IMG/VR virus record: IMGVR_UViG_3300045241_000033
Span: 1 to 51,452 of that record
DNA length: 51,452 nucleotides
Source: a virus
Lineage: Duplodnaviria; Caudoviricetes
Reading direction: 5' to 3' (one strand)
A model generated the notes under the pieces. The model saw nothing but the letters and a program-made list of their open reading frames with translations, ran no database searches and was not told the DNA's origin. This document shows, piece by piece, positions 1 to 51,452 of this stretch; position 1 is the first letter of the stretch, and each line of letters starts with the position of its first letter. A program made the position numbers and the translations under genes.

Positions 1-307
1 CTTCGTCCATCGAGCCGAGCACGAAGATCGAGCTGACGGAGAGGTTGTTGTACGTGACCGGCTCGCCTGCCTTGTTCGTGCCGTCGTTGCGGTCGAACTT
101 ACCCTTCAGGACGACGATGTCGTTCTTCGCGACCTTGACGTGCTCGTGCGAGTCCCAGAGCGTTGCGCTCACCTTGATCGCGCTGCGGCCGAATCCGGCC
201 TGGCTCACGACGATGTTGCGGATGTCCTGCCCGGACTTGGTCGTGTTCTCGTTGGGCTCGAACTCCACGACGCCGACGACAGTGCGGTACGTTGCTTCAG
301 ATGCCAA
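1..307 (-). CDS. ssb: Single-stranded DNA-binding protein (partial copy, truncated by window start)
   Basis: Same reading frame as 49722-50102; TTG start at 307 after GGAG. Confidence 0.75.
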   Translation of the reverse strand, partial: MASEATYRTVVGVVEFEPNENTTKSGQDIRNIVVSQAGFGRSAIKVSATLWDSHEHVKVAKNDIVVLKGKFDRNDGTNKAGEPVTYNNLSVSSIFVLGSMDE

Positions 308-319
308 GTGTTGTCTCCT

Positions 320-718
320 CTAAGTGGATTGGTAGGCGGGGACGTACGCCTCGCGATAGAGCCGTACGAAGTGACCCCAGGACATGCGAACGATTTCTTC
401 CGTGTAGTGATCCACGAATCTCCGACCGGCCAGGTCACCGAGCGCGAGATAGTCGCGCACGAACATCTGGACGCAGTCGCGCCCGTTGCGCTTCGCTTCC
501 TTCACTGCGAGCACGGGGGGAAGCCCGGCCTTCGCTGCGTTCTCGACGGCCTGCTCCCAGTACGAGGTCAGGAAGGTGTACTTCTTGACGTACTTGATCT
601 CCAGGCCGACGCGGAGGCCTACGCAGTCGGGCGTGTCCGTGCCGGTCGGGCCGGATCGTTCCCCGCCCAGCTCACGGCACTTCTCCCTCTCAACTCTCTT
701 CCAGGGTTTATCCGCCAT
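320..718 (-). CDS. PD-(D/E)xK nuclease, Holliday junction resolvase-like (allele A)
   Basis: KPWKRVERE...PDCVG..GLEIK motif, W.QA..NA...PVL; lies between primase-helicase and SSB. Confidence 0.6.
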   Translation of the reverse strand: MADKPWKRVEREKCRELGGERSGPTGTDTPDCVGLRVGLEIKYVKKYTFLTSYWEQAVENAAKAGLPPVLAVKEAKRNGRDCVQMFVRDYLALGDLAGRRFVDHYTEEIVRMSWGHFVRLYREAYVPAYQST

Positions 719-899
719 AGCGACCGCGCCGCTCGAACTCACGCGCATACTTCTCGTCGTCCTTCAGACCGTCCACCTCGCGCGCAAGCAGCTCGAAGAA
801 CGTAAGAACTCTCCGCTGACGAAGCCAGAGCCAGCGCCAATCACGTTTAGTGTGGGAGACGCTAGCCAAGTAGCTCGGCCAGCCCTTCGTCGGTAACAC
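708..899 (-). CDS. Hypothetical protein
   Basis: Fills the gap between coupled minus-strand genes; start uncertain. Confidence 0.45.
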   Translation of the reverse strand: MLPTKGWPSYLASVSHTKRDWRWLWLRQRRVLTFFELLAREVDGLKDDEKYAREFERRGRYGG

Positions 900-1299
900 C
901 GAGCGGCTGGATCAGGTACTCACGTCGTGTGTACGAGTAGCCGATGATCTCGAACAGCTGGTGGCCGACACGGACAACGTCGGGGAAGCTGAGCTTGTGC
1001 CGTACATCGCTCCGCACAACGTCGCGCGAGTCGATGAAGTAGAAGTCCTCCCGAACCTTGACGCTCGTGTCCTTGAGGTCGATGACGCTCTCGGGCAACT
1101 CGTCCACCGCGGCGGACGACTGCTCCTCCAGGAACATCGTCACCTTCTCGGGCCAGTCTTCATCGACCGAGCCGGTGGGGATCCAGAAGGTACGCATGTC
1201 GCAGACGAGGCACCTCTCGAACTGCTTGTTGTGCGGGTAGTTGACGTTGTGAATCGAGCAGCGGCGTGCCCCGTCTCCGGGATCGCTTCGGTCGAACAT
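862..1299 (-). CDS. Hypothetical protein with N-terminal Zn-ribbon-like motif
   Basis: CSIH...CLVC; ATG overlaps the primase stop codon. Confidence 0.7.
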   Translation of the reverse strand: MFDRSDPGDGARRCSIHNVNYPHNKQFERCLVCDMRTFWIPTGSVDEDWPEKVTMFLEEQSSAAVDELPESVIDLKDTSVKVREDFYFIDSRDVVRSDVRHKLSFPDVVRVGHQLFEIIGYSYTRREYLIQPLGVTDEGLAELLG

Positions 1300-2630
1300 C
1301 AGTAGGGTGGCTCCTCCTCTTCGACTCGCTCCACCCGCGCCCAGCCGTCGTTCTCGATGTCGCCCACGATCTCCGCTTGGAGAGTGGACATGAGACGACG
1401 AGGCTTCGAGGGGAAGATGTTTAGCTTGCCGGTCTTGACGCCGCCCTTACCTTCGGCGGCGACCACTGAGATGACTTGGTCTGCGGAGTTGCGAATGGCA
1501 GACGCGCCGCGGGGGCCGCTGCCTTGTTTGTCGGTGTGGTGGACGAGCAGTACGGCTGCGCCGGTATCGCGTGCGATGGGGATGACGCCGCCCCGCATGA
1601 GTCTCGTCATGTCGGGGTTCGAGTTCTCCTCTGCGCCGAGCGTGACGCGACTCAGTGAGTCGATCACGACGAGCACGGGCTCGACCTCTAGCGTTTCCTC
1701 CAGCAGCTTCTCCGGCTCGTTCAGCAGGTCAACGCCCGCGTACCAGATGTACTCCAGGTTCTTCGCGTGCTTGTCCTTGTCGTACCCGAGCGCGTTCAGG
1801 CGCTGGAGCACGAGGCCTTCGGAGTTCTCCTCGTCCACGTAGACGACCGGGCCGTGGTGCATGAGCTTCCGGCCGAGGAACGTCTCGTCCCCGCCAGCGA
1901 CCGCGAGCGCGAGGGCCATCGTGATGAACGACTTCCCCACGCCGCCGTCTCCGGCGAGCACAGCTGCCTCGCTCCGGACGATCATGTCCTCGACCAACCA
2001 GTCGGTGTCGGGCACCGGCCGGTTCAGGTCGAGGCGGCGGTAGTGCCGCTTCGGCTCGTCGGCCTTCTTGAGCAGGACGCGGAACGCGTTCCAGTCGTAC
2101 GTGCGGAAGAACTCAGCGACGTCCTCGATCCCTTGCGGGAGCTGGACGCGCCGGGCTCTGCGCCCGAGGCACTTCTGGATCTTCGCCCAGGCCTCGTCGC
2201 CCTGCTTCTTCGCGGGGCCGTACGGGTCGTCGTTGTCGAAGACCACGAAGACCTTCTTCGCTTCTCCGAACAGCTCGGTGGCGTAGTGGTCCTTCCACGC
2301 GTTCAGTCCAGAGAGGCCGACGATGCTCGTCTTCCATGAGTCGGTCGCGGCCTGCCAGGCGGCCATCGTGTCGGTCTCGCCTTCGAGCAGGAGCATGTGC
2401 TTGCCCGGCTCGAAGCCGGGCGGCAGGAACGGAACCTGTCCGGCCTGCGTCGGCGGATCCCACCAGAAGCGGCGGTCTTCCTTGTCCCAGCCCTTGCGGT
2501 ACTTCGTCGCGTCCCCGTAGGGGAACTTGACGGTGTCAGGGCCGTCTGTTTCGACGCCGAATGCTTCGAGCGTGTCGGGGGTGATACCCCGTCGCGACTC
2601 GAACCACCGGGCCGCGTCGGGATGTATCAC
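1299..2630 (-). CDS. DNA primase-helicase (Toprim plus RepA/AAA_25-type helicase)
   Basis: Toprim LLEGETD and FDND; Walker A AGDGGVGKS, Walker B VVIDS, VHH..K..RGASA. Confidence 0.9.
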   Translation of the reverse strand: MIHPDAARWFESRRGITPDTLEAFGVETDGPDTVKFPYGDATKYRKGWDKEDRRFWWDPPTQAGQVPFLPPGFEPGKHMLLLEGETDTMAAWQAATDSWKTSIVGLSGLNAWKDHYATELFGEAKKVFVVFDNDDPYGPAKKQGDEAWAKIQKCLGRRARRVQLPQGIEDVAEFFRTYDWNAFRVLLKKADEPKRHYRRLDLNRPVPDTDWLVEDMIVRSEAAVLAGDGGVGKSFITMALALAVAGGDETFLGRKLMHHGPVVYVDEENSEGLVLQRLNALGYDKDKHAKNLEYIWYAGVDLLNEPEKLLEETLEVEPVLVVIDSLSRVTLGAEENSNPDMTRLMRGGVIPIARDTGAAVLLVHHTDKQGSGPRGASAIRNSADQVISVVAAEGKGGVKTGKLNIFPSKPRRLMSTLQAEIVGDIENDGWARVERVEEEEPPY

Positions 2631-2849
2631 CTACCCTTGCGACTGCGGAGCGGGGACTGTGGTCAGCTCTAGGAGTGCCGCTGTGACGGCCGTGTTCGGG
2701 TTCGACGCGATGTCGCGCAGCAGCACGAAGAACGTCTGCTCCAGCCGCTCAACGCGGAGGCGCAGGGCTTCGCTCTGCATTTCGAGCACGGCGATGATCT
2801 CTTCGTGACCTTGCGCTGCGGGGATCGGGGTCTGCTCTTCGATGGTCAG
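2631..2849 (-). CDS. Hypothetical coiled-coil protein (probable CTG start)
   Basis: GGAGG followed by CTGA overlapping the upstream stop; reads xTIEEQTPIP...LRVERLEQ. Confidence 0.55.
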   Translation of the reverse strand: MTIEEQTPIPAAQGHEEIIAVLEMQSEALRLRVERLEQTFFVLLRDIASNPNTAVTAALLELTTVPAPQSQG

Positions 2850-3286
2850 TTCGTTTCCTCCTGTCGGAACGCCGGGAACACGGCCGCCTCTTTGCCGAGG
2901 CGCGTGAGCACCTTCTCGGTGACTTTGTCCCAGCACTTGTCGCACTGGTTGTAACGCTCGGCCTTGTCATCTATGTAGACGCTGCCGGAGGGCTTCCCCC
3001 GCTTCGTCCAGATGTCGATGAACGTCAGGCCCGCGTTGTCGAGCGTGTCGCGGATGTACTGCACCTCGGCCTGAACCGAGATCGGGTCTTCGCACTGCCC
3101 CGTCCAGGGGTTGTGCGGGTTCGTGCGCGCCGATGAGATCATCAGCGTGAGGCCTGCGCGGTGCATCCGGCGCATGTTCTCCACGAAGCGCGGCATGAAC
3201 GTGGTCGGCCGCTCGGGCCACATAGCCGGGACGGCCGTGCCGTCCCAGTCCACGATGACCGTGTGGACAAGCTTAGACGGGGTCAC
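2846..3286 (-). CDS. HAD-superfamily hydrolase
   Basis: VDWDGT motif I, ISSAR motif II, KP..SVYIDD motifs III/IV. Confidence 0.8.
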   Translation of the reverse strand: MTPSKLVHTVIVDWDGTAVPAMWPERPTTFMPRFVENMRRMHRAGLTLMISSARTNPHNPWTGQCEDPISVQAEVQYIRDTLDNAGLTFIDIWTKRGKPSGSVYIDDKAERYNQCDKCWDKVTEKVLTRLGKEAAVFPAFRQEETN

Positions 3287-3794
3287 ACCAGGGCTCCGTG
3301 AAGGCGGGCGCTTCGTGCAGGCCCTCGTGTCCCTTGGGAATCTCGCAGTACCACTTCCGATCCGGGGACATGATCGGGCAGATGTTGTCGAAGGCGTCGT
3401 CCTGCAGGTCTAGTACCCCAGGTCGGGCACAGGGTGCCGCCGTCTCCAGTTTCGCCTTGACGTACTCCGCGCCGTTGACGTTGAAGAAGATGCCAGCGGC
3501 GTGATCCTCGTCGGTCTCGCCTTCGAGCCACAGCTCGAAGTGGCGTGCGGCTGACTCCTGGAACCGCTCGTACTCGGCCATGCCCTCAGCGAGCTGCCAG
3601 TTGCGGGGCTCGCCGGGCTTGCGTGTGTTGTCGTATTTCGCGGCGGCCTTCGACAGGTGCTCGGCCCAGCGGCGGAACATCGGGCCCGGACGGATCAGGA
3701 GGAAATTGATCTTCCCCTCCGTCGTGTCGCGCACCATGCCGGAGTCGAACTGCTGCCGGTTGCCGGAGTCCTTGACCTCGAACTCGTTGCTCAA
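3273..3794 (-). CDS. DUF5664-like dATP/dGTP diphosphohydrolase-domain protein
   Basis: KDSG.R..F.SGMVRD..EGK...L, A.KY...RNWQ, RH..W..G..DEDH.A..FN pattern. Confidence 0.7.
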   Translation of the reverse strand: MSNEFEVKDSGNRQQFDSGMVRDTTEGKINFLLIRPGPMFRRWAEHLSKAAAKYDNTRKPGEPRNWQLAEGMAEYERFQESAARHFELWLEGETDEDHAAGIFFNVNGAEYVKAKLETAAPCARPGVLDLQDDAFDNICPIMSPDRKWYCEIPKGHEGLHEAPAFTEPWCDPV

Positions 3795-4012
3795 GTGAGG
3801 TCGCGCCTCTCCGACTTGGGGACGCCCGCGGCTTTCAGCTTGTCATCCAGCAGGCTCCACACGGCGAACGTGTCGCGGCCCGGCTTGGAGAAGTTTCCGC
3901 CTAGAACCTTCGCGACGGCAAGCGCCTCTGTCCGGTCGAGAACGAGAGTGACGGTCTCGATGGGCGGCTCTACCGGCACGGGCTTACGTTGCTGCACTGT
4001 TACGGTTGCCAA
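3791..4012 (-). CDS. Hypothetical protein
   Basis: 73 aa ORF overlapping its neighbours in the operon. Confidence 0.6.
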   Translation of the reverse strand: MATVTVQQRKPVPVEPPIETVTLVLDRTEALAVAKVLGGNFSKPGRDTFAVWSLLDDKLKAAGVPKSERRDLT

Positions 4013-4775
4013 CTGATTTGCTCCATTCGTCGTAGTCGATTTTGTCGGCCCATGACGTCAGTGCGATCTCGTGATCGACGTCGATGGGGACGATCTCGTG
4101 TACATGCTCGAAGCCCCGGCGCATGAACACCGGCATCAGCCGGTTCAGCACGGGCAGCTCGCCCGTGGGGCCGTCGAGGATGATCTCGTCGTGTACGACC
4201 GAGACCATCTTCGTCTTCCAGTCTGCGGCCGTCGCGTGCTCGTGGACGTTCAGCAGTGCACGCTTCATGATCCCGGCGGCGCTGCCCTGGATGAGCTTGT
4301 TGAGCATCTTGTGCTCACCGAACTCCTCCATGTGCAGGTGCCGTCCGTCGATGCCGCGCAGGTATCCGCGCTTGGCGGTGACGCGCTTAACGTCGTCCTG
4401 CAGGATCGACACGAACGGGAAGTTCTTGTGGAACGTGCGGATCATCGCCTTAGCGTCGGCGGCGGTGCCGCCGAACTGCAGCTGGATCGTCTTCATGCCC
4501 CCGCCGTACATCAGCGAGAGGAACATGATCTTCCACTTCGTGCGCTCTTCCTTCGAAACGTCGGTCTGTCCGGTGACAAGCTGGGCGACCGCGGTGTACG
4601 GGTCGTAGCCCGCGCGGATGCGCGCAGCGAACTCGTCGTGCCCGAGCTTCGAGGCGAAGTACGCCGCGAGGCGGGGCTCGATGGATGCGTAGTCGAAGAA
4701 GGAAAAGGCCCCCCGCTTCGGCACGACCGCACGCTTCACGGTCGTGTCGTCGCGGGGGATGTTCTGCCAGTTCAT
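3984..4775 (-). CDS. polA: DNA polymerase family A, C-terminal palm/fingers subunit
   Basis: Begins NWQNIP; motif A DYASIEPR, motif B RTKWKIMFLSLMYG, NKLIQGSAA, motif C VHDE. Confidence 0.93.
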   Translation of the reverse strand: MNWQNIPRDDTTVKRAVVPKRGAFSFFDYASIEPRLAAYFASKLGHDEFAARIRAGYDPYTAVAQLVTGQTDVSKEERTKWKIMFLSLMYGGGMKTIQLQFGGTAADAKAMIRTFHKNFPFVSILQDDVKRVTAKRGYLRGIDGRHLHMEEFGEHKMLNKLIQGSAAGIMKRALLNVHEHATAADWKTKMVSVVHDEIILDGPTGELPVLNRLMPVFMRRGFEHVHEIVPIDVDHEIALTSWADKIDYDEWSKSVGNRNSAAT

Positions 4776-5086
4776 TAGCCGGTCACGATCTTGATGACTG
4801 GCTTAGATGCTTTCTCCGCCTGGAGCAGCTTCAGGAAGGTGTGCTCCTCGTTCAGTTGCTCGATGAGGATCGGATCCATGACGTAGCGCCAGACGCCCGT
4901 GCCCGCGTAGCGCGCGGTCGTCCCGCAGGTGCAGCCGTACTCCGGGAAGTTGAAGTCCTCCTCGTAGCCGTAGTCGTCGTACGAGTCAGGCGTGACGTCG
5001 TAGTCGTGCAGCCTGCACGACCACTCCCGGTCTTCGCGGTACTTCAGCCGGTAGCTGCCATAGCGCACCCCCGGTACGGGGTGCAT
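4775..5086 (-). CDS. Hypothetical protein (between PolA halves)
   Basis: 103 aa; its TAA overlaps the PolA-C ATG (TAATG). Confidence 0.7.
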   Translation of the reverse strand: MHPVPGVRYGSYRLKYREDREWSCRLHDYDVTPDSYDDYGYEEDFNFPEYGCTCGTTARYAGTGVWRYVMDPILIEQLNEEHTFLKLLQAEKASKPVIKIVTG

Positions 5087-5292
5087 CAGTCGATCCAGAC
5101 GACGATAGTCTTACCGCCGTGTCCGTGTATCGCGAGCAGGTCGTCCATGGAGGCGTAGATCGCCGTCGAGCTGTGCTTCGTGCGCCAACGCAGGACGGCG
5201 GTTCCGTCGGAGAACTCGACGCCGTCGGCGATGACACCCGTGCCGGAGATTCCGGTCTCGTCTTCGAGCCGGTTCAGGGCGAAGCGGAGCAT
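5086..5292 (-). CDS. Hypothetical phage protein (between PolA halves)
   Basis: 68 aa, D.TGISGTG.IADGVEFSDG...HGHGG; coupled to the next gene. Confidence 0.75.
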   Translation of the reverse strand: MLRFALNRLEDETGISGTGVIADGVEFSDGTAVLRWRTKHSSTAIYASMDDLLAIHGHGGKTIVVWID

Positions 5293-5294
5293 CG

Positions 5295-5981
5295 CTAGTC
5301 GAGCCCGGAGTCGTCAGAACTCAGCGTGATGCCGAGTGCTTCGGCACTGCCGGGCATGCTGATCTTCACCTTCGGCGTGTCGAGGGCGTCACGCGCGTCC
5401 TGCGCGTGGCCGATCAGCTCGGCATCCTCATACGCCTGACGGAACGCTTCGGACGCGTCATCGTCCGGCCCTGCGACCGGCACGATCATCGACTGCGGGA
5501 CGTTGTCGATGAGGACGTTGCCCATGATGTCCGTGACGGTGAACTTCGCCTCGGACTCGATCTGCGCCATACGCTCGTCCTGGATCTCCTGCAGCTCTGC
5601 AAGCTCGGCCTCCGCGATGGTGCGGGCCTCGTTGTACGCGGCAGCCTGCTCGCGGTTCTCGATGCGCCGCGCCTTGGACGTGCGCGTACGACGCTCCTGG
5701 CGCTCCTTGCGCCGGTTCTTGCGGCTCGTCGGCTGGGCCGGGCCCTTGATCTTGCGGGCCTGCTTCTTCAGCTTCGCGGCCATGCGGCCGACCACGGGGA
5801 ATGCTTCGGGATGTAGCGCGACCTGGCCCATGAAGACCGCGAGCTGTTCGTAGGACGCTTTCTCCTCGTCCGTCAGTACGACCAGCGTCTCGGCCTCATG
5901 GGCGCGGACGGTCACGTCTGCTGAGGCCCCGAGCAGGGCGGCCTGCTCGGGCGTCAACAGGATCTGTACTAGCTGGGTCAC
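5295..5981 (-). CDS. Hypothetical protein with Arg/Lys-rich helical segment (between PolA halves)
   Basis: GTG start in GTGA overlap at 5978-5981; 228 aa. Confidence 0.7.
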   Translation of the reverse strand: MTQLVQILLTPEQAALLGASADVTVRAHEAETLVVLTDEEKASYEQLAVFMGQVALHPEAFPVVGRMAAKLKKQARKIKGPAQPTSRKNRRKERQERRTRTSKARRIENREQAAAYNEARTIAEAELAELQEIQDERMAQIESEAKFTVTDIMGNVLIDNVPQSMIVPVAGPDDDASEAFRQAYEDAELIGHAQDARDALDTPKVKISMPGSAEALGITLSSDDSGLD

Positions 5982-6151
5982 ACGACCTCGTTCTCGAAGG
6001 CCGCGAAGATCGCTGCGCGCATCGTCTTGGTCTCGGGAAGAGCGGAATTGTCGGTGGCGCGCAGGTAGTGCCGCGCGTCCTCGATGGAGAGGCGCAGCAC
6101 GACCTCTTTCTCGACCGGCTCGACGGTTCGAAGCTCGGAGAGAATCTTCAA
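5978..6151 (-). CDS. Small hypothetical protein, 57 aa (not in ORF track)
   Basis: TAG-GAGG-CACC-TTG directly after the PolA-N stop; MKILSELRTVEPVEKEVVLRLSIEDA. Confidence 0.65.
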   Translation of the reverse strand: MKILSELRTVEPVEKEVVLRLSIEDARHYLRATDNSALPETKTMRAAIFAAFENEVV

Positions 6152-6159
6152 GGTGCCTC

Positions 6160-7275
6160 CTAGTTGTTGGATGCGGCGCTGGAGGACATGCGTCCTGTGC
6201 GCGCTGCGTCATCGTTGAAGTTGGGATGGACGTATCCATCGCGCTGCTCTTTCTTCAGCGTGACGAGGTACGTCGTGTGGATCTTCTTGTCGGAGCGGTA
6301 CTGCAGCAACGCCGCAGCCAGCTCGTCGTCGATGTCCCGCAGGACGTCAACGGCGGTGGATTCCAGCTTCACGCCGCGCTTTGCGAACGCTTCCGTGATC
6401 TGGACGGGCGACTGCGGGTTCAGGTCTGGGTTGCCGGTGAGCTTGACGATCTTCTCCCAGCCCTCCATGACCTTGACGCCGTACTCCGACGTGATGCAGT
6501 CGAGGTACGGGATGTCGAGCTTGAAGCTGTCGGCCTCCATGTCGAGTAGGACGAGCTTGAGCTGCATGAACTCGCGGTACAAGTCCTGGAGCCGGGCGTC
6601 CTGCAACTGCAGCTCCGGCAGGAGTTTCTCGTACAGCATGAGCGTGAAATCGGTGTCCTTGAGCGCGTACGGGACGAGCGCCTCCCGCGGGAGCAGGTGA
6701 TACCCGTCGTCCTTCTTGAGCTTCAGCTTGCGGCGTACGGCGCTGAGGTGGTGCTCCTCTTTCGGGACGCGCTTGAACGTGCCCTTGTTCGGGCCGGTCT
6801 TGATCTCGACCTCGATGGTGTCGTCCACCTTGAGCACGGTCGCAGCCAGGTGCTTCAGGCCCTTGCGTCCGTTCTCATCGAGCAGGACGTAGATCGTCTG
6901 CGTGTCGTGGATCTCTTTCTGCTGGATGTCCGCCAGCGTGAAGACGCCCGCGAGGATCAGCTTCTGCAGGTCGAATTTCGCGTTGTGGAAGACCCAGCGC
7001 GTGGCGAGCTGCATCAGGATGAGGCGCAGCTCCTGCACGCGCGTAGCGCGGCCGGGAACCTCGGGGTCGAGGTCGAAGTAGGCGTTGCGGAGGGAGCCGT
7101 CGAGACCACGCCAGGACAGCGTGGCCGCGAACGCGGAATCGTAGAACCCTACGCCCGATGTCTCCGTGTCAACCGCAACGGTCATGCTCTCCGGTGACAC
7201 ATCTGCGTCTGCGCGGAAACGCTTGTACCCCCACTCGGCCCAGGCGTTCCAGCGGTACTCCTTAAACCGCGGCAA
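6160..7275 (-). CDS. polA: DNA polymerase family A, N-terminal 3'-5' exonuclease/thumb subunit
   Basis: ExoI VDTET, ExoII HNAKFD, ExoIII YALKD, NPQSPVQI thumb motif; ends HPNF....ARTGRMSSS. Confidence 0.92.
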   Translation of the reverse strand: MPRFKEYRWNAWAEWGYKRFRADADVSPESMTVAVDTETSGVGFYDSAFAATLSWRGLDGSLRNAYFDLDPEVPGRATRVQELRLILMQLATRWVFHNAKFDLQKLILAGVFTLADIQQKEIHDTQTIYVLLDENGRKGLKHLAATVLKVDDTIEVEIKTGPNKGTFKRVPKEEHHLSAVRRKLKLKKDDGYHLLPREALVPYALKDTDFTLMLYEKLLPELQLQDARLQDLYREFMQLKLVLLDMEADSFKLDIPYLDCITSEYGVKVMEGWEKIVKLTGNPDLNPQSPVQITEAFAKRGVKLESTAVDVLRDIDDELAAALLQYRSDKKIHTTYLVTLKKEQRDGYVHPNFNDDAARTGRMSSSAASNN

Positions 7276-7582
7276 GTTCGTACCGCAGGTGCTCGCCGTT
7301 GGAGGCGAACACCATCAGGTTGTCGGGATCGTTGTTCGCTCGGTCAGCGTCGATGTGATGCACGACCTCGCCGGGCCGCAGAGTGCGGCCGAGCTTCTGC
7401 TCCATGACGAGGCGGTGCTCGTAGACGCGTTTGCCGTCCCGGCCGCACTTCACCTCGACGTAGCCGGTCACTGGGTTGACGTAGCGCCCGCCTTCCCAGC
7501 TCGGGTGCCGGTCTCCAGAGTTAGCTTCAGAGTTCTTACGTCGATGCTCTGCGGACTGCGGGCGGCCTTTCGGCCAAGGCAC
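7262..7582 (-). CDS. HNH endonuclease with NUMOD3-like N-terminus
   Basis: SAEHRRKNSE, YEHRLVME, EVVHHIDADRANNDPDNL. Confidence 0.88.
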   Translation of the reverse strand: MPWPKGRPQSAEHRRKNSEANSGDRHPSWEGGRYVNPVTGYVEVKCGRDGKRVYEHRLVMEQKLGRTLRPGEVVHHIDADRANNDPDNLMVFASNGEHLRYELAAV

Positions 7583-7583
7583 G

Positions 7584-8165
7584 TTAGGCCGCGCCGTGCT
7601 CTTCGAGCAGGCGCTGCAGCGTGGCCTTGTCGGACAGCTCGCTCGCCTGGATGCCGAAGAACTTCGCTACCTCGGCTGCGGTCGGCTTGGCCTTGTCGAG
7701 CCCGACCTTCGCGATGTCGAACGTCTTCTTCTTCAGCTCGGACTCGGTCGGATCCTTCTTCGGGCCCCGGCTGCTCGCGGAGTTGCCGTCGTCATCGGTC
7801 TCCGTGATGAGGCCGAGGATCGCGCCGATGGCGTAGCGGCGCGCGTACGTGATCGCGCTGCCCTGCCCCTGCGGCGTGGCCTTGTCGAGCGTGAGGAGCA
7901 TGACGGAAGCCTCTGCCTCGCCGGTCGGTACGTGCGTGAGGCGCGTGACCAACGTCGCCACCGGGCCCTCGCTGGAGTCCACGAAGCTCGGCTCCTGTGA
8001 CAGCAGGACGTCGTTCGCCTGCAGCACCGGCAGGGCTGTGCTGAGTAGGGCGTCGAGCGTGACGTAGTCGTTCTTGAAGTGCGGGTTCTGCTTGTCCTTC
8101 TCCAGCTTCGGCACAGCCTGCTGCACTGCGAGCAGTGCTTCGGCCAGCGTCTTTGCAGCTGCCAA
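7584..8165 (-). CDS. erf: ERF-family single-strand annealing protein
   Basis: KDKQNPHFKNDYVTLD and QGQGSAITYARRY motifs; TTG start after GGAGG. Confidence 0.9.
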   Translation of the reverse strand: MAAAKTLAEALLAVQQAVPKLEKDKQNPHFKNDYVTLDALLSTALPVLQANDVLLSQEPSFVDSSEGPVATLVTRLTHVPTGEAEASVMLLTLDKATPQGQGSAITYARRYAIGAILGLITETDDDGNSASSRGPKKDPTESELKKKTFDIAKVGLDKAKPTAAEVAKFFGIQASELSDKATLQRLLEEHGAA

Positions 8166-8309
8166 GTGAGTCCTCCTGTAGTTGAAAGATTTGTCGGGCG
8201 ACGCCCGATGAGCCGGGTCGTTCACGCCGTCGCGCTATCCGGGGGCCCAGTTCGCGGCGATCAGTCCGCTACTACAGAGCCCTGCACTCGGTCGCCCCTT
8301 CCCGCCTAT

Positions 8310-9176
8310 TTATGACGGGAAGACTTCGGGCTCGATGTCTTCGTAACCCTTGCGGGCGAAGTACGTCGTGCCGTCAACGTCGTACATTCCAATCTTCTCC
8401 GTCCCGTGCGCGCTGCAGTCACACAGCTCGTCGGGGAACGGGCAGTACGCGGCCGACCAGTGCGGGACGAGCTTGACGTCCCAGGTCTCGGTCGCGCGGT
8501 CGTAGAACAACTTCTGCAGGCGGTCCTGCACGGGCTCAAGCTCGGAGGTGATCCAGTTCTCGCACTCCTCGTACTTGTAGCCGCCGAGCGTTTCGATGTA
8601 CTCGTCCACGCGCCGCTTGCGGAACGCGGCCTCAGCGTACAACGTGCGCCACGGCAACGGGGCGAACTCGACCCGCGTCGGCTCCAATCCTTTCACGCCG
8701 ACGTCGTTCTTCGGCAAGTACCAGACGCCGATCTTGCGCGACATCTCCAGGCCCATCGACTGCAGCGCCCACCAATACAGGGAGGCTTGGGCGATGTGGT
8801 CTTCCTTCGCTCCGTCCTGCTCGATGTACCGCAGACTTTCGCCCTTCGTGGACTTGTAGTCCTCCAGCGTCCAGCCTTTCGTGTACGGGTCGTACTCGAC
8901 GGAGTCGGCGGTGCCTCCCCAGCCGTCGGGCATCCACGGGGTCAGATCGACCTCCGACATGCGCGGCCTCCCGCGCAGGGCGCGGTTAACGAGGTCGTGT
9001 AGCGCCTGTCCGAGGTAGAGCGGTATCTCCTGTGCGAACGGACGCTCGACTTGCGGCGCGCCCGCTACCTCCAGCTGAACGTGCCGGAGCGAGCCGGTGA
9101 AGTGCGACGACGCGTGCAGCAGGCCGTCGTTCGGCCTGCGGTCTTTACGAAGCTCGCGCTCCAGTAGCTCTATCAT
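8310..9176 (-). CDS. Cas4/RecB-like PD-(D/E)xK exonuclease
   Basis: G.ALH, GTAD, EDYKS, Q..LY, C-terminal YCPF..LC; adjacent to ERF. Confidence 0.8.
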   Translation of the reverse strand: MIELLERELRKDRRPNDGLLHASSHFTGSLRHVQLEVAGAPQVERPFAQEIPLYLGQALHDLVNRALRGRPRMSEVDLTPWMPDGWGGTADSVEYDPYTKGWTLEDYKSTKGESLRYIEQDGAKEDHIAQASLYWWALQSMGLEMSRKIGVWYLPKNDVGVKGLEPTRVEFAPLPWRTLYAEAAFRKRRVDEYIETLGGYKYEECENWITSELEPVQDRLQKLFYDRATETWDVKLVPHWSAAYCPFPDELCDCSAHGTEKIGMYDVDGTTYFARKGYEDIEPEVFPS

Positions 9177-9210
9177 GTCTCTCCTTCTGGTGGTGTCCCA
9201 CCCACAACAA

Positions 9211-9450
9211 TCAACGCTCCCACTGAGAGTCGTAGAGGCCGCGCACGATCCGCTCGTCCCGAACGTGCTGGCGTAGATCAGCGGCAAGCTCAGGATTCCC
9301 CGCCTCACAGGAGTCGGCGTAAGCAAGCAGAGCAACCTCGCCGTGTGGGTCGTCTTCACAGATCACGAAGTACCAGCCCTCCACCTCGGAGCCGTCGCGG
9401 GTTCGGCGCAGGCCGTGGTACTTGCCGTGCAGTCCAAGCGTTTCGCTCAC
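9211..9450 (-). CDS. Hypothetical protein
   Basis: 79 aa; YFV...DPH...AL.AYAD...NPELA.DL; GTGA coupling. Confidence 0.75.
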   Translation of the reverse strand: MSETLGLHGKYHGLRRTRDGSEVEGWYFVICEDDPHGEVALLAYADSCEAGNPELAADLRQHVRDERIVRGLYDSQWER

Positions 9451-9713
9451 GTCTGCTCCTCTGGTGGTGGTGTCCCAGAAACCACGTATTGCGTCACAGC
9501 GGCGAGCAGTTGGAAATGAGCGTCCTCGATCACGGCAGGGGTGCCGTCCTTCTCAGCCTCCAAGAAACGCCCTGCGGCAACGACAACGGGAGCGGCTAAC
9601 TCCCAGGCTCGCCGCCATTCTTCTCCGCTCAGCGCAGAGGCAGTTGTGGCCCGGACGATCTTTCCGGTGTAGTAGTAGCCCTTATCGTAAGGTGCATTAT
9701 CTTCGGTCGTCAT
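9447..9713 (-). CDS. Hypothetical protein
   Basis: 88 aa, ends VVSGTPPPEEQT. Confidence 0.65.
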   Translation of the reverse strand: MTTEDNAPYDKGYYYTGKIVRATTASALSGEEWRRAWELAAPVVVAAGRFLEAEKDGTPAVIEDAHFQLLAAVTQYVVSGTPPPEEQT

Positions 9714-10042
9714 CGTGGCCCCTCTCCTTCAAGCTCAACACCACTGGGATCATCGGAAGGAATGTTGCGGTTTGGGTAGGTGGTCGGATCGGTAAGAGGC
9801 ACGCCGGGTGGTGGTGTCCCAGAAACCACAGCCCCACCGGCCAGGGTCTTGAGCGCCAAGCCGATGTAGCCGATACTCGAAGCCCGCCGCTGAACGTTGT
9901 CCTCGAAGACAGGATCTACCGGTGACGGGGACGGGAGGTTCTGCATACCCCGGAGCACGTCCCGCGCTTGGGTCAAGAGGTCGCGTGCGATCCTGCCCCG
10001 CTCGTCTCCCAGGCCGTCGTCTTTGTAGCCATCGTCTCTCAC
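9710..10042 (-). CDS. Hypothetical protein
   Basis: GTG start in GTGA overlap; contains VVSGTPPP. Confidence 0.6.
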   Translation of the reverse strand: MRDDGYKDDGLGDERGRIARDLLTQARDVLRGMQNLPSPSPVDPVFEDNVQRRASSIGYIGLALKTLAGGAVVSGTPPPGVPLTDPTTYPNRNIPSDDPSGVELEGEGPR

Positions 10043-10326
10043 GGCTTCGCCCCCGGTGTCCCAGAAACCACAGCAGCCGCGATCTCGGCAGCCTCTAGAG
10101 CGTCGTCCTCCGACCATGTGTGCTGGTCTTTGATCGCCGCGATTCGACGCAGCGCCTTGTCCTGTGCGGCTACTACGTCTCTCTGAGCCAGAATCGTGTC
10201 GAGCGCAGCGGAATAACCCCAGGCCAGTTCCTCGACCATGAGGTCGTCGTAGTTCCCCGCCGCGACATCCTCAGCAAGTCTTCGCTGCCGCGCTTCTTCT
10301 TCTGTGGGTTGACGAGAACCACTCAT
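10039..10326 (-). CDS. Hypothetical protein
   Basis: ATGA-coupled start MSGSRQP; ends VVSGTPGAKP. Confidence 0.65.
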   Translation of the reverse strand: MSGSRQPTEEEARQRRLAEDVAAGNYDDLMVEELAWGYSAALDTILAQRDVVAAQDKALRRIAAIKDQHTWSEDDALEAAEIAAAVVSGTPGAKP

Positions 10327-11015
10327 GGCAGTGTCGTCCAGGATCCGTTGCGGTAGATGATCTGGTAGCCCTGCGGCAGGATCTCCAGCGCGCGGGTCGT
10401 GTGCTTCTTGAAGTCCCACGGCCCGGTGATGTTCGACGGGTCGAACCACGCAGGCAGGACGAAGTCGCTGATACGGACGGTCTTGCCGGTGGCGGACTTG
10501 CGTGTGTAGCTGTAGGCGGTGGCCTCGACCGGGTCGCCGGTCTCGACCGCGTACCACGTCGTGCCGACGAGCTGCGCGCGGATACCGCTGCCGTCATCGC
10601 GGGGATACGGGTCGGCCTCCATCTCGAACAGCTCGTGCGTGAACGTGACCTGCCAGTTGCCGAACGCCTTCCCGGTACCAACTACTGCGCTCGGCGCGAT
10701 GCCGTCGTACGAGTGGTATCCGGCGCAGTTGAGGCACTGCGGTGTGGTCACGAGGTTGATGACCCACGCCTTGCTCGGCGCGGCACTGCGTCCGATGTAG
10801 ACGAGCTTGGCGTCGGCGTCCCAGATCGGCGCGAAGTCCTTGTCGAGCGCAGCCTGGAACTCGGGGAGTGCGTCACGCACGGTCTGTGCGGACAGCGACG
10901 AGGTGTTTCGGATGTAGATGACGCGGCGGTTGTCCGTCGAGCCAGCCCCCACAGCGACGATGCCGCTGAGGGCGAAAGCCAGGGCCGTGGCGGCCCCGGC
11001 CAGGTAGCGGCGCAA
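10323..11015 (-). CDS. Secreted zincin-like protein with HELFE...DP motif
   Basis: Signal peptide MRRYLAGAATALAFAL; GYH, THELFEMEADP, E.GDP, SDFVLPAWF. Confidence 0.7.
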   Translation of the reverse strand: MRRYLAGAATALAFALSGIVAVGAGSTDNRRVIYIRNTSSLSAQTVRDALPEFQAALDKDFAPIWDADAKLVYIGRSAAPSKAWVINLVTTPQCLNCAGYHSYDGIAPSAVVGTGKAFGNWQVTFTHELFEMEADPYPRDDGSGIRAQLVGTTWYAVETGDPVEATAYSYTRKSATGKTVRISDFVLPAWFDPSNITGPWDFKKHTTRALEILPQGYQIIYRNGSWTTLP

Positions 11016-11017
11016 GG

Positions 11018-11170
11018 TTAGACCTTGATGCCTTCGATGATCTCGACCGAGATGTCGTCCGTGTCGAAGTTAGCTAGCTCGCGCCTCTCTTGCGCGACGG
11101 CTTTTGCCTCCCGCTTGTCGTCCGCCTCGACCTCGTAGGTCTCGGTGAAGGTGATGAGGTAGCGGCTCAT
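11018..11170 (-). CDS. Small hypothetical protein, 50 aa (not in ORF track)
   Basis: MSRYLITFTETYEVEADDKREA...; ATGA coupling. Confidence 0.6.
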   Translation of the reverse strand: MSRYLITFTETYEVEADDKREAKAVAQERRELANFDTDDISVEIIEGIKV

Positions 11171-11493
11171 GGGAGGAGCACCGCGTCCAGCTCGCGTAGG
11201 AGCTGATACGCCTTCTCGACGGTGATGACGAGCGGGGCGTTGTAGTCCTTGTTGAGCGGCTTCAGGTCGATGGAGACCTTCGGCTCGGTGTGGATCATCG
11301 AGACGAGCGGCGCGACCAGCTCCAGCTCGGACGGCTTGAACGGGATCGGGTCGATGTCATCCTGGAGCATGACCGAGACCGCGTACTTCCCCGTGCGGTC
11401 TATCCCGACCACGCGTCCGGCCGCGCCGACAAGCGCAGGGTCAGGTGCGAACTCCGTAACGCGTACCGGGTCGCCCAGTTTGAAGGTGCTCAA
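11167..11493 (-). CDS. Hypothetical protein with SH3/KOW-like N-terminus
   Basis: FKLGDPVRV...GRVVGI...F..SELELV. Confidence 0.65.
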   Translation of the reverse strand: MSTFKLGDPVRVTEFAPDPALVGAAGRVVGIDRTGKYAVSVMLQDDIDPIPFKPSELELVAPLVSMIHTEPKVSIDLKPLNKDYNAPLVITVEKAYQLLRELDAVLLP

Positions 11494-12029
11494 CAGATCT
11501 CCTCTCGTACAGTGAGCCGCGCGCTTTCGGCGCGGCGATGAATGGTCATGTGTGACGTGTCGAGCACGCCAGCGGCCTCCCGTGAGGTAAGGCCGCGTAG
11601 GTCTGTGAGGATGAAGGCGTCCCGCTCGTCCTCTGGCAGCGCGCGTAGCGCGCCATCGAAGGCCTCGGTGAACTCCTCCCGCTCAGCGGTGTAGGCCTGC
11701 ACGAGCGCCAGCTCGTGCTCGCGGCCCGCCGCAAGCTCATCCTCTATCTCGGCTAGGTCGTACGCCAACCCCGCGGGCTCCTCGACGCCACTGCGCCGCT
11801 CTGCTCGCCGGTAGGCGTCAATGCCTCGACTGCCGACCATCGTCTGGAGCAGGCCCTGGGGGTTCTCGATGTGATCCCCTCTCATGAGCATGGCCCAGAA
11901 GGCGGCGAACGCCTCCTGGACGATGTCGTGGGCCTGGCTCGTGCCGCTCGCCTTGAATCGGTGGGCGTAGCGGACTAGGTCTCGGTACTCGGAGCGGTAA
12001 AGCTCCTCGAAGATTGCGAAGGTGTCTAT
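11490..12029 (-). CDS. ECF-type sigma-70 factor (probable ATA start)
   Basis: Region 2 FEELYR...LVRYA...AHDIVQEAF lies upstream of the first ATG; region 4 ALRALP...R.AF.L....GL...EAA..L.......RR..SAR. Confidence 0.88.
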   Translation of the reverse strand: MDTFAIFEELYRSEYRDLVRYAHRFKASGTSQAHDIVQEAFAAFWAMLMRGDHIENPQGLLQTMVGSRGIDAYRRAERRSGVEEPAGLAYDLAEIEDELAAGREHELALVQAYTAEREEFTEAFDGALRALPEDERDAFILTDLRGLTSREAAGVLDTSHMTIHRRAESARLTVREEIC

Positions 12030-12261
12030 GTGTCCCTCCCTAGGTACGACGTCTCTGGACAGGATTTGTAACAGCGCCTGTACAGGCCGAGGCCAGACGA
12101 AGACGGCCCCGCGCCAGCGGAGGGCCGTGTCCTGGCTCGCCCCCCGCTCTACAGACGGCTAAGAGCCCTTTCGACCTTGTCGAAAGAGGCTCAGTTGGTC
12201 ATATCCGAGGGGAGGTAAAGTCCTCTACCTTCCCTCTTCTATGTACAAAGGTTTACCGGGC

Positions 12262-12654
12262 CTAGCTGTATGCGCCTGGATCACTGAGGTCTCCCTCACG
12301 CCCATCCGCGACCCAGTCCTGGAAGCGTTGCCAGCGTGACGGCCTCGGCTTCGTGACGTTCCAGACGGCCTCGACCGCTGTCGAGAGCGCGTCCATGCGT
12401 TTGGTCGAGTAGACGATGTACTCGTCGAAGGCGTCGATCAGCCGCGCCTGAATGCTCTGGAGCGCGGTGATGTTCGCCTCGTTCAGCATGACGGCCTCGT
12501 GCGCCTCCTGCGTGAACGTGATGAGGTCGGCCAGCGCCTCGTGGAACTGACCAGCCAGGTCGGAGCGTGCCTCTGCCTCACCCTGTACGCGATCCTCCAG
12601 CGTGCGGTGAGCGCTCAGCGGGGGCGGCGGCCCAGCGCGGTAGTAGTCAGTCAT
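12262..12654 (-). CDS. Hypothetical coiled-coil protein
   Basis: RBS AGGAAGGA before ATG; alternative start at 12681. Confidence 0.65.
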   Translation of the reverse strand: MTDYYRAGPPPPLSAHRTLEDRVQGEAEARSDLAGQFHEALADLITFTQEAHEAVMLNEANITALQSIQARLIDAFDEYIVYSTKRMDALSTAVEAVWNVTKPRPSRWQRFQDWVADGREGDLSDPGAYS

Positions 12655-12677
12655 CGGTTCCTTCCTAGTTGGCGGGG

Positions 12678-13313
12678 TCATACGACTTCATCCACGAGGC
12701 CGTGGTGCAAGGCCTCCCCGGCGTTCAGGTACCAGTCCCGGTGCTTGGTGTACTCGTCCAGCTCGCGCTCCGTTAGGTTGGAGCGGGAGGCCAGGATGCG
12801 GATCGTCTGCTTACTCCAGGCCATGGTTACCTCGGCCTCCAGCATGGCGTTGTCGGCCCCCATCCATGGCAGGGACTGGCCAGACTTGTGGATCATCAGG
12901 TGCGCCTCGCGGTCGATCCTGCGGGTCTTGGCGGCCTGGAGAATGACCGTGGCCATGGAGGCCGCCCAGCCGCGAACGTGGATGGTGAGCTTCGGGATAT
13001 CGGCCAGGAAGGCGTACAGGTGCAGTCCTGCCGTGTTGAGGCCCCCGTCCGAGTTGAGGTAGAGCGTGATCGGCTTGCGCGGTGCGTACCGGCGGAACTC
13101 GCTGATCTCCAGCATCAGCTCCTTGACCGAGGCGTTGTCCACGTCGGACGTGAAGTAGAAGACGCCGTTCCACCAGTCGCTCGACTCGGAGAGTCGCTCC
13201 TCGCGGGTGGCGTCCTCGGCCAGCACATGCGAGACGATCAGGTCGGCCTCCAGGCGTGCGATCTCCAGCTCCATCTTCCGCCGCTTCAGGGCTTTCAGGT
13301 CAGGGCCGGTCAT
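12678..13313 (-). CDS. clpP: ClpP-like serine protease
   Basis: LYLNSDGG, AASMA (catalytic Ser), LMIH (His), RDWYLNAGEAL..GLVDEV (Asp). Confidence 0.9.
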   Translation of the reverse strand: MTGPDLKALKRRKMELEIARLEADLIVSHVLAEDATREERLSESSDWWNGVFYFTSDVDNASVKELMLEISEFRRYAPRKPITLYLNSDGGLNTAGLHLYAFLADIPKLTIHVRGWAASMATVILQAAKTRRIDREAHLMIHKSGQSLPWMGADNAMLEAEVTMAWSKQTIRILASRSNLTERELDEYTKHRDWYLNAGEALHHGLVDEVV

Positions 13314-13604
13314 CGACTAGACCTCGGGACGCGGCAGGCGACCTCCTCGCGGACGGCTTCCAGCTTGTCGCGGAGCTTCGTGTCCTCCGGCAAGGCGGGG
13401 CCGCTATCGGCAGCAGCGGCGCGGTACCACTCGTCCAGTAGCTCCAGCTCGTTGTCGGTGAGCCAGACCAGCGTGCCGCCGCTCATGCCTTGACCCAGAA
13501 GTCGAGGTCGATGTCAGCCTCCCCGGCCCACGACTCAGCGACGTCCTCGGGGTAGGGCGTGCTCGGGTAGTCCGACGAGCCGAGCAGGTAGTCCTCGGCC
13601 CAGT

Positions 13605-13802
13605 TCATGAGGACACCGGCTTCCGGCCGCGAGGCCTCCGGCCCTTCGCCGGACGGGTCGTCCGGGCGAGCGCGTCTAGCAGCGCGCCGTAGCCGCGCAG
13701 CCCCACCTTGCCGACGATCTGATTCTTGACGGTGAAGCCTCCGCTGCCGACGATTTCTCGCGGTCGACGGTTGCGGTTACCTCCTGTACTTGGCTTATCC
13801 AT
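13605..13802 (-). CDS. Small basic hypothetical protein
   Basis: Preceded by CCCGCCAG motif and AAGGAG; Arg-rich termini. Confidence 0.6.
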   Translation of the reverse strand: MDKPSTGGNRNRRPREIVGSGGFTVKNQIVGKVGLRGYGALLDALARTTRPAKGRRPRGRKPVSS

Positions 13803-13950
13803 GCGGTTTATCTCCTTCGTCTGGCGGGGATACAGGACTCCGTCCGACGAATCTGATAACTCGTCGGCTGGATGTTGGAATATCTGCTATACATCGGGCG
13901 TTCTACGAGCTAACCCGCCGCGTAGATGCAACACACGGAGGTCGATGGAA

Positions 13951-14154
13951 ATGCCAGTTAGAACGGTTCGGACTTCGAGCCTGTCCGGGGAGCTGATTCC
14001 GGACGGCACGGGGGCCCGCGTGAGGATCATGTGGACAGACCCTCAGCGGCTCGATATGCGGATGGACTTGTCGGACGAGGAAGCTCTCGCGCTCGCCAGG
14101 GAGTACCGGGCGGACGAGGTCGATCCTCGGCCTGAGCGAAGGGCACGACGATGA
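13951..14154 (+). CDS. Lsr2 dimerisation-domain-like small protein
   Basis: RBS GGAGG; RTVRTSSLSGE...RVRI...MDLSDEEAL resembles the Lsr2 N-terminal pattern; plus-strand gene inside the minus arm. Confidence 0.5.
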   Translation: MPVRTVRTSSLSGELIPDGTGARVRIMWTDPQRLDMRMDLSDEEALALAREYRADEVDPRPERRARR

Positions 14155-14218
14155 GAGGCGACCTGTGGACCGCGGTCATCATCTTCGTCGCGGTCGCGTG
14201 GTGGATCGGGAGTAAGGT

Positions 14219-14371
14219 CTAGGCCTCGCCCTCGACCTCCTCGCGGACGGCCTGCTGCTCGCGTGCGCTGAGCGGTCGCTCGTTCATGATGTGCTGGCGG
14301 TTCTCGCGTACGTCCGCGGCCTCCAGGGTGACGACGCGCAGGACGCGGCCGTCGATGATGCGGTGTTCCAC
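14219..14371 (-). CDS. Small hypothetical protein, 50 aa (not in ORF track)
   Basis: CCCGCCAG motif, GAGGAG, GTG start MEHRIIDGRVLRVVTL. Confidence 0.6.
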   Translation of the reverse strand: MEHRIIDGRVLRVVTLEAADVRENRQHIMNERPLSAREQQAVREEVEGEA

Positions 14372-14409
14372 TGTGCTCCTCTCGTCTGGCGGGGAATGGC
14401 CGAGGGCAC

Positions 14410-14449
14410 AAAAAAAAAGCGCCCCCAGGCCGTGAGAGGCCCAGGGGCG
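14410..14449 (-). terminator. Intrinsic terminator
   Basis: GC-rich hairpin followed by T9 on the minus strand. Confidence 0.75.
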
Positions 14450-14859
14450 AAAATGAAAGCGCGCGCAAGCGCGGCGTCACTCACACTCCAAGGCCGAGTA
14501 CGAACGTCGGCTCTAGCTTCCGAGGCACGCGCGCAGGACTTGGGTTCGTCCTTCGCCCTTCGTGTTCGGGTGAATCAGGCCCCGGCCGAGCGGGGACATC
14601 GCCGCAAGCGATGCATGGCCCACCTCGACCTCTCAGTCACGCGGCCCCTCAGCCGCGAGCGCGTACGGTGCGCTAGTCCTTTTTACCAGAAGACCGGCTT
14701 CGATTCGATGACCGTCACCTTGCGATGCCACAGGCCTTCGAGCCAGCGCCGGTAGTCCTCGGTGCGGACGAACCGCTCACTCGTGCCGAGCCGTTCCCCA
14801 CACAGGCCCTCGATGCGAACACGCATAAAGAGGCCGGAGCGTCCCTGCTTCTTTGGCAT

Positions 14860-15147
14860 CTAGTCCTCCTCGCTGATGATGTGCGTCAAGACTACGCCGC
14901 ACTTGTCCCGCACGATGCGGGTCAGTAGGGACGGAGGTCCGAACACGGCCTGCGAGCAGATGACCAGCTCGCGCGGCGCGTCGGACAGCTCCGCGATGCG
15001 TTGCGCCCGGAACAGCGCGAACGTGTGCGAACCGCGCACGTCCAGCTCGGTGCCGGTCGAATCGAGCACGCGGTAAGCGACCTTGCCCACCGCGCGCTCG
15101 GACTTCACGGTGCGCCCAAGTCGGGCGCGCTGCTTCGCCTTAGCCAT
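14860..15147 (-). CDS. Hypothetical protein
   Basis: 95 aa ORF in the early operon. Confidence 0.6.
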   Translation of the reverse strand: MAKAKQRARLGRTVKSERAVGKVAYRVLDSTGTELDVRGSHTFALFRAQRIAELSDAPRELVICSQAVFGPPSLLTRIVRDKCGVVLTHIISEED

Positions 15148-15216
15148 AATGCTGCACCGCTACGAGCGTCCAGATGACGATGAACAGCACTAGCTGCAGC
15201 GTCAGAAGGACGCCCC

Positions 15217-15456
15217 TCACGAGGTCGCACCGTCGAGGCACGCGAGCCACTCGAACGTCGAGGTCGTGTGCTCACGGCACGCCGCGTACACGCGCTCACG
15301 CTCAGCCCTGTCGAGCCGCATGAGGTCGTCCTCGATCAGCGCGAGCCAGTCCCTGTCCTCGCGTTCCAGCCGCTTACGGTGCTGCTGGTCAGCACGAAGC
15401 ACGCGCTTGAACGCGTCGCGGTTGGCGATGGTCTGCTTGCCGTCGGTCTGGATCAT
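15217..15456 (-). CDS. Hypothetical protein
   Basis: 79 aa, ATGA coupling, RBS AAGGAG. Confidence 0.6.
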   Translation of the reverse strand: MIQTDGKQTIANRDAFKRVLRADQQHRKRLEREDRDWLALIEDDLMRLDRAERERVYAACREHTTSTFEWLACLDGATS

Positions 15457-15595
15457 GACGCGATCTCCTTGACGAGCACCTCTTTGATGTGGATGTCAGG
15501 GAGCGCCTCGTCCCAACGATGCGGGGCAGGGACGCCCAACGCTTCCCACCACTCGCGGTCGTCGTCCGTCGTCACTTCAAGGATGACGAGCGTGG

Positions 15596-16042
15596 TCATA
15601 CGGGTGTCTCCTCTCTGGCGGGGGTGTCATTCACGTCGAGCCCCGGAAGGAACTCGCGCTTTCGTCTTAGCTCGTTATGCCTGTGCCGGTGCTCAGACGC
15701 AGACATCAGCTCTAGGTTCTCGATGCGATTGTCGAGCCGGTCACAGTTCTTGTGGTGAACGTGCTCGTCTGTGCGGAGGGGGCGCTTGAGATGCCGCGCC
15801 ATCACCGCACGGTGCTCCAAGATGTACCGGCGGGTGACCGCCATCTCGGGGAACGGCTCTGCCGAGGCGAGCACAAACGCGTATCCTTGCGTTGCGCTGA
15901 TGTAGCGTCCGCCGCGCCAGTTCTTCCGATTGTGTCCTGCGATGAAGCGCACGGGCCGACCTTTCTTCCAGCCAGCCCGTTTGTCGGTCTTAGTGGCGAT
16001 GGGTGCGGGTAGACCGCACCCGCACTCACAACACTTCGACAC
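15596..16042 (-). CDS. HNH endonuclease
   Basis: CECGCG N-terminus, LEHRAVM, EHVHHKNCDRLDNRIENL. Confidence 0.88.
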   Translation of the reverse strand: MSKCCECGCGLPAPIATKTDKRAGWKKGRPVRFIAGHNRKNWRGGRYISATQGYAFVLASAEPFPEMAVTRRYILEHRAVMARHLKRPLRTDEHVHHKNCDRLDNRIENLELMSASEHRHRHNELRRKREFLPGLDVNDTPAREETPV

Positions 16043-17069
16043 GATCCTTCTCCGTCGTCGTGTCGGTCAGACCCGGCAGGTACTCCCGCCGGATCCACTG
16101 GAACGCCTGCGTGCCCTCACCGAACGCAACGGTGATGCCGCCGGTCGCACCGGCCCGTACGTCACCCGCGACGAAGACGCCCGGAATGGACGACTCCTGT
16201 GGGTACGGCGAACGCTCCAGGTACGTGATGCCGTCGTCGCCCGTGTGGTAAAGCGGCCAGTCCTCACGCGGCACGTCGTAGCCTGTGAGGATGTAGCCCT
16301 CGGCGGTCTTGGCCCCGCTGAACCAGCCGGTAGCCGGTACGCCGCCGATGAACACGTAGGTGTGGTCGGGTCGCAGTCCGACCTTGCCCTCGTGCACCGC
16401 GATGGACACGCGGGACAGAGTCTCGTCGCCGTGCGCCGTCGTGATCTCGCCCTGCACCACGGTGATCCACGGCGTCTGATGGCGGGAGCCACGTTCGGCC
16501 GCGAGTCGTTGCCGCAGGTACATGCTTGTGGTCTCGGCGAGCGGGGAACGCGTCAGGATCGTCACTCGACGTGCGCCCTTGTCGGCCAGTGCGAGCGCCA
16601 GCTGCGCGCAGGAGTTTCCTCCTCCGACCAGCATGACGTGCTGACCCGCGTGCTCGTGCAGCGTCGTGGCATCGCACGCGTACTCGACGCCCCGCCCCTC
16701 GTACGGTCGGAGCGCGTCGAGCTTCGGGGTTGTCTCGCCCACAGCGATGATGACGCTGCGTGCGTACAGGTTCCGATCGGCTGTGGCCACCCACAGCTTG
16801 TCACCCATTCGCATGAGCGCGGTGACACGCTGGTCTGTCCACAACTCGGCCCCGAACTTACGAGCCTGCGCCGCGAGACCATCGAACAGCGCAGGCCCAC
16901 TGATGCCCTCGGGGAATCCGGGCACGTTCTCGATGAGCGGGGACTGATACGCCCTACCGCCGAGCGTGCCGGATGCTTCCAGCACGACGACGGACAGGCC
17001 CTCAGATCCCGCCTTGACTGCAGCGGTCAGGCCCGCAGGCCCGCCGCCGATTATGGCGAGGTCGTACAC
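16026..17069 (-). CDS. Thioredoxin reductase-like FAD/NAD(P)H oxidoreductase
   Basis: IIGGGPAG, IENVPGFPEGISG, VGGGNS, PGVFVAGDVR; CxxC is absent (YACDAT). Confidence 0.88.
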   Translation of the reverse strand: MYDLAIIGGGPAGLTAAVKAGSEGLSVVVLEASGTLGGRAYQSPLIENVPGFPEGISGPALFDGLAAQARKFGAELWTDQRVTALMRMGDKLWVATADRNLYARSVIIAVGETTPKLDALRPYEGRGVEYACDATTLHEHAGQHVMLVGGGNSCAQLALALADKGARRVTILTRSPLAETTSMYLRQRLAAERGSRHQTPWITVVQGEITTAHGDETLSRVSIAVHEGKVGLRPDHTYVFIGGVPATGWFSGAKTAEGYILTGYDVPREDWPLYHTGDDGITYLERSPYPQESSIPGVFVAGDVRAGATGGITVAFGEGTQAFQWIRREYLPGLTDTTTEKDRVEVL

Positions 17070-17071
17070 GG

Positions 17072-17260
17072 TCAGTCCTCGCTCGCGGTTTCCGTGACGA
17101 ATGAGTCGATACCGTCAGGCTCGAAGAGCCACTGGATACTCGTCTCGAAGTTGTTCGCCTTGAGGGTCTTAGCGCCGCCCTCGGCGGCTTCCAGGGACGC
17201 GAAGGGCCCGACTACGTCAGGCCACTCGCTGTCCTGCCACTGTGCAAGCACGACGTACAT
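17072..17260 (-). CDS. Hypothetical protein
   Basis: Motif plus AAAGGAAGGA RBS; MYVVLAQW...VGPFAS.EAA. Confidence 0.7.
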   Translation of the reverse strand: MYVVLAQWQDSEWPDVVGPFASLEAAEGGAKTLKANNFETSIQWLFEPDGIDSFVTETASED

Positions 17261-17637
17261 GTGTCCTTCCTTTCTGGCGGGGATATGGGTGTAGCAGGTT
17301 CTCCCGCGCCCTACCCGCCGCATGGAGTAGGGCACGGCAGAACCCGCCAGGATTTCTGCCGGTTGCGCGCCGGAGCGCGCTACGTCTTGATACCGCCGCG
17401 CCTTGCGATCTCGGCCCAAATCGTCCGCTGGCGCGGACACCATAGGATCGCTCGGTCGTCGGTGAACTTCACGAGCTGTAGCAGCTCGCCGGTCGTGTAC
17501 GCGTCTAGCTCGGCGCGCGTCATGACTCGCACTCCACGAAGTCCCAAAACTCAGGCATGTCGGGCGTGATGCGCGGTGGCCCGTCGTAATCGCCGCCGCC
17601 CGGACGTGTGTCCACGTCCTCGGGAAGCTCTACCCAA

Positions 17638-18060
17638 CTAGCCACGGTCGATCACTTCCAGCGCGGATATGTCGCAGAGCGCCGCGTCGATATCGTCGGG
17701 CGTGAACCCAACCGCGAGCAGGTCGTCGCGAAGGTACTCGTCCTCATCCCCCGCGATCTCACGGGGGTAGTCGTCGCCCGAGTCGGACTCGACGCCCCAG
17801 ATTCCGGGCGTGCTTAGGTGGAATACCTCGTCCACGCGGCCGGGCCGCGTAAGTGTGATCTCGGCCGCGAGCCTGATACCGCGCATGTGCCAGTCGCCGC
17901 GCTCGTATGCGTCCAGCCGCTCGGCGTCCTGCGCGCGGTACTTCGCGGCTTCCTCCGGCGGGATGCTCGGCTCGTTGTAGTCCTGGGTCAACCAAGACAA
18001 GTCGGGCGACTCGTCACAGATAGACTCGATGAACACGCGAAGGGATCGCGTCGTAGGCAT
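17638..18060 (-). CDS. Hypothetical early protein
   Basis: 140 aa acidic; motif plus RBS. Confidence 0.75.
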   Translation of the reverse strand: MPTTRSLRVFIESICDESPDLSWLTQDYNEPSIPPEEAAKYRAQDAERLDAYERGDWHMRGIRLAAEITLTRPGRVDEVFHLSTPGIWGVESDSGDDYPREIAGDEDEYLRDDLLAVGFTPDDIDAALCDISALEVIDRG

Positions 18061-18185
18061 GGTGTTCCTTTCTGGCGGGGTTTACCGGCGCTTCGCCGGT
18101 CTGTGATCGTGACACGTTGTCGAGCCAAGGCGGGAGAGTGCAGGGCAGATTTTTGCCCCGCACTCGATGCAACCTTTGGGCGCTT

Positions 18186-18521
18186 TCATTGACCGATGAC
18201 GGCCGCCGACGGCTGGTCGTCCACCGGCCGCTTGCCTTCGGCTTTGAGAATGGCGTCACGCAGTGCGCGCGACGGCTTGAAGATGAGCGACCCGTTAGGG
18301 CCCTGCTCAACCTCACCGAGAAGCTCTCGACCGTAGCCTGCGCTGCCGCGCGTGGCGTGAATACGTACGCTGTCGCTATCGTCTTCGCGCCAGTTGGCGA
18401 CCATCTGAACCTCTGCGCCAACGTGCCAGCCGCGAATGTGCCCGTGTATCCCGGAGCCTATATCGCCCATGCGGGAAGTACCGCCACGGTTGCCCTGAAT
18501 CTCTGCGTAGAAACGTGCCAT
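18186..18521 (-). CDS. Hypothetical early protein
   Basis: MARFYAEIQGNRG...GWHVG; motif plus RBS. Confidence 0.75.
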   Translation of the reverse strand: MARFYAEIQGNRGGTSRMGDIGSGIHGHIRGWHVGAEVQMVANWREDDSDSVRIHATRGSAGYGRELLGEVEQGPNGSLIFKPSRALRDAILKAEGKRPVDDQPSAAVIGQ

Positions 18522-18619
18522 GGTGTGTGTGTGTCCTTTCTGGCGGGGTAGAGCGTTAGGAGCCGCTCCGGGATGCTCCGGTCTGAGCCGGAGTCACCCG
18601 CAACGCTCACCGCGCTTCG

Positions 18620-18724
18620 TTAGAGGATTGCCGCAGCGCGCAGGATTAGCTGGGCGATATCAGCGGCTAGCGCGAACGCCACGCAAGCGACCGCGAGCAG
18701 GAATAGTCCGAAGGTGCCGGTCAT
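18620..18724 (-). CDS. Small hydrophobic peptide, 34 aa (not in ORF track)
   Basis: Motif plus AAAGGA; MTGTFGLFLLAVACVAFALAADIAQLILRAAAIL. Confidence 0.55.
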   Translation of the reverse strand: MTGTFGLFLLAVACVAFALAADIAQLILRAAAIL

Positions 18725-18831
18725 GGTGTGTCCTTTCTGGCGGGGAACAGGTGGAGCGGCCTACTTGGACTTAGGCGTCCCTTTCAACCGCTCCGCGCCG
18801 CTCCGGTCAGGCCGGAGTCGGGCGCAACGGT

Positions 18832-19014
18832 CTAGCTACCTGCGAGCAGGACGCACAGGACGCGCGTCCGGTCGATGTCCTCGGCTACTTGCCAAACCTC
18901 GTAGCCTTCGCTCGGCCCAGCGTTCGCCTCGATGTAGTCGAGGGCGTCGTCATAGCTGCGATGCAGAGGGCTGCGCTCGTCGCGCGGATCAGCGGTGAAA
19001 ACGACTTCGTACAT
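18832..19014 (-). CDS. Hypothetical early protein
   Basis: 60 aa; motif plus GGAGG. Confidence 0.65.
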   Translation of the reverse strand: MYEVVFTADPRDERSPLHRSYDDALDYIEANAGPSEGYEVWQVAEDIDRTRVLCVLLAGS

Positions 19015-19354
19015 GGTGCCTCCATTCTGGCGGGTGAAGTGACCTTAGAGCGGCCGGGGTTTCGTACGGGGGAGGATCGCTCCAGGCAGCGCAGGCATAG
19101 CGCAACAGAGCGTTACCTATGGCGTACCCTCGGCAGGATCCGTATCCCTCGGGAACGTCCCTAGCCGCTCTAATCTCACTTCGTCGTATCTCGGGCATCG
19201 TCCCCTAGTTTCCTCTTGCCGCACGCTTCTCTCGTGCCGGGCTATGAGTCGGCCGGACTACTTAGTTTCCCTCATCCCGTCCGCTTCGCTCCTGCTGTAC
19301 CGACCTACCATCTCTGGCGGACTCGGCCTCGGCCTCTGCATTCGGTATGGCCTC

Positions 19355-19382
19355 AATCTAGCAGCTGTACAGCCGCCGTCAA
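19355..19382 (-). promoter_or_regulatory. Putative housekeeping-sigma early promoter
   Basis: TTGACG-N16-TAGATT facing the early genes; palindrome GCTGTACAGC in the spacer. Confidence 0.5.
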
Positions 19383-20337
19383 GGGGTCTGGACAGTTCCG
19401 TACAGACTCTTTACATCTGCCTGTCTAGGCCTGTATCCATGCGGGCCAGGTCTGGCCGGATGCTGGACAGTCCGGTGCATGCTGGACGTTCTGCAAGTGG
19501 ACACGTAGCAGGCTATCGTCCGCCACGGCCTCGATGCGGGGGCTGGTCATGCGTTCGTACAGCGGGGCTTGACCGTGGGATGACAGGCAATCACGACCGT
19601 GTCCGTGCCCAACCTCTCGACGTCCTACTACACCAGTGGCAACGATGACCCACTACCGCAGTAGTGCACGGCTGACCCCGTGGCTAGCCGTTGTGAGACC
19701 GTGGCAGGCATCGACGGCTGGGGCTCGGCGTACCATGAAACGGCCGATCCTGGCCCCCCTTACCTCCCGCGCGCGTACTTTGGAATGCCCGTGTACGGAT
19801 TCAGGAGCCCTGCACGGAATCGATCGATCGATCCCCCGGATCCCTGCATCCATACGGAAAATGCGGTGCGGTGCGCTCTATACAGTGGACCAATAGTTCC
19901 TCCTCCTCCCTTTCGGTCGGAGGATTGGGAAGAAGAGGTCTTTGGAAAACCATGGTAAGAGCTATATAGGTATATAGGGGCCCACCCAGCCTCCCCGAGG
20001 ACTCCCTGCTGTTGCCTTCCCCAGCATCGCCGAGGGAGGCCGCACGTCGCTCAATCGGTCGAAAACGGGGGCTCTACGTGGGGCGCGACGAGCGCGGTGA
20101 CCGTTCCCCGACGGCTTGAACAAGCGACGATGTCGGAGCCCCGGCCGCCCGCCAGGGCACGGCCGGTACCAGATAGGCTCCTGGGCATCCTCCCGGTGGG
20201 GGAGAGGCTCATCTTCCCTGGAAGAGGATCCGCAGAAGCTCTTTCACCGGGAGGGTTGTAGAAACCACCCTGATTCTCGTTTAAAGGGTGCCAGGGCATC
20301 TTTTCGGCGGACGGTGGAGATCGCCCTGGCACTCTTT

Positions 20338-20386
20338 GACCGTGGCTGGATAGGAAGCACGGGGGTTCGATCCCCCTACACGGTCA
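20338..20386 (+). ncRNA. tRNA-like mini RNA 1 (no anticodon arm)
   Basis: GACCGTG/CACGGTC acceptor-like stem plus A; GCT-GGATAGGA-AGC D-like arm; GGGGG-TTCGAT-CCCCC T-like arm. Confidence 0.6.
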
Positions 20387-20399
20387 CAGTCCGCAAGCA

Positions 20400-20464
20400 G
20401 ACCTCGCTAGGTAGACCGGGGCACTTCGGTGTCACGGGCAAGGGTTCGAGTCCCGCTGAGGTCA
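20400..20464 (+). ncRNA. tRNA-like mini RNA 2 (UUCG-capped arm in place of the anticodon)
   Basis: GACCTCG/TGAGGTC stem plus A; AGGTA D-like loop; GGCAC-TTCG-GTGTC; GGG-TTCGAGT-CCC. Confidence 0.6.
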
Positions 20465-20466
20465 TA

Positions 20467-20805
20467 GGGATAGGTCAGTCGGATGTCGTGCGCGCTTGCC
20501 CACGGCTCGGCTGAAGGGTCTACGACGCATATGCGTTGCGCTTCAACGCAGGTGGCTCGGGTGCAGTCCTTGCATCCGCTGTCGGAGGTGAAGGGGATCC
20601 GTGGTCTTTTTGGGGCTGCGGTGATCTGGAGCTGATGGCGGTGGGTGGGCGGTGCCCGTGGTCGAACTGAAACGGAGTGCGCGCGGCGTAACGGGGCTCG
20701 ATGTGTCGCAGGGCGTCTTGGAGCTGCAACTCCTCGGTACCGAGCGGCCGTGATCTTAGTCGGGTCGGTTCGTGCTTGTGAGCCGATCGATTACTGACCT
20801 GTCCC
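20467..20805 (+). ncRNA. Candidate ~340 nt structured ncRNA
   Basis: 13 bp closing helix GGGATAGGTCAGT/ACTGACCTGTCCC, several internal hairpins with G-U pairs, no credible ORF. Confidence 0.55.
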
Positions 20806-20898
20806 TTCCCTTTGCCCCTCGACCGAATCGGATTAGAACACGGGCCGGTCGAGGGGCATTTCTTTGTAAACACACCTAGGCGAGGAGAGAAACTCACT

Positions 20899-21582
20899 AT
20901 GGATGATCGCATTTGGCTTCCGGACGGTACGACCGTCCTGCCTAACGTGCTCGACGACGAGTTCGAGAAGTCGAACGTCGCGAACGTGCCGTGGAGCCTC
21001 ACGCTCGCAAACGCCGCTACGCTGGCCCTGACCTCCGCCGCCGCCGAGTTCATCACAGGCGGCCAGGCGATGAAGTTCACGTCCGGCACCGCGGCCAGCT
21101 CTGAGATCCACAAGTACCTCCCGATCCCGCAGCGGGCTATGGGCCCGCGCGGCGGTGGAGAGGTCGGCGTGGAGTGGATCTTCTCCGTCATGGACGAGAA
21201 CCCCTCGAACCTCGCCTTCTACGTGTCCTACCGCGATCAGGCGAACTGGATCCGAGCAAAGCTGCTCCATGTCTTCACCACGAACGTCTGGAGCTACCAG
21301 GACTCGGCCGGAGTGCAGCAGGCGCTGATGACGCGTGACACGTCCGAGAACACGGCTGTCCCACGGTGGCACCGTGTCGTCATGAGTATCGACGTCATCA
21401 AGAACACCTGGAAGCAGCTGACGATTGACGAGATGGACTTCTCGTCTGTGGTCAGTCTCCTACCGCTCCGCAACACCGCAGATGCCACGGCCCCGTCCTT
21501 GCTCGACTTCGCCGTCGAGTTCACGAACACGGCCACGCCCGGCGTGCTCAACATCGACAGCGTCCGTAGCTGGTACCGCTAA
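20899..21582 (+). CDS. Hypothetical beta-rich protein, possibly virion-associated
   Basis: RBS GAGGAG before ATG 20899; first gene of the late arm. Confidence 0.7.
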   Translation: MDDRIWLPDGTTVLPNVLDDEFEKSNVANVPWSLTLANAATLALTSAAAEFITGGQAMKFTSGTAASSEIHKYLPIPQRAMGPRGGGEVGVEWIFSVMDENPSNLAFYVSYRDQANWIRAKLLHVFTTNVWSYQDSAGVQQALMTRDTSENTAVPRWHRVVMSIDVIKNTWKQLTIDEMDFSSVVSLLPLRNTADATAPSLLDFAVEFTNTATPGVLNIDSVRSWYR

Positions 21583-22017
21583 ATGGCTCGTAAAGCCGTC
21601 GGCGTCAAGACGTCAAGCGACCCAGCCGCGGGAGCCGAGCTGACCTACGTGGCCGACGAGGACATGGTCGTCATGTCGGCGCGCATCACGTTCGTGACTT
21701 CCGGAGTGGTGGCCAACAGGTTCCCGGCCTTCGTCGCTGACGACGGTAACGCGGCCAACGAGTTCTTCCGTGTGGCGGACGCAACGGGTCGCGCAGCCAG
21801 CACCACCACCCAGTACGCGCTGTTCGCGGGCGCACCGACCTCCGGACTCAGCGCCGGGTTCGGCCTCCCCGCCATGGGGCTGAAGCTCCGCAAGGGAGAT
21901 CGCCTCCGAACCATCACGTCAGCCCTTGACGTCGGCGATAACTACTCCGCGATGGTGCTCCAGGTCGAGCGCATGCCGGAAGCGTTTCGTCAGAGCCAGG
22001 ACTTCCTGGACGCATAA
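21583..22017 (+). CDS. Hypothetical protein, possibly virion-associated
   Basis: 144 aa, abuts the upstream stop. Confidence 0.7.
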   Translation: MARKAVGVKTSSDPAAGAELTYVADEDMVVMSARITFVTSGVVANRFPAFVADDGNAANEFFRVADATGRAASTTTQYALFAGAPTSGLSAGFGLPAMGLKLRKGDRLRTITSALDVGDNYSAMVLQVERMPEAFRQSQDFLDA

Positions 22018-22050
22018 CCCCCAACCGTCCGCCAACTTTTAGGAGACAGC

Positions 22051-22194
22051 ATGACCTTCGCTGCAAACTGCAAGGACTGTACCAACGCCGGGATCCGCAA
22101 GGTCAAGGCGCTCGCCTTCTGGACGTGCGACGTCTGCGGTGAGAAGACCGACAAGTACGCCTGCCCGAACATCTGCGGCACGAGGCGACCTTGA
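22051..22194 (+). CDS. Small Cys-rich Zn-finger protein, 47 aa (not in ORF track)
   Basis: AGGAG RBS; CKDC...CDVC...CPNIC. Confidence 0.6.
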   Translation: MTFAANCKDCTNAGIRKVKALAFWTCDVCGEKTDKYACPNICGTRRP

Positions 22195-22391
22195 GCAACG
22201 GGGGCGGCTTCAAGTGGGCGTTCGGTATCGACGGTGAAGGCACGAAGTGGGAGCGGTTCAAGCGCTCGCTCGGGCCTATGTCGGAGGAGCAGACCGAGGC
22301 ATGGAAGCCGATCTCCTACGCCATGAAGTTCGTCGGCGGACTCTACATCGCCGGATTCATCATCGCCGTAATCTACACGCACGTCGGTTAG
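22191..22391 (+). CDS. Small membrane protein
   Basis: C-terminal hydrophobic helix; TTGA coupling. Confidence 0.6.
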   Translation: MSNGGGFKWAFGIDGEGTKWERFKRSLGPMSEEQTEAWKPISYAMKFVGGLYIAGFIIAVIYTHVG

Positions 22392-22394
22392 ACG

Positions 22395-23933
22395 GTGGAC
22401 TACCGCTCGCTGACCGCGGGCGGGACACATCGAGCAGAAGACCTGACCCGCGAGCTGCTTCCGGGCATGCTCGAAGCCCACGCGGTCAAGTACCTCTGGT
22501 TCCTGCAGAAGGGTTATCGCCCGCACATCTGGCAGATGCTCTTCCACTCCGCACGTAACGGGGGTGGCCTCGCGCGTTTCCGCCACCTCGTGGCCGGACG
22601 ACGCGGAGGCAAGACTCTGAGCGCAGCGTGGGAGGCACTCTTCTATGCGCTCCACCCGCGCGAGTTCCATCGAGACCGTCACGGTGTCGAGTCGGATCGC
22701 CCGCTGTGGATCTGGGGCCTGGCGAAAGATCATAAGCTCGGAGGCCCGAGCCTCGTCACGTTCATGGACGTGATCCGGCAGGCCGGGCTCGTCAAGAACA
22801 CCGACTACACGTACAACAAGACGGAGAAGGTCTTCGAGTTCTTCGGCCCCGGCGAACAACTGCTCGCGCGCGTCGAGTTCAAGACCGCCGTCGATCCGCA
22901 GTCACTGCGCGGTGCAGGCCTCGACATCCTCTGGATTGACGAGTCCGCCTTCATCACGACGCAGGAGGCGTGGAACGTCGTCTTCCCGGCGCTCGCCGAC
23001 AAGGAAGGCATGGTCATCACGACCACGACGCCGAACGGCAAGAACTGGTTCCACAAGCTCTTCTGGAGCGACCGTGCGCGACTCGACCTGAATCAGTTCC
23101 GCGTCGAGTACACGAGCATCGACAACCCCTACTTCAAGCGATCGGAGTGGGACTATGCCCTTGAGCACTACCACCCGTGGATGTTCCGGCAAGAGTTCAT
23201 GGCGTCCTTCGATGCGATGGCAGGTATCGCCCTCCCCGGAGACTGGCTCAAGTTCTGGGTGCGGGGAAACCCCGACATCCAGACGGACGACATTGGTCTG
23301 CCGATGGACGACAGCGGACAGCGGTACGACCTGCGGCTCTTCATCGGGGTAGATCCGGCGATCAGCCTCGCGGACACCGCCGACCACTTCGCCATGGCGC
23401 TCATCGGGATCACCCGACAGGGCGACCAGGCGTTCCTGATCGATTACTTCGTTGACAGGATCCAGTTCCCGGATCAGCTCGACAAGGTTCGCGAGTGGTT
23501 CCTGAAGTGGCGGCCGGAGAACATCGGCATCGAGTCGAACGCGTATCAGCGCGCGCTCATGCAGATGACGGCGCGCATGCAGGGTCTTCCACCCGTAACG
23601 GCAGTGATGTCGAAGGGGAAGAAGGAAGACCGCATCCTCGGGCTGGGGCCGCTCTTCAAGATCGGCACCGTCCGGATCAACAAGGAGCACCGCGAGTTCA
23701 TCGACCAGTGGGTGTCGTACGACCCCGAGAAGAAGAACGGGGACGACGACCTCCTGGACGCCGTTGAGATCGCGCTCGGCTCCGCGGGAGTTCTGCTCCC
23801 GATGATGCCGCACGTAGACCTCTTCCCCGGTGATGCCGAAGGCGGCTCGCTGGAGGAGCAGGCCTGGTTGCAGATCCAGAACAGCAAGGACAAGAACCGA
23901 TCCTACGATCCCGAGACGGGCTCGGAGGGCTAA
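22395..23933 (+). CDS. terL: Terminase large subunit
   Basis: AGRRGGKT Walker A, LRGAGLDILWIDES Walker B, TTPNGKNW, nuclease GVDPA...DDLLDA. Confidence 0.95.
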   Translation: MDYRSLTAGGTHRAEDLTRELLPGMLEAHAVKYLWFLQKGYRPHIWQMLFHSARNGGGLARFRHLVAGRRGGKTLSAAWEALFYALHPREFHRDRHGVESDRPLWIWGLAKDHKLGGPSLVTFMDVIRQAGLVKNTDYTYNKTEKVFEFFGPGEQLLARVEFKTAVDPQSLRGAGLDILWIDESAFITTQEAWNVVFPALADKEGMVITTTTPNGKNWFHKLFWSDRARLDLNQFRVEYTSIDNPYFKRSEWDYALEHYHPWMFRQEFMASFDAMAGIALPGDWLKFWVRGNPDIQTDDIGLPMDDSGQRYDLRLFIGVDPAISLADTADHFAMALIGITRQGDQAFLIDYFVDRIQFPDQLDKVREWFLKWRPENIGIESNAYQRALMQMTARMQGLPPVTAVMSKGKKEDRILGLGPLFKIGTVRINKEHREFIDQWVSYDPEKKNGDDDLLDAVEIALGSAGVLLPMMPHVDLFPGDAEGGSLEEQAWLQIQNSKDKNRSYDPETGSEG

Positions 23934-23951
23934 GCACACGAGAGGAAGGGC

Positions 23952-24413
23952 ATGGCCATCAACTCGCACATCCAAGACCATCTCGACAAGCGTTCGGGTG
24001 GCCTTACGTACGTCGCCTCCGGCGAGGTGGCGCATATCACCTCCGTATCCGTTTCCGCGCAGCGCATCGCTGAACTGGAGCGGGTAGCCGACGTAACGGG
24101 ACACGAACTACAACTCGTCGGGCAGGTTCTCACGCTCGTACCTAAGGGCTCGGTTCAGGTCGGGCAGTTCACCGTCACCATCGCCTCACCGGGCGTATTC
24201 ACGCTGACCGCGCACGGCCTGTCCGTGGGGAGCGCCATCAAGCTCACCACGACCAGCGCGCTCCCGACCGGCCTCTCGGCCGGAGTCGTGTACTACGTCA
24301 TCGCAGCGGGCTTCGGAGCTAACAGCTTCCAGGTGTCGCTCACTCCCGGAGGCGCGGCCGTTAACACGTCGGTCTCGCAGTCCGGCACGCACACGGCCTG
24401 GAAAGCGGTCTAA
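23952..24413 (+). CDS. Virion-associated protein with SPxVFT..AHGL..G beta module
   Basis: C-terminal ~75 aa module also present in 32093-34549. Confidence 0.7.
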   Translation: MAINSHIQDHLDKRSGGLTYVASGEVAHITSVSVSAQRIAELERVADVTGHELQLVGQVLTLVPKGSVQVGQFTVTIASPGVFTLTAHGLSVGSAIKLTTTSALPTGLSAGVVYYVIAAGFGANSFQVSLTPGGAAVNTSVSQSGTHTAWKAV

Positions 24414-24751
24414 TGTTTGGCCTCGTCCGCACGAGTACCGTTGAGCGTCTCCTTCGGGAGACGCTCGCAGAGCGCGAGCGCATGGTGCAGGTCCTGATCG
24501 AGCAGATCGAGTACCTGCGCGCACAGGTAGGCATGGCGACGACAACCGTCGGCATGGCCGCAGACCTGCAGCCGCGTTACACGCCCTACGCCGTAGGCAC
24601 TGACACTCCCGAGATGGAGTTGGGCAACTTCCTCAGCGATGAGGAGGAGCAGATCGAAGCCATGCGCCAGTCGGGAATGATCTCCGAGTTCGAGTTCCAA
24701 GCGGCCAAGGAAAAACTCAAGGCCGCGCCCGAGCGCGACATCATCGAGTAG
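24413..24751 (+). CDS. Hypothetical coiled-coil protein
   Basis: 112 aa immediately upstream of the portal. Confidence 0.7.
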   Translation: MFGLVRTSTVERLLRETLAERERMVQVLIEQIEYLRAQVGMATTTVGMAADLQPRYTPYAVGTDTPEMELGNFLSDEEEQIEAMRQSGMISEFEFQAAKEKLKAAPERDIIE

Positions 24752-24766
24752 CGAAGGAGGTGACAG

Positions 24767-27307
24767 TTGGCTGACACCCCGAATCCCCAGTACCGCGGCG
24801 TACGCGACCTGCGAGAGGCAAAAGACCTCGCAGAGAAGCGGCGCGAGCTGGATAACCTCCGGCATCGCGACAAGATCGACTGGGTCTTGAACCGCGAGTT
24901 CTATAAGGGGAACCAGTATTCGTACTGGAACAAAGCGTACGGCAGCGGCGGCCGACTGGAGACCGAGGCGACCGACGAGGGCGACAAGCCCCACTACAAG
25001 GTGCGCCTCACGAACAACCAGATCCTTCCGGGCGTCAACCACTACGTCGCCCAGCTCACGAAGAACCGCCCGATCATCGCGGCAACGCCGGACTCAGGCA
25101 GCGACAGCGATCTGAAGTCCGCCCAGATGGGTACTGCCCTCTGGGACTACTGGTGGGGCACCATGTACCTGACGAGCAAGCTGCAGAGCGCGCTCAACAA
25201 CGCTGCGCTCTCGCAGGGGTACTGGTTCATCCAGTGGGACGCGCTCGCCGGGAAGTCCATGACGTACATGGTCGGCCCCGACGGTCAAGCGCTCGTCGGC
25301 CCGATGTGGTCGGACGACAACCTCGACATCTACCGCGACTCGCTGCGCGAAGCCGCGCAGCAGCAAGGCCACGATCCCGACGAAGTCGTCAAGCAGTTCA
25401 CGAAGACGGTTTCGGTCGGAGACATCTCCATCAAGGTGCTACCCGGTGAGAACGTACTGCTCGACCCGGCCGCTCCGACGTTCGAGGACGCGAAGTACGC
25501 GTTCGTCATCGAGAACATGTCGCCGGAGGAGGCTGCCGCACGGTGGCCGAAGGCGAAGGATATCGGGCCGGATGCGATCCCCGGCGATGAGTCCCTGAAT
25601 CTCTCAGGCCTCTCGCAGGAGAACGACCGCTCGAAGTCCGTTCGGCGCGTCTTCCACGGCTTCTTCGCGAAGAGCCCCGTGCTCCCGAAGGGCCGGTACG
25701 TCTGCTGGGTCGAGGGGCCGGACATCATCCTCTCGGACACAGCGTGGCCGTTCCCGTTTGACGAGCTTCCCATCGTGAAGTTCCCCGGTTTGGAGAGGCC
25801 GAACAGTCCGCTTGACATCCCTGTGACGACCGCGACGCGGCCGATCCAGAAGGACATCAACCGGACGATCTCCCAGGTCATGGAGCACAAGAACCTTACG
25901 ATGCGGCCGCAGCTGCTTGCCCCGACGGGCAGCATCTCGGAGCGCATCACGAGTGAGCCTGGCCGCACGTTCTACTTCAACCCGATCAACGGGGCAGTCC
26001 CCGAATGGCGCAAGATCCCGGATCTGCCGGGCTACGTCTTCGAGCATCTGCAGGAGCAGGAGCGGCGGCTCGACCGCTACTTCAACCGGATGCCGAACCA
26101 GCGTGACCAGCTCCCGGCCCGCATCGACAACGCGGACGGGATCGACATCATTCAGGAGTCGGTAGCCGACCAGCTCAGTCCCACCGTGCAGCGCCTCGAA
26201 AGCGCGCTCGTGCGCGCGGGGATGATAATGGCCAAGCTGGCGCAGCAGTATTACGTCGAGGAGCGCCTGCTCAAGATCAAGGGCTCCAACGGCGCGGTGC
26301 AGGTCAAGAAGTTCCGCAACGCTGACCTCGCGGGCGGCTTCTCGTTCCAGGCAGAGGCGGGCTCCGGCCTACCACGCACGCGGGCGGGCAAGCAGTCACG
26401 CATCGGCTTCATGCTGGAGAACCGCTTGATCGACCAGCGCACGGCGATGCGGTACATGGACACCGCCGACCTGACGGGCCTCACGGCCAAGGCTCAGGCC
26501 GCGGAGGAGCAAGCGTACCGCACCATCGAGAAGCTCAAGAAGGGCACGCCCCTCAATCCTCTCGCGCTCGAACAGGCGAAGGCGCAGGCGATGCAGGCGA
26601 TGCAGGATCCGAACGCAGACCTCAATGGCGACGGACAGCCTGAAGACCTGCAGACGAAGATGGGACTGATCCAGCAGATGCTGGAGCAGGCGTCACTTCA
26701 GCCGATGCCGCACGAGGATCCGGGCGTCCACCTCGACGTCCTGACGCAGTTCATGGACTCCGTCGAGTTCGAGAACCTCGACCCCGCTACTCAGAACCGA
26801 TTCAGCCAGCGCTTCACGGCGATGATGCAGATGAACATGCAGATCGCTCAGGCGTCTGCTCAGATGGGTGCGCCCGTCGAGCGGCCGAAGGTCACGCTCC
26901 AGATGAAGGCCACGTCAAGTGCGCCGGTCGCTGGGGAGATCCTTCGCGAGGCTGGGGTTCAGGTCTCTGACGAAGCGGTGGCACAGCCGCCGCTGGAGAC
27001 GTGGGTCACTGACAGCATCGACAAGGCGGACGCGGATGACGCGGGCAACGACCCGTTCACCGACGCCGAGAAGATGCAGACCCTGGTTCATAACCAGGAG
27101 CAGCATGCGAAGACGATGTCGAAGGCGGCCCACGAGGTCTCCCTCGCAGAGTCGAAGACGCACGGGGCTCAGCAAGACGCCTCCGGTCACGCCGACGCGC
27201 GTGCCGAGGCCGAGCACCAGCAGCGCATGAGGCACGCCGAGGAGATGCACCAGGCCAAGCTGGCCGCGGCGAAGCGTCCCCCGGCGAAGCCGAGCGGAGG
27301 CAAGTAA
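24767..27307 (+). CDS. Portal protein (large, podovirus type)
   Basis: 846 aa after terL; FYKGNQY, NQILP, RPIQKDIN; Gln/Met-rich C-terminal extension. Confidence 0.85.
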   Translation: MADTPNPQYRGVRDLREAKDLAEKRRELDNLRHRDKIDWVLNREFYKGNQYSYWNKAYGSGGRLETEATDEGDKPHYKVRLTNNQILPGVNHYVAQLTKNRPIIAATPDSGSDSDLKSAQMGTALWDYWWGTMYLTSKLQSALNNAALSQGYWFIQWDALAGKSMTYMVGPDGQALVGPMWSDDNLDIYRDSLREAAQQQGHDPDEVVKQFTKTVSVGDISIKVLPGENVLLDPAAPTFEDAKYAFVIENMSPEEAAARWPKAKDIGPDAIPGDESLNLSGLSQENDRSKSVRRVFHGFFAKSPVLPKGRYVCWVEGPDIILSDTAWPFPFDELPIVKFPGLERPNSPLDIPVTTATRPIQKDINRTISQVMEHKNLTMRPQLLAPTGSISERITSEPGRTFYFNPINGAVPEWRKIPDLPGYVFEHLQEQERRLDRYFNRMPNQRDQLPARIDNADGIDIIQESVADQLSPTVQRLESALVRAGMIMAKLAQQYYVEERLLKIKGSNGAVQVKKFRNADLAGGFSFQAEAGSGLPRTRAGKQSRIGFMLENRLIDQRTAMRYMDTADLTGLTAKAQAAEEQAYRTIEKLKKGTPLNPLALEQAKAQAMQAMQDPNADLNGDGQPEDLQTKMGLIQQMLEQASLQPMPHEDPGVHLDVLTQFMDSVEFENLDPATQNRFSQRFTAMMQMNMQIAQASAQMGAPVERPKVTLQMKATSSAPVAGEILREAGVQVSDEAVAQPPLETWVTDSIDKADADDAGNDPFTDAEKMQTLVHNQEQHAKTMSKAAHEVSLAESKTHGAQQDASGHADARAEAEHQQRMRHAEEMHQAKLAAAKRPPAKPSGGK

Positions 27308-27804
27308 TGGCGGGGGTGAGCAAGTACACGGAAGCCGACAGGGCGGCCGTGTACTTCTCCCTCCAGATCACGGGCGGCAACATCAAGCGCACAGCCCGTG
27401 AGGCCGGGTACCCGGAGTCCACCGTTCGCGGGTGGAAGAAGGACTTCGCGGAGAACGGCCCGCCGTCGGCGGAGGCAATCGAGGAGGTCTCGTCCGACTT
27501 CATCAAGGACGGGGAGCGCATCCGGAACAAGGCACTCGACAGGATCGAGCAGGTCTTGGATGACCCTCTCTCGAAGCCGAAGCTGGCTGAGTTGAACACG
27601 ACGGTCGGTGTACTCACCGACAAGCTGAACACCGCTCGCGGCTTGGACGTCAAGCGCGTCGAGCACCAGCACCACCTCCCGGACGCCGAAGAGGCGCGGG
27701 AGCTAATGCGCGGGTTCGCATCGGAACTAATCGCGATGTCGGCCTCACGCGACGGCGAGATCATCGACGCCGAAATCGTAGAGACCAAGTCTCTAACGCC
27801 CTAA
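27307..27804 (+). CDS. HTH protein, terminase small subunit-like
   Basis: GNIKRTAREAGYPESTVRGWK HTH followed by helical segments. Confidence 0.55.
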   Translation: MAGVSKYTEADRAAVYFSLQITGGNIKRTAREAGYPESTVRGWKKDFAENGPPSAEAIEEVSSDFIKDGERIRNKALDRIEQVLDDPLSKPKLAELNTTVGVLTDKLNTARGLDVKRVEHQHHLPDAEEARELMRGFASELIAMSASRDGEIIDAEIVETKSLTP

Positions 27805-27857
27805 ACCGTCCACTAACAGAGCAGCCCGTAAGGGACTCTGAGAGGAGAGAAACCACT

Positions 27858-28910
27858 TTGTCCGAAGCAGCATCAGAGATGTCGTTCGCGGAAGCGGAGG
27901 CAGCACTCGGAAACGCAATCGAGGCGGAAAACGCCCCGGCGGTTCCCGAGCAGGCTACCCCGACTCCGGCGACTCCCGAGGGAACGGCCACCGAGGCCGG
28001 AGTACAACCGCACCACGCAGCGTCACAGCTCCGAGATCCCGCGTCAGGAAAGTTCATCCTGCCGGACGGATCGCTGTCTGACGCGCCTGCCCCGGCTGCG
28101 GACACTCCGTTGTTCGATGGATCGGTCAATCCCGACCAGCTGATCGCCGAGCACCCGGAGCTTGCTCCATTCGTCAAGCAACTGCAGGGCGAATGGACAC
28201 GCAAGACTCAGGCGCTCGCCGAACAGCGCAAGCAGTTCGACGGCCTCGACCCGCAGGTTGCGCGTCAGGCGACCGAGCTGTACCAGGCTCTACAGGATCC
28301 GAAGTACCTTCAGGAGTTCCACGCGGAACTCTCAACGCACCTCCAGGCGCAGGGACTTACGTCCGCTCAGGCGAATACGGAAGCAGCCAAGCGCATCGAG
28401 ACCGAGGTCGCAGGCGCGCAGGGGGAAGCCCCCGCGCTTGACCTAACCGCGTTGAGGTCGGATCCGGAGCTTGCGCCAATCGCGGCGGCCCTCGAAGCCC
28501 AACAGTCTCGTCTCGACTCGTTCGAGCAGCAGGCTCAGGCGCGCGAGGAAGCCGAAGCGATGGCGAACTGGCAGATGGCAGTCGCTGGTGAACTCCAGCG
28601 GCAGGAGATGTCGATCCTGCAGGCTAACCCGCACTACACGGAAGCCGACATGGATGGCATTCACGAGCTAGCTGCCTACTTCGATGGCAACCTGCTCCAG
28701 GCGCAGACACGGTACGAACAGATCGGCCAGCAACTGGTTGATCGGTGGCTCGCGCAGAAGCAGGCACACACCGAAGTAACGCCCGGTTCAGTGTCGGGCA
28801 CCGGCATCAGTGAGGTACCCGAGTCACTTGGCGAAGATCTGGACGCAGGTCTCAAAGCCGCACTCGGAGCACTCGCTGAGCAGGGCATCGACACGTTGGA
28901 CGGGTTTTAA
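27858..28910 (+). CDS. Capsid scaffolding protein
   Basis: Acidic and helical, WTRKTQALAEQRK; directly precedes the capsid gene. Confidence 0.8.
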   Translation: MSEAASEMSFAEAEAALGNAIEAENAPAVPEQATPTPATPEGTATEAGVQPHHAASQLRDPASGKFILPDGSLSDAPAPAADTPLFDGSVNPDQLIAEHPELAPFVKQLQGEWTRKTQALAEQRKQFDGLDPQVARQATELYQALQDPKYLQEFHAELSTHLQAQGLTSAQANTEAAKRIETEVAGAQGEAPALDLTALRSDPELAPIAAALEAQQSRLDSFEQQAQAREEAEAMANWQMAVAGELQRQEMSILQANPHYTEADMDGIHELAAYFDGNLLQAQTRYEQIGQQLVDRWLAQKQAHTEVTPGSVSGTGISEVPESLGEDLDAGLKAALGALAEQGIDTLDGF

Positions 28911-28974
28911 CTCTCGCTTATCCGCCGGGGCGTGAGATCCGCATCCTCACAACCCAAGGGAGTTCGACCGAACA

Positions 28975-30219
28975 ATGGCTGGTGCAACACTCACCACCCT
29001 GTCGAACATCATGAAGAACTTCTATCTGGGCCCCGTCCAGAGCCAGCTGAACAACGAGATCCTCGTTCAACAGCTGTTGGGAACTTCTTCTGAGAACCTG
29101 GAAGGCCTCGCAGCCAAGCTGCCTCTCCACAACCTTCGCTCAAGCGGCGTCGGTGCTCGTGGTGAGCTTGAGACCCTCCCGGTGGCAGGAGCACAGGGCT
29201 ATGCCCAGGCCTCGTTTGACCTCGCGTACCATTACGGTCGCGCGCAGGTCTCAGGCCAGTCGATTCACAAGACGCGCAGCTCTGCTGGCGCGTTCCTAAC
29301 CGCGATGAAGTCAGAGCTGGACGGCCTTCGGGACGACCTCGCCCTCGACTTCGCGCGGCAGATCTACGGCCCCGGTAACGGTGCCGTCGCTACCACGGCA
29401 GCCAACGGCGCTGGCGTTGTCCTGACCCTGCAGAGTGCAGAGGCGATCTCAAAGGGATTCCTCTACATCAACATGGTCATCGACTCCGGCCCCGTCGCTG
29501 GTAACCCGCAGGCCAACTTCACGAACCGCACGATCACGGACATCAACCTGGCGACGCCTTCGATCACCATCTCTGGTGCGAACGTGACGACCAACGCTGG
29601 TGACGCGATCTACAGGTTCGGTAACGCTGGCCCCTCGACCTCGTACGCGCTTCGCGAGATGGACGCTGGTCTGCAGAAGATCCTGCCGACCGCTGCGAAC
29701 ACCCTCGGCGGCATCAACGCCGCCTCCGCGGGTAACTCGTACTGGGACAACCTGCGTAACACCACGGGCGGCACGATCTCGCTGTCCACGCTGATGCAGG
29801 AGTGGAACCGCTCCGCTTCAGCTGGTGCCAAGCCGGGCGAGGTTGTCGCGATCACGACTCCGGGCATCGTCCGGCGTCTGTTCGAGACCGGGGACTTCAA
29901 GGCACTCGTCCAGTTCGTTAACACGAACGACTTCGCGGGCGGGTTCTCTGAGGTCAGCTTCGCTGCCAACGGTGTGCCGATCAAGCTCTACCCCGACCGG
30001 CTCGCGCCGTGGGGCCAGGTGCTGATCCCGCACAAGAAGCACATTCGCATGTTCTCTCCGGCCGACTGGGACTTCCTCTCGAAGGACGGTCTCACGGTGC
30101 GCTGGGTGAACGACATCGACGCATTCCAGACGGCGCTCTTCAAGTACGCCAACCTGGGCGCTGACCGGCGCAACACGTCGAACGTCATCACCGGCATCAC
30201 GGACACGAACGGCGTCTAA
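28975..30219 (+). CDS. Major capsid protein
   Basis: 414 aa after the scaffold and followed by a terminator; capsid-like composition. Confidence 0.85.
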   Translation: MAGATLTTLSNIMKNFYLGPVQSQLNNEILVQQLLGTSSENLEGLAAKLPLHNLRSSGVGARGELETLPVAGAQGYAQASFDLAYHYGRAQVSGQSIHKTRSSAGAFLTAMKSELDGLRDDLALDFARQIYGPGNGAVATTAANGAGVVLTLQSAEAISKGFLYINMVIDSGPVAGNPQANFTNRTITDINLATPSITISGANVTTNAGDAIYRFGNAGPSTSYALREMDAGLQKILPTAANTLGGINAASAGNSYWDNLRNTTGGTISLSTLMQEWNRSASAGAKPGEVVAITTPGIVRRLFETGDFKALVQFVNTNDFAGGFSEVSFAANGVPIKLYPDRLAPWGQVLIPHKKHIRMFSPADWDFLSKDGLTVRWVNDIDAFQTALFKYANLGADRRNTSNVITGITDTNGV

Positions 30220-30264
30220 GCACCATCGTTCCTACTCGTCGTCCCACTGGGACTGACGAGCTTC

Positions 30265-30312
30265 CCCGGCTGGGCCGCGCCCTCGTGGCCTGGCCTGGCC
30301 GGGGTTCTTTTT
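30265..30312 (+). terminator. Intrinsic terminator after capsid gene
   Basis: CCCCGGC...GCCGGGG stem followed by TTCTTTTT. Confidence 0.7.
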
Positions 30313-30337
30313 ACGTCCGCAACCGCCAAGGAGGATC

Positions 30338-30781
30338 ATGAACGTCACAGACCTGACTGCTTCGCAGCTTTGGCTGCCGGGGCAGGGCCTCGTCCCGGCG
30401 CACATGCGTACGGCGCTCAAGACCGTCGAGGAGTACGACGACGACCTCACCATCGGTCGGCACGAGCAGACGGGCGAGTGGGTCGTCCTCCTGAAGCGCG
30501 GCCCCGAGGGCCGACCATTCCCGGTGTTCGGGCTCGGTATCGAGCTGCCTGCTCCGGAGCAGATCAAGAAGCGCCTCTACGAATCTGACGTGCGCCGCAA
30601 CGGCGCGGAGATCGTGAGGCAGATCACCCGCAAGACGGAGCTGGCTCAGGCGGAAGGTCGCCGAGTAGCCAGCGAAGCCTCCGGTCACGCAGCCGAAGCG
30701 CTGGAGTGGGGTCACCGCAAGATGGGTGCACACCCCAGCCCGCGCATTTTCGTACCTAGCCCGAAGGGAGAAACACCGTAA
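30338..30781 (+). CDS. Hypothetical protein
   Basis: AGGAGG RBS; 147 aa. Confidence 0.75.
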   Translation: MNVTDLTASQLWLPGQGLVPAHMRTALKTVEEYDDDLTIGRHEQTGEWVVLLKRGPEGRPFPVFGLGIELPAPEQIKKRLYESDVRRNGAEIVRQITRKTELAQAEGRRVASEASGHAAEALEWGHRKMGAHPSPRIFVPSPKGETP

Positions 30782-31434
30782 TGTCACTTTTCGCACCACA
30801 GGATCCACGAGGGCCTGACCAGCGGCGCAAGCAGCTGATGGCGAAGCTCGCCATGCAGGGCCGTCGCAACGTCCCGATGCCACAATCGGCCGGGCACAAC
30901 GCGCTCGCAAGCGGCGATGCAGGCCGCACATTCCGCGGGGCCACCACCTTCCGACCGCCTTCAACGCACGGCGGGAACGTCCTCAGCTCGATCCTCGCGC
31001 GCCTGGGCATCGGCGGCCAGCCGGGACAGGGCGAGTTCAGCGGCGGGCCTGGCGCTCCTATCGGCCATCCCGGCATGGGTGGCGGCGTAGGCGCAGATCC
31101 GTTCTCGCGCACACCGCAGGCGATCACGGGCGGAACGCCTATCGCTCCGAATGACCCGACCATGCCCGGCGTGGGCGCTCCGGCCATGCCTGCTCAAGCG
31201 CAAGGAACGCCGCCGCCCGGCTATGGCGACAGCACCTTCACGCCTCCGGCCACGCCCGGAGGTCTCCCTCAGCTGAACGAGGGCAGGCTCCCGAGCCTAG
31301 TCCAGGACGCAGGGAGCAACGGGCTCGTCGATCTCGGTAACGGCATGTTCTACAACCCCGCCACCGACCAAGTCACGCACGGCGGTGCGGCCCCGAACGC
31401 CGCTACTGGCGCGCGCGGGCTCTACAGGGAATAA
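30781..31434 (+). CDS. Pro/Gly-rich low-complexity protein
   Basis: 217 aa, TAATG coupling. Confidence 0.65.
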   Translation: MSLFAPQDPRGPDQRRKQLMAKLAMQGRRNVPMPQSAGHNALASGDAGRTFRGATTFRPPSTHGGNVLSSILARLGIGGQPGQGEFSGGPGAPIGHPGMGGGVGADPFSRTPQAITGGTPIAPNDPTMPGVGAPAMPAQAQGTPPPGYGDSTFTPPATPGGLPQLNEGRLPSLVQDAGSNGLVDLGNGMFYNPATDQVTHGGAAPNAATGARGLYRE

Positions 31435-31439
31435 GGCAC

Positions 31440-32081
31440 ATGGACGCGCCTGCACTCATCGCGATCCTGAACGCCTACGGGTTCACGGACACCGACACAA
31501 CGACGAAGGTGAACGCGATGCAGGCGGCTCTCCGAAGCATCCTGCAGCGGAAGCCGTGGCCGTTTCTAGAAACCACGAAGTCGCTCGCGTTCAACGGGTC
31601 GAGCGCAGTACCTACGACGAGCCTCTCCGACCTGCGGGCCGTGATGAAGATCATGGACAACAGCGCAACCCAGCCGCGGCGGATTCGCTTCAAGCGAACC
31701 GACGACATGGAGGAGCAGTTCGACCTCACCGAGACCGGGACGCCGCTCTACTACTACTTCGTCGGCACGCAGCTGAACCTCTGGCCGATACCGAGTTCTA
31801 CGCAGACGCTGCGTCTTCGGTACCTGCGTACGGCCCCGGTCATCAACGAGAACTCGACCGAGGCTCAGATCCTGCTCCCGCCGGACTTCCACGAGGCGTG
31901 GGAGTTCCGCACAGTGGCCAACCTGGCCGACCTGGACGATGACAACGACGTCGCCGCGCGCTTCGAGGCCAAAGCCGAGAACGGTATCGCGCAGATGACG
32001 GAGGCGCTCATCGCCCTGCAGCATGACGAGGCCGACTACGTCCACGTCATCGACATCGACGATTACGGCTACGACGACTAA
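31440..32081 (+). CDS. Head-tail adaptor / tail tubular protein A-like
   Basis: WPFLE, GTP.YY, LWPIP, LP.DFHE pattern; position after the capsid. Confidence 0.7.
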   Translation: MDAPALIAILNAYGFTDTDTTTKVNAMQAALRSILQRKPWPFLETTKSLAFNGSSAVPTTSLSDLRAVMKIMDNSATQPRRIRFKRTDDMEEQFDLTETGTPLYYYFVGTQLNLWPIPSSTQTLRLRYLRTAPVINENSTEAQILLPPDFHEAWEFRTVANLADLDDDNDVAARFEAKAENGIAQMTEALIALQHDEADYVHVIDIDDYGYDD

Positions 32082-32092
32082 GGAGGTGGGCG

Positions 32093-34549
32093 ATGTCCGT
32101 ATTGACGGAGACGTTTGAAGGATCTCCGGGCGGAATGAACCTCGCCCTTCCGGCATCGGAGCTTGACGACACTGAGGCGCAGTACATTCAGGACGGGCTG
32201 GTTGACTACCCCGGCCTGACGCGCCGTCGCGGCCCGCTGCGGAAGGTCACGGGCATCGCCAATCTCACACGCAAGGGCTCCGGGCTCGCCATGACCCTGA
32301 ACCCGCAGGGCATCGACAAGTACGGGGTGCTGAACGGCGACAACTCGAACGGCTACTTCAGCGTTCTGAGCGACGACGTCACGGCTGTGCAGGCCGACCT
32401 GGCCTGGCCGCACCCGCTCCCGACCACTCCCCTGACGCCGGGACAGCAGTACCGCAATGTGGACATCAAGCCCTCGCTCAACGGCGGGGCCTGGATTGGC
32501 GTCTCCAGCTCCTATGACGCGAACAGCCCGAACCAGGGCCTCGCGCTCTGGATGGGCGCGAACCGCGCGAACTACAGCGCGGGCTCAGTCACGGTTGCGC
32601 GCGGCTCCGCGGCGCTCACTGCGCCGAGCGGCTTCACCGCCAACGTGGTCGCCGGTATGTGGCTCTTCGCGAACACCGACGAGCCGTACACGAACGCCCT
32701 CATCGGCCTCGTGCGCTCGGTCAACTCCGACACGAGCATCACGCTCGACTCTGTCAGCCCCTACAACGTCACCGCGAAGGCCGCGACGTTCCAGGCGCTG
32801 AGGGGCTTCGCCCCGAAGGTCGGCGTCGGCTACATCACGGTGGACACGTCAAGCGCCACGGTCACGGGCGGCAAGACCAAGTTCTCGTCCGACGGGCTCA
32901 GCACGGGCACCTGGCAGATCTACCGCGCGCGAGACATGGCGTTTGTCGGCAAGGTCTTGTCGGTCACGACTGAGATCAGCCTGACGCTCGCCGCCAACGC
33001 GGCGGTAGCGATGGCTGAGGACAAGTACATCGCGATCCGCGCGGATGCGGACTTCAGCATCAGCACTACCGCGAGCACTCAGAAGGTCGGCTTCCTCAAC
33101 GCGACCTACGCGGGGCGTCAGTGGTTCGCAAACAACGGGGCCGTGCTTGACAAGACGACGCGGCTCTGGTTCAGCGACATCAACGACCCCGAGATCACCG
33201 ACCTCGCGGACTTCGACGGGGACTGGGACGACGTGACCAGTTCGTCCACGGTCAACGAGCCCATCCGGGCCATCGCCTCGGCGAACTCCGGCCTCGTGAT
33301 CCTCAAGGAGAACGAGACCTACCTCGTCACCGGGAACAGCCCGGCGTCCTTCTCGCCGAGGAAGCTCGAAGACGACGGCACGCTGAGCGGCATGTCCGTG
33401 CAGCAGTACGGCGGGGGCGTCATCTGGGCCGGTCGCGAAGGGATCCACTTCTTCGACGGCCAGACCGCACAGAACCTGACGTCGGATCCGGTACGCCCGA
33501 AGCTGGGCGACTACTGGAAGAACTCGATCCGCACGTTCGACCCGGCCACGTACCGCATGTACTCGATGATTAACCGCGACCACTACTTCCTCTTCGTCGA
33601 GAAGATCAGCCCGACCGTTCCGGTCATCAAGGGCGTCGTCTCGCACACCCCCACGCAGATGACCTTCGTCATAAACATGGTCACGCGCGCGGTCACGGTG
33701 ATGACGAACACGAACATCCGCGGCGCTGTGACACTGCCGTCGAGTGCGGGCAAGCACTCCTGGTTCCTCGTGAACGGCCGTATCGACGGAGAGGCCACAG
33801 ACCACGCCTTCATCGCCGAAGGCGAGGCCCTCTTCAATGAGGAAGGCACCGACCCGATCTCCTCGGATACGGAGGTGTCGATAGGTGCCACCACTATAAC
33901 CAACGCATCCCCCGCGGTCTTCACGAAGGTCGCGCACGGGCTGAAGGTCGGGGATCCAGTCACCTTCACAACGACCGGCGCACTACCGACAGGCCTCGTG
34001 GTGGGGACGACCTACTACGTGATCGCTGCCGGGTTCACGGTGGACGCCTTCGAGGTGTCTCTCACACTTGGCGGAGCGGCGGTCAACACGTCCAGCGCAG
34101 GCTCGGGTACGCACACGACGTACCGAGCTTGGCAGATTGTGGGCCCCGACTTCTTCTACGAGTCGAAGAAGTTCTCCGAGGGGGACAGCACGCGGCTGAA
34201 GAAGTTCAAGCAGCTGATGATGCACTACCTCGCGCAGGGCGGCGACATCAAGGTGGACACGGTCATCGGCCTGAACGACTTCGGGCAGGTACTCAGCTCT
34301 ACGTTCCCCGCGTCGGTGCTCACCTGGGACACGCTGAAGAACGCGGTCGCCAACTGGGACGCGGTCAACGCGCAGTTCGCCACCTGGGCCTTCCTCGTGC
34401 AGGGCGTCTTCAAGCCGAAGCGCGTGAAGTTCCAGCGCGCATCGACGCACCTGAGCTTCCGGCTCTACCAATCCACGCCAGCCATGACGCGGCTGCAGAT
34501 CGGGCCGTTCGCTATCGGCTACAAGCTGAAGCGGCCAGGAAGGATCTAA
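32093..34549 (+). CDS. Tail tubular protein B / nozzle-like protein
   Basis: 818 aa beta-rich; GGMN, RRRG, RLWFSD; follows the adaptor. Confidence 0.7.
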   Translation: MSVLTETFEGSPGGMNLALPASELDDTEAQYIQDGLVDYPGLTRRRGPLRKVTGIANLTRKGSGLAMTLNPQGIDKYGVLNGDNSNGYFSVLSDDVTAVQADLAWPHPLPTTPLTPGQQYRNVDIKPSLNGGAWIGVSSSYDANSPNQGLALWMGANRANYSAGSVTVARGSAALTAPSGFTANVVAGMWLFANTDEPYTNALIGLVRSVNSDTSITLDSVSPYNVTAKAATFQALRGFAPKVGVGYITVDTSSATVTGGKTKFSSDGLSTGTWQIYRARDMAFVGKVLSVTTEISLTLAANAAVAMAEDKYIAIRADADFSISTTASTQKVGFLNATYAGRQWFANNGAVLDKTTRLWFSDINDPEITDLADFDGDWDDVTSSSTVNEPIRAIASANSGLVILKENETYLVTGNSPASFSPRKLEDDGTLSGMSVQQYGGGVIWAGREGIHFFDGQTAQNLTSDPVRPKLGDYWKNSIRTFDPATYRMYSMINRDHYFLFVEKISPTVPVIKGVVSHTPTQMTFVINMVTRAVTVMTNTNIRGAVTLPSSAGKHSWFLVNGRIDGEATDHAFIAEGEALFNEEGTDPISSDTEVSIGATTITNASPAVFTKVAHGLKVGDPVTFTTTGALPTGLVVGTTYYVIAAGFTVDAFEVSLTLGGAAVNTSSAGSGTHTTYRAWQIVGPDFFYESKKFSEGDSTRLKKFKQLMMHYLAQGGDIKVDTVIGLNDFGQVLSSTFPASVLTWDTLKNAVANWDAVNAQFATWAFLVQGVFKPKRVKFQRASTHLSFRLYQSTPAMTRLQIGPFAIGYKLKRPGRI

Positions 34550-34550
34550 C

Positions 34551-35042
34551 GTGGCAGATCAGTCGCTGGGTGAGCTGACCGTAGGTTGGCTCACCCGGTA
34601 TCTACGCGACCTACAGGAGCGCTACCCGACGAGCTTCCTCCCGCAGTTGACGGTCGAGGAGCTGGTCGTCTCGAAGAAGATCACGATTGGCGACCAGGTG
34701 GACTTCCTCGCGTTCGCGACCCCCAAGGTCATCGCGACGGTCGGTCAGCCCGCGTTCGCTAACAGCTGGGCCCACTACGGTGCGCCCTACTCGAACGCCT
34801 CGTACATCAAGCGGCCGGGCGGCTGGGTCGAACTCATCGGCGTCATCAAGAGCGGCACCGTGGGGAGCGCAGCGTTCACGCTGCCGCCGGGCTACCGGCC
34901 GATTTCCACGAAGTCGCTACTCACGCTCTCGAACGGAACCACTGGGCGCGTGGACATCGGATCTGACGGCACCGTCACCCCTATAGCGCCGTCGAACAAC
35001 ACCTCGGTCGTCCTCGACGGCCTTCACTTCAAGATCGCCTAA
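34551..35042 (+). CDS. Minor tail protein
   Basis: V.L.G.IK.G....AFTLP.GYRP tail-fibre-associated motif. Confidence 0.7.
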   Translation: MADQSLGELTVGWLTRYLRDLQERYPTSFLPQLTVEELVVSKKITIGDQVDFLAFATPKVIATVGQPAFANSWAHYGAPYSNASYIKRPGGWVELIGVIKSGTVGSAAFTLPPGYRPISTKSLLTLSNGTTGRVDIGSDGTVTPIAPSNNTSVVLDGLHFKIA

Positions 35043-35054
35043 AGGAGGCGCTAC

Positions 35055-36116
35055 ATGGCAACAGACGCTACTGGTGCGCCTACTACTCTAGGCATCCCGA
35101 AGTTCAACACGTCCGCTGACGCCCCGTCAGGGCTCGGCAGCAACGCGCAGATGGACGCTATCGACGCGCTGCTTGCAGCGCGCGTGGTCAAGCCCCCAGG
35201 GATCAGTGCTGGTGAGGCCACGGTCTGGAACGGCGCAAGCTGGGATCGTTCCAGTGTCACGAAGATCACCGCTAATGGCGTGTCCGGTGTTAACGCTCAA
35301 GTCACTGGCGTCGTGGTCTCAGGCGCGAACACTGACCTCGCGTGGCCGGGTGGAGATGCTACGACCACGATGGTTGACGTAGGCACCACGGGCGGAACCC
35401 TTCGTACTCTAGCGGCCGCCAATAAGGGTGTGGGATCGCGGGTCATCTTCCGTAACAGCGGCGCGGGAACCCTGACCATTAAGAACCAGCTTGCGGGCGG
35501 TACCGGGTTTCAGTTCCTTATGCGAGGCTCAGCCCCCGCGGATCTAGTCCTCCAGATCGGGGACGTCGCGGAGTTTGTGCAGTACGGCTCGCTGTGGGTA
35601 GAGGTCTCCAAAGACCAGGCCCCCGTCGCTGGGGTTATTGCGCCGACGCACCTACCCAGCCAGGCCATGCTCGCCATGAGTTCGAAGGTCCTAGTTGCGA
35701 ACACGGTGTACCTAGTCCCCATCCCGAACGTCACCGTACCGACCTCCATCAGCCGTATCGACTGGGGAATCAATACGTTGGTGGCGGGTAACTATGACGT
35801 TGGCATCTACTACTCGGATGACGACGCCACCTTCACGTTGCTGGGTAGTAAGGGATCTACGGCGCAGCCTGGCGCGGTCGCGATCACGACTACGATTGCA
35901 TCTCAGACGATCACTCCGGTGGTCGGACGACGCTGGTACTACGCCCTCGCCCTCAGTTCAGCTTCGACCGTCAACGCGACCGGAACGGGTGGTGGTTCCG
36001 GCGCACTCGTCCCGGGCTTCAACAAGGCCGCCTCATTCCCTCTCCCGGGGTCATTGACGGCGATGACTTCTGGCTTCGCGGACATACAGGTTCCAACCAT
36101 CAATGGCCGCGTCTAA
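35055..36116 (+). CDS. Tail fibre / receptor-binding protein candidate
   Basis: T..LGIPK...D......N..MDAID N-terminus; Thr/Gly/Val-rich, atypical codon usage. Confidence 0.6.
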   Translation: MATDATGAPTTLGIPKFNTSADAPSGLGSNAQMDAIDALLAARVVKPPGISAGEATVWNGASWDRSSVTKITANGVSGVNAQVTGVVVSGANTDLAWPGGDATTTMVDVGTTGGTLRTLAAANKGVGSRVIFRNSGAGTLTIKNQLAGGTGFQFLMRGSAPADLVLQIGDVAEFVQYGSLWVEVSKDQAPVAGVIAPTHLPSQAMLAMSSKVLVANTVYLVPIPNVTVPTSISRIDWGINTLVAGNYDVGIYYSDDDATFTLLGSKGSTAQPGAVAITTTIASQTITPVVGRRWYYALALSSASTVNATGTGGGSGALVPGFNKAASFPLPGSLTAMTSGFADIQVPTINGRV

Positions 36117-36897
36117 GGTGTCTACCCCTTACGACGCACCAGTCCCTGGCGCAGTCGGCCAGATGAATGTCGCGCTGCTCGGGAAGACCGCGTACAACAA
36201 CACGTTGGCGCGGATCAACCGACAGCGGGGCTCGACCCTGCAGCAGTACGGCTACCTCGGCGATGTCGATCCGACCACGGGCGTTCTCGCGAACGTCCGC
36301 GTGGATCCGAACAACCGCTTCGGGGACTTCCAGTCGCTGCTGCGAAGCCACGCCGACCAAGCTCAACAGGCCGAGTTCAACTCACAGGAGCGCGGCCTAC
36401 ACGGCGGCATGGCGAACAAGGCGCAGAGCGATCTTCGCTACGGCTTCGGTCAGGACTCGGCGCATCTGGGGCAGAACTTCGCCAACCAGTTCACCGACTA
36501 CCAGGATCAGCAGTCGCAGGCTAAGTACGACTACGACAAGGCGCTCTACGAGCAGCAGCTGCAGGACGCTCAGAACGCCATCGCCAACGGGGACTTCAAC
36601 CCCGCGAACTATGGCGACAGTTCGTCCGACTCAACCGACTACGGCACTCCATACGACGGGGGCACGCTCTCCGCAGCGACCGACCCCTACACCGGGGCGG
36701 CGGCCGAGCACATCGCTGGCGGCTACGGCGGCTACGTCAACGCACCCGGCGGTGGGGCCTCGGCTACGGCCGCGGCGAACGCGGCCCTCAAGAAGGCGAA
36801 GGCCCCCGCGAAGCCGAGTGCGGCACGCGTAGCTAAGACGGTCGCCAAGGTTGTAGCGAAGAAGAAGCCCACATTCACCCAAGTCAAGAAGAAGTGA
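36103..36897 (+). CDS. Internal virion / ejection protein candidate
   Basis: Gln/Ala-rich with a basic tail; podoviral gene position. Confidence 0.55.
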   Translation: MAASKVSTPYDAPVPGAVGQMNVALLGKTAYNNTLARINRQRGSTLQQYGYLGDVDPTTGVLANVRVDPNNRFGDFQSLLRSHADQAQQAEFNSQERGLHGGMANKAQSDLRYGFGQDSAHLGQNFANQFTDYQDQQSQAKYDYDKALYEQQLQDAQNAIANGDFNPANYGDSSSDSTDYGTPYDGGTLSAATDPYTGAAAEHIAGGYGGYVNAPGGGASATAAANAALKKAKAPAKPSAARVAKTVAKVVAKKKPTFTQVKKK

Positions 36898-36909
36898 GGG
36901 AGGTAGCGA

Positions 36910-38310
36910 ATGGCTAAGGCACCGCCCAAGGCTCCGCAGGATGAACTGTGGCAGCGGGCTGCAGGCTCCAAGCCGAAGACACCTCCCAAGGTAGTCAAGG
37001 ATCAGCTGTGGGAGCGCGGCCCCGGCACGAAGAACAACACGCCGAAGCCCAAGGTCAAGCAGACCGCGCCGAAGCAGCCGCCGAAGAGTCTCTTCGGCGC
37101 ACAGTCGTCCGTCAACCGGCAGGCGAACCTACACAGCCTTTCGGCCAAGCAGGTGCAGACGCTCCTGGCGGCCAAGGGCTACAAGGTTCCGACATCGGGA
37201 AAGATGGACGCGCAGACGAAGACGGCGATTGACGCCTACGTCTCGAACAAGCCCCCGAAGCAGTACAACACCTGGGCGGCCAAGGTCTACGCCCCGAAGG
37301 CTGCTCCTCCGCACAGTCTCTTCGGCGCACAGACCGGCAAGATGGCTCCGACTCCTGCGGCTCCCGCTGGGAAGAAGCAGACGGGGCCGAAGGGTGGGCT
37401 TGGCGTAGACCTCGCCAACCTCAATGACATCGGGACGAGCATCGGCGTTGACACACCGGAGTCGTTCGCGGACGTCATCGCCAACGGCACCGCGGGGCAG
37501 GCCGTCACTGACGCTCAGCGTCAGATCGACCGAGCCCCGGCGCAGAACGCGCAGAACACGCACGACATCGGGCACTGGTACGACCAAGTGCTCGCGTCGC
37601 AGGCCACCGCGGCCGGGCGCGATGCCGAGATCGGCGCTGCCGGTACGAACTCGATTCGTGACGCAGTGAAGTCGGTTGTCGCCTCTCTCGGGGGCGCGGC
37701 TAACGAGGGCTCCGGCATGGTCGCCGCTGAAGGTCAGCGTGGGGCCGACATGCTGCAGGCGCTCTCCGCGAACGAGGATCAGTACAACGCGGACGTCCGG
37801 CCTCTCATGCAGGCCGAGTCGGCTGGCGCGAACACGCGCGAGCTTACTCGACAGAGCAACGACATGAAGGATCTGCAGAACAAGCTCACTGACGCCAAGA
37901 CGGCTAAGGGTGCTGCGCGCATCGATGCGCTGATGAAGATCCGAAGCGACAACAACGCGCTCGCACAACAGCGGTTCACGAACCAGCTGAACCTGTCCAA
38001 TGCGAAAGAGGCCGCTCTCATGAACGGGCTCAAGATCGCGGGCGGTGGTGCTTCGGCCACGTCACCTAACACGCTTGCGAAGGCGTCCAACGGTGCGATG
38101 AATCAGTTCATCGCGTACGACGACCAAGGCAATCAGATGCCCGGCTACAGCACGAAGGGCAAGAACCCGCAGCAGGTCGTGCAGATGGTCAACAACGCTT
38201 ACCTCGGCATGGGACTCAACCTCAAGGATCCCCGTGTCGCTCAGTCAGCGATGGCCACGCTCCGCGGGCTCGGGATCCAGCCGGATCCCCATTGGTACGG
38301 CCAAGGCTAA
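36910..38310 (+). CDS. Internal virion / ejection protein candidate
   Basis: Lys/Pro-rich N-terminus, PG-binding-like segment VQTLL...GY....G.MD..T..AI, helical C-terminus. Confidence 0.55.
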   Translation: MAKAPPKAPQDELWQRAAGSKPKTPPKVVKDQLWERGPGTKNNTPKPKVKQTAPKQPPKSLFGAQSSVNRQANLHSLSAKQVQTLLAAKGYKVPTSGKMDAQTKTAIDAYVSNKPPKQYNTWAAKVYAPKAAPPHSLFGAQTGKMAPTPAAPAGKKQTGPKGGLGVDLANLNDIGTSIGVDTPESFADVIANGTAGQAVTDAQRQIDRAPAQNAQNTHDIGHWYDQVLASQATAAGRDAEIGAAGTNSIRDAVKSVVASLGGAANEGSGMVAAEGQRGADMLQALSANEDQYNADVRPLMQAESAGANTRELTRQSNDMKDLQNKLTDAKTAKGAARIDALMKIRSDNNALAQQRFTNQLNLSNAKEAALMNGLKIAGGGASATSPNTLAKASNGAMNQFIAYDDQGNQMPGYSTKGKNPQQVVQMVNNAYLGMGLNLKDPRVAQSAMATLRGLGIQPDPHWYGQG

Positions 38311-38334
38311 GCCCACAAATGAGAGGAGGCCCTA

Positions 38335-40590
38335 ATGGGTATGTACTCCCCGCCGAAGAAGCTCTACAGGGCCCCCGCTAAGTCGTCGAAGTCCGGCGGC
38401 TTTCTACACGCGCTGGGTGCCCCTGCGAAGTTCGCGGGGCACCTGGCGGAAGACATCGGCCACACAGCGATGGGCCTCGGCCCTGGCCTCGTGCAGACGG
38501 TGTCGCATCCGATCCGCTCCATCGAGGAGATGGGCAAGTCGAGCTGGCAGGACTGGTCGCCGCTCTTCCACGGCCACGTAGGACAGTGGGCCCACAACTT
38601 CTACGCGCACCCGCTCGCGCCGATCCTCGACATCGCCGCGGTCGCCGGTATCGCAGCCGCGCCCTTCACGGGCGGGGCCTCCCTCGCGCTCGACACGGCG
38701 GATGCCGGATTCCGCGAGGCCTCGTTCATCGGCAAGCTCGGCAAGGCCGCGAAGGCGACCGAGATGAAGACGAAGACGTCAGAGGGTATCGCGGTCACGA
38801 AGCAGCTCCGGCGCGCCCCGCTCGCGAGCATGCGCCAGGTGGCGCTGCACGAGCTGGCGACCAAGACGGAGCAATACCTGCCGAACTGGCTCACGCCGAC
38901 GGCGAGGGCTGACCGGACTCTGGCGCGCCAGGTCATGCACAACCGGGTCGCGCTGCACAACCAGCTCGACAAGGAAGTTGCGTACCACGCGCAGGTCGCC
39001 GCGCTCGTTGCGGCCGGGGAGAAGCTGGGCTCCATCTCGGAGCGCACCGCGATCCTGCGCCACAACTACGAGCAGTTCAAGACGTACGCCCACACCTGGG
39101 ACGGCCCCAAGATCGCGGAGAACTGGAACGGCAAGGACATCAAGCCGCCACCCGGATTCGACTTCGTGCGGGCCACGCCTAAGGATCTGACGAGCCACGC
39201 TAAGACCGCCGCGGACTACCCCGGCGAACTGGAGCGCGCGCATCACCGGATGATGACGGACGTCGGCTCTGAGGCGGCGAAGAACGCCGAGGGCAAGTAC
39301 CTCGTCGTCCCTTCGCACACCGCGAAGAACATGATGCTGGAGGCGAGCCACGGCGCGTCCTCCCTGCTTCGGATCGTCACGACGCCTTGGAAGCTCATTC
39401 AGGTCGGCTGGGCTCCGCGCTCGCTGATGAACAACAGCGTCGGCAACGTCGCGATGACCATCGCCGAGCACCGGCCGGTCGCACTCGTGCACGGTCTACT
39501 CGACGCCTTCCGGCAGTCGGGGAACCGCAAGGCCGCGATGGGCCTCATCACGCACGGCACCGAGGCGCTTAACTGGCACGGGATCGAGCGTCACTTCCAC
39601 GACGTCATGGATTCGCCGAGCGCGTTCGACAACCCGCTCAGCGGGATGGGCTCAACGAAAGGCGTCAGGGGGAAGTTGAAGAGCGGCTTCTACCCGCTCA
39701 TCCACAAGCAGGAGCAGTTCCTTAAGCTCGTCTCGCTGAACGCGCATCTGCGCGGATCGGCCGAGGTCAAGGCTGCGATGAAGTCGGGGGCCTCGTACGA
39801 GGAGGCAGCCAACTCCGCGCTCGAAGCGAGCATGCCTCTGCGTAACGCTACGGCGAAGCGCGCGTTCGACACGATGGGCGACTACCGCACGTTCAACAAG
39901 GTCGAACGTGGGGCTCGCGAGATCATGCCGTTCTACTCCTGGAACAAGCACATCACGCTGCACACGGCGTCCATGCTCGATGAGCATCCCGTGCGTCTCG
40001 CGATGGCGGGCCAGATGGGTACGGAGGGCAAGGACACCGTCGAGAAGATCATCGGCAAGGTTCCTACGTACATGGAGGGCGTCGTCCCGCTCTCGATGCT
40101 CGGGCTCGGCAAGGGGAAGGTGCTCGGAACACACGGCATGAACCCCTACTCCACGGTCGGCGACATCGCCGGACTCGTGCGCGGCCTCACGGTCGGCGGG
40201 TCGGATCACGCCGGGTCAGACATCGCAAGCGGTGTCAACCCGTTCCTCGTGAGCGCCATGGAGCACATCACCGGCCACCGTGTCGGCACGGACGTCCCGA
40301 TCAGCACGAAGGGCGGGCTCGTTCCGTCCACGCTGGCGGACGTGCTGAGCAAGGTATCGGAGATGCGGCTGGCTACCACGCTGGTTACAGGCGAGCAGCA
40401 GCCTCACCCGAACGCACGCACTGGCAAGGTCACTCCGTTCCTGTACCGCAAGGACGCGAAGTCGCAGGCCCTCGGCCTGCTCGGCCTGCCGGTCAAGGAA
40501 GTCAACACCTCAAGGGCGCACGAGCTGGCTAACAAAGAGCAAGGCGTCAAGAAGCGCAAGAAGCGCAAAGTCCAACACGGTCTGTTCTAA
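38335..40590 (+). CDS. Large internal virion protein candidate
   Basis: 751 aa; IMPFYSW motif; no tape-measure-like repeats. Confidence 0.6.
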   Translation: MGMYSPPKKLYRAPAKSSKSGGFLHALGAPAKFAGHLAEDIGHTAMGLGPGLVQTVSHPIRSIEEMGKSSWQDWSPLFHGHVGQWAHNFYAHPLAPILDIAAVAGIAAAPFTGGASLALDTADAGFREASFIGKLGKAAKATEMKTKTSEGIAVTKQLRRAPLASMRQVALHELATKTEQYLPNWLTPTARADRTLARQVMHNRVALHNQLDKEVAYHAQVAALVAAGEKLGSISERTAILRHNYEQFKTYAHTWDGPKIAENWNGKDIKPPPGFDFVRATPKDLTSHAKTAADYPGELERAHHRMMTDVGSEAAKNAEGKYLVVPSHTAKNMMLEASHGASSLLRIVTTPWKLIQVGWAPRSLMNNSVGNVAMTIAEHRPVALVHGLLDAFRQSGNRKAAMGLITHGTEALNWHGIERHFHDVMDSPSAFDNPLSGMGSTKGVRGKLKSGFYPLIHKQEQFLKLVSLNAHLRGSAEVKAAMKSGASYEEAANSALEASMPLRNATAKRAFDTMGDYRTFNKVERGAREIMPFYSWNKHITLHTASMLDEHPVRLAMAGQMGTEGKDTVEKIIGKVPTYMEGVVPLSMLGLGKGKVLGTHGMNPYSTVGDIAGLVRGLTVGGSDHAGSDIASGVNPFLVSAMEHITGHRVGTDVPISTKGGLVPSTLADVLSKVSEMRLATTLVTGEQQPHPNARTGKVTPFLYRKDAKSQALGLLGLPVKEVNTSRAHELANKEQGVKKRKKRKVQHGLF

Positions 40591-40605
40591 GAGAGGGGGC
40601 TCCAC

Positions 40606-41571
40606 TTGGCAGCATTTCACGGCTGGGCCGTGGGGGTCTTGCATTCCATCGGGGCCCCCATCACCCCGCAGAACATGCGCGCGCTCCAGGCCTGGCAGCA
40701 GGCCGAGGGCGGATCCGCGAGCTTCAACCCGCTGAATACGACGCAGCCCTCAAGCGGGGCCGGTAACTACAACTCGGTCGGCGTCAAGGTCTACAAGAGC
40801 GCGCAGCAGGGCATCCACGCCACCGCGCAGACGCTGCTGAATGGGCACTACGGCTCCATCGTCGGGCTTCTCCGGTCGGGGAAGGCGACCGCGGAGCAGA
40901 TCGGGACGGCCGTCGCTCACTCCCCCTGGGGAACCGGCGGGGGCGTCCTACGCGTTCTAGGCTCGGGCCCAGTACAGGTGCCCGGCAGCCCTGCCGCACC
41001 GCCCGGAGGAGCACCTGGGGCGAGTGGTGCAGGAGGGGGCGCTGTACAGGCTCTGCAACAGCAGGCGCTCAAGGCCATGGCCACGGCCTCCCTTATGCAG
41101 CCTGGAGGGCCGAGCGGCAGCGACCTCCTCTCGATGGCCATCGCGCGCAAGCAGGCGGAGAAGGCGCAGCAGCAATTTCCCGGCGGGGCTCAGGGCCCTG
41201 TCGTACCGAAGAACGCCGCGGCCTACAAGGGCCAGATCCAGTACATCGGAAACACGGCAGGCGTCAAACCTGCCTTCCTCCGCAGTCTGGGTCAGGCGGC
41301 CATGTCGGTCGGCGGCACGAAGATTCGCGTCCGCTCGGGCTACCGCAGCCCGGAGCACAACGCTGCGGTCGGCGGTGTGGCCCGCTCGAACCACACGACC
41401 GGAGACGCGATGGACGGCGACGTCTTCATCCCGAACAAGGGATGGATCCCGCTCGGGGTCGCGCTCCAGTCCGCAGCATCCAAGTACGGCCTTCGCTCCG
41501 GCAACGTGCCGGGCTTCTACCGCGGCGGGCTCGACCCGCCGCACGTCGATGACGGCGCTAACCAGAGATAG
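40606..41571 (+). CDS. Virion peptidoglycan hydrolase: lysozyme-like N domain plus peptidase M15 domain
   Basis: AW..AEGG...FNPLNTT; SGYRSPEHNAAVGG..RSNH..GDA.D...H.D. Confidence 0.8.
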   Translation: MAAFHGWAVGVLHSIGAPITPQNMRALQAWQQAEGGSASFNPLNTTQPSSGAGNYNSVGVKVYKSAQQGIHATAQTLLNGHYGSIVGLLRSGKATAEQIGTAVAHSPWGTGGGVLRVLGSGPVQVPGSPAAPPGGAPGASGAGGGAVQALQQQALKAMATASLMQPGGPSGSDLLSMAIARKQAEKAQQQFPGGAQGPVVPKNAAAYKGQIQYIGNTAGVKPAFLRSLGQAAMSVGGTKIRVRSGYRSPEHNAAVGGVARSNHTTGDAMDGDVFIPNKGWIPLGVALQSAASKYGLRSGNVPGFYRGGLDPPHVDDGANQR

Positions 41572-41579
41572 GAGGGTCG

Positions 41580-42932
41580 ATGGCTGACAATGTAATCTAC
41601 TCGCGCTCCACGGAGTCCGTACAGCCGGACTACAAGACCCTCGCCGCTAAGGGCGTAACGGTCGCGCTGAATGCGAACGATCCGCATCTCGCCGAGCAGG
41701 TTGCTCGCGCTCGCGAGAACGGCATGAACCCCGCCATCTGGATCCCCGCCGGAACCGGCGCAGATCCTGCGGCCTACGCCCAGAAGATGGCGGCCATCGT
41801 CCAGCAGTACAAGCCCAGCTCGATCATCCCGAACATCGAGCAGGACGGCAAGGGGTACGAGGGATCGAAGGGCTGGAATTGGTCGGCCCAGATGATGGCC
41901 GAGTACCAGAAGTACGTTCCGGCTGGCTCCGGCCCGCCGCTATCCGTGTCCGTGATGGGCGAGAAGGACTTCAACTACAAGCCCTACATCGACTACGGCG
42001 GGAACGTGCAGGCCGAGACGTTCGGTGCTAAGACGTCCGACCACAAGGACGTCGATGCCATGCGTCAGACGCTGCTCGACGCGGGCGTCCCGGAGAACCG
42101 GATCACGATGCTGCTCGCTCCGGGCCAGAGCGCCCAGAACTGGAAGGGCAGCACCGCCGGGTACACGCTCGACGACATGAGCCCGCAGCAGCTCTCGCAG
42201 ATGCAGAACAACGCCAGCTCCGCCGTGTCGGGTACGCAGAGCGGGACGCAAGTTGACGGCCCGAGCGTGTACACGAACGCAGGGTTTGCACAGTCCACGG
42301 ACGCGAAGGATCCACGCGCAGTCGCGTATGCGAAGCAGAGGCTCGCTCAGCTGCAGAAGCAGGGCTACTCCCCGAAGGACTTCGGCATCACCGGAGATCC
42401 GACGGCGCAGTGGCGCGCGATGTCCAGCATCATGGGGGCCGAGGCCGCGATCAACTCAGGCCACCCCGAGGCCTACCACGTCGGTGCAGACGTTCCGTCC
42501 TCAGTTGCGGACGTCGTCAACGGCCTGCTCAAGGGCGCAACCTCACGAAACGCAGGCCCAGGCTCTGACGCTCCGGCCTCCCTCGTGAACGCACCGGCTC
42601 CGGCCTACACACCGCCGACCGACCTGCAAGGGATCCCTGCCGGTACAGACACGTCGGGAATCGACTCGGTCATGAAGACCATCCTCGCCGCACAGCACGT
42701 TCGTCAGCTCGCCACGCCGGGTCAGGCTCCGCAGGCTCCGCGTCCCGTGACTCCGCAGGGCCCGGTCGCTCCGGCGGCACCTCGAACTGTTGCACAGCTT
42801 CAACCGCACCAGATGATCCCGCTCACGCCGGAAGCGAAGCGTGTCGGGCCTATGCAGCAGGCGATCCAGGTTGCCGCCGCACTCAAGACGCTCCGACAAC
42901 TCCGTCCCTCTACCCCCGTCAAGGTGGACTAA
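41580..42932 (+). CDS. Protein with N-terminal TIM-barrel glycoside-hydrolase-like domain
   Basis: N-terminal ~200 aa aligns by eye with 44226-44882; low-complexity C-terminus. Confidence 0.5.
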   Translation: MADNVIYSRSTESVQPDYKTLAAKGVTVALNANDPHLAEQVARARENGMNPAIWIPAGTGADPAAYAQKMAAIVQQYKPSSIIPNIEQDGKGYEGSKGWNWSAQMMAEYQKYVPAGSGPPLSVSVMGEKDFNYKPYIDYGGNVQAETFGAKTSDHKDVDAMRQTLLDAGVPENRITMLLAPGQSAQNWKGSTAGYTLDDMSPQQLSQMQNNASSAVSGTQSGTQVDGPSVYTNAGFAQSTDAKDPRAVAYAKQRLAQLQKQGYSPKDFGITGDPTAQWRAMSSIMGAEAAINSGHPEAYHVGADVPSSVADVVNGLLKGATSRNAGPGSDAPASLVNAPAPAYTPPTDLQGIPAGTDTSGIDSVMKTILAAQHVRQLATPGQAPQAPRPVTPQGPVAPAAPRTVAQLQPHQMIPLTPEAKRVGPMQQAIQVAAALKTLRQLRPSTPVKVD

Positions 42933-43271
42933 TTGGACCACGAACTCAGTAACAAGGACGCCGAGATCACCGAGGCGAAGGTTACGTACACCACGAAGGA
43001 GCTGCTGCAGCGCATTGACGACCGCTTCGACCGACTGGAGCACATCGCCGAATCCGCCGCTAGCCGTACGGACATGGAGAAGGTCATCGTCCGGGTTGAC
43101 AAGCTAGAGCGAGATTCCGAAGGGACGAAGGCAGTCGCCAAAGCCCTTCTGCTCGACGGCAAGGATCGCTGGTCGAGGAACGAGAAGATCGCCGGTCTGC
43201 TTGTCGCGATCGTCGCTCTCGCGCCCAGCGTCACCACGCTCGTACACATCCTCGCACACACACAGAACTAA
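42933..43271 (+). CDS. Membrane protein, lysis cassette
   Basis: Coiled coil plus C-terminal transmembrane helix. Confidence 0.6.
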   Translation: MDHELSNKDAEITEAKVTYTTKELLQRIDDRFDRLEHIAESAASRTDMEKVIVRVDKLERDSEGTKAVAKALLLDGKDRWSRNEKIAGLLVAIVALAPSVTTLVHILAHTQN

Positions 43272-43281
43272 GGAGAATCAC

Positions 43282-43452
43282 ATGCCCGCAGTTGTTAAGC
43301 GCGTCGCGCGCGCCGTTGTGGCCGCCGTCGCATCCACCGACGCCGTCAAGGCCGAGCGCAGTCTCGCCGCCCTCATCGTCGTCCGCGTTCTTCTCTCCCT
43401 CGGCGCTAGCGTCGGGATCGTAGACATCGTCTCGAAGATCATCGGCGCGTAA
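43282..43452 (+). CDS. Small hydrophobic protein, holin candidate
   Basis: AAGGAG RBS; hydrophobic; precedes the endolysin. Confidence 0.5.
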   Translation: MPAVVKRVARAVVAAVASTDAVKAERSLAALIVVRVLLSLGASVGIVDIVSKIIGA

Positions 43453-43545
43453 GTTGGTCGGCAAACTCGCCAGCTGGCTACTCTTCTTGGTCGGTACGCT
43501 GGTCGAGAAGATCCTCGGCAAGACCATGTTCTTCCCGGACGAGTA

Positions 43546-44229
43546 ATGACCTCCTCCGGCTGGCTCTGGGGAGCCGCCGGGCACAAGGTCGAGCACATGC
43601 CTATGCCTCACCCCGCCGAGCGCGTTGATATGCGCGTTCATCCGCAGGGCGTGATGCACACGATTGAGGGCTCACTCGAATCTGGCCTGGCGGTTTTCCG
43701 GCAGCACTACTCCCCGACCTTCACAGTCGGGCCTGGACGAATCATCCAGCACATCCCGCTCGGCTTCATCGCCGCTGCGCTCGAACACACCCGCAACCCG
43801 CCGACCAACGGCTGGGCGCGCGTGCAGATCGAGGTGGCCGGGCACAGTCGCACCACACGGTGGCTGCCGGACGCGAAGACGCTCAACAGTCTCGCGCACC
43901 TGCTCGCTACGCTCTCGCTCGCTCCCACGAATATCCCGCTGACGCGGCCGTTCGTGGACATCATGCCGCCGCAGCCGTGGGCTACGCCCACCTTCTCGCG
44001 TCGGCTGGCGGGGCACTGGGGCGAGACCGCGGGGTGGTACGGGCACGTCGAGATCCCCGAGAACTCGCACTGGGATCCGGGCGCGCTCAACTGGTCGCTC
44101 CTGCTTCGTCAAGCGGAGGTCATTCGCAAGATGACCACGAAGCCGAACAAGCCGCACGTCGTCCCTCGTCCTAAGCACATCCCCAAGGCGGTCTGGCACC
44201 GCGTACGCGGAAGGACGATGACACTGTGA
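43546..44229 (+). CDS. Endolysin, N-acetylmuramoyl-L-alanine amidase
   Basis: VMHTIEG, QIEVAG, GHVEIPENSHWDPG. Confidence 0.85.
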   Translation: MTSSGWLWGAAGHKVEHMPMPHPAERVDMRVHPQGVMHTIEGSLESGLAVFRQHYSPTFTVGPGRIIQHIPLGFIAAALEHTRNPPTNGWARVQIEVAGHSRTTRWLPDAKTLNSLAHLLATLSLAPTNIPLTRPFVDIMPPQPWATPTFSRRLAGHWGETAGWYGHVEIPENSHWDPGALNWSLLLRQAEVIRKMTTKPNKPHVVPRPKHIPKAVWHRVRGRTMTL

Positions 44230-44882
44230 GAGCTGCACTGATCCTCATGGGCGGCCCGAAGTGGCCGGACGGCACGAAGCTGAAGGCACACGGCGTCACG
44301 CGCCTCTATTACGAGGCCCGCGATTCGCAGTTCACCGCCGACGTCGCGAAGACGTTGCGCGGACTCGGCTACGAGGTCGGGCTCGACTACGACCCGAGCT
44401 GGGACGGCTGGCCGACGCCGGAGGCCGCGGTGCAGAAGGTGCTCAAGCACCTAGTGCGCCTCGGCTCGCTCAAGGCGAACACCGACGGCACGCTGACGCC
44501 GCTGGCACCGATGCCGGTCATGCTCGACATGGAGCACCATGACCCGGTGTACGCCGAGGCGTTCCTGCGCGAGTTCCGCCGACTGCAGCCCGGACGAAAC
44601 ATCGTCTGGACGCTGGAGTCGATGCAGGCGGGCTGGTTCGATGACAGCCTCGTCGAGCTGCTCAACGAGTACGCGCAGTTGCGTGTCGCTCCGCAGTTCT
44701 ACGGCGGCGACATGACGCCCTTCGCGGGCGATCAGGCCTTCAAGGATCTGATCGTGCACGGCGTCAACGCTGCACGGCTCGTGGGGTTCTACGGACTCCG
44801 CGATCAGCACGAGGCACCGCTGCCGATTCCCCTCTGGTGGGACGGCATCCTCTACGTCGAGCACATGTCGCAGCTCGTGTAG
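44226..44882 (+). CDS. TIM-barrel glycoside-hydrolase-like protein
   Basis: VMLDMEH acidic motif, PQFY; directly after the amidase. Confidence 0.5.
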   Translation: MRAALILMGGPKWPDGTKLKAHGVTRLYYEARDSQFTADVAKTLRGLGYEVGLDYDPSWDGWPTPEAAVQKVLKHLVRLGSLKANTDGTLTPLAPMPVMLDMEHHDPVYAEAFLREFRRLQPGRNIVWTLESMQAGWFDDSLVELLNEYAQLRVAPQFYGGDMTPFAGDQAFKDLIVHGVNAARLVGFYGLRDQHEAPLPIPLWWDGILYVEHMSQLV

Positions 44883-44885
44883 CAC

Positions 44886-44939
44886 AAAAAGAGCCCCCTG
44901 GCTCTACCCTTTACGGGGTAGGCCCAGGGGGCGTTTTTT
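44886..44939. terminator. Bidirectional intrinsic terminator at end of late arm
   Basis: A5, GCCCCCTGG...CCAGGGGGC stem, T6. Confidence 0.8.
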
Positions 44940-45194
44940 CGTGGCTAAAGATGGGCCGAACGGCCTATGGCGAGATGGCAACACCGGCCGATAGTTTGGC
45001 AACAACACCCACCACGGAAGAAGGGGAGCACGAAGTGAAAGCCATCATCGGTGATCTCATATACGCAGCCGCGGCCTGGTGCCCGACGTACACGTACCGG
45101 CTGTTTAGGCTCGTCGAGCAGGCGCTCGACAACGTAGGAATGTAGGGGTCTTCGGCTGGAGGGCCGCCGGTTTCCTAGCGGCGGGCGGCCCTGA

Positions 45195-45267
45195 AGCCGG
45201 AGAGCGGACTCGAACCGCTGACCCCGCCCTTACGAGGGGCGTGCTCTACCAACTGAGCTACTCCGGC
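45195..45267 (-). tRNA. tRNA-Thr(CGT)
   Basis: Complete cloverleaf GCCGGAG...CGCCC-CT-CGT-AA-GGGCG...AGCGG-TTCGAGT-CCGCT-CTCCGGC-T; CCA not encoded. Confidence 0.95.
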
Positions 45268-45440
45268 AGCCGTAGCACGTAGACCTTACCGCGCAGCTGC
45301 ACCGCCCAACGGCGCGGAAAGAGCATCCGCAGGACGGGAAGCCATCGCGACGTACGCAACGGAAAATCAAGCCATAGAGCATTACTCGTGTGCTTCAATG
45401 GGTCTCCAGTCGTAGAGGGGCCAGCAGGTTACGAGTGCAG

Positions 45441-45468
45441 TTGACAGATAGGCTGGCTCCTGTACAGT
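45441..45468 (+). promoter_or_regulatory. Putative housekeeping-sigma promoter of the integrase
   Basis: TTGACA-N16-TACAGT about 30 bp upstream of the ATG. Confidence 0.55.
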
Positions 45469-45498
45469 GTCTAGGTAGAACACTTCATAGGAGGCAGC

Positions 45499-46326
45499 AT
45501 GTCCCTTGTTTTCGAGCAGTACACAGACCGTCTCAGGCGCAAACGCAAGAGCCCGCACAGCTTAGCGGGCTTCGCCACAGCGTCCACCCGGCTCGAACGC
45601 TGGCTCGCGGCCCAGGGCCTGACGGCCGAGACCGCTACGTACGTCCAGCTGGAGGACTACTTCGACAACCTGGCCGCCGAGCTGAAGCCGAGCACGGCCG
45701 AGACCCACCTCAAGTACGTGCGGGCCGCGTACAACTACGCGATCCTCCGGGGCACGATCCGGGCGAACCCGGCGCTCGACCTGGAGGTCGCGAAGGGCCC
45801 GGACGTCGAGCCCACGATCATCCCGAACGAGTGCCTGCGGACGGTACGCGACCGCATCACGCTGCAGCGGGACTGGATCTTCTTCCACCTCCTGGCGTAC
45901 ACCGGGATGCGGCGGGCCGAGATCGTCGGACTGCGCTGGGAGGAGAACGTGCTCCTGGACGACCAGACGATCCGCGTCGTCGGGAAGGGTGGGAAGCTGC
46001 GGCTGATCCCGATCCACCCCGCGCTCGGGGAGGTGCTCAGCAAGTGCGAGAACCTCGGGCCGTTCGTCGTCTACTCGACGGGGAAGCGCGGCATCGCGTC
46101 CGAGACGATCCAGGACATCACGAAGCGCCTCTCCCCCTTCTACACGCCGCACGACTACCGGCGGACGGTGGCCACGAGCCTCGCGCGGAACGGCGTGCAG
46201 GAGAACATCATCGACCGGATCATGGGCTGGTCGGCGCGGACGGTGCGTGACCGCTACTACGTCAACGTGGCTGTCGAGGAGCTGCACCGGGGGATCCTCA
46301 AGCTGTACGCGGACGACCCGGTATGA
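45499..46326 (+). CDS. int: Tyrosine recombinase / integrase
   Basis: TGMRRAE, GKGGK, HDYRR, MGW, YY catalytic set; adjacent to a tRNA. Confidence 0.92.
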   Translation: MSLVFEQYTDRLRRKRKSPHSLAGFATASTRLERWLAAQGLTAETATYVQLEDYFDNLAAELKPSTAETHLKYVRAAYNYAILRGTIRANPALDLEVAKGPDVEPTIIPNECLRTVRDRITLQRDWIFFHLLAYTGMRRAEIVGLRWEENVLLDDQTIRVVGKGGKLRLIPIHPALGEVLSKCENLGPFVVYSTGKRGIASETIQDITKRLSPFYTPHDYRRTVATSLARNGVQENIIDRIMGWSARTVRDRYYVNVAVEELHRGILKLYADDPV

Positions 46327-46518
46327 CACAGACCCTAGCCCCCGCCCTACCTTGGTATGCGGCCGGGGTTACCCGACGTCCCCACCACGGACGAAGCCGG
46401 GCGCTCCGGCCGCTAGCTATTTATGACACACCGGACGGCCGCTAAACGAAGCAAAGGGCCCCCATCACTGGGGGCCCACTGTTTTCTTCCCCGCCAGGGA
46501 AAGAACACCTGACGGAGT

Positions 46519-46863
46519 CTAGAGGATCTCCTTGAGTTCACGGAGCGCATCGAGTACAGCCTCGGTGCGTTCCAGCTCGCGGAGCCTCTTCTTCAGATGC
46601 TGGTTCTCGCGGATCAGACCCTCCTGCGGGTGGATCCAGCGAGCCTCGTACTCGTTGAACCCCCGGACCCAGGTCAGCTCGTACTCCTCTTCGAGCATCG
46701 CTGTCAGCACGGGAGTAGTGCGGTCTGTCTCGGCGGTCATGATTGGGAAGGTCATCAGCGACGGGACGCGTAGACGCCGACCCATCAGCAGAGATTTCTC
46801 GATGTCTCGTGTCTCCCCGCCGAACGGTCCACCTTTGAAGTGGATGCGGAACGTGACGCTCAC
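46519..46863 (-). CDS. Hypothetical protein
   Basis: GTGA-coupled; F.GGP..G motif. Confidence 0.6.
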   Translation of the reverse strand: MSVTFRIHFKGGPFGGETRDIEKSLLMGRRLRVPSLMTFPIMTAETDRTTPVLTAMLEEEYELTWVRGFNEYEARWIHPQEGLIRENQHLKKRLRELERTEAVLDALRELKEIL

Positions 46864-47069
46864 GGGAGGTGGAACTCCAGATGCGTGAACAGCAGGGCGA
46901 CGAGCGCCCCGACGGTAACGCGGACGGCCGTGCCGTACTTCCGGCTGGCCTCGTACATCCAGATTTTCGCACTGAGCGTCTGGCCGTAGCGGTAGCGCGT
47001 GACGTGCGCGACCAGCTCGGCCACCCAGAACAGGGCGAACAGGATCAGGATGATGATCGTGAGGATCAT
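46860..47069 (-). CDS. Small membrane protein
   Basis: Two hydrophobic helices; GGAGG RBS. Confidence 0.65.
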   Translation of the reverse strand: MILTIIILILFALFWVAELVAHVTRYRYGQTLSAKIWMYEASRKYGTAVRVTVGALVALLFTHLEFHLP

Positions 47070-47269
47070 CGGTACCTCCGACGGAGGATCCGGCTCGGCT
47101 GCCAGTGCTTCCAGAACAGCGGTGTGAACGTCCGCCACGAGAAGCGATGCAGCGCACGCGTCGGCAGGAAGCCCATCACGTACAGCCGGAACATCAGGCC
47201 GTGGTACGCCCACCGCCGCAGGGGGATGGGCGGCATGTCCGCGTAGTTGAGATCGCGGGGCCGCTTCAT
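47066..47269 (-). CDS. Hypothetical protein
   Basis: ATGA coupling at both ends. Confidence 0.5.
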   Translation of the reverse strand: MKRPRDLNYADMPPIPLRRWAYHGLMFRLYVMGFLPTRALHRFSWRTFTPLFWKHWQPSRILRRRYR

Positions 47270-47580
47270 CGAAGCTGCCTCCACCAGATCCGAAGACGAC
47301 GCAGCCGGTACTTCCGGCCGTCGCCTTTGAACGTCTGCTTGGCGGCGTACTCGTCCAGCTCGTCCGCAGCCCGCCACAGCGTCCACCCGAGGTCGCGCAT
47401 CGCTGACGTTGTCGGATAGACCTCGGCCCGTGTCCGTGCGTAGGCTCGGAACATCAGCTCCGGCCTTCCCTTCGTGAGGTAGACCCCGTCGCGGCTCAGC
47501 AGGGTATCGAGCACAGCCTCCTCTACCCGCACGCGCGAGTAGAGGAAGTCGTGGGTGTCGGGGTGGATAGGTGTGCTCAC
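47266..47580 (-). CDS. Hypothetical protein
   Basis: 104 aa ORF in a coupled operon. Confidence 0.6.
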   Translation of the reverse strand: MSTPIHPDTHDFLYSRVRVEEAVLDTLLSRDGVYLTKGRPELMFRAYARTRAEVYPTTSAMRDLGWTLWRAADELDEYAAKQTFKGDGRKYRLRRLRIWWRQLR

Positions 47581-47656
47581 GCGCAGTACCAGGCCCGGTA
47601 GACCCGGAGACGTGTCTCCAGATCGAAGTAGTCCGGGTTGAGGTAGATGACGGCCC

Positions 47657-47887
47657 TCAAGTGGCGCGCCTCTCCAACCACGTCAGCTCCCAGAGCGGGT
47701 AGACGACGCCGTCGTCGTGTTCGGTGTCGTCAGGCGTTATGAGGCCCGCAACACCCTCACGCGCATGTACTACGAGGATGTCGTCGGGTGCGACGACGTG
47801 CTCTTGCGGTTCCTGATTCGGGATCCGAAGCGTGGCGACCATCGGCCAGACCTTCGACGGGTTGTGGATCTTGCCGTAGACGTTCAC
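47657..47887 (-). CDS. Hypothetical protein
   Basis: 76 aa, GTGA coupling. Confidence 0.6.
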   Translation of the reverse strand: MNVYGKIHNPSKVWPMVATLRIPNQEPQEHVVAPDDILVVHAREGVAGLITPDDTEHDDGVVYPLWELTWLERRAT

Positions 47888-48843
47888 GAGGCGCGCCTCC
47901 CCATCCGACTCGACCAGCCTTGGCCCTCGACGGTGAGGTAGCCCTCGCTGTCGATGAAGCCGTAGCCGTTCTGCCAGTTCGGGTAGTTCGTTGACCGCTG
48001 CAGGTACTGCGTCTTCTCTTTGTCGAAGAAGCCGCCGATCTCTGCGACCGTGAACTGCCCGCTCGGGTCATGCCCGATGGCGGTGTGGTGCGAGTGCCCG
48101 GTGATGACGTTCATGAGCTTCACCGATGCGAGGCGACGAGCCCCAGACAGCGGCACGCTCGTGTACGACTTCGGGTGCGCGACGAAGTAAGGGCCGCGCG
48201 GGGTCTCCACGATCTGGTGATCGAGGTTCGACAGGGTGATGCGATCCATGAGCTTCGGATCCAGCTCGTGGAACATCATCCGCATCGCCGTGGCGAACGG
48301 CACCTTGTACCCGAGCGAGCGATGCACGCGGGCGTCGTGGTTGCCCCAGCTGAAGTAGACCTTGTCGAAGGTCTCCAGCAGCTTCGACATCGTGCAGGTC
48401 GAGGCGTACAACTCGGCCGGTAGGCCGCCGCTCTCCTGCTTGAAGTCGAACACCGACAGTGCGTCCAGGTTGAAGAAGTCCCCGTCGATCAGGAGCCAGT
48501 TCGTGGCCTTGACCTCGCGGGCGTGCTCGATGAACGTGTTCACCAGCGGAAAATCCGTGAGCGGCAGATGCCAGTCGGCGGTCACCGCGCCGGGGCCGTC
48601 CTTCGCTACGTCGATGCGGATCGGCTTCTCCAGGGAGACAGCGACACGCTGCTGTGCGTAGGTCGGCACGAGGTACTGCGGCTCGATGAGCCCGGCCTGC
48701 TCGGCCTTGTGGAGACCGCGGCGGACGGCCGCTTCGCTGACGTCAAGAACGTCGGCGATCCTTACGTTGCTCAGGCCCTGCTCTTTCAACTCGACGTAGG
48801 CCTGTGGATCATGCTTGGGCTGGGACAGGTTAGGTGCCTCCAT
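47884..48843 (-). CDS. Calcineurin-like metallophosphoesterase with N-terminal HTH
   Basis: DWH, GDFFNLD, GNHD, GHSH; HTH GLSNVRIADVLDVSEAAVRR. Confidence 0.88.
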   Translation of the reverse strand: MEAPNLSQPKHDPQAYVELKEQGLSNVRIADVLDVSEAAVRRGLHKAEQAGLIEPQYLVPTYAQQRVAVSLEKPIRIDVAKDGPGAVTADWHLPLTDFPLVNTFIEHAREVKATNWLLIDGDFFNLDALSVFDFKQESGGLPAELYASTCTMSKLLETFDKVYFSWGNHDARVHRSLGYKVPFATAMRMMFHELDPKLMDRITLSNLDHQIVETPRGPYFVAHPKSYTSVPLSGARRLASVKLMNVITGHSHHTAIGHDPSGQFTVAEIGGFFDKEKTQYLQRSTNYPNWQNGYGFIDSEGYLTVEGQGWSSRMGRRAS

Positions 48844-49129
48844 TGATGTAGAAGAGTGTGTCTTCGAGTCCTTTGCGGTAGCGCTTGCTTACCGCCTGCT
48901 GACTGACGTGAAGGAGCTGGGCCGTCCCCTCTTGCGGAACGCCGATGAGCCCGTGCAGGAGCACGACCTCCCAGTGCTTCTTCTCCAGCCGTGCTAGTGC
49001 TCGGTCAAGATCGGCTATCGAGATCAGAGCGCGCATACCGCGCGGTGATGTGTTCGCCTGCGCGCGGAGCACCTCGTACGTCTCGATCATCGCCCGTATT
49101 TCCTTCTCGCCGTACGGGCTACGAACCAT
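48830..49129 (-). CDS. Sigma-70 region 4-like HTH protein
   Basis: DLDRALARL....EVV.L....G..Q...A..L.VSQQAVSKR. Confidence 0.75.
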   Translation of the reverse strand: MVRSPYGEKEIRAMIETYEVLRAQANTSPRGMRALISIADLDRALARLEKKHWEVVLLHGLIGVPQEGTAQLLHVSQQAVSKRYRKGLEDTLFYINGGT

Positions 49130-49493
49130 CCGCCGAGAGGGGCGGCGTACCGTGCAGGTTGCGGAATTCCGCGGGACGTCCCTGCACCTTTCCTTCAGCG
49201 CCGCGACTCGGCAGCTGCGCGAAGTAGTCGGGGTCGAAGTTCGACTCGCCGACCATGTCGATGGGCAGCATGGCCTCGTACGGGACTGCGGACTTCCGGT
49301 TCAGCCACCGGACGTAGTCCTTCATCCGGTTGTCGATCATTTCCGCAGAGGGGCAGATGCGCTTCTCCAGCGACTGCCACACGAAGATCAGACCCTCCTG
49401 TACGAGGTCGTCCTTCTCCGCTCCGCGCTTGCCGTCGTACCTCCGGGCAAGACTCTCGACGGTGCCCATGTATGCGGACACCGCCGAGTTCAT
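49119..49493 (-). CDS. Sigma-70 region 2-like protein
   Basis: VESLARRY.....EKDDLVQEGLI.VW....I.N.M.DY.R. Confidence 0.75.
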   Translation of the reverse strand: MNSAVSAYMGTVESLARRYDGKRGAEKDDLVQEGLIFVWQSLEKRICPSAEMIDNRMKDYVRWLNRKSAVPYEAMLPIDMVGESNFDPDYFAQLPSRGAEGKVQGRPAEFRNLHGTPPLSADGS

Positions 49494-49501
49494 GTCAGTG
49501 G

Positions 49502-49720
49502 TCAGGGCTTCGTCTTCCGCTGCTTCGGCGGGTCGATCAGCCGGGCGTACGTGGTGAGGCCCTTCGCCAGTCGCCGTGCAACGGCGGCCGACATGTTCAC
49601 GGTCTCGCCATCGAGGACGACTCGGATGTACGGCTTCGTGCTGTAGTAGCCCCTGGAACCGAGCCCGTCGAGGCGCTGTGCTGCGCCGACGAAGATCAGC
49701 TCTTCGCGAATCAAGGCCAC
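49502..49720 (-). CDS. Hypothetical protein
   Basis: 72 aa between SSB and the sigma halves. Confidence 0.55.
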   Translation of the reverse strand: MALIREELIFVGAAQRLDGLGSRGYYSTKPYIRVVLDGETVNMSAAVARRLAKGLTTYARLIDPPKQRKTKP

Positions 49721-49721
49721 G

Positions 49722-50102
49722 CTAGTACGGGATGTCGTCGTCGTCTTCGACCGGAGTCGAAGTGCGGCGGCTGCTGCCCTCGTCGTCCCGGACGCCTTCG
49801 TCCATCGAGCCGAGCACGAAGATCGAGCTGACGGAGAGGTTGTTGTACGTGACCGGCTCGCCTGCCTTGTTCGTGCCGTCGTTGCGGTCGAACTTGCCCT
49901 TCAGCACGACGATGTCGTTCTTCGCGACCTTGACGTGCTCGTGCGAGTCCCAGAGCGTTGCGCTCACCTTGATAGCGCTGCGGCCGAATCCGGCCTGGCT
50001 CACGACGATGTTGCGGATGTCCTGCCCGGACTTGGTCGTGTTCTCGTTGGGCTCGAACTCCACGACGCCGACGACGGTGCGGTACGTTGCTTCAGATGCC
50101 AA
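49722..50102 (-). CDS. ssb: Single-stranded DNA-binding protein
   Basis: OB-fold-like pattern with acidic tail EDDDDIPY. Confidence 0.85.
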   Translation of the reverse strand: MASEATYRTVVGVVEFEPNENTTKSGQDIRNIVVSQAGFGRSAIKVSATLWDSHEHVKVAKNDIVVLKGKFDRNDGTNKAGEPVTYNNLSVSSIFVLGSMDEGVRDDEGSSRRTSTPVEDDDDIPY

Positions 50103-50114
50103 GTGTTTTCTCCT

Positions 50115-50504
50115 CTAAGTGGATTGGTAGGCGGGGTCGTACGCTTTTCGGTACGCCCGCACGAAGTGGCCCCACGACATGCGAATCTCCGTTTCCTCCC
50201 ACCTCGGGGGAATAACGGCGTCGATCATGGCGTAGTAGTCGCGCGTGAACATCTGGACGCAGTCGCGTCCTCCGCGCTTCGCTTCCTTGATTGCGAGCAC
50301 GGGGGGAAGCCCGGCCTTCGCTGCGTTCTCGACGGCCTGCTCCCAGTACGAGGTCAGGAAGGTGTACTTCTTGACGTACTTGATCTCCAGACCGACGCGG
50401 AGGCCTACGCAGTCGGGCGTGTCCGTGCCGGTCGGGCCGGAGCGTTCCCCGCCCAGCACGCGGCACTTCTCCCTCTCAACCCTCTTCCAGGGTTTATCCG
50501 CCAT
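50115..50504 (-). CDS. PD-(D/E)xK nuclease, Holliday junction resolvase-like (allele B)
   Basis: Nearly the same N-terminus as 320-718, different C-terminal segment. Confidence 0.6.
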   Translation of the reverse strand: MADKPWKRVEREKCRVLGGERSGPTGTDTPDCVGLRVGLEIKYVKKYTFLTSYWEQAVENAAKAGLPPVLAIKEAKRGGRDCVQMFTRDYYAMIDAVIPPRWEETEIRMSWGHFVRAYRKAYDPAYQST

Positions 50505-50647
50505 AGCGACCGCGCCGCTCGAACTCACGCGCATACTTCTCGTCGTCCTTCAGACCGTCCACCTCGCGCGCAAGCAGCTCGAAGAACGTAAGAACTCTCC
50601 GCTGACGAAGCCAGAGCCAGCGCCAATCACGTTTAGTGTGGGAGACG

Positions 50648-51085
50648 CTAGCCAAGTAGCTCGGCCAGCCCTTCGTCGGTAACACCGAGCGGCTGGATCA
50701 GGTACTCACGTCGTGTGTACGAGTAGCCGATGATCTCGAACAGCTGGTGGCCGACACGGACAACGTCGGGGAAGCTGAGCTTGTGCCGTACATCGCTCCG
50801 CACAACGTCGCGCGAGTCGATGAAGTAGAAGTCCTCCCGAACCTTGACGCTCGTGTCCTTGAGGTCGATGACGCTCTCGGGCAACTCGTCCACCGCGGCG
50901 GACGACTGCTCCTCCAGGAACATCGTCACCTTCTCGGGCCAGTCTTCATCGACCGAGCCGGTGGGGATCCAGAAGGTACGCATGTCGCAGACGAGGCACC
51001 TCTCGAACTGCTTGTTGTGCGGGTAGTTGACGTTGTGAATCGAGCAGCGGCGTGCCCCGTCTCCGGGATCGCTTCGGTCGAACAT
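50648..51085 (-). CDS. Hypothetical Zn-ribbon protein (second copy)
   Basis: Identical to 862-1299. Confidence 0.7.
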   Translation of the reverse strand: MFDRSDPGDGARRCSIHNVNYPHNKQFERCLVCDMRTFWIPTGSVDEDWPEKVTMFLEEQSSAAVDELPESVIDLKDTSVKVREDFYFIDSRDVVRSDVRHKLSFPDVVRVGHQLFEIIGYSYTRREYLIQPLGVTDEGLAELLG

Positions 51086-51452
51086 CAGTAGGGTGGCTCC
51101 TCCTCTTCGACTCGCTCCACCCGCGCCCAGCCGTCGTTCTCGATGTCGCCCACGATCTCCGCTTGGAGAGTGGACATGAGACGACGAGGCTTCGAGGGGA
51201 AGATGTTTAGCTTGCCGGTCTTGACGCCGCCCTTACCTTCGGCGGCGACCACTGAGATGACTTGGTCTGCGGAGTTGCGAATGGCAGACGCGCCGCGGGG
51301 GCCGCTGCCTTGTTTGTCGGTGTGGTGGACGAGCAGTACGGCTGCGCCGGTATCGCGTGCGATGGGGATGACGCCGCCCCGCATGAGTCTCGTCATGTCG
51401 GGGTTCGAGTTCTCCTCTGCGCCGAGCGTGACGCGACTCAGTGAGTCGATCA
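51085..51452 (-). CDS. Primase-helicase C-terminus (partial second copy)
   Basis: Identical to 1299-1666. Confidence 0.85.
   Translation of the reverse strand, partial: IDSLSRVTLGAEENSNPDMTRLMRGGVIPIARDTGAAVLLVHHTDKQGSGPRGASAIRNSADQVISVVAAEGKGGVKTGKLNIFPSKPRRLMSTLQAEIVGDIENDGWARVERVEEEEPPY

What the first reader, a model, noticed from the sequence alone, without database searches (positions are those of the whole stretch)
20338..20464. Tandem tRNA mimics without a usable anticodon at the head of the late arm
Seen: two adjacent elements (49 and 65 nt) each begin GACC, end GGTC-A, and have a 7 bp acceptor-like stem and a TTCGA T-loop. Element 1 goes from a D-like hairpin straight to the T arm; element 2 has a C(UUCG)G-capped stem where the anticodon would be. 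Neither can decode. Known: RNase P, RNase Z and CCA-adding enzyme recognise the acceptor/T-arm half of tRNA. Inference: processing signals that release the neighbouring structured RNAs, or decoys for tRNA-targeting defence or tRNA-sensing proteins.
Basis: partly seen in the sequence, partly recalled or inferred. Interest (0 to 1): 0.8.

Follow-up and report, generated by a model that had tools for sequence, protein, structure and literature searches.

The report
Anticodon-less tRNA mimics punctuating a phage RNA
Two stripped-down tRNA look-alikes sit where related soil phages carry real tRNA genes, directly in front of a large folded RNA, and most likely act as cutting marks for the host's tRNA-trimming enzymes.

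Summary
Element 1 (20338-20386) and element 2 (20400-20464) each have a 7-bp acceptor stem, a canonical T-loop and no anticodon loop. ARAGORN and Rfam do not call them tRNAs.

The window is a complete 51-kb temperate soil phage. The elements lie in a non-coding cassette at the head of the late arm. Its order is promoter-like boxes, a hairpin with a conserved loop, element 1, element 2, a 341-nt stem-closed RNA, a terminator, then the first late gene.

In TerL-related phages the same slot holds true tRNAs (Gln, Asn, Trp, or arrays of 17-26) or four further anticodon-less mimics. The mimics' stems differ in sequence but stay paired. In 8 of 8 loci examined, a tRNA or mimic ends 1-4 nt before the closing stem of the large RNA. 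A soil metatranscriptome contig covers 20473-20801 only.

Best reading (about 0.55): these are tRNA-derived minihelices kept as RNase P and RNase Z processing marks that free the hairpin and the large RNA. Cleavage itself is not shown. Rival readings are neutral tRNA relics, an attached functional module, or a decoy. I class it as a new variant of a known kind.

The parts
20256..20285 (+). Promoter-like boxes: TTGTAG, an 18-nt spacer, then TTTAAA. This is inferred only.
   Evidence: Read by eye. A similar TTGTAG box and a TTTAC/TTATA-type box lie at the same distance before the hairpin in L010, L094, L009, L018, L024, L044 and L045. The consensus scan did not call it.
20283..20337 (+). 5' hairpin with a conserved loop containing TTCGGCGGACGGTGG. 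It ends immediately before element 1.
   Evidence: The fold gives -38.3 kcal/mol, z -6.3. The same loop occurs in 9 relatives with different stems. In the RNAalifold consensus, 10 of 15 pairs have a compensatory change across 10 sequences. The loop identity is fixed by the way the loci were searched.
20338..20386 (+). Element 1, an anticodon-less tRNA mimic. It has a 7-bp acceptor, a 3-bp D-like hairpin, a 5-bp T arm with loop TTCGATC, and discriminator A.
   Evidence: ARAGORN and Rfam do not call it a tRNA.
20387..20399 (+). 13-nt spacer between the two mimics.
20400..20464 (+). Element 2, an anticodon-less tRNA mimic. It has a 7-bp acceptor with one G-U, a UUCG-capped stem, a 3-bp T stem with loop TTCGAGT, and discriminator A.
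   Evidence: An ortholog in L009 (2166-2240) shows compensatory changes in the acceptor and in the capped stem.
20466..20806 (+). 341-nt structured RNA closed by a 14-bp terminal stem. It starts 1 nt after the discriminator of element 2.
   Evidence: The fold has z -3.5. Homologs exist in L010, L011 and L009. In the RNAalifold consensus, 28 of 82 pairs have a compensatory change across 4 sequences. The closing stem is shown. An RNA-library contig covers 20473-20801. No Rfam family matches.
20813..20868 (+). Terminator-like hairpin followed by ATTTCTTTGT.
   Evidence: The fold gives -31.5 kcal/mol, z -4.95. Hairpins followed by U-rich tracts sit at the same place in L009, L010 and L011. The consensus scan did not call it; I assume its long loop is the reason, which I did not check.
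20899..21582 (+). First late-arm ORF, 227 aa, no known family. It is preceded by a GGAGAG ribosome-binding-like box.
   Evidence: TerL lies at 22395-23933 and a P22-like portal at 24767-27307.

Best explanation
Elements 1 and 2 are tRNA-derived 'top-half' mimics. Each keeps the acceptor stem and T arm and has lost the anticodon arm.

They lie in a non-coding leader transcript of the late arm, in this order: 5' hairpin, element 1, element 2, 341-nt RNA, terminator.

I infer that the host's tRNA end-processing enzymes treat them as tRNAs:
- RNase P would cut at 20337/20338 and at 20399/20400.
- The 3' processing enzyme would cut after the discriminators at 20386 and 20464. No CCA is encoded, so I expect this enzyme to be RNase Z.

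These cuts would detach the conserved 5' hairpin and create the 5' end of the large RNA one nucleotide before its closing stem. Relatives use a real tRNA (Gln, Asn, Trp) for the same job. In this phage the decoding half has been lost and only the processing half is kept.

Shown:
- the anatomy of the elements;
- the shared slot with tRNAs in relatives;
- the fixed junction with the large RNA;
- the covariation.

Inferred:
- transcription from the promoter-like boxes;
- the cleavages;
- CCA addition to the released minihelices.
For: 1. Anatomy. Both elements have a 7-bp acceptor stem, a T arm and a TTCGANN T-loop, and no 7-nt anticodon loop.

2. Slot.
- In 78 TerL-related viral loci, ARAGORN finds same-strand tRNAs upstream of TerL.
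- Single tRNA-Gln(CTG) occurs in L009, L011, L013 and L018. L024 has Trp and L045 has Asn.
- Arrays of 17-26 tRNAs occur in L019, L022, L027 and L031.

3. More mimics at the same slot.
- They are L009 2166-2240, L010 2982-3031, L044 255-302 and L094 278-337 (minus strand).
- Each has 7 of 7 acceptor pairs, a 4-6 bp T stem, a TTCGANN loop and a non-tRNA middle of 14-42 nt.
- The stem sequences differ between elements.
- Neither ARAGORN nor Rfam at gathering score calls them.

4. Ortholog pair, element 2 versus the L009 mimic.
- Acceptor positions 5-68, 6-67 and 7-66 change from U-A, C-G, G-U to G-U, A-U, G-C.
- The capped stem changes one A-U to G-C.

5. Junction.
- The large RNA has nhmmer-supported homologs in 4 contigs. 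In 4 of 4 it directly follows a mimic (window, L009, L010) or tRNA-Gln (L011).
- In 8 of 8 loci examined, a 10-15 bp closing stem starts 1-4 nt after the tRNA or mimic and spans 258-353 nt.
- A true tRNA must be cut free at that junction in order to function.

6. No CCA follows the discriminator in any of the 6 mimics.

7. RNA evidence.
- One metatranscriptome run holds a 328-nt contig covering 20473-20801 and nothing else of 19800-21100.
- Of its 22 differences from the window, 9 fall in unpaired positions of the window's MFE fold.
- Another 9 keep the pair, all by G-U to G-C or A-U switches that work only on the + strand. The remaining 4 break a pair.

8. Literature.
- RNase P, tRNase Z and the CCA-adding enzyme accept an acceptor/T-arm minihelix (PMC3714273 introduction passage; PMC11143913 passages).
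- A 7-bp acceptor stem is described as a major RNase P determinant in a tRNA-like Y RNA (PMC4201824 passages).
Against: - No cleavage, discrete RNA end or CCA tail was observed. The RNA evidence is one low-depth assembled contig (depth 4.96), which cannot show ends or strand.
- Element 2 alone folds no better than shuffles. In the MFE fold of the whole 1-kb region its acceptor stem is not formed.
- Its T stem has only 3 bp, so acceptor plus T stack is 10-11 bp rather than 12.
- The four mimics in relatives were found with a descriptor that demands 7 of 7 acceptor pairs. Their perfect stems are therefore partly built in.
- The descriptor also gives false hits: 5 on the opposite strand and one in coding sequence, L014.
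- Near-identical strains show no informative variation inside 20338-20464.
- Two mimics in tandem are more than is needed to make one RNA end.
- The host and its processing enzymes are unknown.
Confidence: 0.55

Rival explanations
1. The elements are neutral relics. They would be tRNA genes of the late-leader slot that lost their D and anticodon arms by deletion and are drifting without function.
For: - The slot is a tRNA-gene slot in relatives, and its gene content turns over fast. It holds nothing in L025, one tRNA in others, or arrays of 17-26.
- Element 2 has a weak 3-bp T stem and no thermodynamic signal.
- No variation among close strains is available to test constraint.
Against: - In all 6 mimics the acceptor stem (7 of 7 pairs) and the T-loop consensus survive while the decoding half is unrecognisable.
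- The ortholog pair, element 2 and the L009 mimic, differs by compensatory changes.
- Where a large RNA is present, the 1-4 nt junction with its closing stem is kept whether the partner is a tRNA or a mimic.
- Part of the stem evidence is circular, because the descriptor demanded pairing.
Confidence: 0.15
2. The elements act as tRNA mimics in their own right rather than merely as cutting marks. One form is a module that stays joined to, or works with, the large RNA, for example to recruit a tRNA-binding factor or to serve as cargo. The other form is a released CCA-tailed minihelix that soaks up a tRNA-targeting defence enzyme or a tRNA sensor that reads the acceptor end.
For: - Two mimics in tandem exceed what one RNA end needs.
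- The central UUCG/UUAA-capped stem of element 2 is kept, with a compensatory change, in L009. A pure cutting mark would not need it.
- GOLLD RNAs are reported to carry tRNAs in a linker region (bioRxiv 10.1101/2024.12.08.627333, discussion passages).
- Bacterial Y RNAs carry tRNA-like modules that are cut by RNase P and receive CCA (PMC4201824 passages).
Against: - With no anticodon loop, the elements cannot decoy nucleases that cut the anticodon loop.
- The RNA contig covers the large RNA without the mimics (weak evidence).
- In L011, L013 and L045 the partner is an ordinary tRNA, which must be released.
- The phage has no Ro60/TROVE gene and no CCA-adding enzyme gene.
Confidence: 0.2
3. The elements work at the DNA level, as an attP core made of a tRNA fragment or as a packaging or origin site, and are not RNA elements.
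For: - The phage is temperate, with a tyrosine integrase at about 45390-46272.
- The region lies upstream of the terminase genes, where cos or pac sites often sit.
Against: - The integrase lies 25 kb away, next to a complete tRNA-Thr(CGT) at 45195-45267, which is the likelier attP.
- Both strands of each acceptor stem are present. An att fragment carrying only the 3' part of a tRNA gene would not need that.
- Stems covary between relatives and include G-U pairs that work only in + strand RNA.
- A terminator with a U tract lies on the + strand.
Confidence: 0.03
4. The resemblance is due to chance.
For: Given a T-loop-like heptamer, some 7-bp partner within 80 nt is not very rare. The descriptor gave 5 hits on the opposite strand of the 79 related loci scanned (L007-L084 and L094).
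Against: - 0 of 200 shuffles give two hits within 200 nt on one strand.
- The same architecture recurs at the same slot in four other phage contigs.
Confidence: 0.02

Closest known systems
Half-tRNA 'minihelix' model substrates of RNase P, tRNase Z and the CCA-adding enzyme
   Same: Both have a coaxial acceptor stem plus T arm with a T-loop and no anticodon or D domain. The stack is 12 bp in element 1 and in the L009 and L094 mimics. The literature says these enzymes accept such minihelices (PMC3714273 passage; PMC11143913 passages).
   Different: The known substrates are laboratory constructs. Here they are natural, conserved genomic elements with an extra central segment of 14-42 nt. Element 2 stacks only 10-11 bp. 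Cleavage is not shown.
GOLLD and ROOL, large ornate RNAs of phages and prophages that lie near tRNA genes
   Same: All involve a large structured RNA of unknown function in a phage, next to and probably co-transcribed with tRNAs (PMC5737381 ROOL section; bioRxiv 10.1101/2024.12.08.627333 passages).
   Different: The 341-nt RNA here matches neither Rfam model, even at E<=10, and is much shorter (ROOL averages 581 nt; many GOLLD exceed 800 nt). The partner here is an anticodon-less mimic, which I did not find described for GOLLD or ROOL in the passages read.
mascRNA at the 3' end of MALAT1, and the mitochondrial tRNA-punctuation model (recalled, no call)
   Same: In both, a tRNA-like fold inside a longer transcript is cut by RNase P and RNase Z and so defines the end of a neighbouring long RNA.
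   Different: Those cases are eukaryotic or organellar. mascRNA keeps a cloverleaf with an anticodon-like arm and lies 3' of the long RNA. Here the mimic lies 5' and has no such arm.
YrlA-type bacterial Y RNAs with a tRNA-like module
   Same: Both are non-decoding tRNA mimics. The M. smegmatis YrlA, which has a 7-bp acceptor, is cut by RNase P and receives CCA. YrlA-type RNAs are also reported in phages (PMC4201824 passages).
   Different: YrlA is encoded beside Ro60 and carries a Ro-binding stem. This phage has no TROVE gene, and no Rfam Y RNA family matched the region at E<=10.
Phage RNAs matured by RNase P: C4 antisense RNA of P1/P7 and M3 RNA
   Same: These are phage non-coding RNAs whose precursors are RNase P substrates (PMC11143913 passage and reference list).
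   Different: I read only a listing, not their structures. As I recall, they lack a canonical T-loop. No sequence or family relationship was tested.
tRNA-like domain of tmRNA
   Same: Both have an acceptor stem and T arm without an anticodon arm.
   Different: In tmRNA the two acceptor strands are separated by the whole mRNA-like domain, and a tag reading frame is present. ARAGORN's tmRNA search found none here.
Allo-tRNAs and irregular tRNA polycistrons from soil metatranscriptomes
   Same: Both come from soil, have unusual acceptor/T proportions (8/4, 9/3) and are arranged in tandem (PMC7609411 allo-tRNA section passage; PMC5389517 abstract). Element 2's MFE fold has 8 acceptor pairs plus 3 T-stem pairs.
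   Different: Allo-tRNAs keep an anticodon arm. These elements do not.
Phage T4 tRNA cluster with stable RNAs 'species 1 and 2', and synthetic polycistronic tRNA-guide RNA arrays (both recalled, no call)
   Same: In both, non-tRNA RNAs are co-transcribed with tRNAs and released by the tRNA-processing machinery.
   Different: The flanking units there are real tRNAs. My search for the T4 RNAs found no paper holding that term, so this comparison rests on recall.

Membership tests
Canonical tRNA (Rfam RF00005; ARAGORN) | Cloverleaf with a D arm and an anticodon arm of 5 bp plus a 7-nt loop | tested here: not met
   Element 1 goes from a 3-bp hairpin straight to the T arm. Element 2 has a 4-nt UUCG loop. 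ARAGORN makes no call. There is no RF00005 match at E<=10.
Canonical tRNA (Rfam RF00005; ARAGORN) | 7-bp acceptor stem, T arm with a TTCRANN loop and a G53-C61 pair, and a discriminator base | tested here: met
   The T stem is 5 bp in element 1 and 3 bp in element 2.
RNase P / RNase Z minihelix substrate (works-like claim) | Coaxial acceptor plus T stack of about 12 bp capped by a T-loop | tested here: met
   The stack is 12 bp in element 1, with one bulged nt, and 10-11 bp in element 2. The four mimics in relatives have 11-13 bp.
RNase P / RNase Z minihelix substrate (works-like claim) | No encoded CCA after the discriminator, since CCA blocks RNase Z (recalled) | tested here: met
   The bases after the discriminator are CAG for element 1 and TAG for element 2. 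None of the four mimics in relatives is followed by CCA.
RNase P / RNase Z minihelix substrate (works-like claim) | Actual cleavage at position +1 and after the discriminator | not testable with these tools
   Only Logan contigs of one RNA run were available. They cannot show ends.
tmRNA | Tag reading frame between the two acceptor strands, detected by ARAGORN | tested here: not met
   ARAGORN searched for tRNA and tmRNA and found one tRNA only. There is no Rfam tmRNA match.
YrlA / bacterial Y RNA | Encoded beside a Ro60 (TROVE) gene, with a match to an Rfam Y RNA family | tested here: not met
   PF05731 has no match in the whole phage record, while the control genomes respond. No Rfam Y RNA family matched 19700-21000 at E<=10.
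GOLLD / ROOL (for the neighbouring 341-nt RNA) | Match to the Rfam covariance model | tested here: not met
   There is no match at gathering score in the window, at E<=10 in 19700-21000, or at gathering score in 13 relatives.
GOLLD / ROOL (for the neighbouring 341-nt RNA) | Large structured RNA in a phage or prophage next to tRNA genes | tested here: met
attP tRNA-gene fragment | A 3' part of a host tRNA gene lying next to the integrase gene | tested here: not met
   The integrase lies at about 45390-46272 beside tRNA-Thr at 45195-45267. The elements are 25 kb away and carry both acceptor strands.
Allo-tRNA (8/4 or 9/3) | Long acceptor, short T stem, and an anticodon arm | tested here: not met
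   Element 2 can be drawn 8/3 but has no anticodon loop.

The most novel reading that the evidence does not exclude
The cassette would be a previously undescribed phage RNA system made of a conserved-loop hairpin, a tRNA or anticodon-less tRNA mimic, and a 260-350-nt stem-closed RNA. It would sit at the head of the late operon in a large family of temperate soil phages. In this reading, maturation of the large RNA is hard-wired to the host tRNA-processing machinery, as a natural counterpart of synthetic tRNA-guide arrays. The released CCA-tailed minihelices would themselves be active small RNAs, for example sponges for enzymes or defence systems that read the tRNA acceptor end.
Probability: 0.2. 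Interest if true: 0.8.

Novelty: new variant of a known kind. Interest (0 to 1): 0.62.

Why it matters
If the reading is right, tRNA genes in phages can lose their decoding half and survive purely as processing marks.

- This would explain some 'broken' or undetected tRNA-like stretches in phage tRNA slots.
- It would give a concrete, testable maturation route for a new large structured phage RNA.
- It would link that RNA class to the long-noted but unexplained closeness of GOLLD and ROOL RNAs to tRNA genes.
- It would flag a conserved non-coding leader (hairpin, mimic, large RNA, terminator) in front of the late genes of a large and uncultured family of soil phages.

Tried and rejected
1. Close relatives by DNA or by the neighbouring 227-aa protein.
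- There was no match in the cultured-phage collection. TerL matched there at only 23-30% identity.
- In viral contigs only identical fragments of the same phage turned up.
- Nothing was found in metagenome contigs or genome contigs.

2. A covariance model of the mimics.
- MAFFT could not align them in register (A3-A5).
- Model R1, built from element 1 and the L044 mimic, was too sequence-specific.
- Of 33 matches at E<=5 in 80 sources, it recovered its two seeds, the L094 mimic (21.6 bits, E 0.087) and part of the L024 tRNA-Trp call.
- Most of the rest lie inside true tRNAs by their coordinates. Two are on the opposite strand and I did not examine them: L046 (24.8 bits, the best non-seed score) and L031.
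- It missed element 2 and the L009 and L010 mimics.
- I therefore used a scripted descriptor and a pair table instead. No R-scape-type test was possible.

3. A wider family of the large RNA.
- Iterated nhmmer stayed at 4 contigs.
- A conserved-motif scan of viral contigs gave 13 stretches. The 9 new ones were unrelated, some of them coding.

4. A metagenome scan for the hairpin loop. The machine gave no answer three times.

5. The L014 descriptor hit (2842-2891) is rejected. It lies in a coding repeat of TGGTTCGAC.

6. Variation among near-identical strains.
- One DNA contig (X8) is identical from 20340 to 20590, covering both elements from their third base.
- One contig (X9) is identical from 20405 to the end of element 2.
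- For X3, at least 11 of the 12 differences lie outside the elements.
- There is therefore no information on constraint.

7. The parts of 19800-21100 without RNA cover in run X11 are not evidence of absence.

8. Host identification through TerL in genome contigs gave only 4 MAG contigs, labelled with four different taxa, at 35-51% identity. No host is named.

10. Supplementary files of the papers were not opened. Those of PMC5737381 and of the GOLLD/ROOL structure preprint may list tRNA-adjacent or tRNA-like features that I could not see.
Full report
**What the window is**

The window is a whole IMG/VR virus record of 51,452 bp, estimated complete, with about 64% G+C.

- Bases 1 to about 19,200 carry minus-strand replication genes. 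These are a primase/helicase-like AAA_25+Toprim protein, a family A DNA polymerase in two pieces, an ERF recombinase, a PD-(D/E)XK nuclease and a ClpP-like protease.
- From ATG 20899 onward the plus strand carries the late arm. It holds a 227-aa protein of no family, TerL (22395-23933) and a P22-like portal (24767-27307).
- A tyrosine integrase lies at about 45390-46272, beside a tRNA-Thr(CGT) on the minus strand. The phage is therefore temperate.
- Runs that hold the region are labelled soil metagenomes.

**Check of the observation**

Both elements are as described.

- Element 1 (20338-20386) has seven Watson-Crick acceptor pairs, a 3-bp hairpin with loop GGATAGGA, a 5-bp T arm with loop TTCGATC and discriminator A. 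One or two unpaired bases lie before the acceptor 3' strand.
- Element 2 (20400-20464) has six Watson-Crick pairs and one G-U in the acceptor, a UUCG-capped stem, a T stem of only 3 bp with loop TTCGAGT, and discriminator A.
- Element 1 folds this way with z -3.1. Element 2 folds this way but is no more stable than shuffles.
- ARAGORN and Rfam do not call either element a tRNA. Element 1 gives only 15.2 bits against tRNA-Sec, whose gathering score is 47.
- The T-loop motif GGTTCGANNCC occurs three times in the window, in the two elements and the true tRNA, against 0.69 expected.
- A descriptor for T-loop plus 7-bp acceptor hits the same three places against 0.265 per shuffle. 0 of 200 shuffles have two hits within 200 nt on one strand.
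- The six mechanical ORFs I tested in and beside the region match no Pfam family.

**The cassette around the elements**

Bases 19,900-20,898 are non-coding. Reading 5' to 3' on the plus strand:

- Promoter-like boxes, by eye only. The consensus scan does not call them.
- A very stable hairpin at 20283-20337, z -6.3.
- Element 1, starting at the next base.
- A 13-nt spacer.
- Element 2.
- One base later, a 341-nt RNA (20466-20806) closed by a 14-bp stem, z -3.5.
- A strong hairpin followed by ATTTCTTTGT, z -4.95.
- A ribosome-binding-like box and the first late ORF.

**Finding relatives**

Searches with DNA and with the 227-aa protein gave only identical fragments or nothing. TerL, however, belongs to a large family, with 657 proteins at E<=1e-30 among the candidates scored.

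- An alignment of 30 TerL sequences retrieved 80 viral loci. Two are fragments of this phage and 78 are relatives at 49-73% identity.
- 47 of the 78 relatives have at least 1500 nt upstream of TerL.
- ARAGORN finds same-strand tRNAs upstream of TerL in many of the loci.
- A single tRNA-Gln(CTG) occurs in L009, L011, L013 and L018.
- L024 has Trp, L045 has Asn, L033 has Met, and L049 has Met plus Gln.
- Arrays of 17-26 tRNAs occur in L019, L022, L027 and L031.
- The head of the late arm is therefore a tRNA slot in this phage family.

**The hairpin**

Its loop motif of 15 nt was found in 71 viral stretches. In ten of them, counting the window, it sits in a hairpin upstream of TerL.

- The nine relatives are L009, L010, L013, L018, L024, L025, L044, L045 and L094. 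Their stems differ in sequence.
- RNAalifold finds 15 pairs, 10 of them with a compensatory change. The loop identity is fixed by the search.
- With up to two substitutions, the motif lies upstream of TerL in 13 of 78 loci.
- In the window, L010, L024, L045 and L094, a tRNA or mimic begins within about 10 nt after the consensus hairpin.

**More mimics**

A scripted descriptor found further same-strand elements with a 7-bp acceptor and a T arm that ARAGORN does not call.

- The four mimics are L009 2166-2240, L010 2982-3031, L044 255-302 and L094 278-337 (minus strand of the locus).
- Their middle parts of 14-42 nt contain no 7-nt anticodon loop. T stems are 4-6 bp, T-loops are TTCGANN, and the discriminator is A in 3 of the 4 (5 of 6 with the two window elements).
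- Rfam at gathering score calls only ordinary tRNAs in these loci.
- Across all 6 mimics, each acceptor position except 3-70 shows 2-4 pair types. Strands of different elements do not fit each other, with a mean of 3.67 of 7 pairs and 0 of 30 combinations reaching 7.
- This last result is partly circular, because the descriptor demanded 7 pairs.
- The descriptor also gave 5 hits on the opposite strand and one false hit inside a coding repeat, L014.
- It also picked up real or odd tRNAs that ARAGORN missed, at L019 353-419, L019 1475-1552, L027 1336-1402 and L056 1083-1150.
- The independent evidence is position, described next.

**Junction with the large RNA**

- The 341-nt RNA has homologs in L010, L011 and L009.
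- RNAalifold on the four sequences gives 82 pairs, 28 of them with a compensatory change.
- In 4 of 4 of these, the RNA directly follows a mimic (window, L009, L010) or tRNA-Gln (L011).
- L009 has hairpin, tRNA-Gln, a 48-nt spacer, mimic and large RNA. This is the arrangement of the window with a true tRNA in the place of element 1.
- Element 2 and the L009 mimic look orthologous. They share the start GACC and a capped stem with one A-U to G-C change. Acceptor pairs 5-68, 6-67 and 7-66 change while staying paired.
- I examined eight loci: window, L009, L010, L011, L013, L024, L044 and L045.
- In all eight, a 10-15 bp closing stem starts 1-4 nt after the tRNA or mimic and spans 258-353 nt.
- For L013, L024, L044 and L045, assignment to the same RNA family rests on this stem and on a shared 3' motif seen by eye. 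nhmmer gives only a weak partial hit for L013.
- I left out L094 because the locus ends too soon. I left out L018 because the tRNA is followed directly by a terminator. I left out L025 because the hairpin is followed by the late genes, with no tRNA.
- A 10-bp stem of this kind could arise by chance in roughly one case in ten by my estimate. The 14-15 bp stems could not.
- Terminator-like hairpins with U tracts follow the RNA in the window, L009, L010 and L011.

**RNA and strain data**

Eleven runs hold part of the region, one of them an RNA library. I laid three DNA runs and the RNA run on 19800-21100.

- The RNA run, 15.8 million letters in total, holds one 328-nt contig at depth 4.96. It covers 20473-20801 with 22 differences and one gap, and covers nothing else of the stretch.
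- This fits a stable RNA bounded by the closing stem. Contigs cannot show ends, strand or level, so it is a weak hint.
- Of the 22 differences, 9 fall at unpaired positions of the window's MFE fold and 4 break a pair.
- The other 9 keep the pair, all by switches between G-U and G-C or A-U, which preserve pairing only in the + strand RNA.
- DNA contigs of close strains show no informative difference inside the two elements.
- In one X8 contig the sequence follows the window through the 5' half of the hairpin and then runs on differently. It runs into letters that include a TAGCTCA motif, which is typical of a tRNA D arm.
- That suggests a true tRNA in the place of element 1 in a close relative. 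Only 30 letters were shown.

**Mechanism**

[quoted passage not shown] E. coli RNase P RNA cuts hairpin model substrates made of acceptor stem, T stem and T-loop (PMC11143913, passages). A 7-bp acceptor stem is described as a major RNase P determinant in the tRNA-like Y RNA of M. smegmatis, which is cut and receives CCA in vivo (PMC4201824, passages).

- The mimics have exactly these features and no encoded CCA.
- A true tRNA at the same junction in L011, L013 and L045 must be cut free to work.
- The simplest reading is that the mimics are cut in the same way, which releases the hairpin and sets the 5' end of the large RNA.
- The cleavages, CCA addition and the promoter are inferred.

**Comparison with known systems**

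- The RNA here matches neither Rfam model.
- The phage has no Ro60 gene and no CCA-adding enzyme gene, so this is not a YrlA system.
- Full-text searches did not turn up a description of such elements. I used terms on phage tRNA-like elements lacking an anticodon and on GOLLD/ROOL with tRNA.
- The search library is incomplete, and supplements were not opened.

**Rivals**

- Neutral relics of tRNA genes (0.15) fit the fast turnover of the slot. They fit poorly with intact acceptor and T features and with the kept junction.
- An active mimic, either attached to the large RNA or released as a decoy (0.2), is not excluded. It would explain the tandem copy and the conserved capped stem.
- An attP or other DNA site (0.03) is unlikely, because the integrase sits beside tRNA-Thr 25 kb away.
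- Chance (0.02) is excluded for practical purposes.

**Limits**

- There are only six mimics in five contigs.
- There is no formal covariation statistic.
- My covariance model failed to generalise.
- The metagenome scan failed three times.
- The host is unknown.

Noticed in passing
window 20466-20806 (+): A 341-nt structured RNA with a 14-bp closing stem. It matches no Rfam family and has homologs in three related phage contigs. 28 of 82 consensus pairs show compensatory changes. A soil metatranscriptome contig covers 20473-20801. It may be a new class of large phage RNA next to tRNAs.
   Followed up: partly
window 20283-20337 (+); also L009, L010, L013, L018, L024, L025, L044, L045, L094: A hairpin with a conserved loop (contains TTCGGCGGACGGTGG) and covarying stems at the start of the late leader. 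It is preceded by promoter-like boxes. It could be a 5' stabiliser, an antitermination signal or a protein-binding signal. Its function is unknown.
   Followed up: partly
window 45195-45267 (-) and about 45390-46272 (+): A complete tRNA-Thr(CGT) lies next to a tyrosine integrase. This is probably the attP region of a phage that integrates into a host tRNA-Thr gene.
   Followed up: partly
window 3984-4775, 5295-6239, 6160-7275 (all -): The family A DNA polymerase is split into two ORFs. One carries the exonuclease plus the N-terminal polymerase part and the other carries the C-terminal part. Between them lies a 314-aa ORF of no Pfam family.
   Followed up: no
L019 31-2011, L022 2561-5070, L027 659-3213, L031 324-3234: Relatives carry arrays of 17-26 tRNA genes in the same slot upstream of TerL. 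Several gaps of 130-420 nt within the arrays were not examined for mimics or other RNAs.
   Followed up: no
L019 353-419 and L027 1336-1402: These are tRNA-like genes with an apparent 9-nt anticodon loop (TCTCCTAAA). Rfam calls them tRNA (36.6 and 33.9 bits) but ARAGORN does not.
   Followed up: no
L024 1647-1721: ARAGORN calls a tRNA-Trp(CCA) directly after the hairpin, but Rfam at gathering score does not. It has an unusual D region and may be intermediate between a tRNA and a mimic.
   Followed up: no
window 19900-20250 (+): The upstream part of the non-coding region is also held by related strains (contigs covering 19916-20095). In one X8 contig, 20096-20288 is skipped or replaced. Its role is unknown.
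   Followed up: no
window 12678-13313 (-) and 16026-17069 (-): The phage encodes a ClpP-like protease and a pyridine nucleotide-disulphide oxidoreductase (thioredoxin-reductase-like) in the early arm.
   Followed up: no

Follow-up and report, generated by a model that had tools for sequence, protein, structure and literature searches.

What occupies the long gap between the two oppositely oriented gene blocks of a distant, uncultivated phage, and is the 339-nt stretch within it, whose first and last bases pair with each other, an RNA in its own right? The original prediction had read this stretch, from the letters of the sequence, as a possibly undescribed large non-coding phage RNA with its 5' end produced by tRNA-like processing. 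The window analysed in the present study, i.e., the whole stretch of 51,452 nt, is a complete virus record whose first 1,666 nt are repeated at its end with 96.3% identity. Its minus-strand gene block, reaching up to 19014, encodes a primase-helicase, a family A DNA polymerase, a PD-(D/E)XK nuclease and a ClpP-like protease, and its plus-strand block, from 20899 onwards, encodes a 227-aa protein without known family, the large terminase subunit and a P22-type portal. The two blocks are separated by a divergent gap of 1.9 kb (19015-20898), in every frame of which the GC3 coding signal was absent. No DNA match to catalogued phages was found for 20100-20900 or for 15000-27000, and all 127 terminase matches in phage records fell below 60% identity, which places this phage far from the catalogued ones. 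An archaeal host, hinted at by distant terminase matches to haloarchaeal viruses, was considered and rejected; the presence of Shine-Dalgarno sequences, sigma-70-like boxes, intrinsic terminators, a family A DNA polymerase and a primase-helicase led us to regard the virus as a bacterial phage rather than an archaeal virus. Hyphomicrobiales can be named only as a possible host clade, on the weak evidence that one relative (L360, a 7-kb contig) was binned in a Hyphomicrobiales MAG.

The stretch in question begins 2 nt (TA) past the unpaired A at the end of the acceptor helix of a tRNA-like element (mimic 2), and it is closed by helix P1, whose strands GGGATAGGTCAGT and ACTGACCTGTCCC, of 13 nt each, are complementary throughout and delimit a domain of 339 nt. 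The minimum free energy of the plus strand was -165.2 kcal/mol, compared with -145.9 +/- 5.1 kcal/mol for 100 dinucleotide shuffles (z -3.76; none of the 100 folded as well), while the minus strand gave only z -1.28, with 12 of 100 shuffles as good. Closure at the very first base is also rare by chance, since in 1000 shuffles of the window domain a helix of 13 bp or more starting there arose 3 times. There is no open frame, each plus-strand frame of the domain carrying 3-4 stops. The region 20467-20805 is non-coding, and its structure is specific to the plus strand. These results bear directly on the original prediction: the 13-bp closing helix around 339 nt, placed 2 nt after mimic 2, was confirmed by a sequence check; the claim that the G-U pairs work on the plus strand only was borne out by the two z-scores (-3.76 vs -1.28); and the outcomes named in advance as refuting it, namely folding no better than shuffled sequence, a conserved open reading frame across the stretch, or a match to an Rfam family, were none of them encountered in the window. 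The features of the locus are collected in Table 1.

Table 1. Positions of the domain, its helices and the neighbouring elements in the window.
Feature	Position	Strand	Description
Promoter-like boxes	20256-20285	+	-35-like TTGTAG (20256-20261), 18-nt spacer, AT-rich -10-like TTTAAA (20280-20285)
Leader hairpin	20286-20334	+	loop holds the invariant 15-mer TTCGGCGGACGGTGG (20303-20317)
tRNA-like minihelix 1	20338-20388	+	7-bp acceptor stem, short arm and T arm, without anticodon arm
tRNA-like element 2 (mimic 2)	20400-20464	+	acceptor stem, UUCG-capped arm, weak T arm with GGTTCGAGTCC loop, terminal unpaired A
Closed RNA domain	20467-20805	+	339 nt; supported by folding against shuffles, covariation and closing helix
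P1, 5' strand GGGATAGGTCAGT	20467-20479	+	pairs with ACTGACCTGTCCC (20793-20805), 13 bp
P3, 5' strand CGGCTCGGCTGA	20503-20514	+	pairs with TTAGTCGGGTCG (20756-20767), 12 bp
P4, 5' strand GGGTCT, inside conserved GAAGGGTC	20516-20521	+	pairs with GGGCTC (20694-20699), inside conserved GGGGCTCGA
Variable central rod	20522-20693	+	capped by CCGTGGTCTT (20599-20608) / GGGGCTGCGG (20612-20621)
Side hairpin Ha	20705-20754	+	apical loop CTGCAA (20724-20729)
Pyrimidine-rich tail TTCCCTT and terminator-like hairpin	20806-20866	+	arms 20813-20825 / 20846-20858, then TTTCTTTG
First plus-strand (late) gene	20899-21582	+	227 aa, preceded by GAGGAGAG; GC3 0.83
Large terminase subunit	22395-23933	+	ordinary type with nuclease domain
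P22-type portal	24767-27307	+	

Does the domain belong to a known RNA class? Searching Rfam 15 (4227 models, including GOLLD, ROOL, RNase P, tmRNA, 6S, SRP and group I/II introns) gave no match in the domain at gathering score, and relaxing the threshold to E<=10 on 19800-21000 gave six matches at chance level, none of them inside 20467-20793. For eight homologous loci (60,062 nt) a search at E<=1 returned four tRNAs, a tRNA-Sec-like hit and 6C at E 0.69, none in the domain. ARAGORN found neither tRNA nor tmRNA in the window domain and no tmRNA in the homologous loci; the tRNA-Thr at 45195-45267 is the sole ARAGORN tRNA, as well as the sole Rfam gathering-score match, in the whole window. Several candidates were rejected on these and related grounds. 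A tmRNA was rejected in the absence of any ARAGORN or Rfam match, and with P1 being 13 bp long, followed by TTCC rather than CCA, and with no T arm before its 3' strand. Bacterial RNase P RNA was rejected since none of its models gave a match (E<=10 for the window, E<=1 for the homologues); in the domain the strand on the 3' side of the junction is succeeded by the side hairpin and then by P3', P2' and P1', an order at odds with the plan of RNase P RNA. The 6S and Ms1 types stand apart from these rejections: there was no model match, and a long imperfect rod is present in the window domain. A group I intron inserted in a tRNA was ruled out because the tRNAs adjoining the domain are complete, and a decayed tRNA array was rejected because no stretch of the domain showed likeness to a tRNA, even at a cutoff of E<=10. 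No description of the domain was found in Rfam 15 or in the literature searched, supplementary files lying outside that search. The domain is likely a member of an uncatalogued RNA family, carried by uncultivated phages of one clade, each about 50 kb in size.

Upstream of the domain, the two promoter-like boxes align across 11 related loci, and a generic promoter scan did not call them at 20256-20285; that these sigma-70-like boxes act as a promoter is inferred from sequence alone. The leader hairpin that follows folds far better than its shuffles (z -5.51; 0/200 as good), and across the 11 loci its loop is identical while all seven of its stem pairs are changed on both sides (90.9% of cells paired, compared with 59.5 +/- 4.4 in shuffles; 0/500). 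Next come the two tRNA-like elements. The T arm of minihelix 1 consists of GGGGG/CCCCC around a TTCGAT-type loop, its fold has an ensemble frequency of 0.94 and z -3.22, and its only Rfam match is a weak one to tRNA-Sec (E 8.7). Mimic 2, taken alone, folds no better than shuffles (z -1.02), and its position equals that of real tRNAs or minihelices in relatives. Neither element was called by ARAGORN or, at gathering score, by the Rfam tRNA model; they are mimics that have kept the acceptor and T arms only, the portions read by tRNA-processing enzymes, and are not tRNA genes. On the other side of the domain, the terminator-like hairpin is a perfect 13-bp inverted repeat (z -5.14; 0/200 shuffles as good), which a simple terminator scan missed at 20813-20858 because its loop exceeds 8 nt. 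The first late gene starts 33 nt past the T-tract of this terminator, and its 227-aa product has no Pfam or PHROG match. There is no room for a separate late promoter between the terminator and the late genes, and a leader acting purely in cis remains possible and is not excluded.

Whether the arrangement recurs elsewhere could be answered only by way of its neighbours. A search with the adjoining 227-aa gene brought up one near-identical contig among viral contigs and ten protein relatives overall, with no relatives in metagenome or genome collections, and loci with terminase relatives at 48-61% identity were retrieved from viral and metagenome collections; closer terminase relatives, at 66-89% identity, are encoded on contigs from JGI, Logan, ENA and NCBI. 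Neither blastn nor nhmmer, run with 19015-20898 or with single domains against all these terminase-relative loci, gave a match. Scanning 24 of them for tRNAs revealed 20 in L087, 18 in L089 and a single tRNA-Gln in L006, the other 21 having none, and the arrays of L087 and L089 sit just where the window has its divergent gap. In L087 the array of 20 tRNAs, about 2 kb long, ends in a domain of the same kind, a 301-nt stretch lying 2 nt past the last tRNA, with a 19-bp closing helix followed by TTTTTTGTTTTG and a folding z of -6.34. The L006 domain, of 314 nt, likewise lies 2 nt past the tRNA-Gln, is closed by a 10-bp helix and folds in a strand-specific way (z -4.65 on the plus strand vs -1.25 on the minus strand). 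Behind the 18-tRNA array of L089 there is a structured stretch of 372 nt with a U-run at its end (z -3.74), whose membership of the family is not established.

The window and L006 have no significant identity apart from the 15-mer of the hairpin loop (E 0.002), located ahead of the tRNA or mimics. A search of viral contigs for this 15-mer gave 71 stretches, nine of which have it in the same hairpin context (L006, L174, L175, L178, L196, L209, L226, L227 and L235), besides a further copy of the near-identical strain. Seven of the nine carry a terminase relative downstream, at 53-68% identity, with none in the fetched stretch of L175 or L209. A 16-mer scan of genome contigs returned at least 120 stretches, one of them (L360) in context, and the pattern CACGGCTNNNNNGAAGGGTC was present in 29 stretches of viral contigs, those in context being only the three already known.

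What these loci share is a repeated unit: boxes 18 nt apart, the hairpin with the invariant loop, a tRNA or minihelix, the closed domain, a tail, and then a ribosome-binding site with the first late gene. In the related loci the tail is pyrimidine-rich and usually leads into a terminator hairpin, and terminator-like hairpins stand behind the domain in the window, L235, L226, L006, L227 and L382. The tRNA slot is filled by a real tRNA in some phages, for Gln (L006, L226, L209), Asn (L196, L087), Trp (L227) or Gly (L360), and by an acceptor/T-arm minihelix in the window, L235, L178, L175/L382 and, as read by eye, the second element of L226. In 10 of the 11 loci with a domain, the domain starts 1-4 nt past such a real tRNA or minihelix, so its tRNA-adjacent position is conserved; the exception is L209, where it lies 10 nt before the tRNA. 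Another exception, L174, has the boxes and the leader hairpin without tRNA or domain, and the domain is thus dispensable in at least one relative. Across relatives its length is 256-344 nt, and P1 runs uninterrupted from end to end, with 10-19 bp, in all 10 complete domains, a feature matched by 0-42 of 1000 shuffles depending on the member.

The covariation evidence is drawn from two alignments. For the subtype of the window, L235 and L226 could be aligned with it over about the first 65 nt and the last 130 nt, and the resulting alignment A5 (three sequences, L-INS-i, with an RNAalifold consensus) comprises 118 consensus pairs, 29 of them changed on both sides as against 13.1 +/- 2.7 in shuffles (0/500), with 88.5% of cells paired as against 80.4 +/- 1.3 (0/500). 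Sliding the partners by 1-3 columns reduced pairing to 36-44%; it must be said that the tested structure was derived from the same three sequences, which inflates this control, and that covariation for the window's own subtype rests on these three sequences only. The conserved shape consists of P1, a weaker P2 and P3, leading to a three-way junction with the variable rod and the side hairpin Ha. P3 is the best-supported helix, with 5 of its 12 pairs doubly changed and 97.2% of cells paired in the three sequences, and was also recovered by a separate helix search. In Ha (helix 12) double changes are present at 4 of 9 pairs, and its loop type, C(C/T)GCAA, is common to L235, L226, L006 and L209. 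P4 is nearly invariant in the three alignable sequences and therefore lacks covariation support.

Enforcing P1, P3 and P4 together on the window costs 1.0 kcal/mol (-164.2 vs -165.2), and the three helices are already in or at the minimum free energy folds of L235 and L226. The interior of the rod aligns poorly with these two relatives, and because the full consensus projected by columns gave the window a poor energy (-88 vs -165 kcal/mol), only the core helices are relied on for it. The near-identical strain L002 differs at 5 positions in 769 nt, two of them inside the domain; in the core-constrained fold one is unpaired and the other turns a G-C into a G-U pair. As criteria for the proposed family we took P1, the P3/P4 junction with GAAGGGTC and GGGGCTCGA, a start 1-4 nt past a tRNA or mimic, and the invariant-loop hairpin upstream, and the window has all of these.

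The second subtype was aligned from five sequences (A7: L006, L382, L178, L227 and L209). Among its 78 consensus pairs, 43 were doubly changed compared with 21.5 +/- 3.2 in shuffles, and 83.4% of cells were paired compared with 70.3%, neither value being reached in any of 500 shuffles. The nesting is that of the window, with P1, P2 and P3 built on GGCT and GGGTC and an AGGGTC motif just behind, and P1 shows compensatory changes in both A5 and A7. Covariation of the domain is thus shown in each of the two groups. Single-sequence nhmmer gave no match between the window's subtype and the others, and the subtype profiles cross-match at the right position but weakly (E 0.17-0.26); position and plan make it probable that the subtypes descend from one ancestor, and that the second and third subtypes belong in one family with that of the window, without sequence proof of either. 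The short-type domains of L196 and L360 gave a misregistered alignment, which was uninformative.

Set against this fold, the remaining claims of the original prediction fared unevenly. All four inner hairpins that it had proposed are complementary as written; only CCGTGGTCTT/GGGGCTGCGG, together with the closing helix, held in the conserved fold, and TGCGTTG/CAACGCA, CGGGTGCA/TGCATCCG and GGTCGGTTC/GAGCCGATC are absent from the shared fold, in which long-range pairings take their place. Its statement that the stretch matches none of RNase P RNA, tmRNA, SRP and 6S held against Rfam 15 and ARAGORN. The idea of a possibly undescribed large phage non-coding RNA is supported by the lack of any Rfam or literature description and by the covariation in two groups, and that of a 5' end made by tRNA-like processing has comparative support from 10 of 11 loci; expression and cleavage themselves are inferred, there being no RNA data.

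All of this gave rise to the thought that the domain is an undescribed stable phage RNA, cut out of a late-operon leader by tRNA-processing enzymes, a reading that we favour by a modest margin (a probability of roughly 0.6) and in which transcription, cleavage, stability and action in trans are all inferred. Transcription would start just ahead of the invariant-loop hairpin; host RNase P would then cut on the 5' side of the minihelices, and RNase Z or an equivalent on their 3' side, so that the released domain would begin at about 20465-20467. The 3' end may be set at the tail past P1 or at the terminator that follows, and P1 would shield both ends from exonucleases, leaving a stable free RNA that would act in trans on a protein or RNA partner not yet identified. 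The late messenger would come from transcription that passes the terminator. A free processed RNA is preferred over a leader acting purely in cis mainly because the stripped-down minihelices survive without a tRNA (window, L235, L178 and L175).

The most serious rival is precisely such a cis-acting late-operon leader, in which the structured stretch and its terminator or terminators gate transcription of the structural genes, either as such or, in greater detail, as a promoter-proximal terminated leader that is overridden by an antiterminator, the invariant-loop hairpin being the site of the regulator. Several facts speak for it: the unit is placed between the conserved promoter-like boxes and the first late gene; with about 30 nt from the T-tract of the terminator to the ribosome-binding site, late transcription must cross the domain; terminator-like hairpins follow the domain in the six loci listed above; and L174 retains the boxes and the hairpin without the domain. 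Nevertheless, we consider this rival unlikely. The exact juxtaposition with a tRNA or minihelix in 10 of 11 loci and the helix joining the first base to the last suit a processed free RNA better; the domain precedes the tRNA in L209 and ends a 2-kb tRNA array in L087; and minihelices reduced to acceptor and T arms suggest selection for processing.

Much weaker, in our opinion, are the two remaining alternatives. One may suppose a highly diverged RNase P RNA, tmRNA, 6S/Ms1-like or SRP RNA, or a reduced GOLLD or ROOL, since the domain is reminiscent of RNase P RNA and tmRNA in its paired 5' and 3' ends and its size of about 300-340 nt, and since GOLLD and ROOL, encoded by phages or prophages, often occur close to tRNA islands (PMC5737381; bioRxiv 10.1101/2024.12.08.627333). 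Against this very unlikely view stand the lack of a match to any Rfam 15 model of these classes (at E<=10 for the window and E<=1 for the eight homologous loci), the absence of an ARAGORN tmRNA together with TTCC instead of CCA behind the 3' strand of P1 and no T arm before it, and a length that reaches about half of ROOL and not even half of GOLLD. Or there might be no functional RNA at all, the stretch being a remnant of a tRNA array or a DNA site such as a packaging site or origin, with its folding a mere product of G-rich composition; tRNA arrays do occupy the same place in relatives, the large terminase gene follows 1.6 kb downstream, and GC skew reaches +0.096 across 20001-21000. This, too, is very unlikely: composition is controlled for by the dinucleotide-preserving shuffles, the folding signal depends on the strand in both the window and L006, many conserved pairs are G-U and would be mismatched in duplex DNA or on the other strand, compensatory changes exceed those of shuffles in A5 and A7, and nowhere in the domain is there tRNA resemblance at E<=10.

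Beyond the main reading of a processed free RNA, a bolder one can be put forward, which we hold to be less likely than not. It would see in the domain a phage RNA of a new class, about 260-345 nt long, built on a three-way junction and released by tRNA enzymes as a free particle, and in the leader hairpin, whose loop is invariant across phages with terminases only 50-68% identical, a second new element serving as an RNA switch of late transcription. In this view the domain could stand to ROOL and GOLLD as a more compact equivalent, with tRNAs, the translation machinery or host defence as conceivable targets. Whatever its role, the domain deserves attention, as GOLLD/ROOL-type RNAs beside tRNA genes are among the least understood RNAs, and it offers a compact case with a readable transcription unit. 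The swap of real tRNAs and minihelices across relatives suggests that processing matters rather than decoding, and it opens the making of such RNAs directly to experiment; the size of the domain, about 340 nt, also puts probing, structure determination and pull-downs within reach. Should the domain act in trans, the few large RNAs known from phages would gain another family; should it act in cis, it would be an unusual RNA-rich control region of late genes.

Among known systems, several resemble the locus in part. The late operon of phage lambda has a promoter and a short terminated non-coding transcript before the late genes, which are expressed via read-through, and our locus is like it in having promoter-like boxes, a non-coding stretch and a terminator directly before the late genes. 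The lambda leader is not known to have tRNA modules or a conserved elaborate fold, and, unlike in lambda, no antiterminator was identified in this phage. The prohead RNA of phi29 is a phage-encoded structured RNA tied to the packaging/structural module (PMC5066667); the domain differs in that no sequence or model match to it exists, the large terminase is of the ordinary type with a nuclease domain, and there is no evidence of packaging for the domain. In MALAT1/mascRNA and the tRNA-linked RNAs of gammaherpesvirus 68, a tRNA-like module recruits RNase P and RNase Z and thereby defines an RNA end (PMC8457004, PMC4337559). These are eukaryotic or animal-virus systems, unlike the phage domain, and the tRNA-like piece of MALAT1 lies 3' of the long RNA, an order seen here only in L209. 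The tRNA cluster of phage T4 encodes stable RNAs other than tRNAs, which are matured from the same precursor by tRNA-processing enzymes and whose function is unknown; they are much shorter than the domain and come from an unrelated phage and sequence; the likeness is one of analogy.

By context the domain stands nearest to GOLLD and ROOL and is a member of neither. Both are structured non-coding phage RNAs without an assigned function; they have been found to form multimers, and they often adjoin tRNA genes or islands or are transcribed together with them (PMC5737381; bioRxiv 10.1101/2024.12.08.627333), and like them the domain is phage-encoded, strongly structured, adjacent to tRNAs and, in L087, placed at the end of a tRNA array. 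Unlike them, it matches no Rfam model, measures about 260-345 nt compared with about 580 nt for ROOL and more than 800 nt for GOLLD, and has a simple nested consensus with one main three-way junction in place of their many multistem junctions; pseudoknots, another trait of GOLLD and ROOL, did not emerge from this consensus. The family itself was not found described; the kind to which it most likely belongs, the tRNA-associated structured phage RNAs, is already known.

In the non-coding gap between the minus-strand gene block and the plus-strand late genes, the window carries only two tRNA mimics, whereas two related phage loci hold true arrays at the corresponding position, with 20 tRNA genes in L087 (165-2175) and 18 in L089 (57-2538); the terminase identity of these two relatives is 55-58%. 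Directly 3' of the last tRNA of the L089 array lies a stretch of 372 nt (2539-2910) with a fold z of -3.74 and a U-run at its end. It is conceivable that this stretch belongs to the same RNA family as the structured domain of the window. A small ORF is also possible there.

Upstream of the unit formed by boxes, hairpin, mimics, domain and late gene, another 1.2 kb (19015-20255) is without coding signal, and its last part (19985-20255) folds with a z of -2.40, a value equalled by 4 of 200 shuffles. A repeated motif, read on the minus strand, sits directly 5' of the start codons of four small minus-strand genes, and in the related locus L006 a similar motif precedes the last minus-strand gene.

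Features located in the window
Feature	Position	Strand	Remark
-35-like and AT-rich boxes, then hairpin	20256-20334		conserved among related phage loci
tRNA-Thr, one real tRNA	45195-45267	minus	outside the gap
Inverted repeat, 24 nt	19036-19059 / 19159-19182		inside 19015-20255
AT-rich TATATAGGTATATAGG	19963-19978		inside 19015-20255
Motif copies, ~23-25 nt	18061-18085, 18529-18553, 18726-18750, 19012-19034	minus-strand reading	CCCGCCAGAAAGGACACACCATG
ClpP-like protease gene	12678-13313	minus	early block
Thioredoxin-reductase-like flavoprotein gene	16026-17069	minus	early block

The protease and flavoprotein genes are distant from the head genes. The two termini of the record, 1-1666 and 49796-51452, form an imperfect direct repeat (96.3% over 1,673 aligned columns), even though its classification lists it without end repeats. 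The unique genome comes to ~49.8 kb.

As for the leader hairpin, its 15-nt loop showed no variation across 11 phage loci, while its stem covaries completely. In the related locus L174, boxes and hairpin are present without tRNA or domain. Taken together, boxes and invariant-loop hairpin resemble a late-transcription control element.
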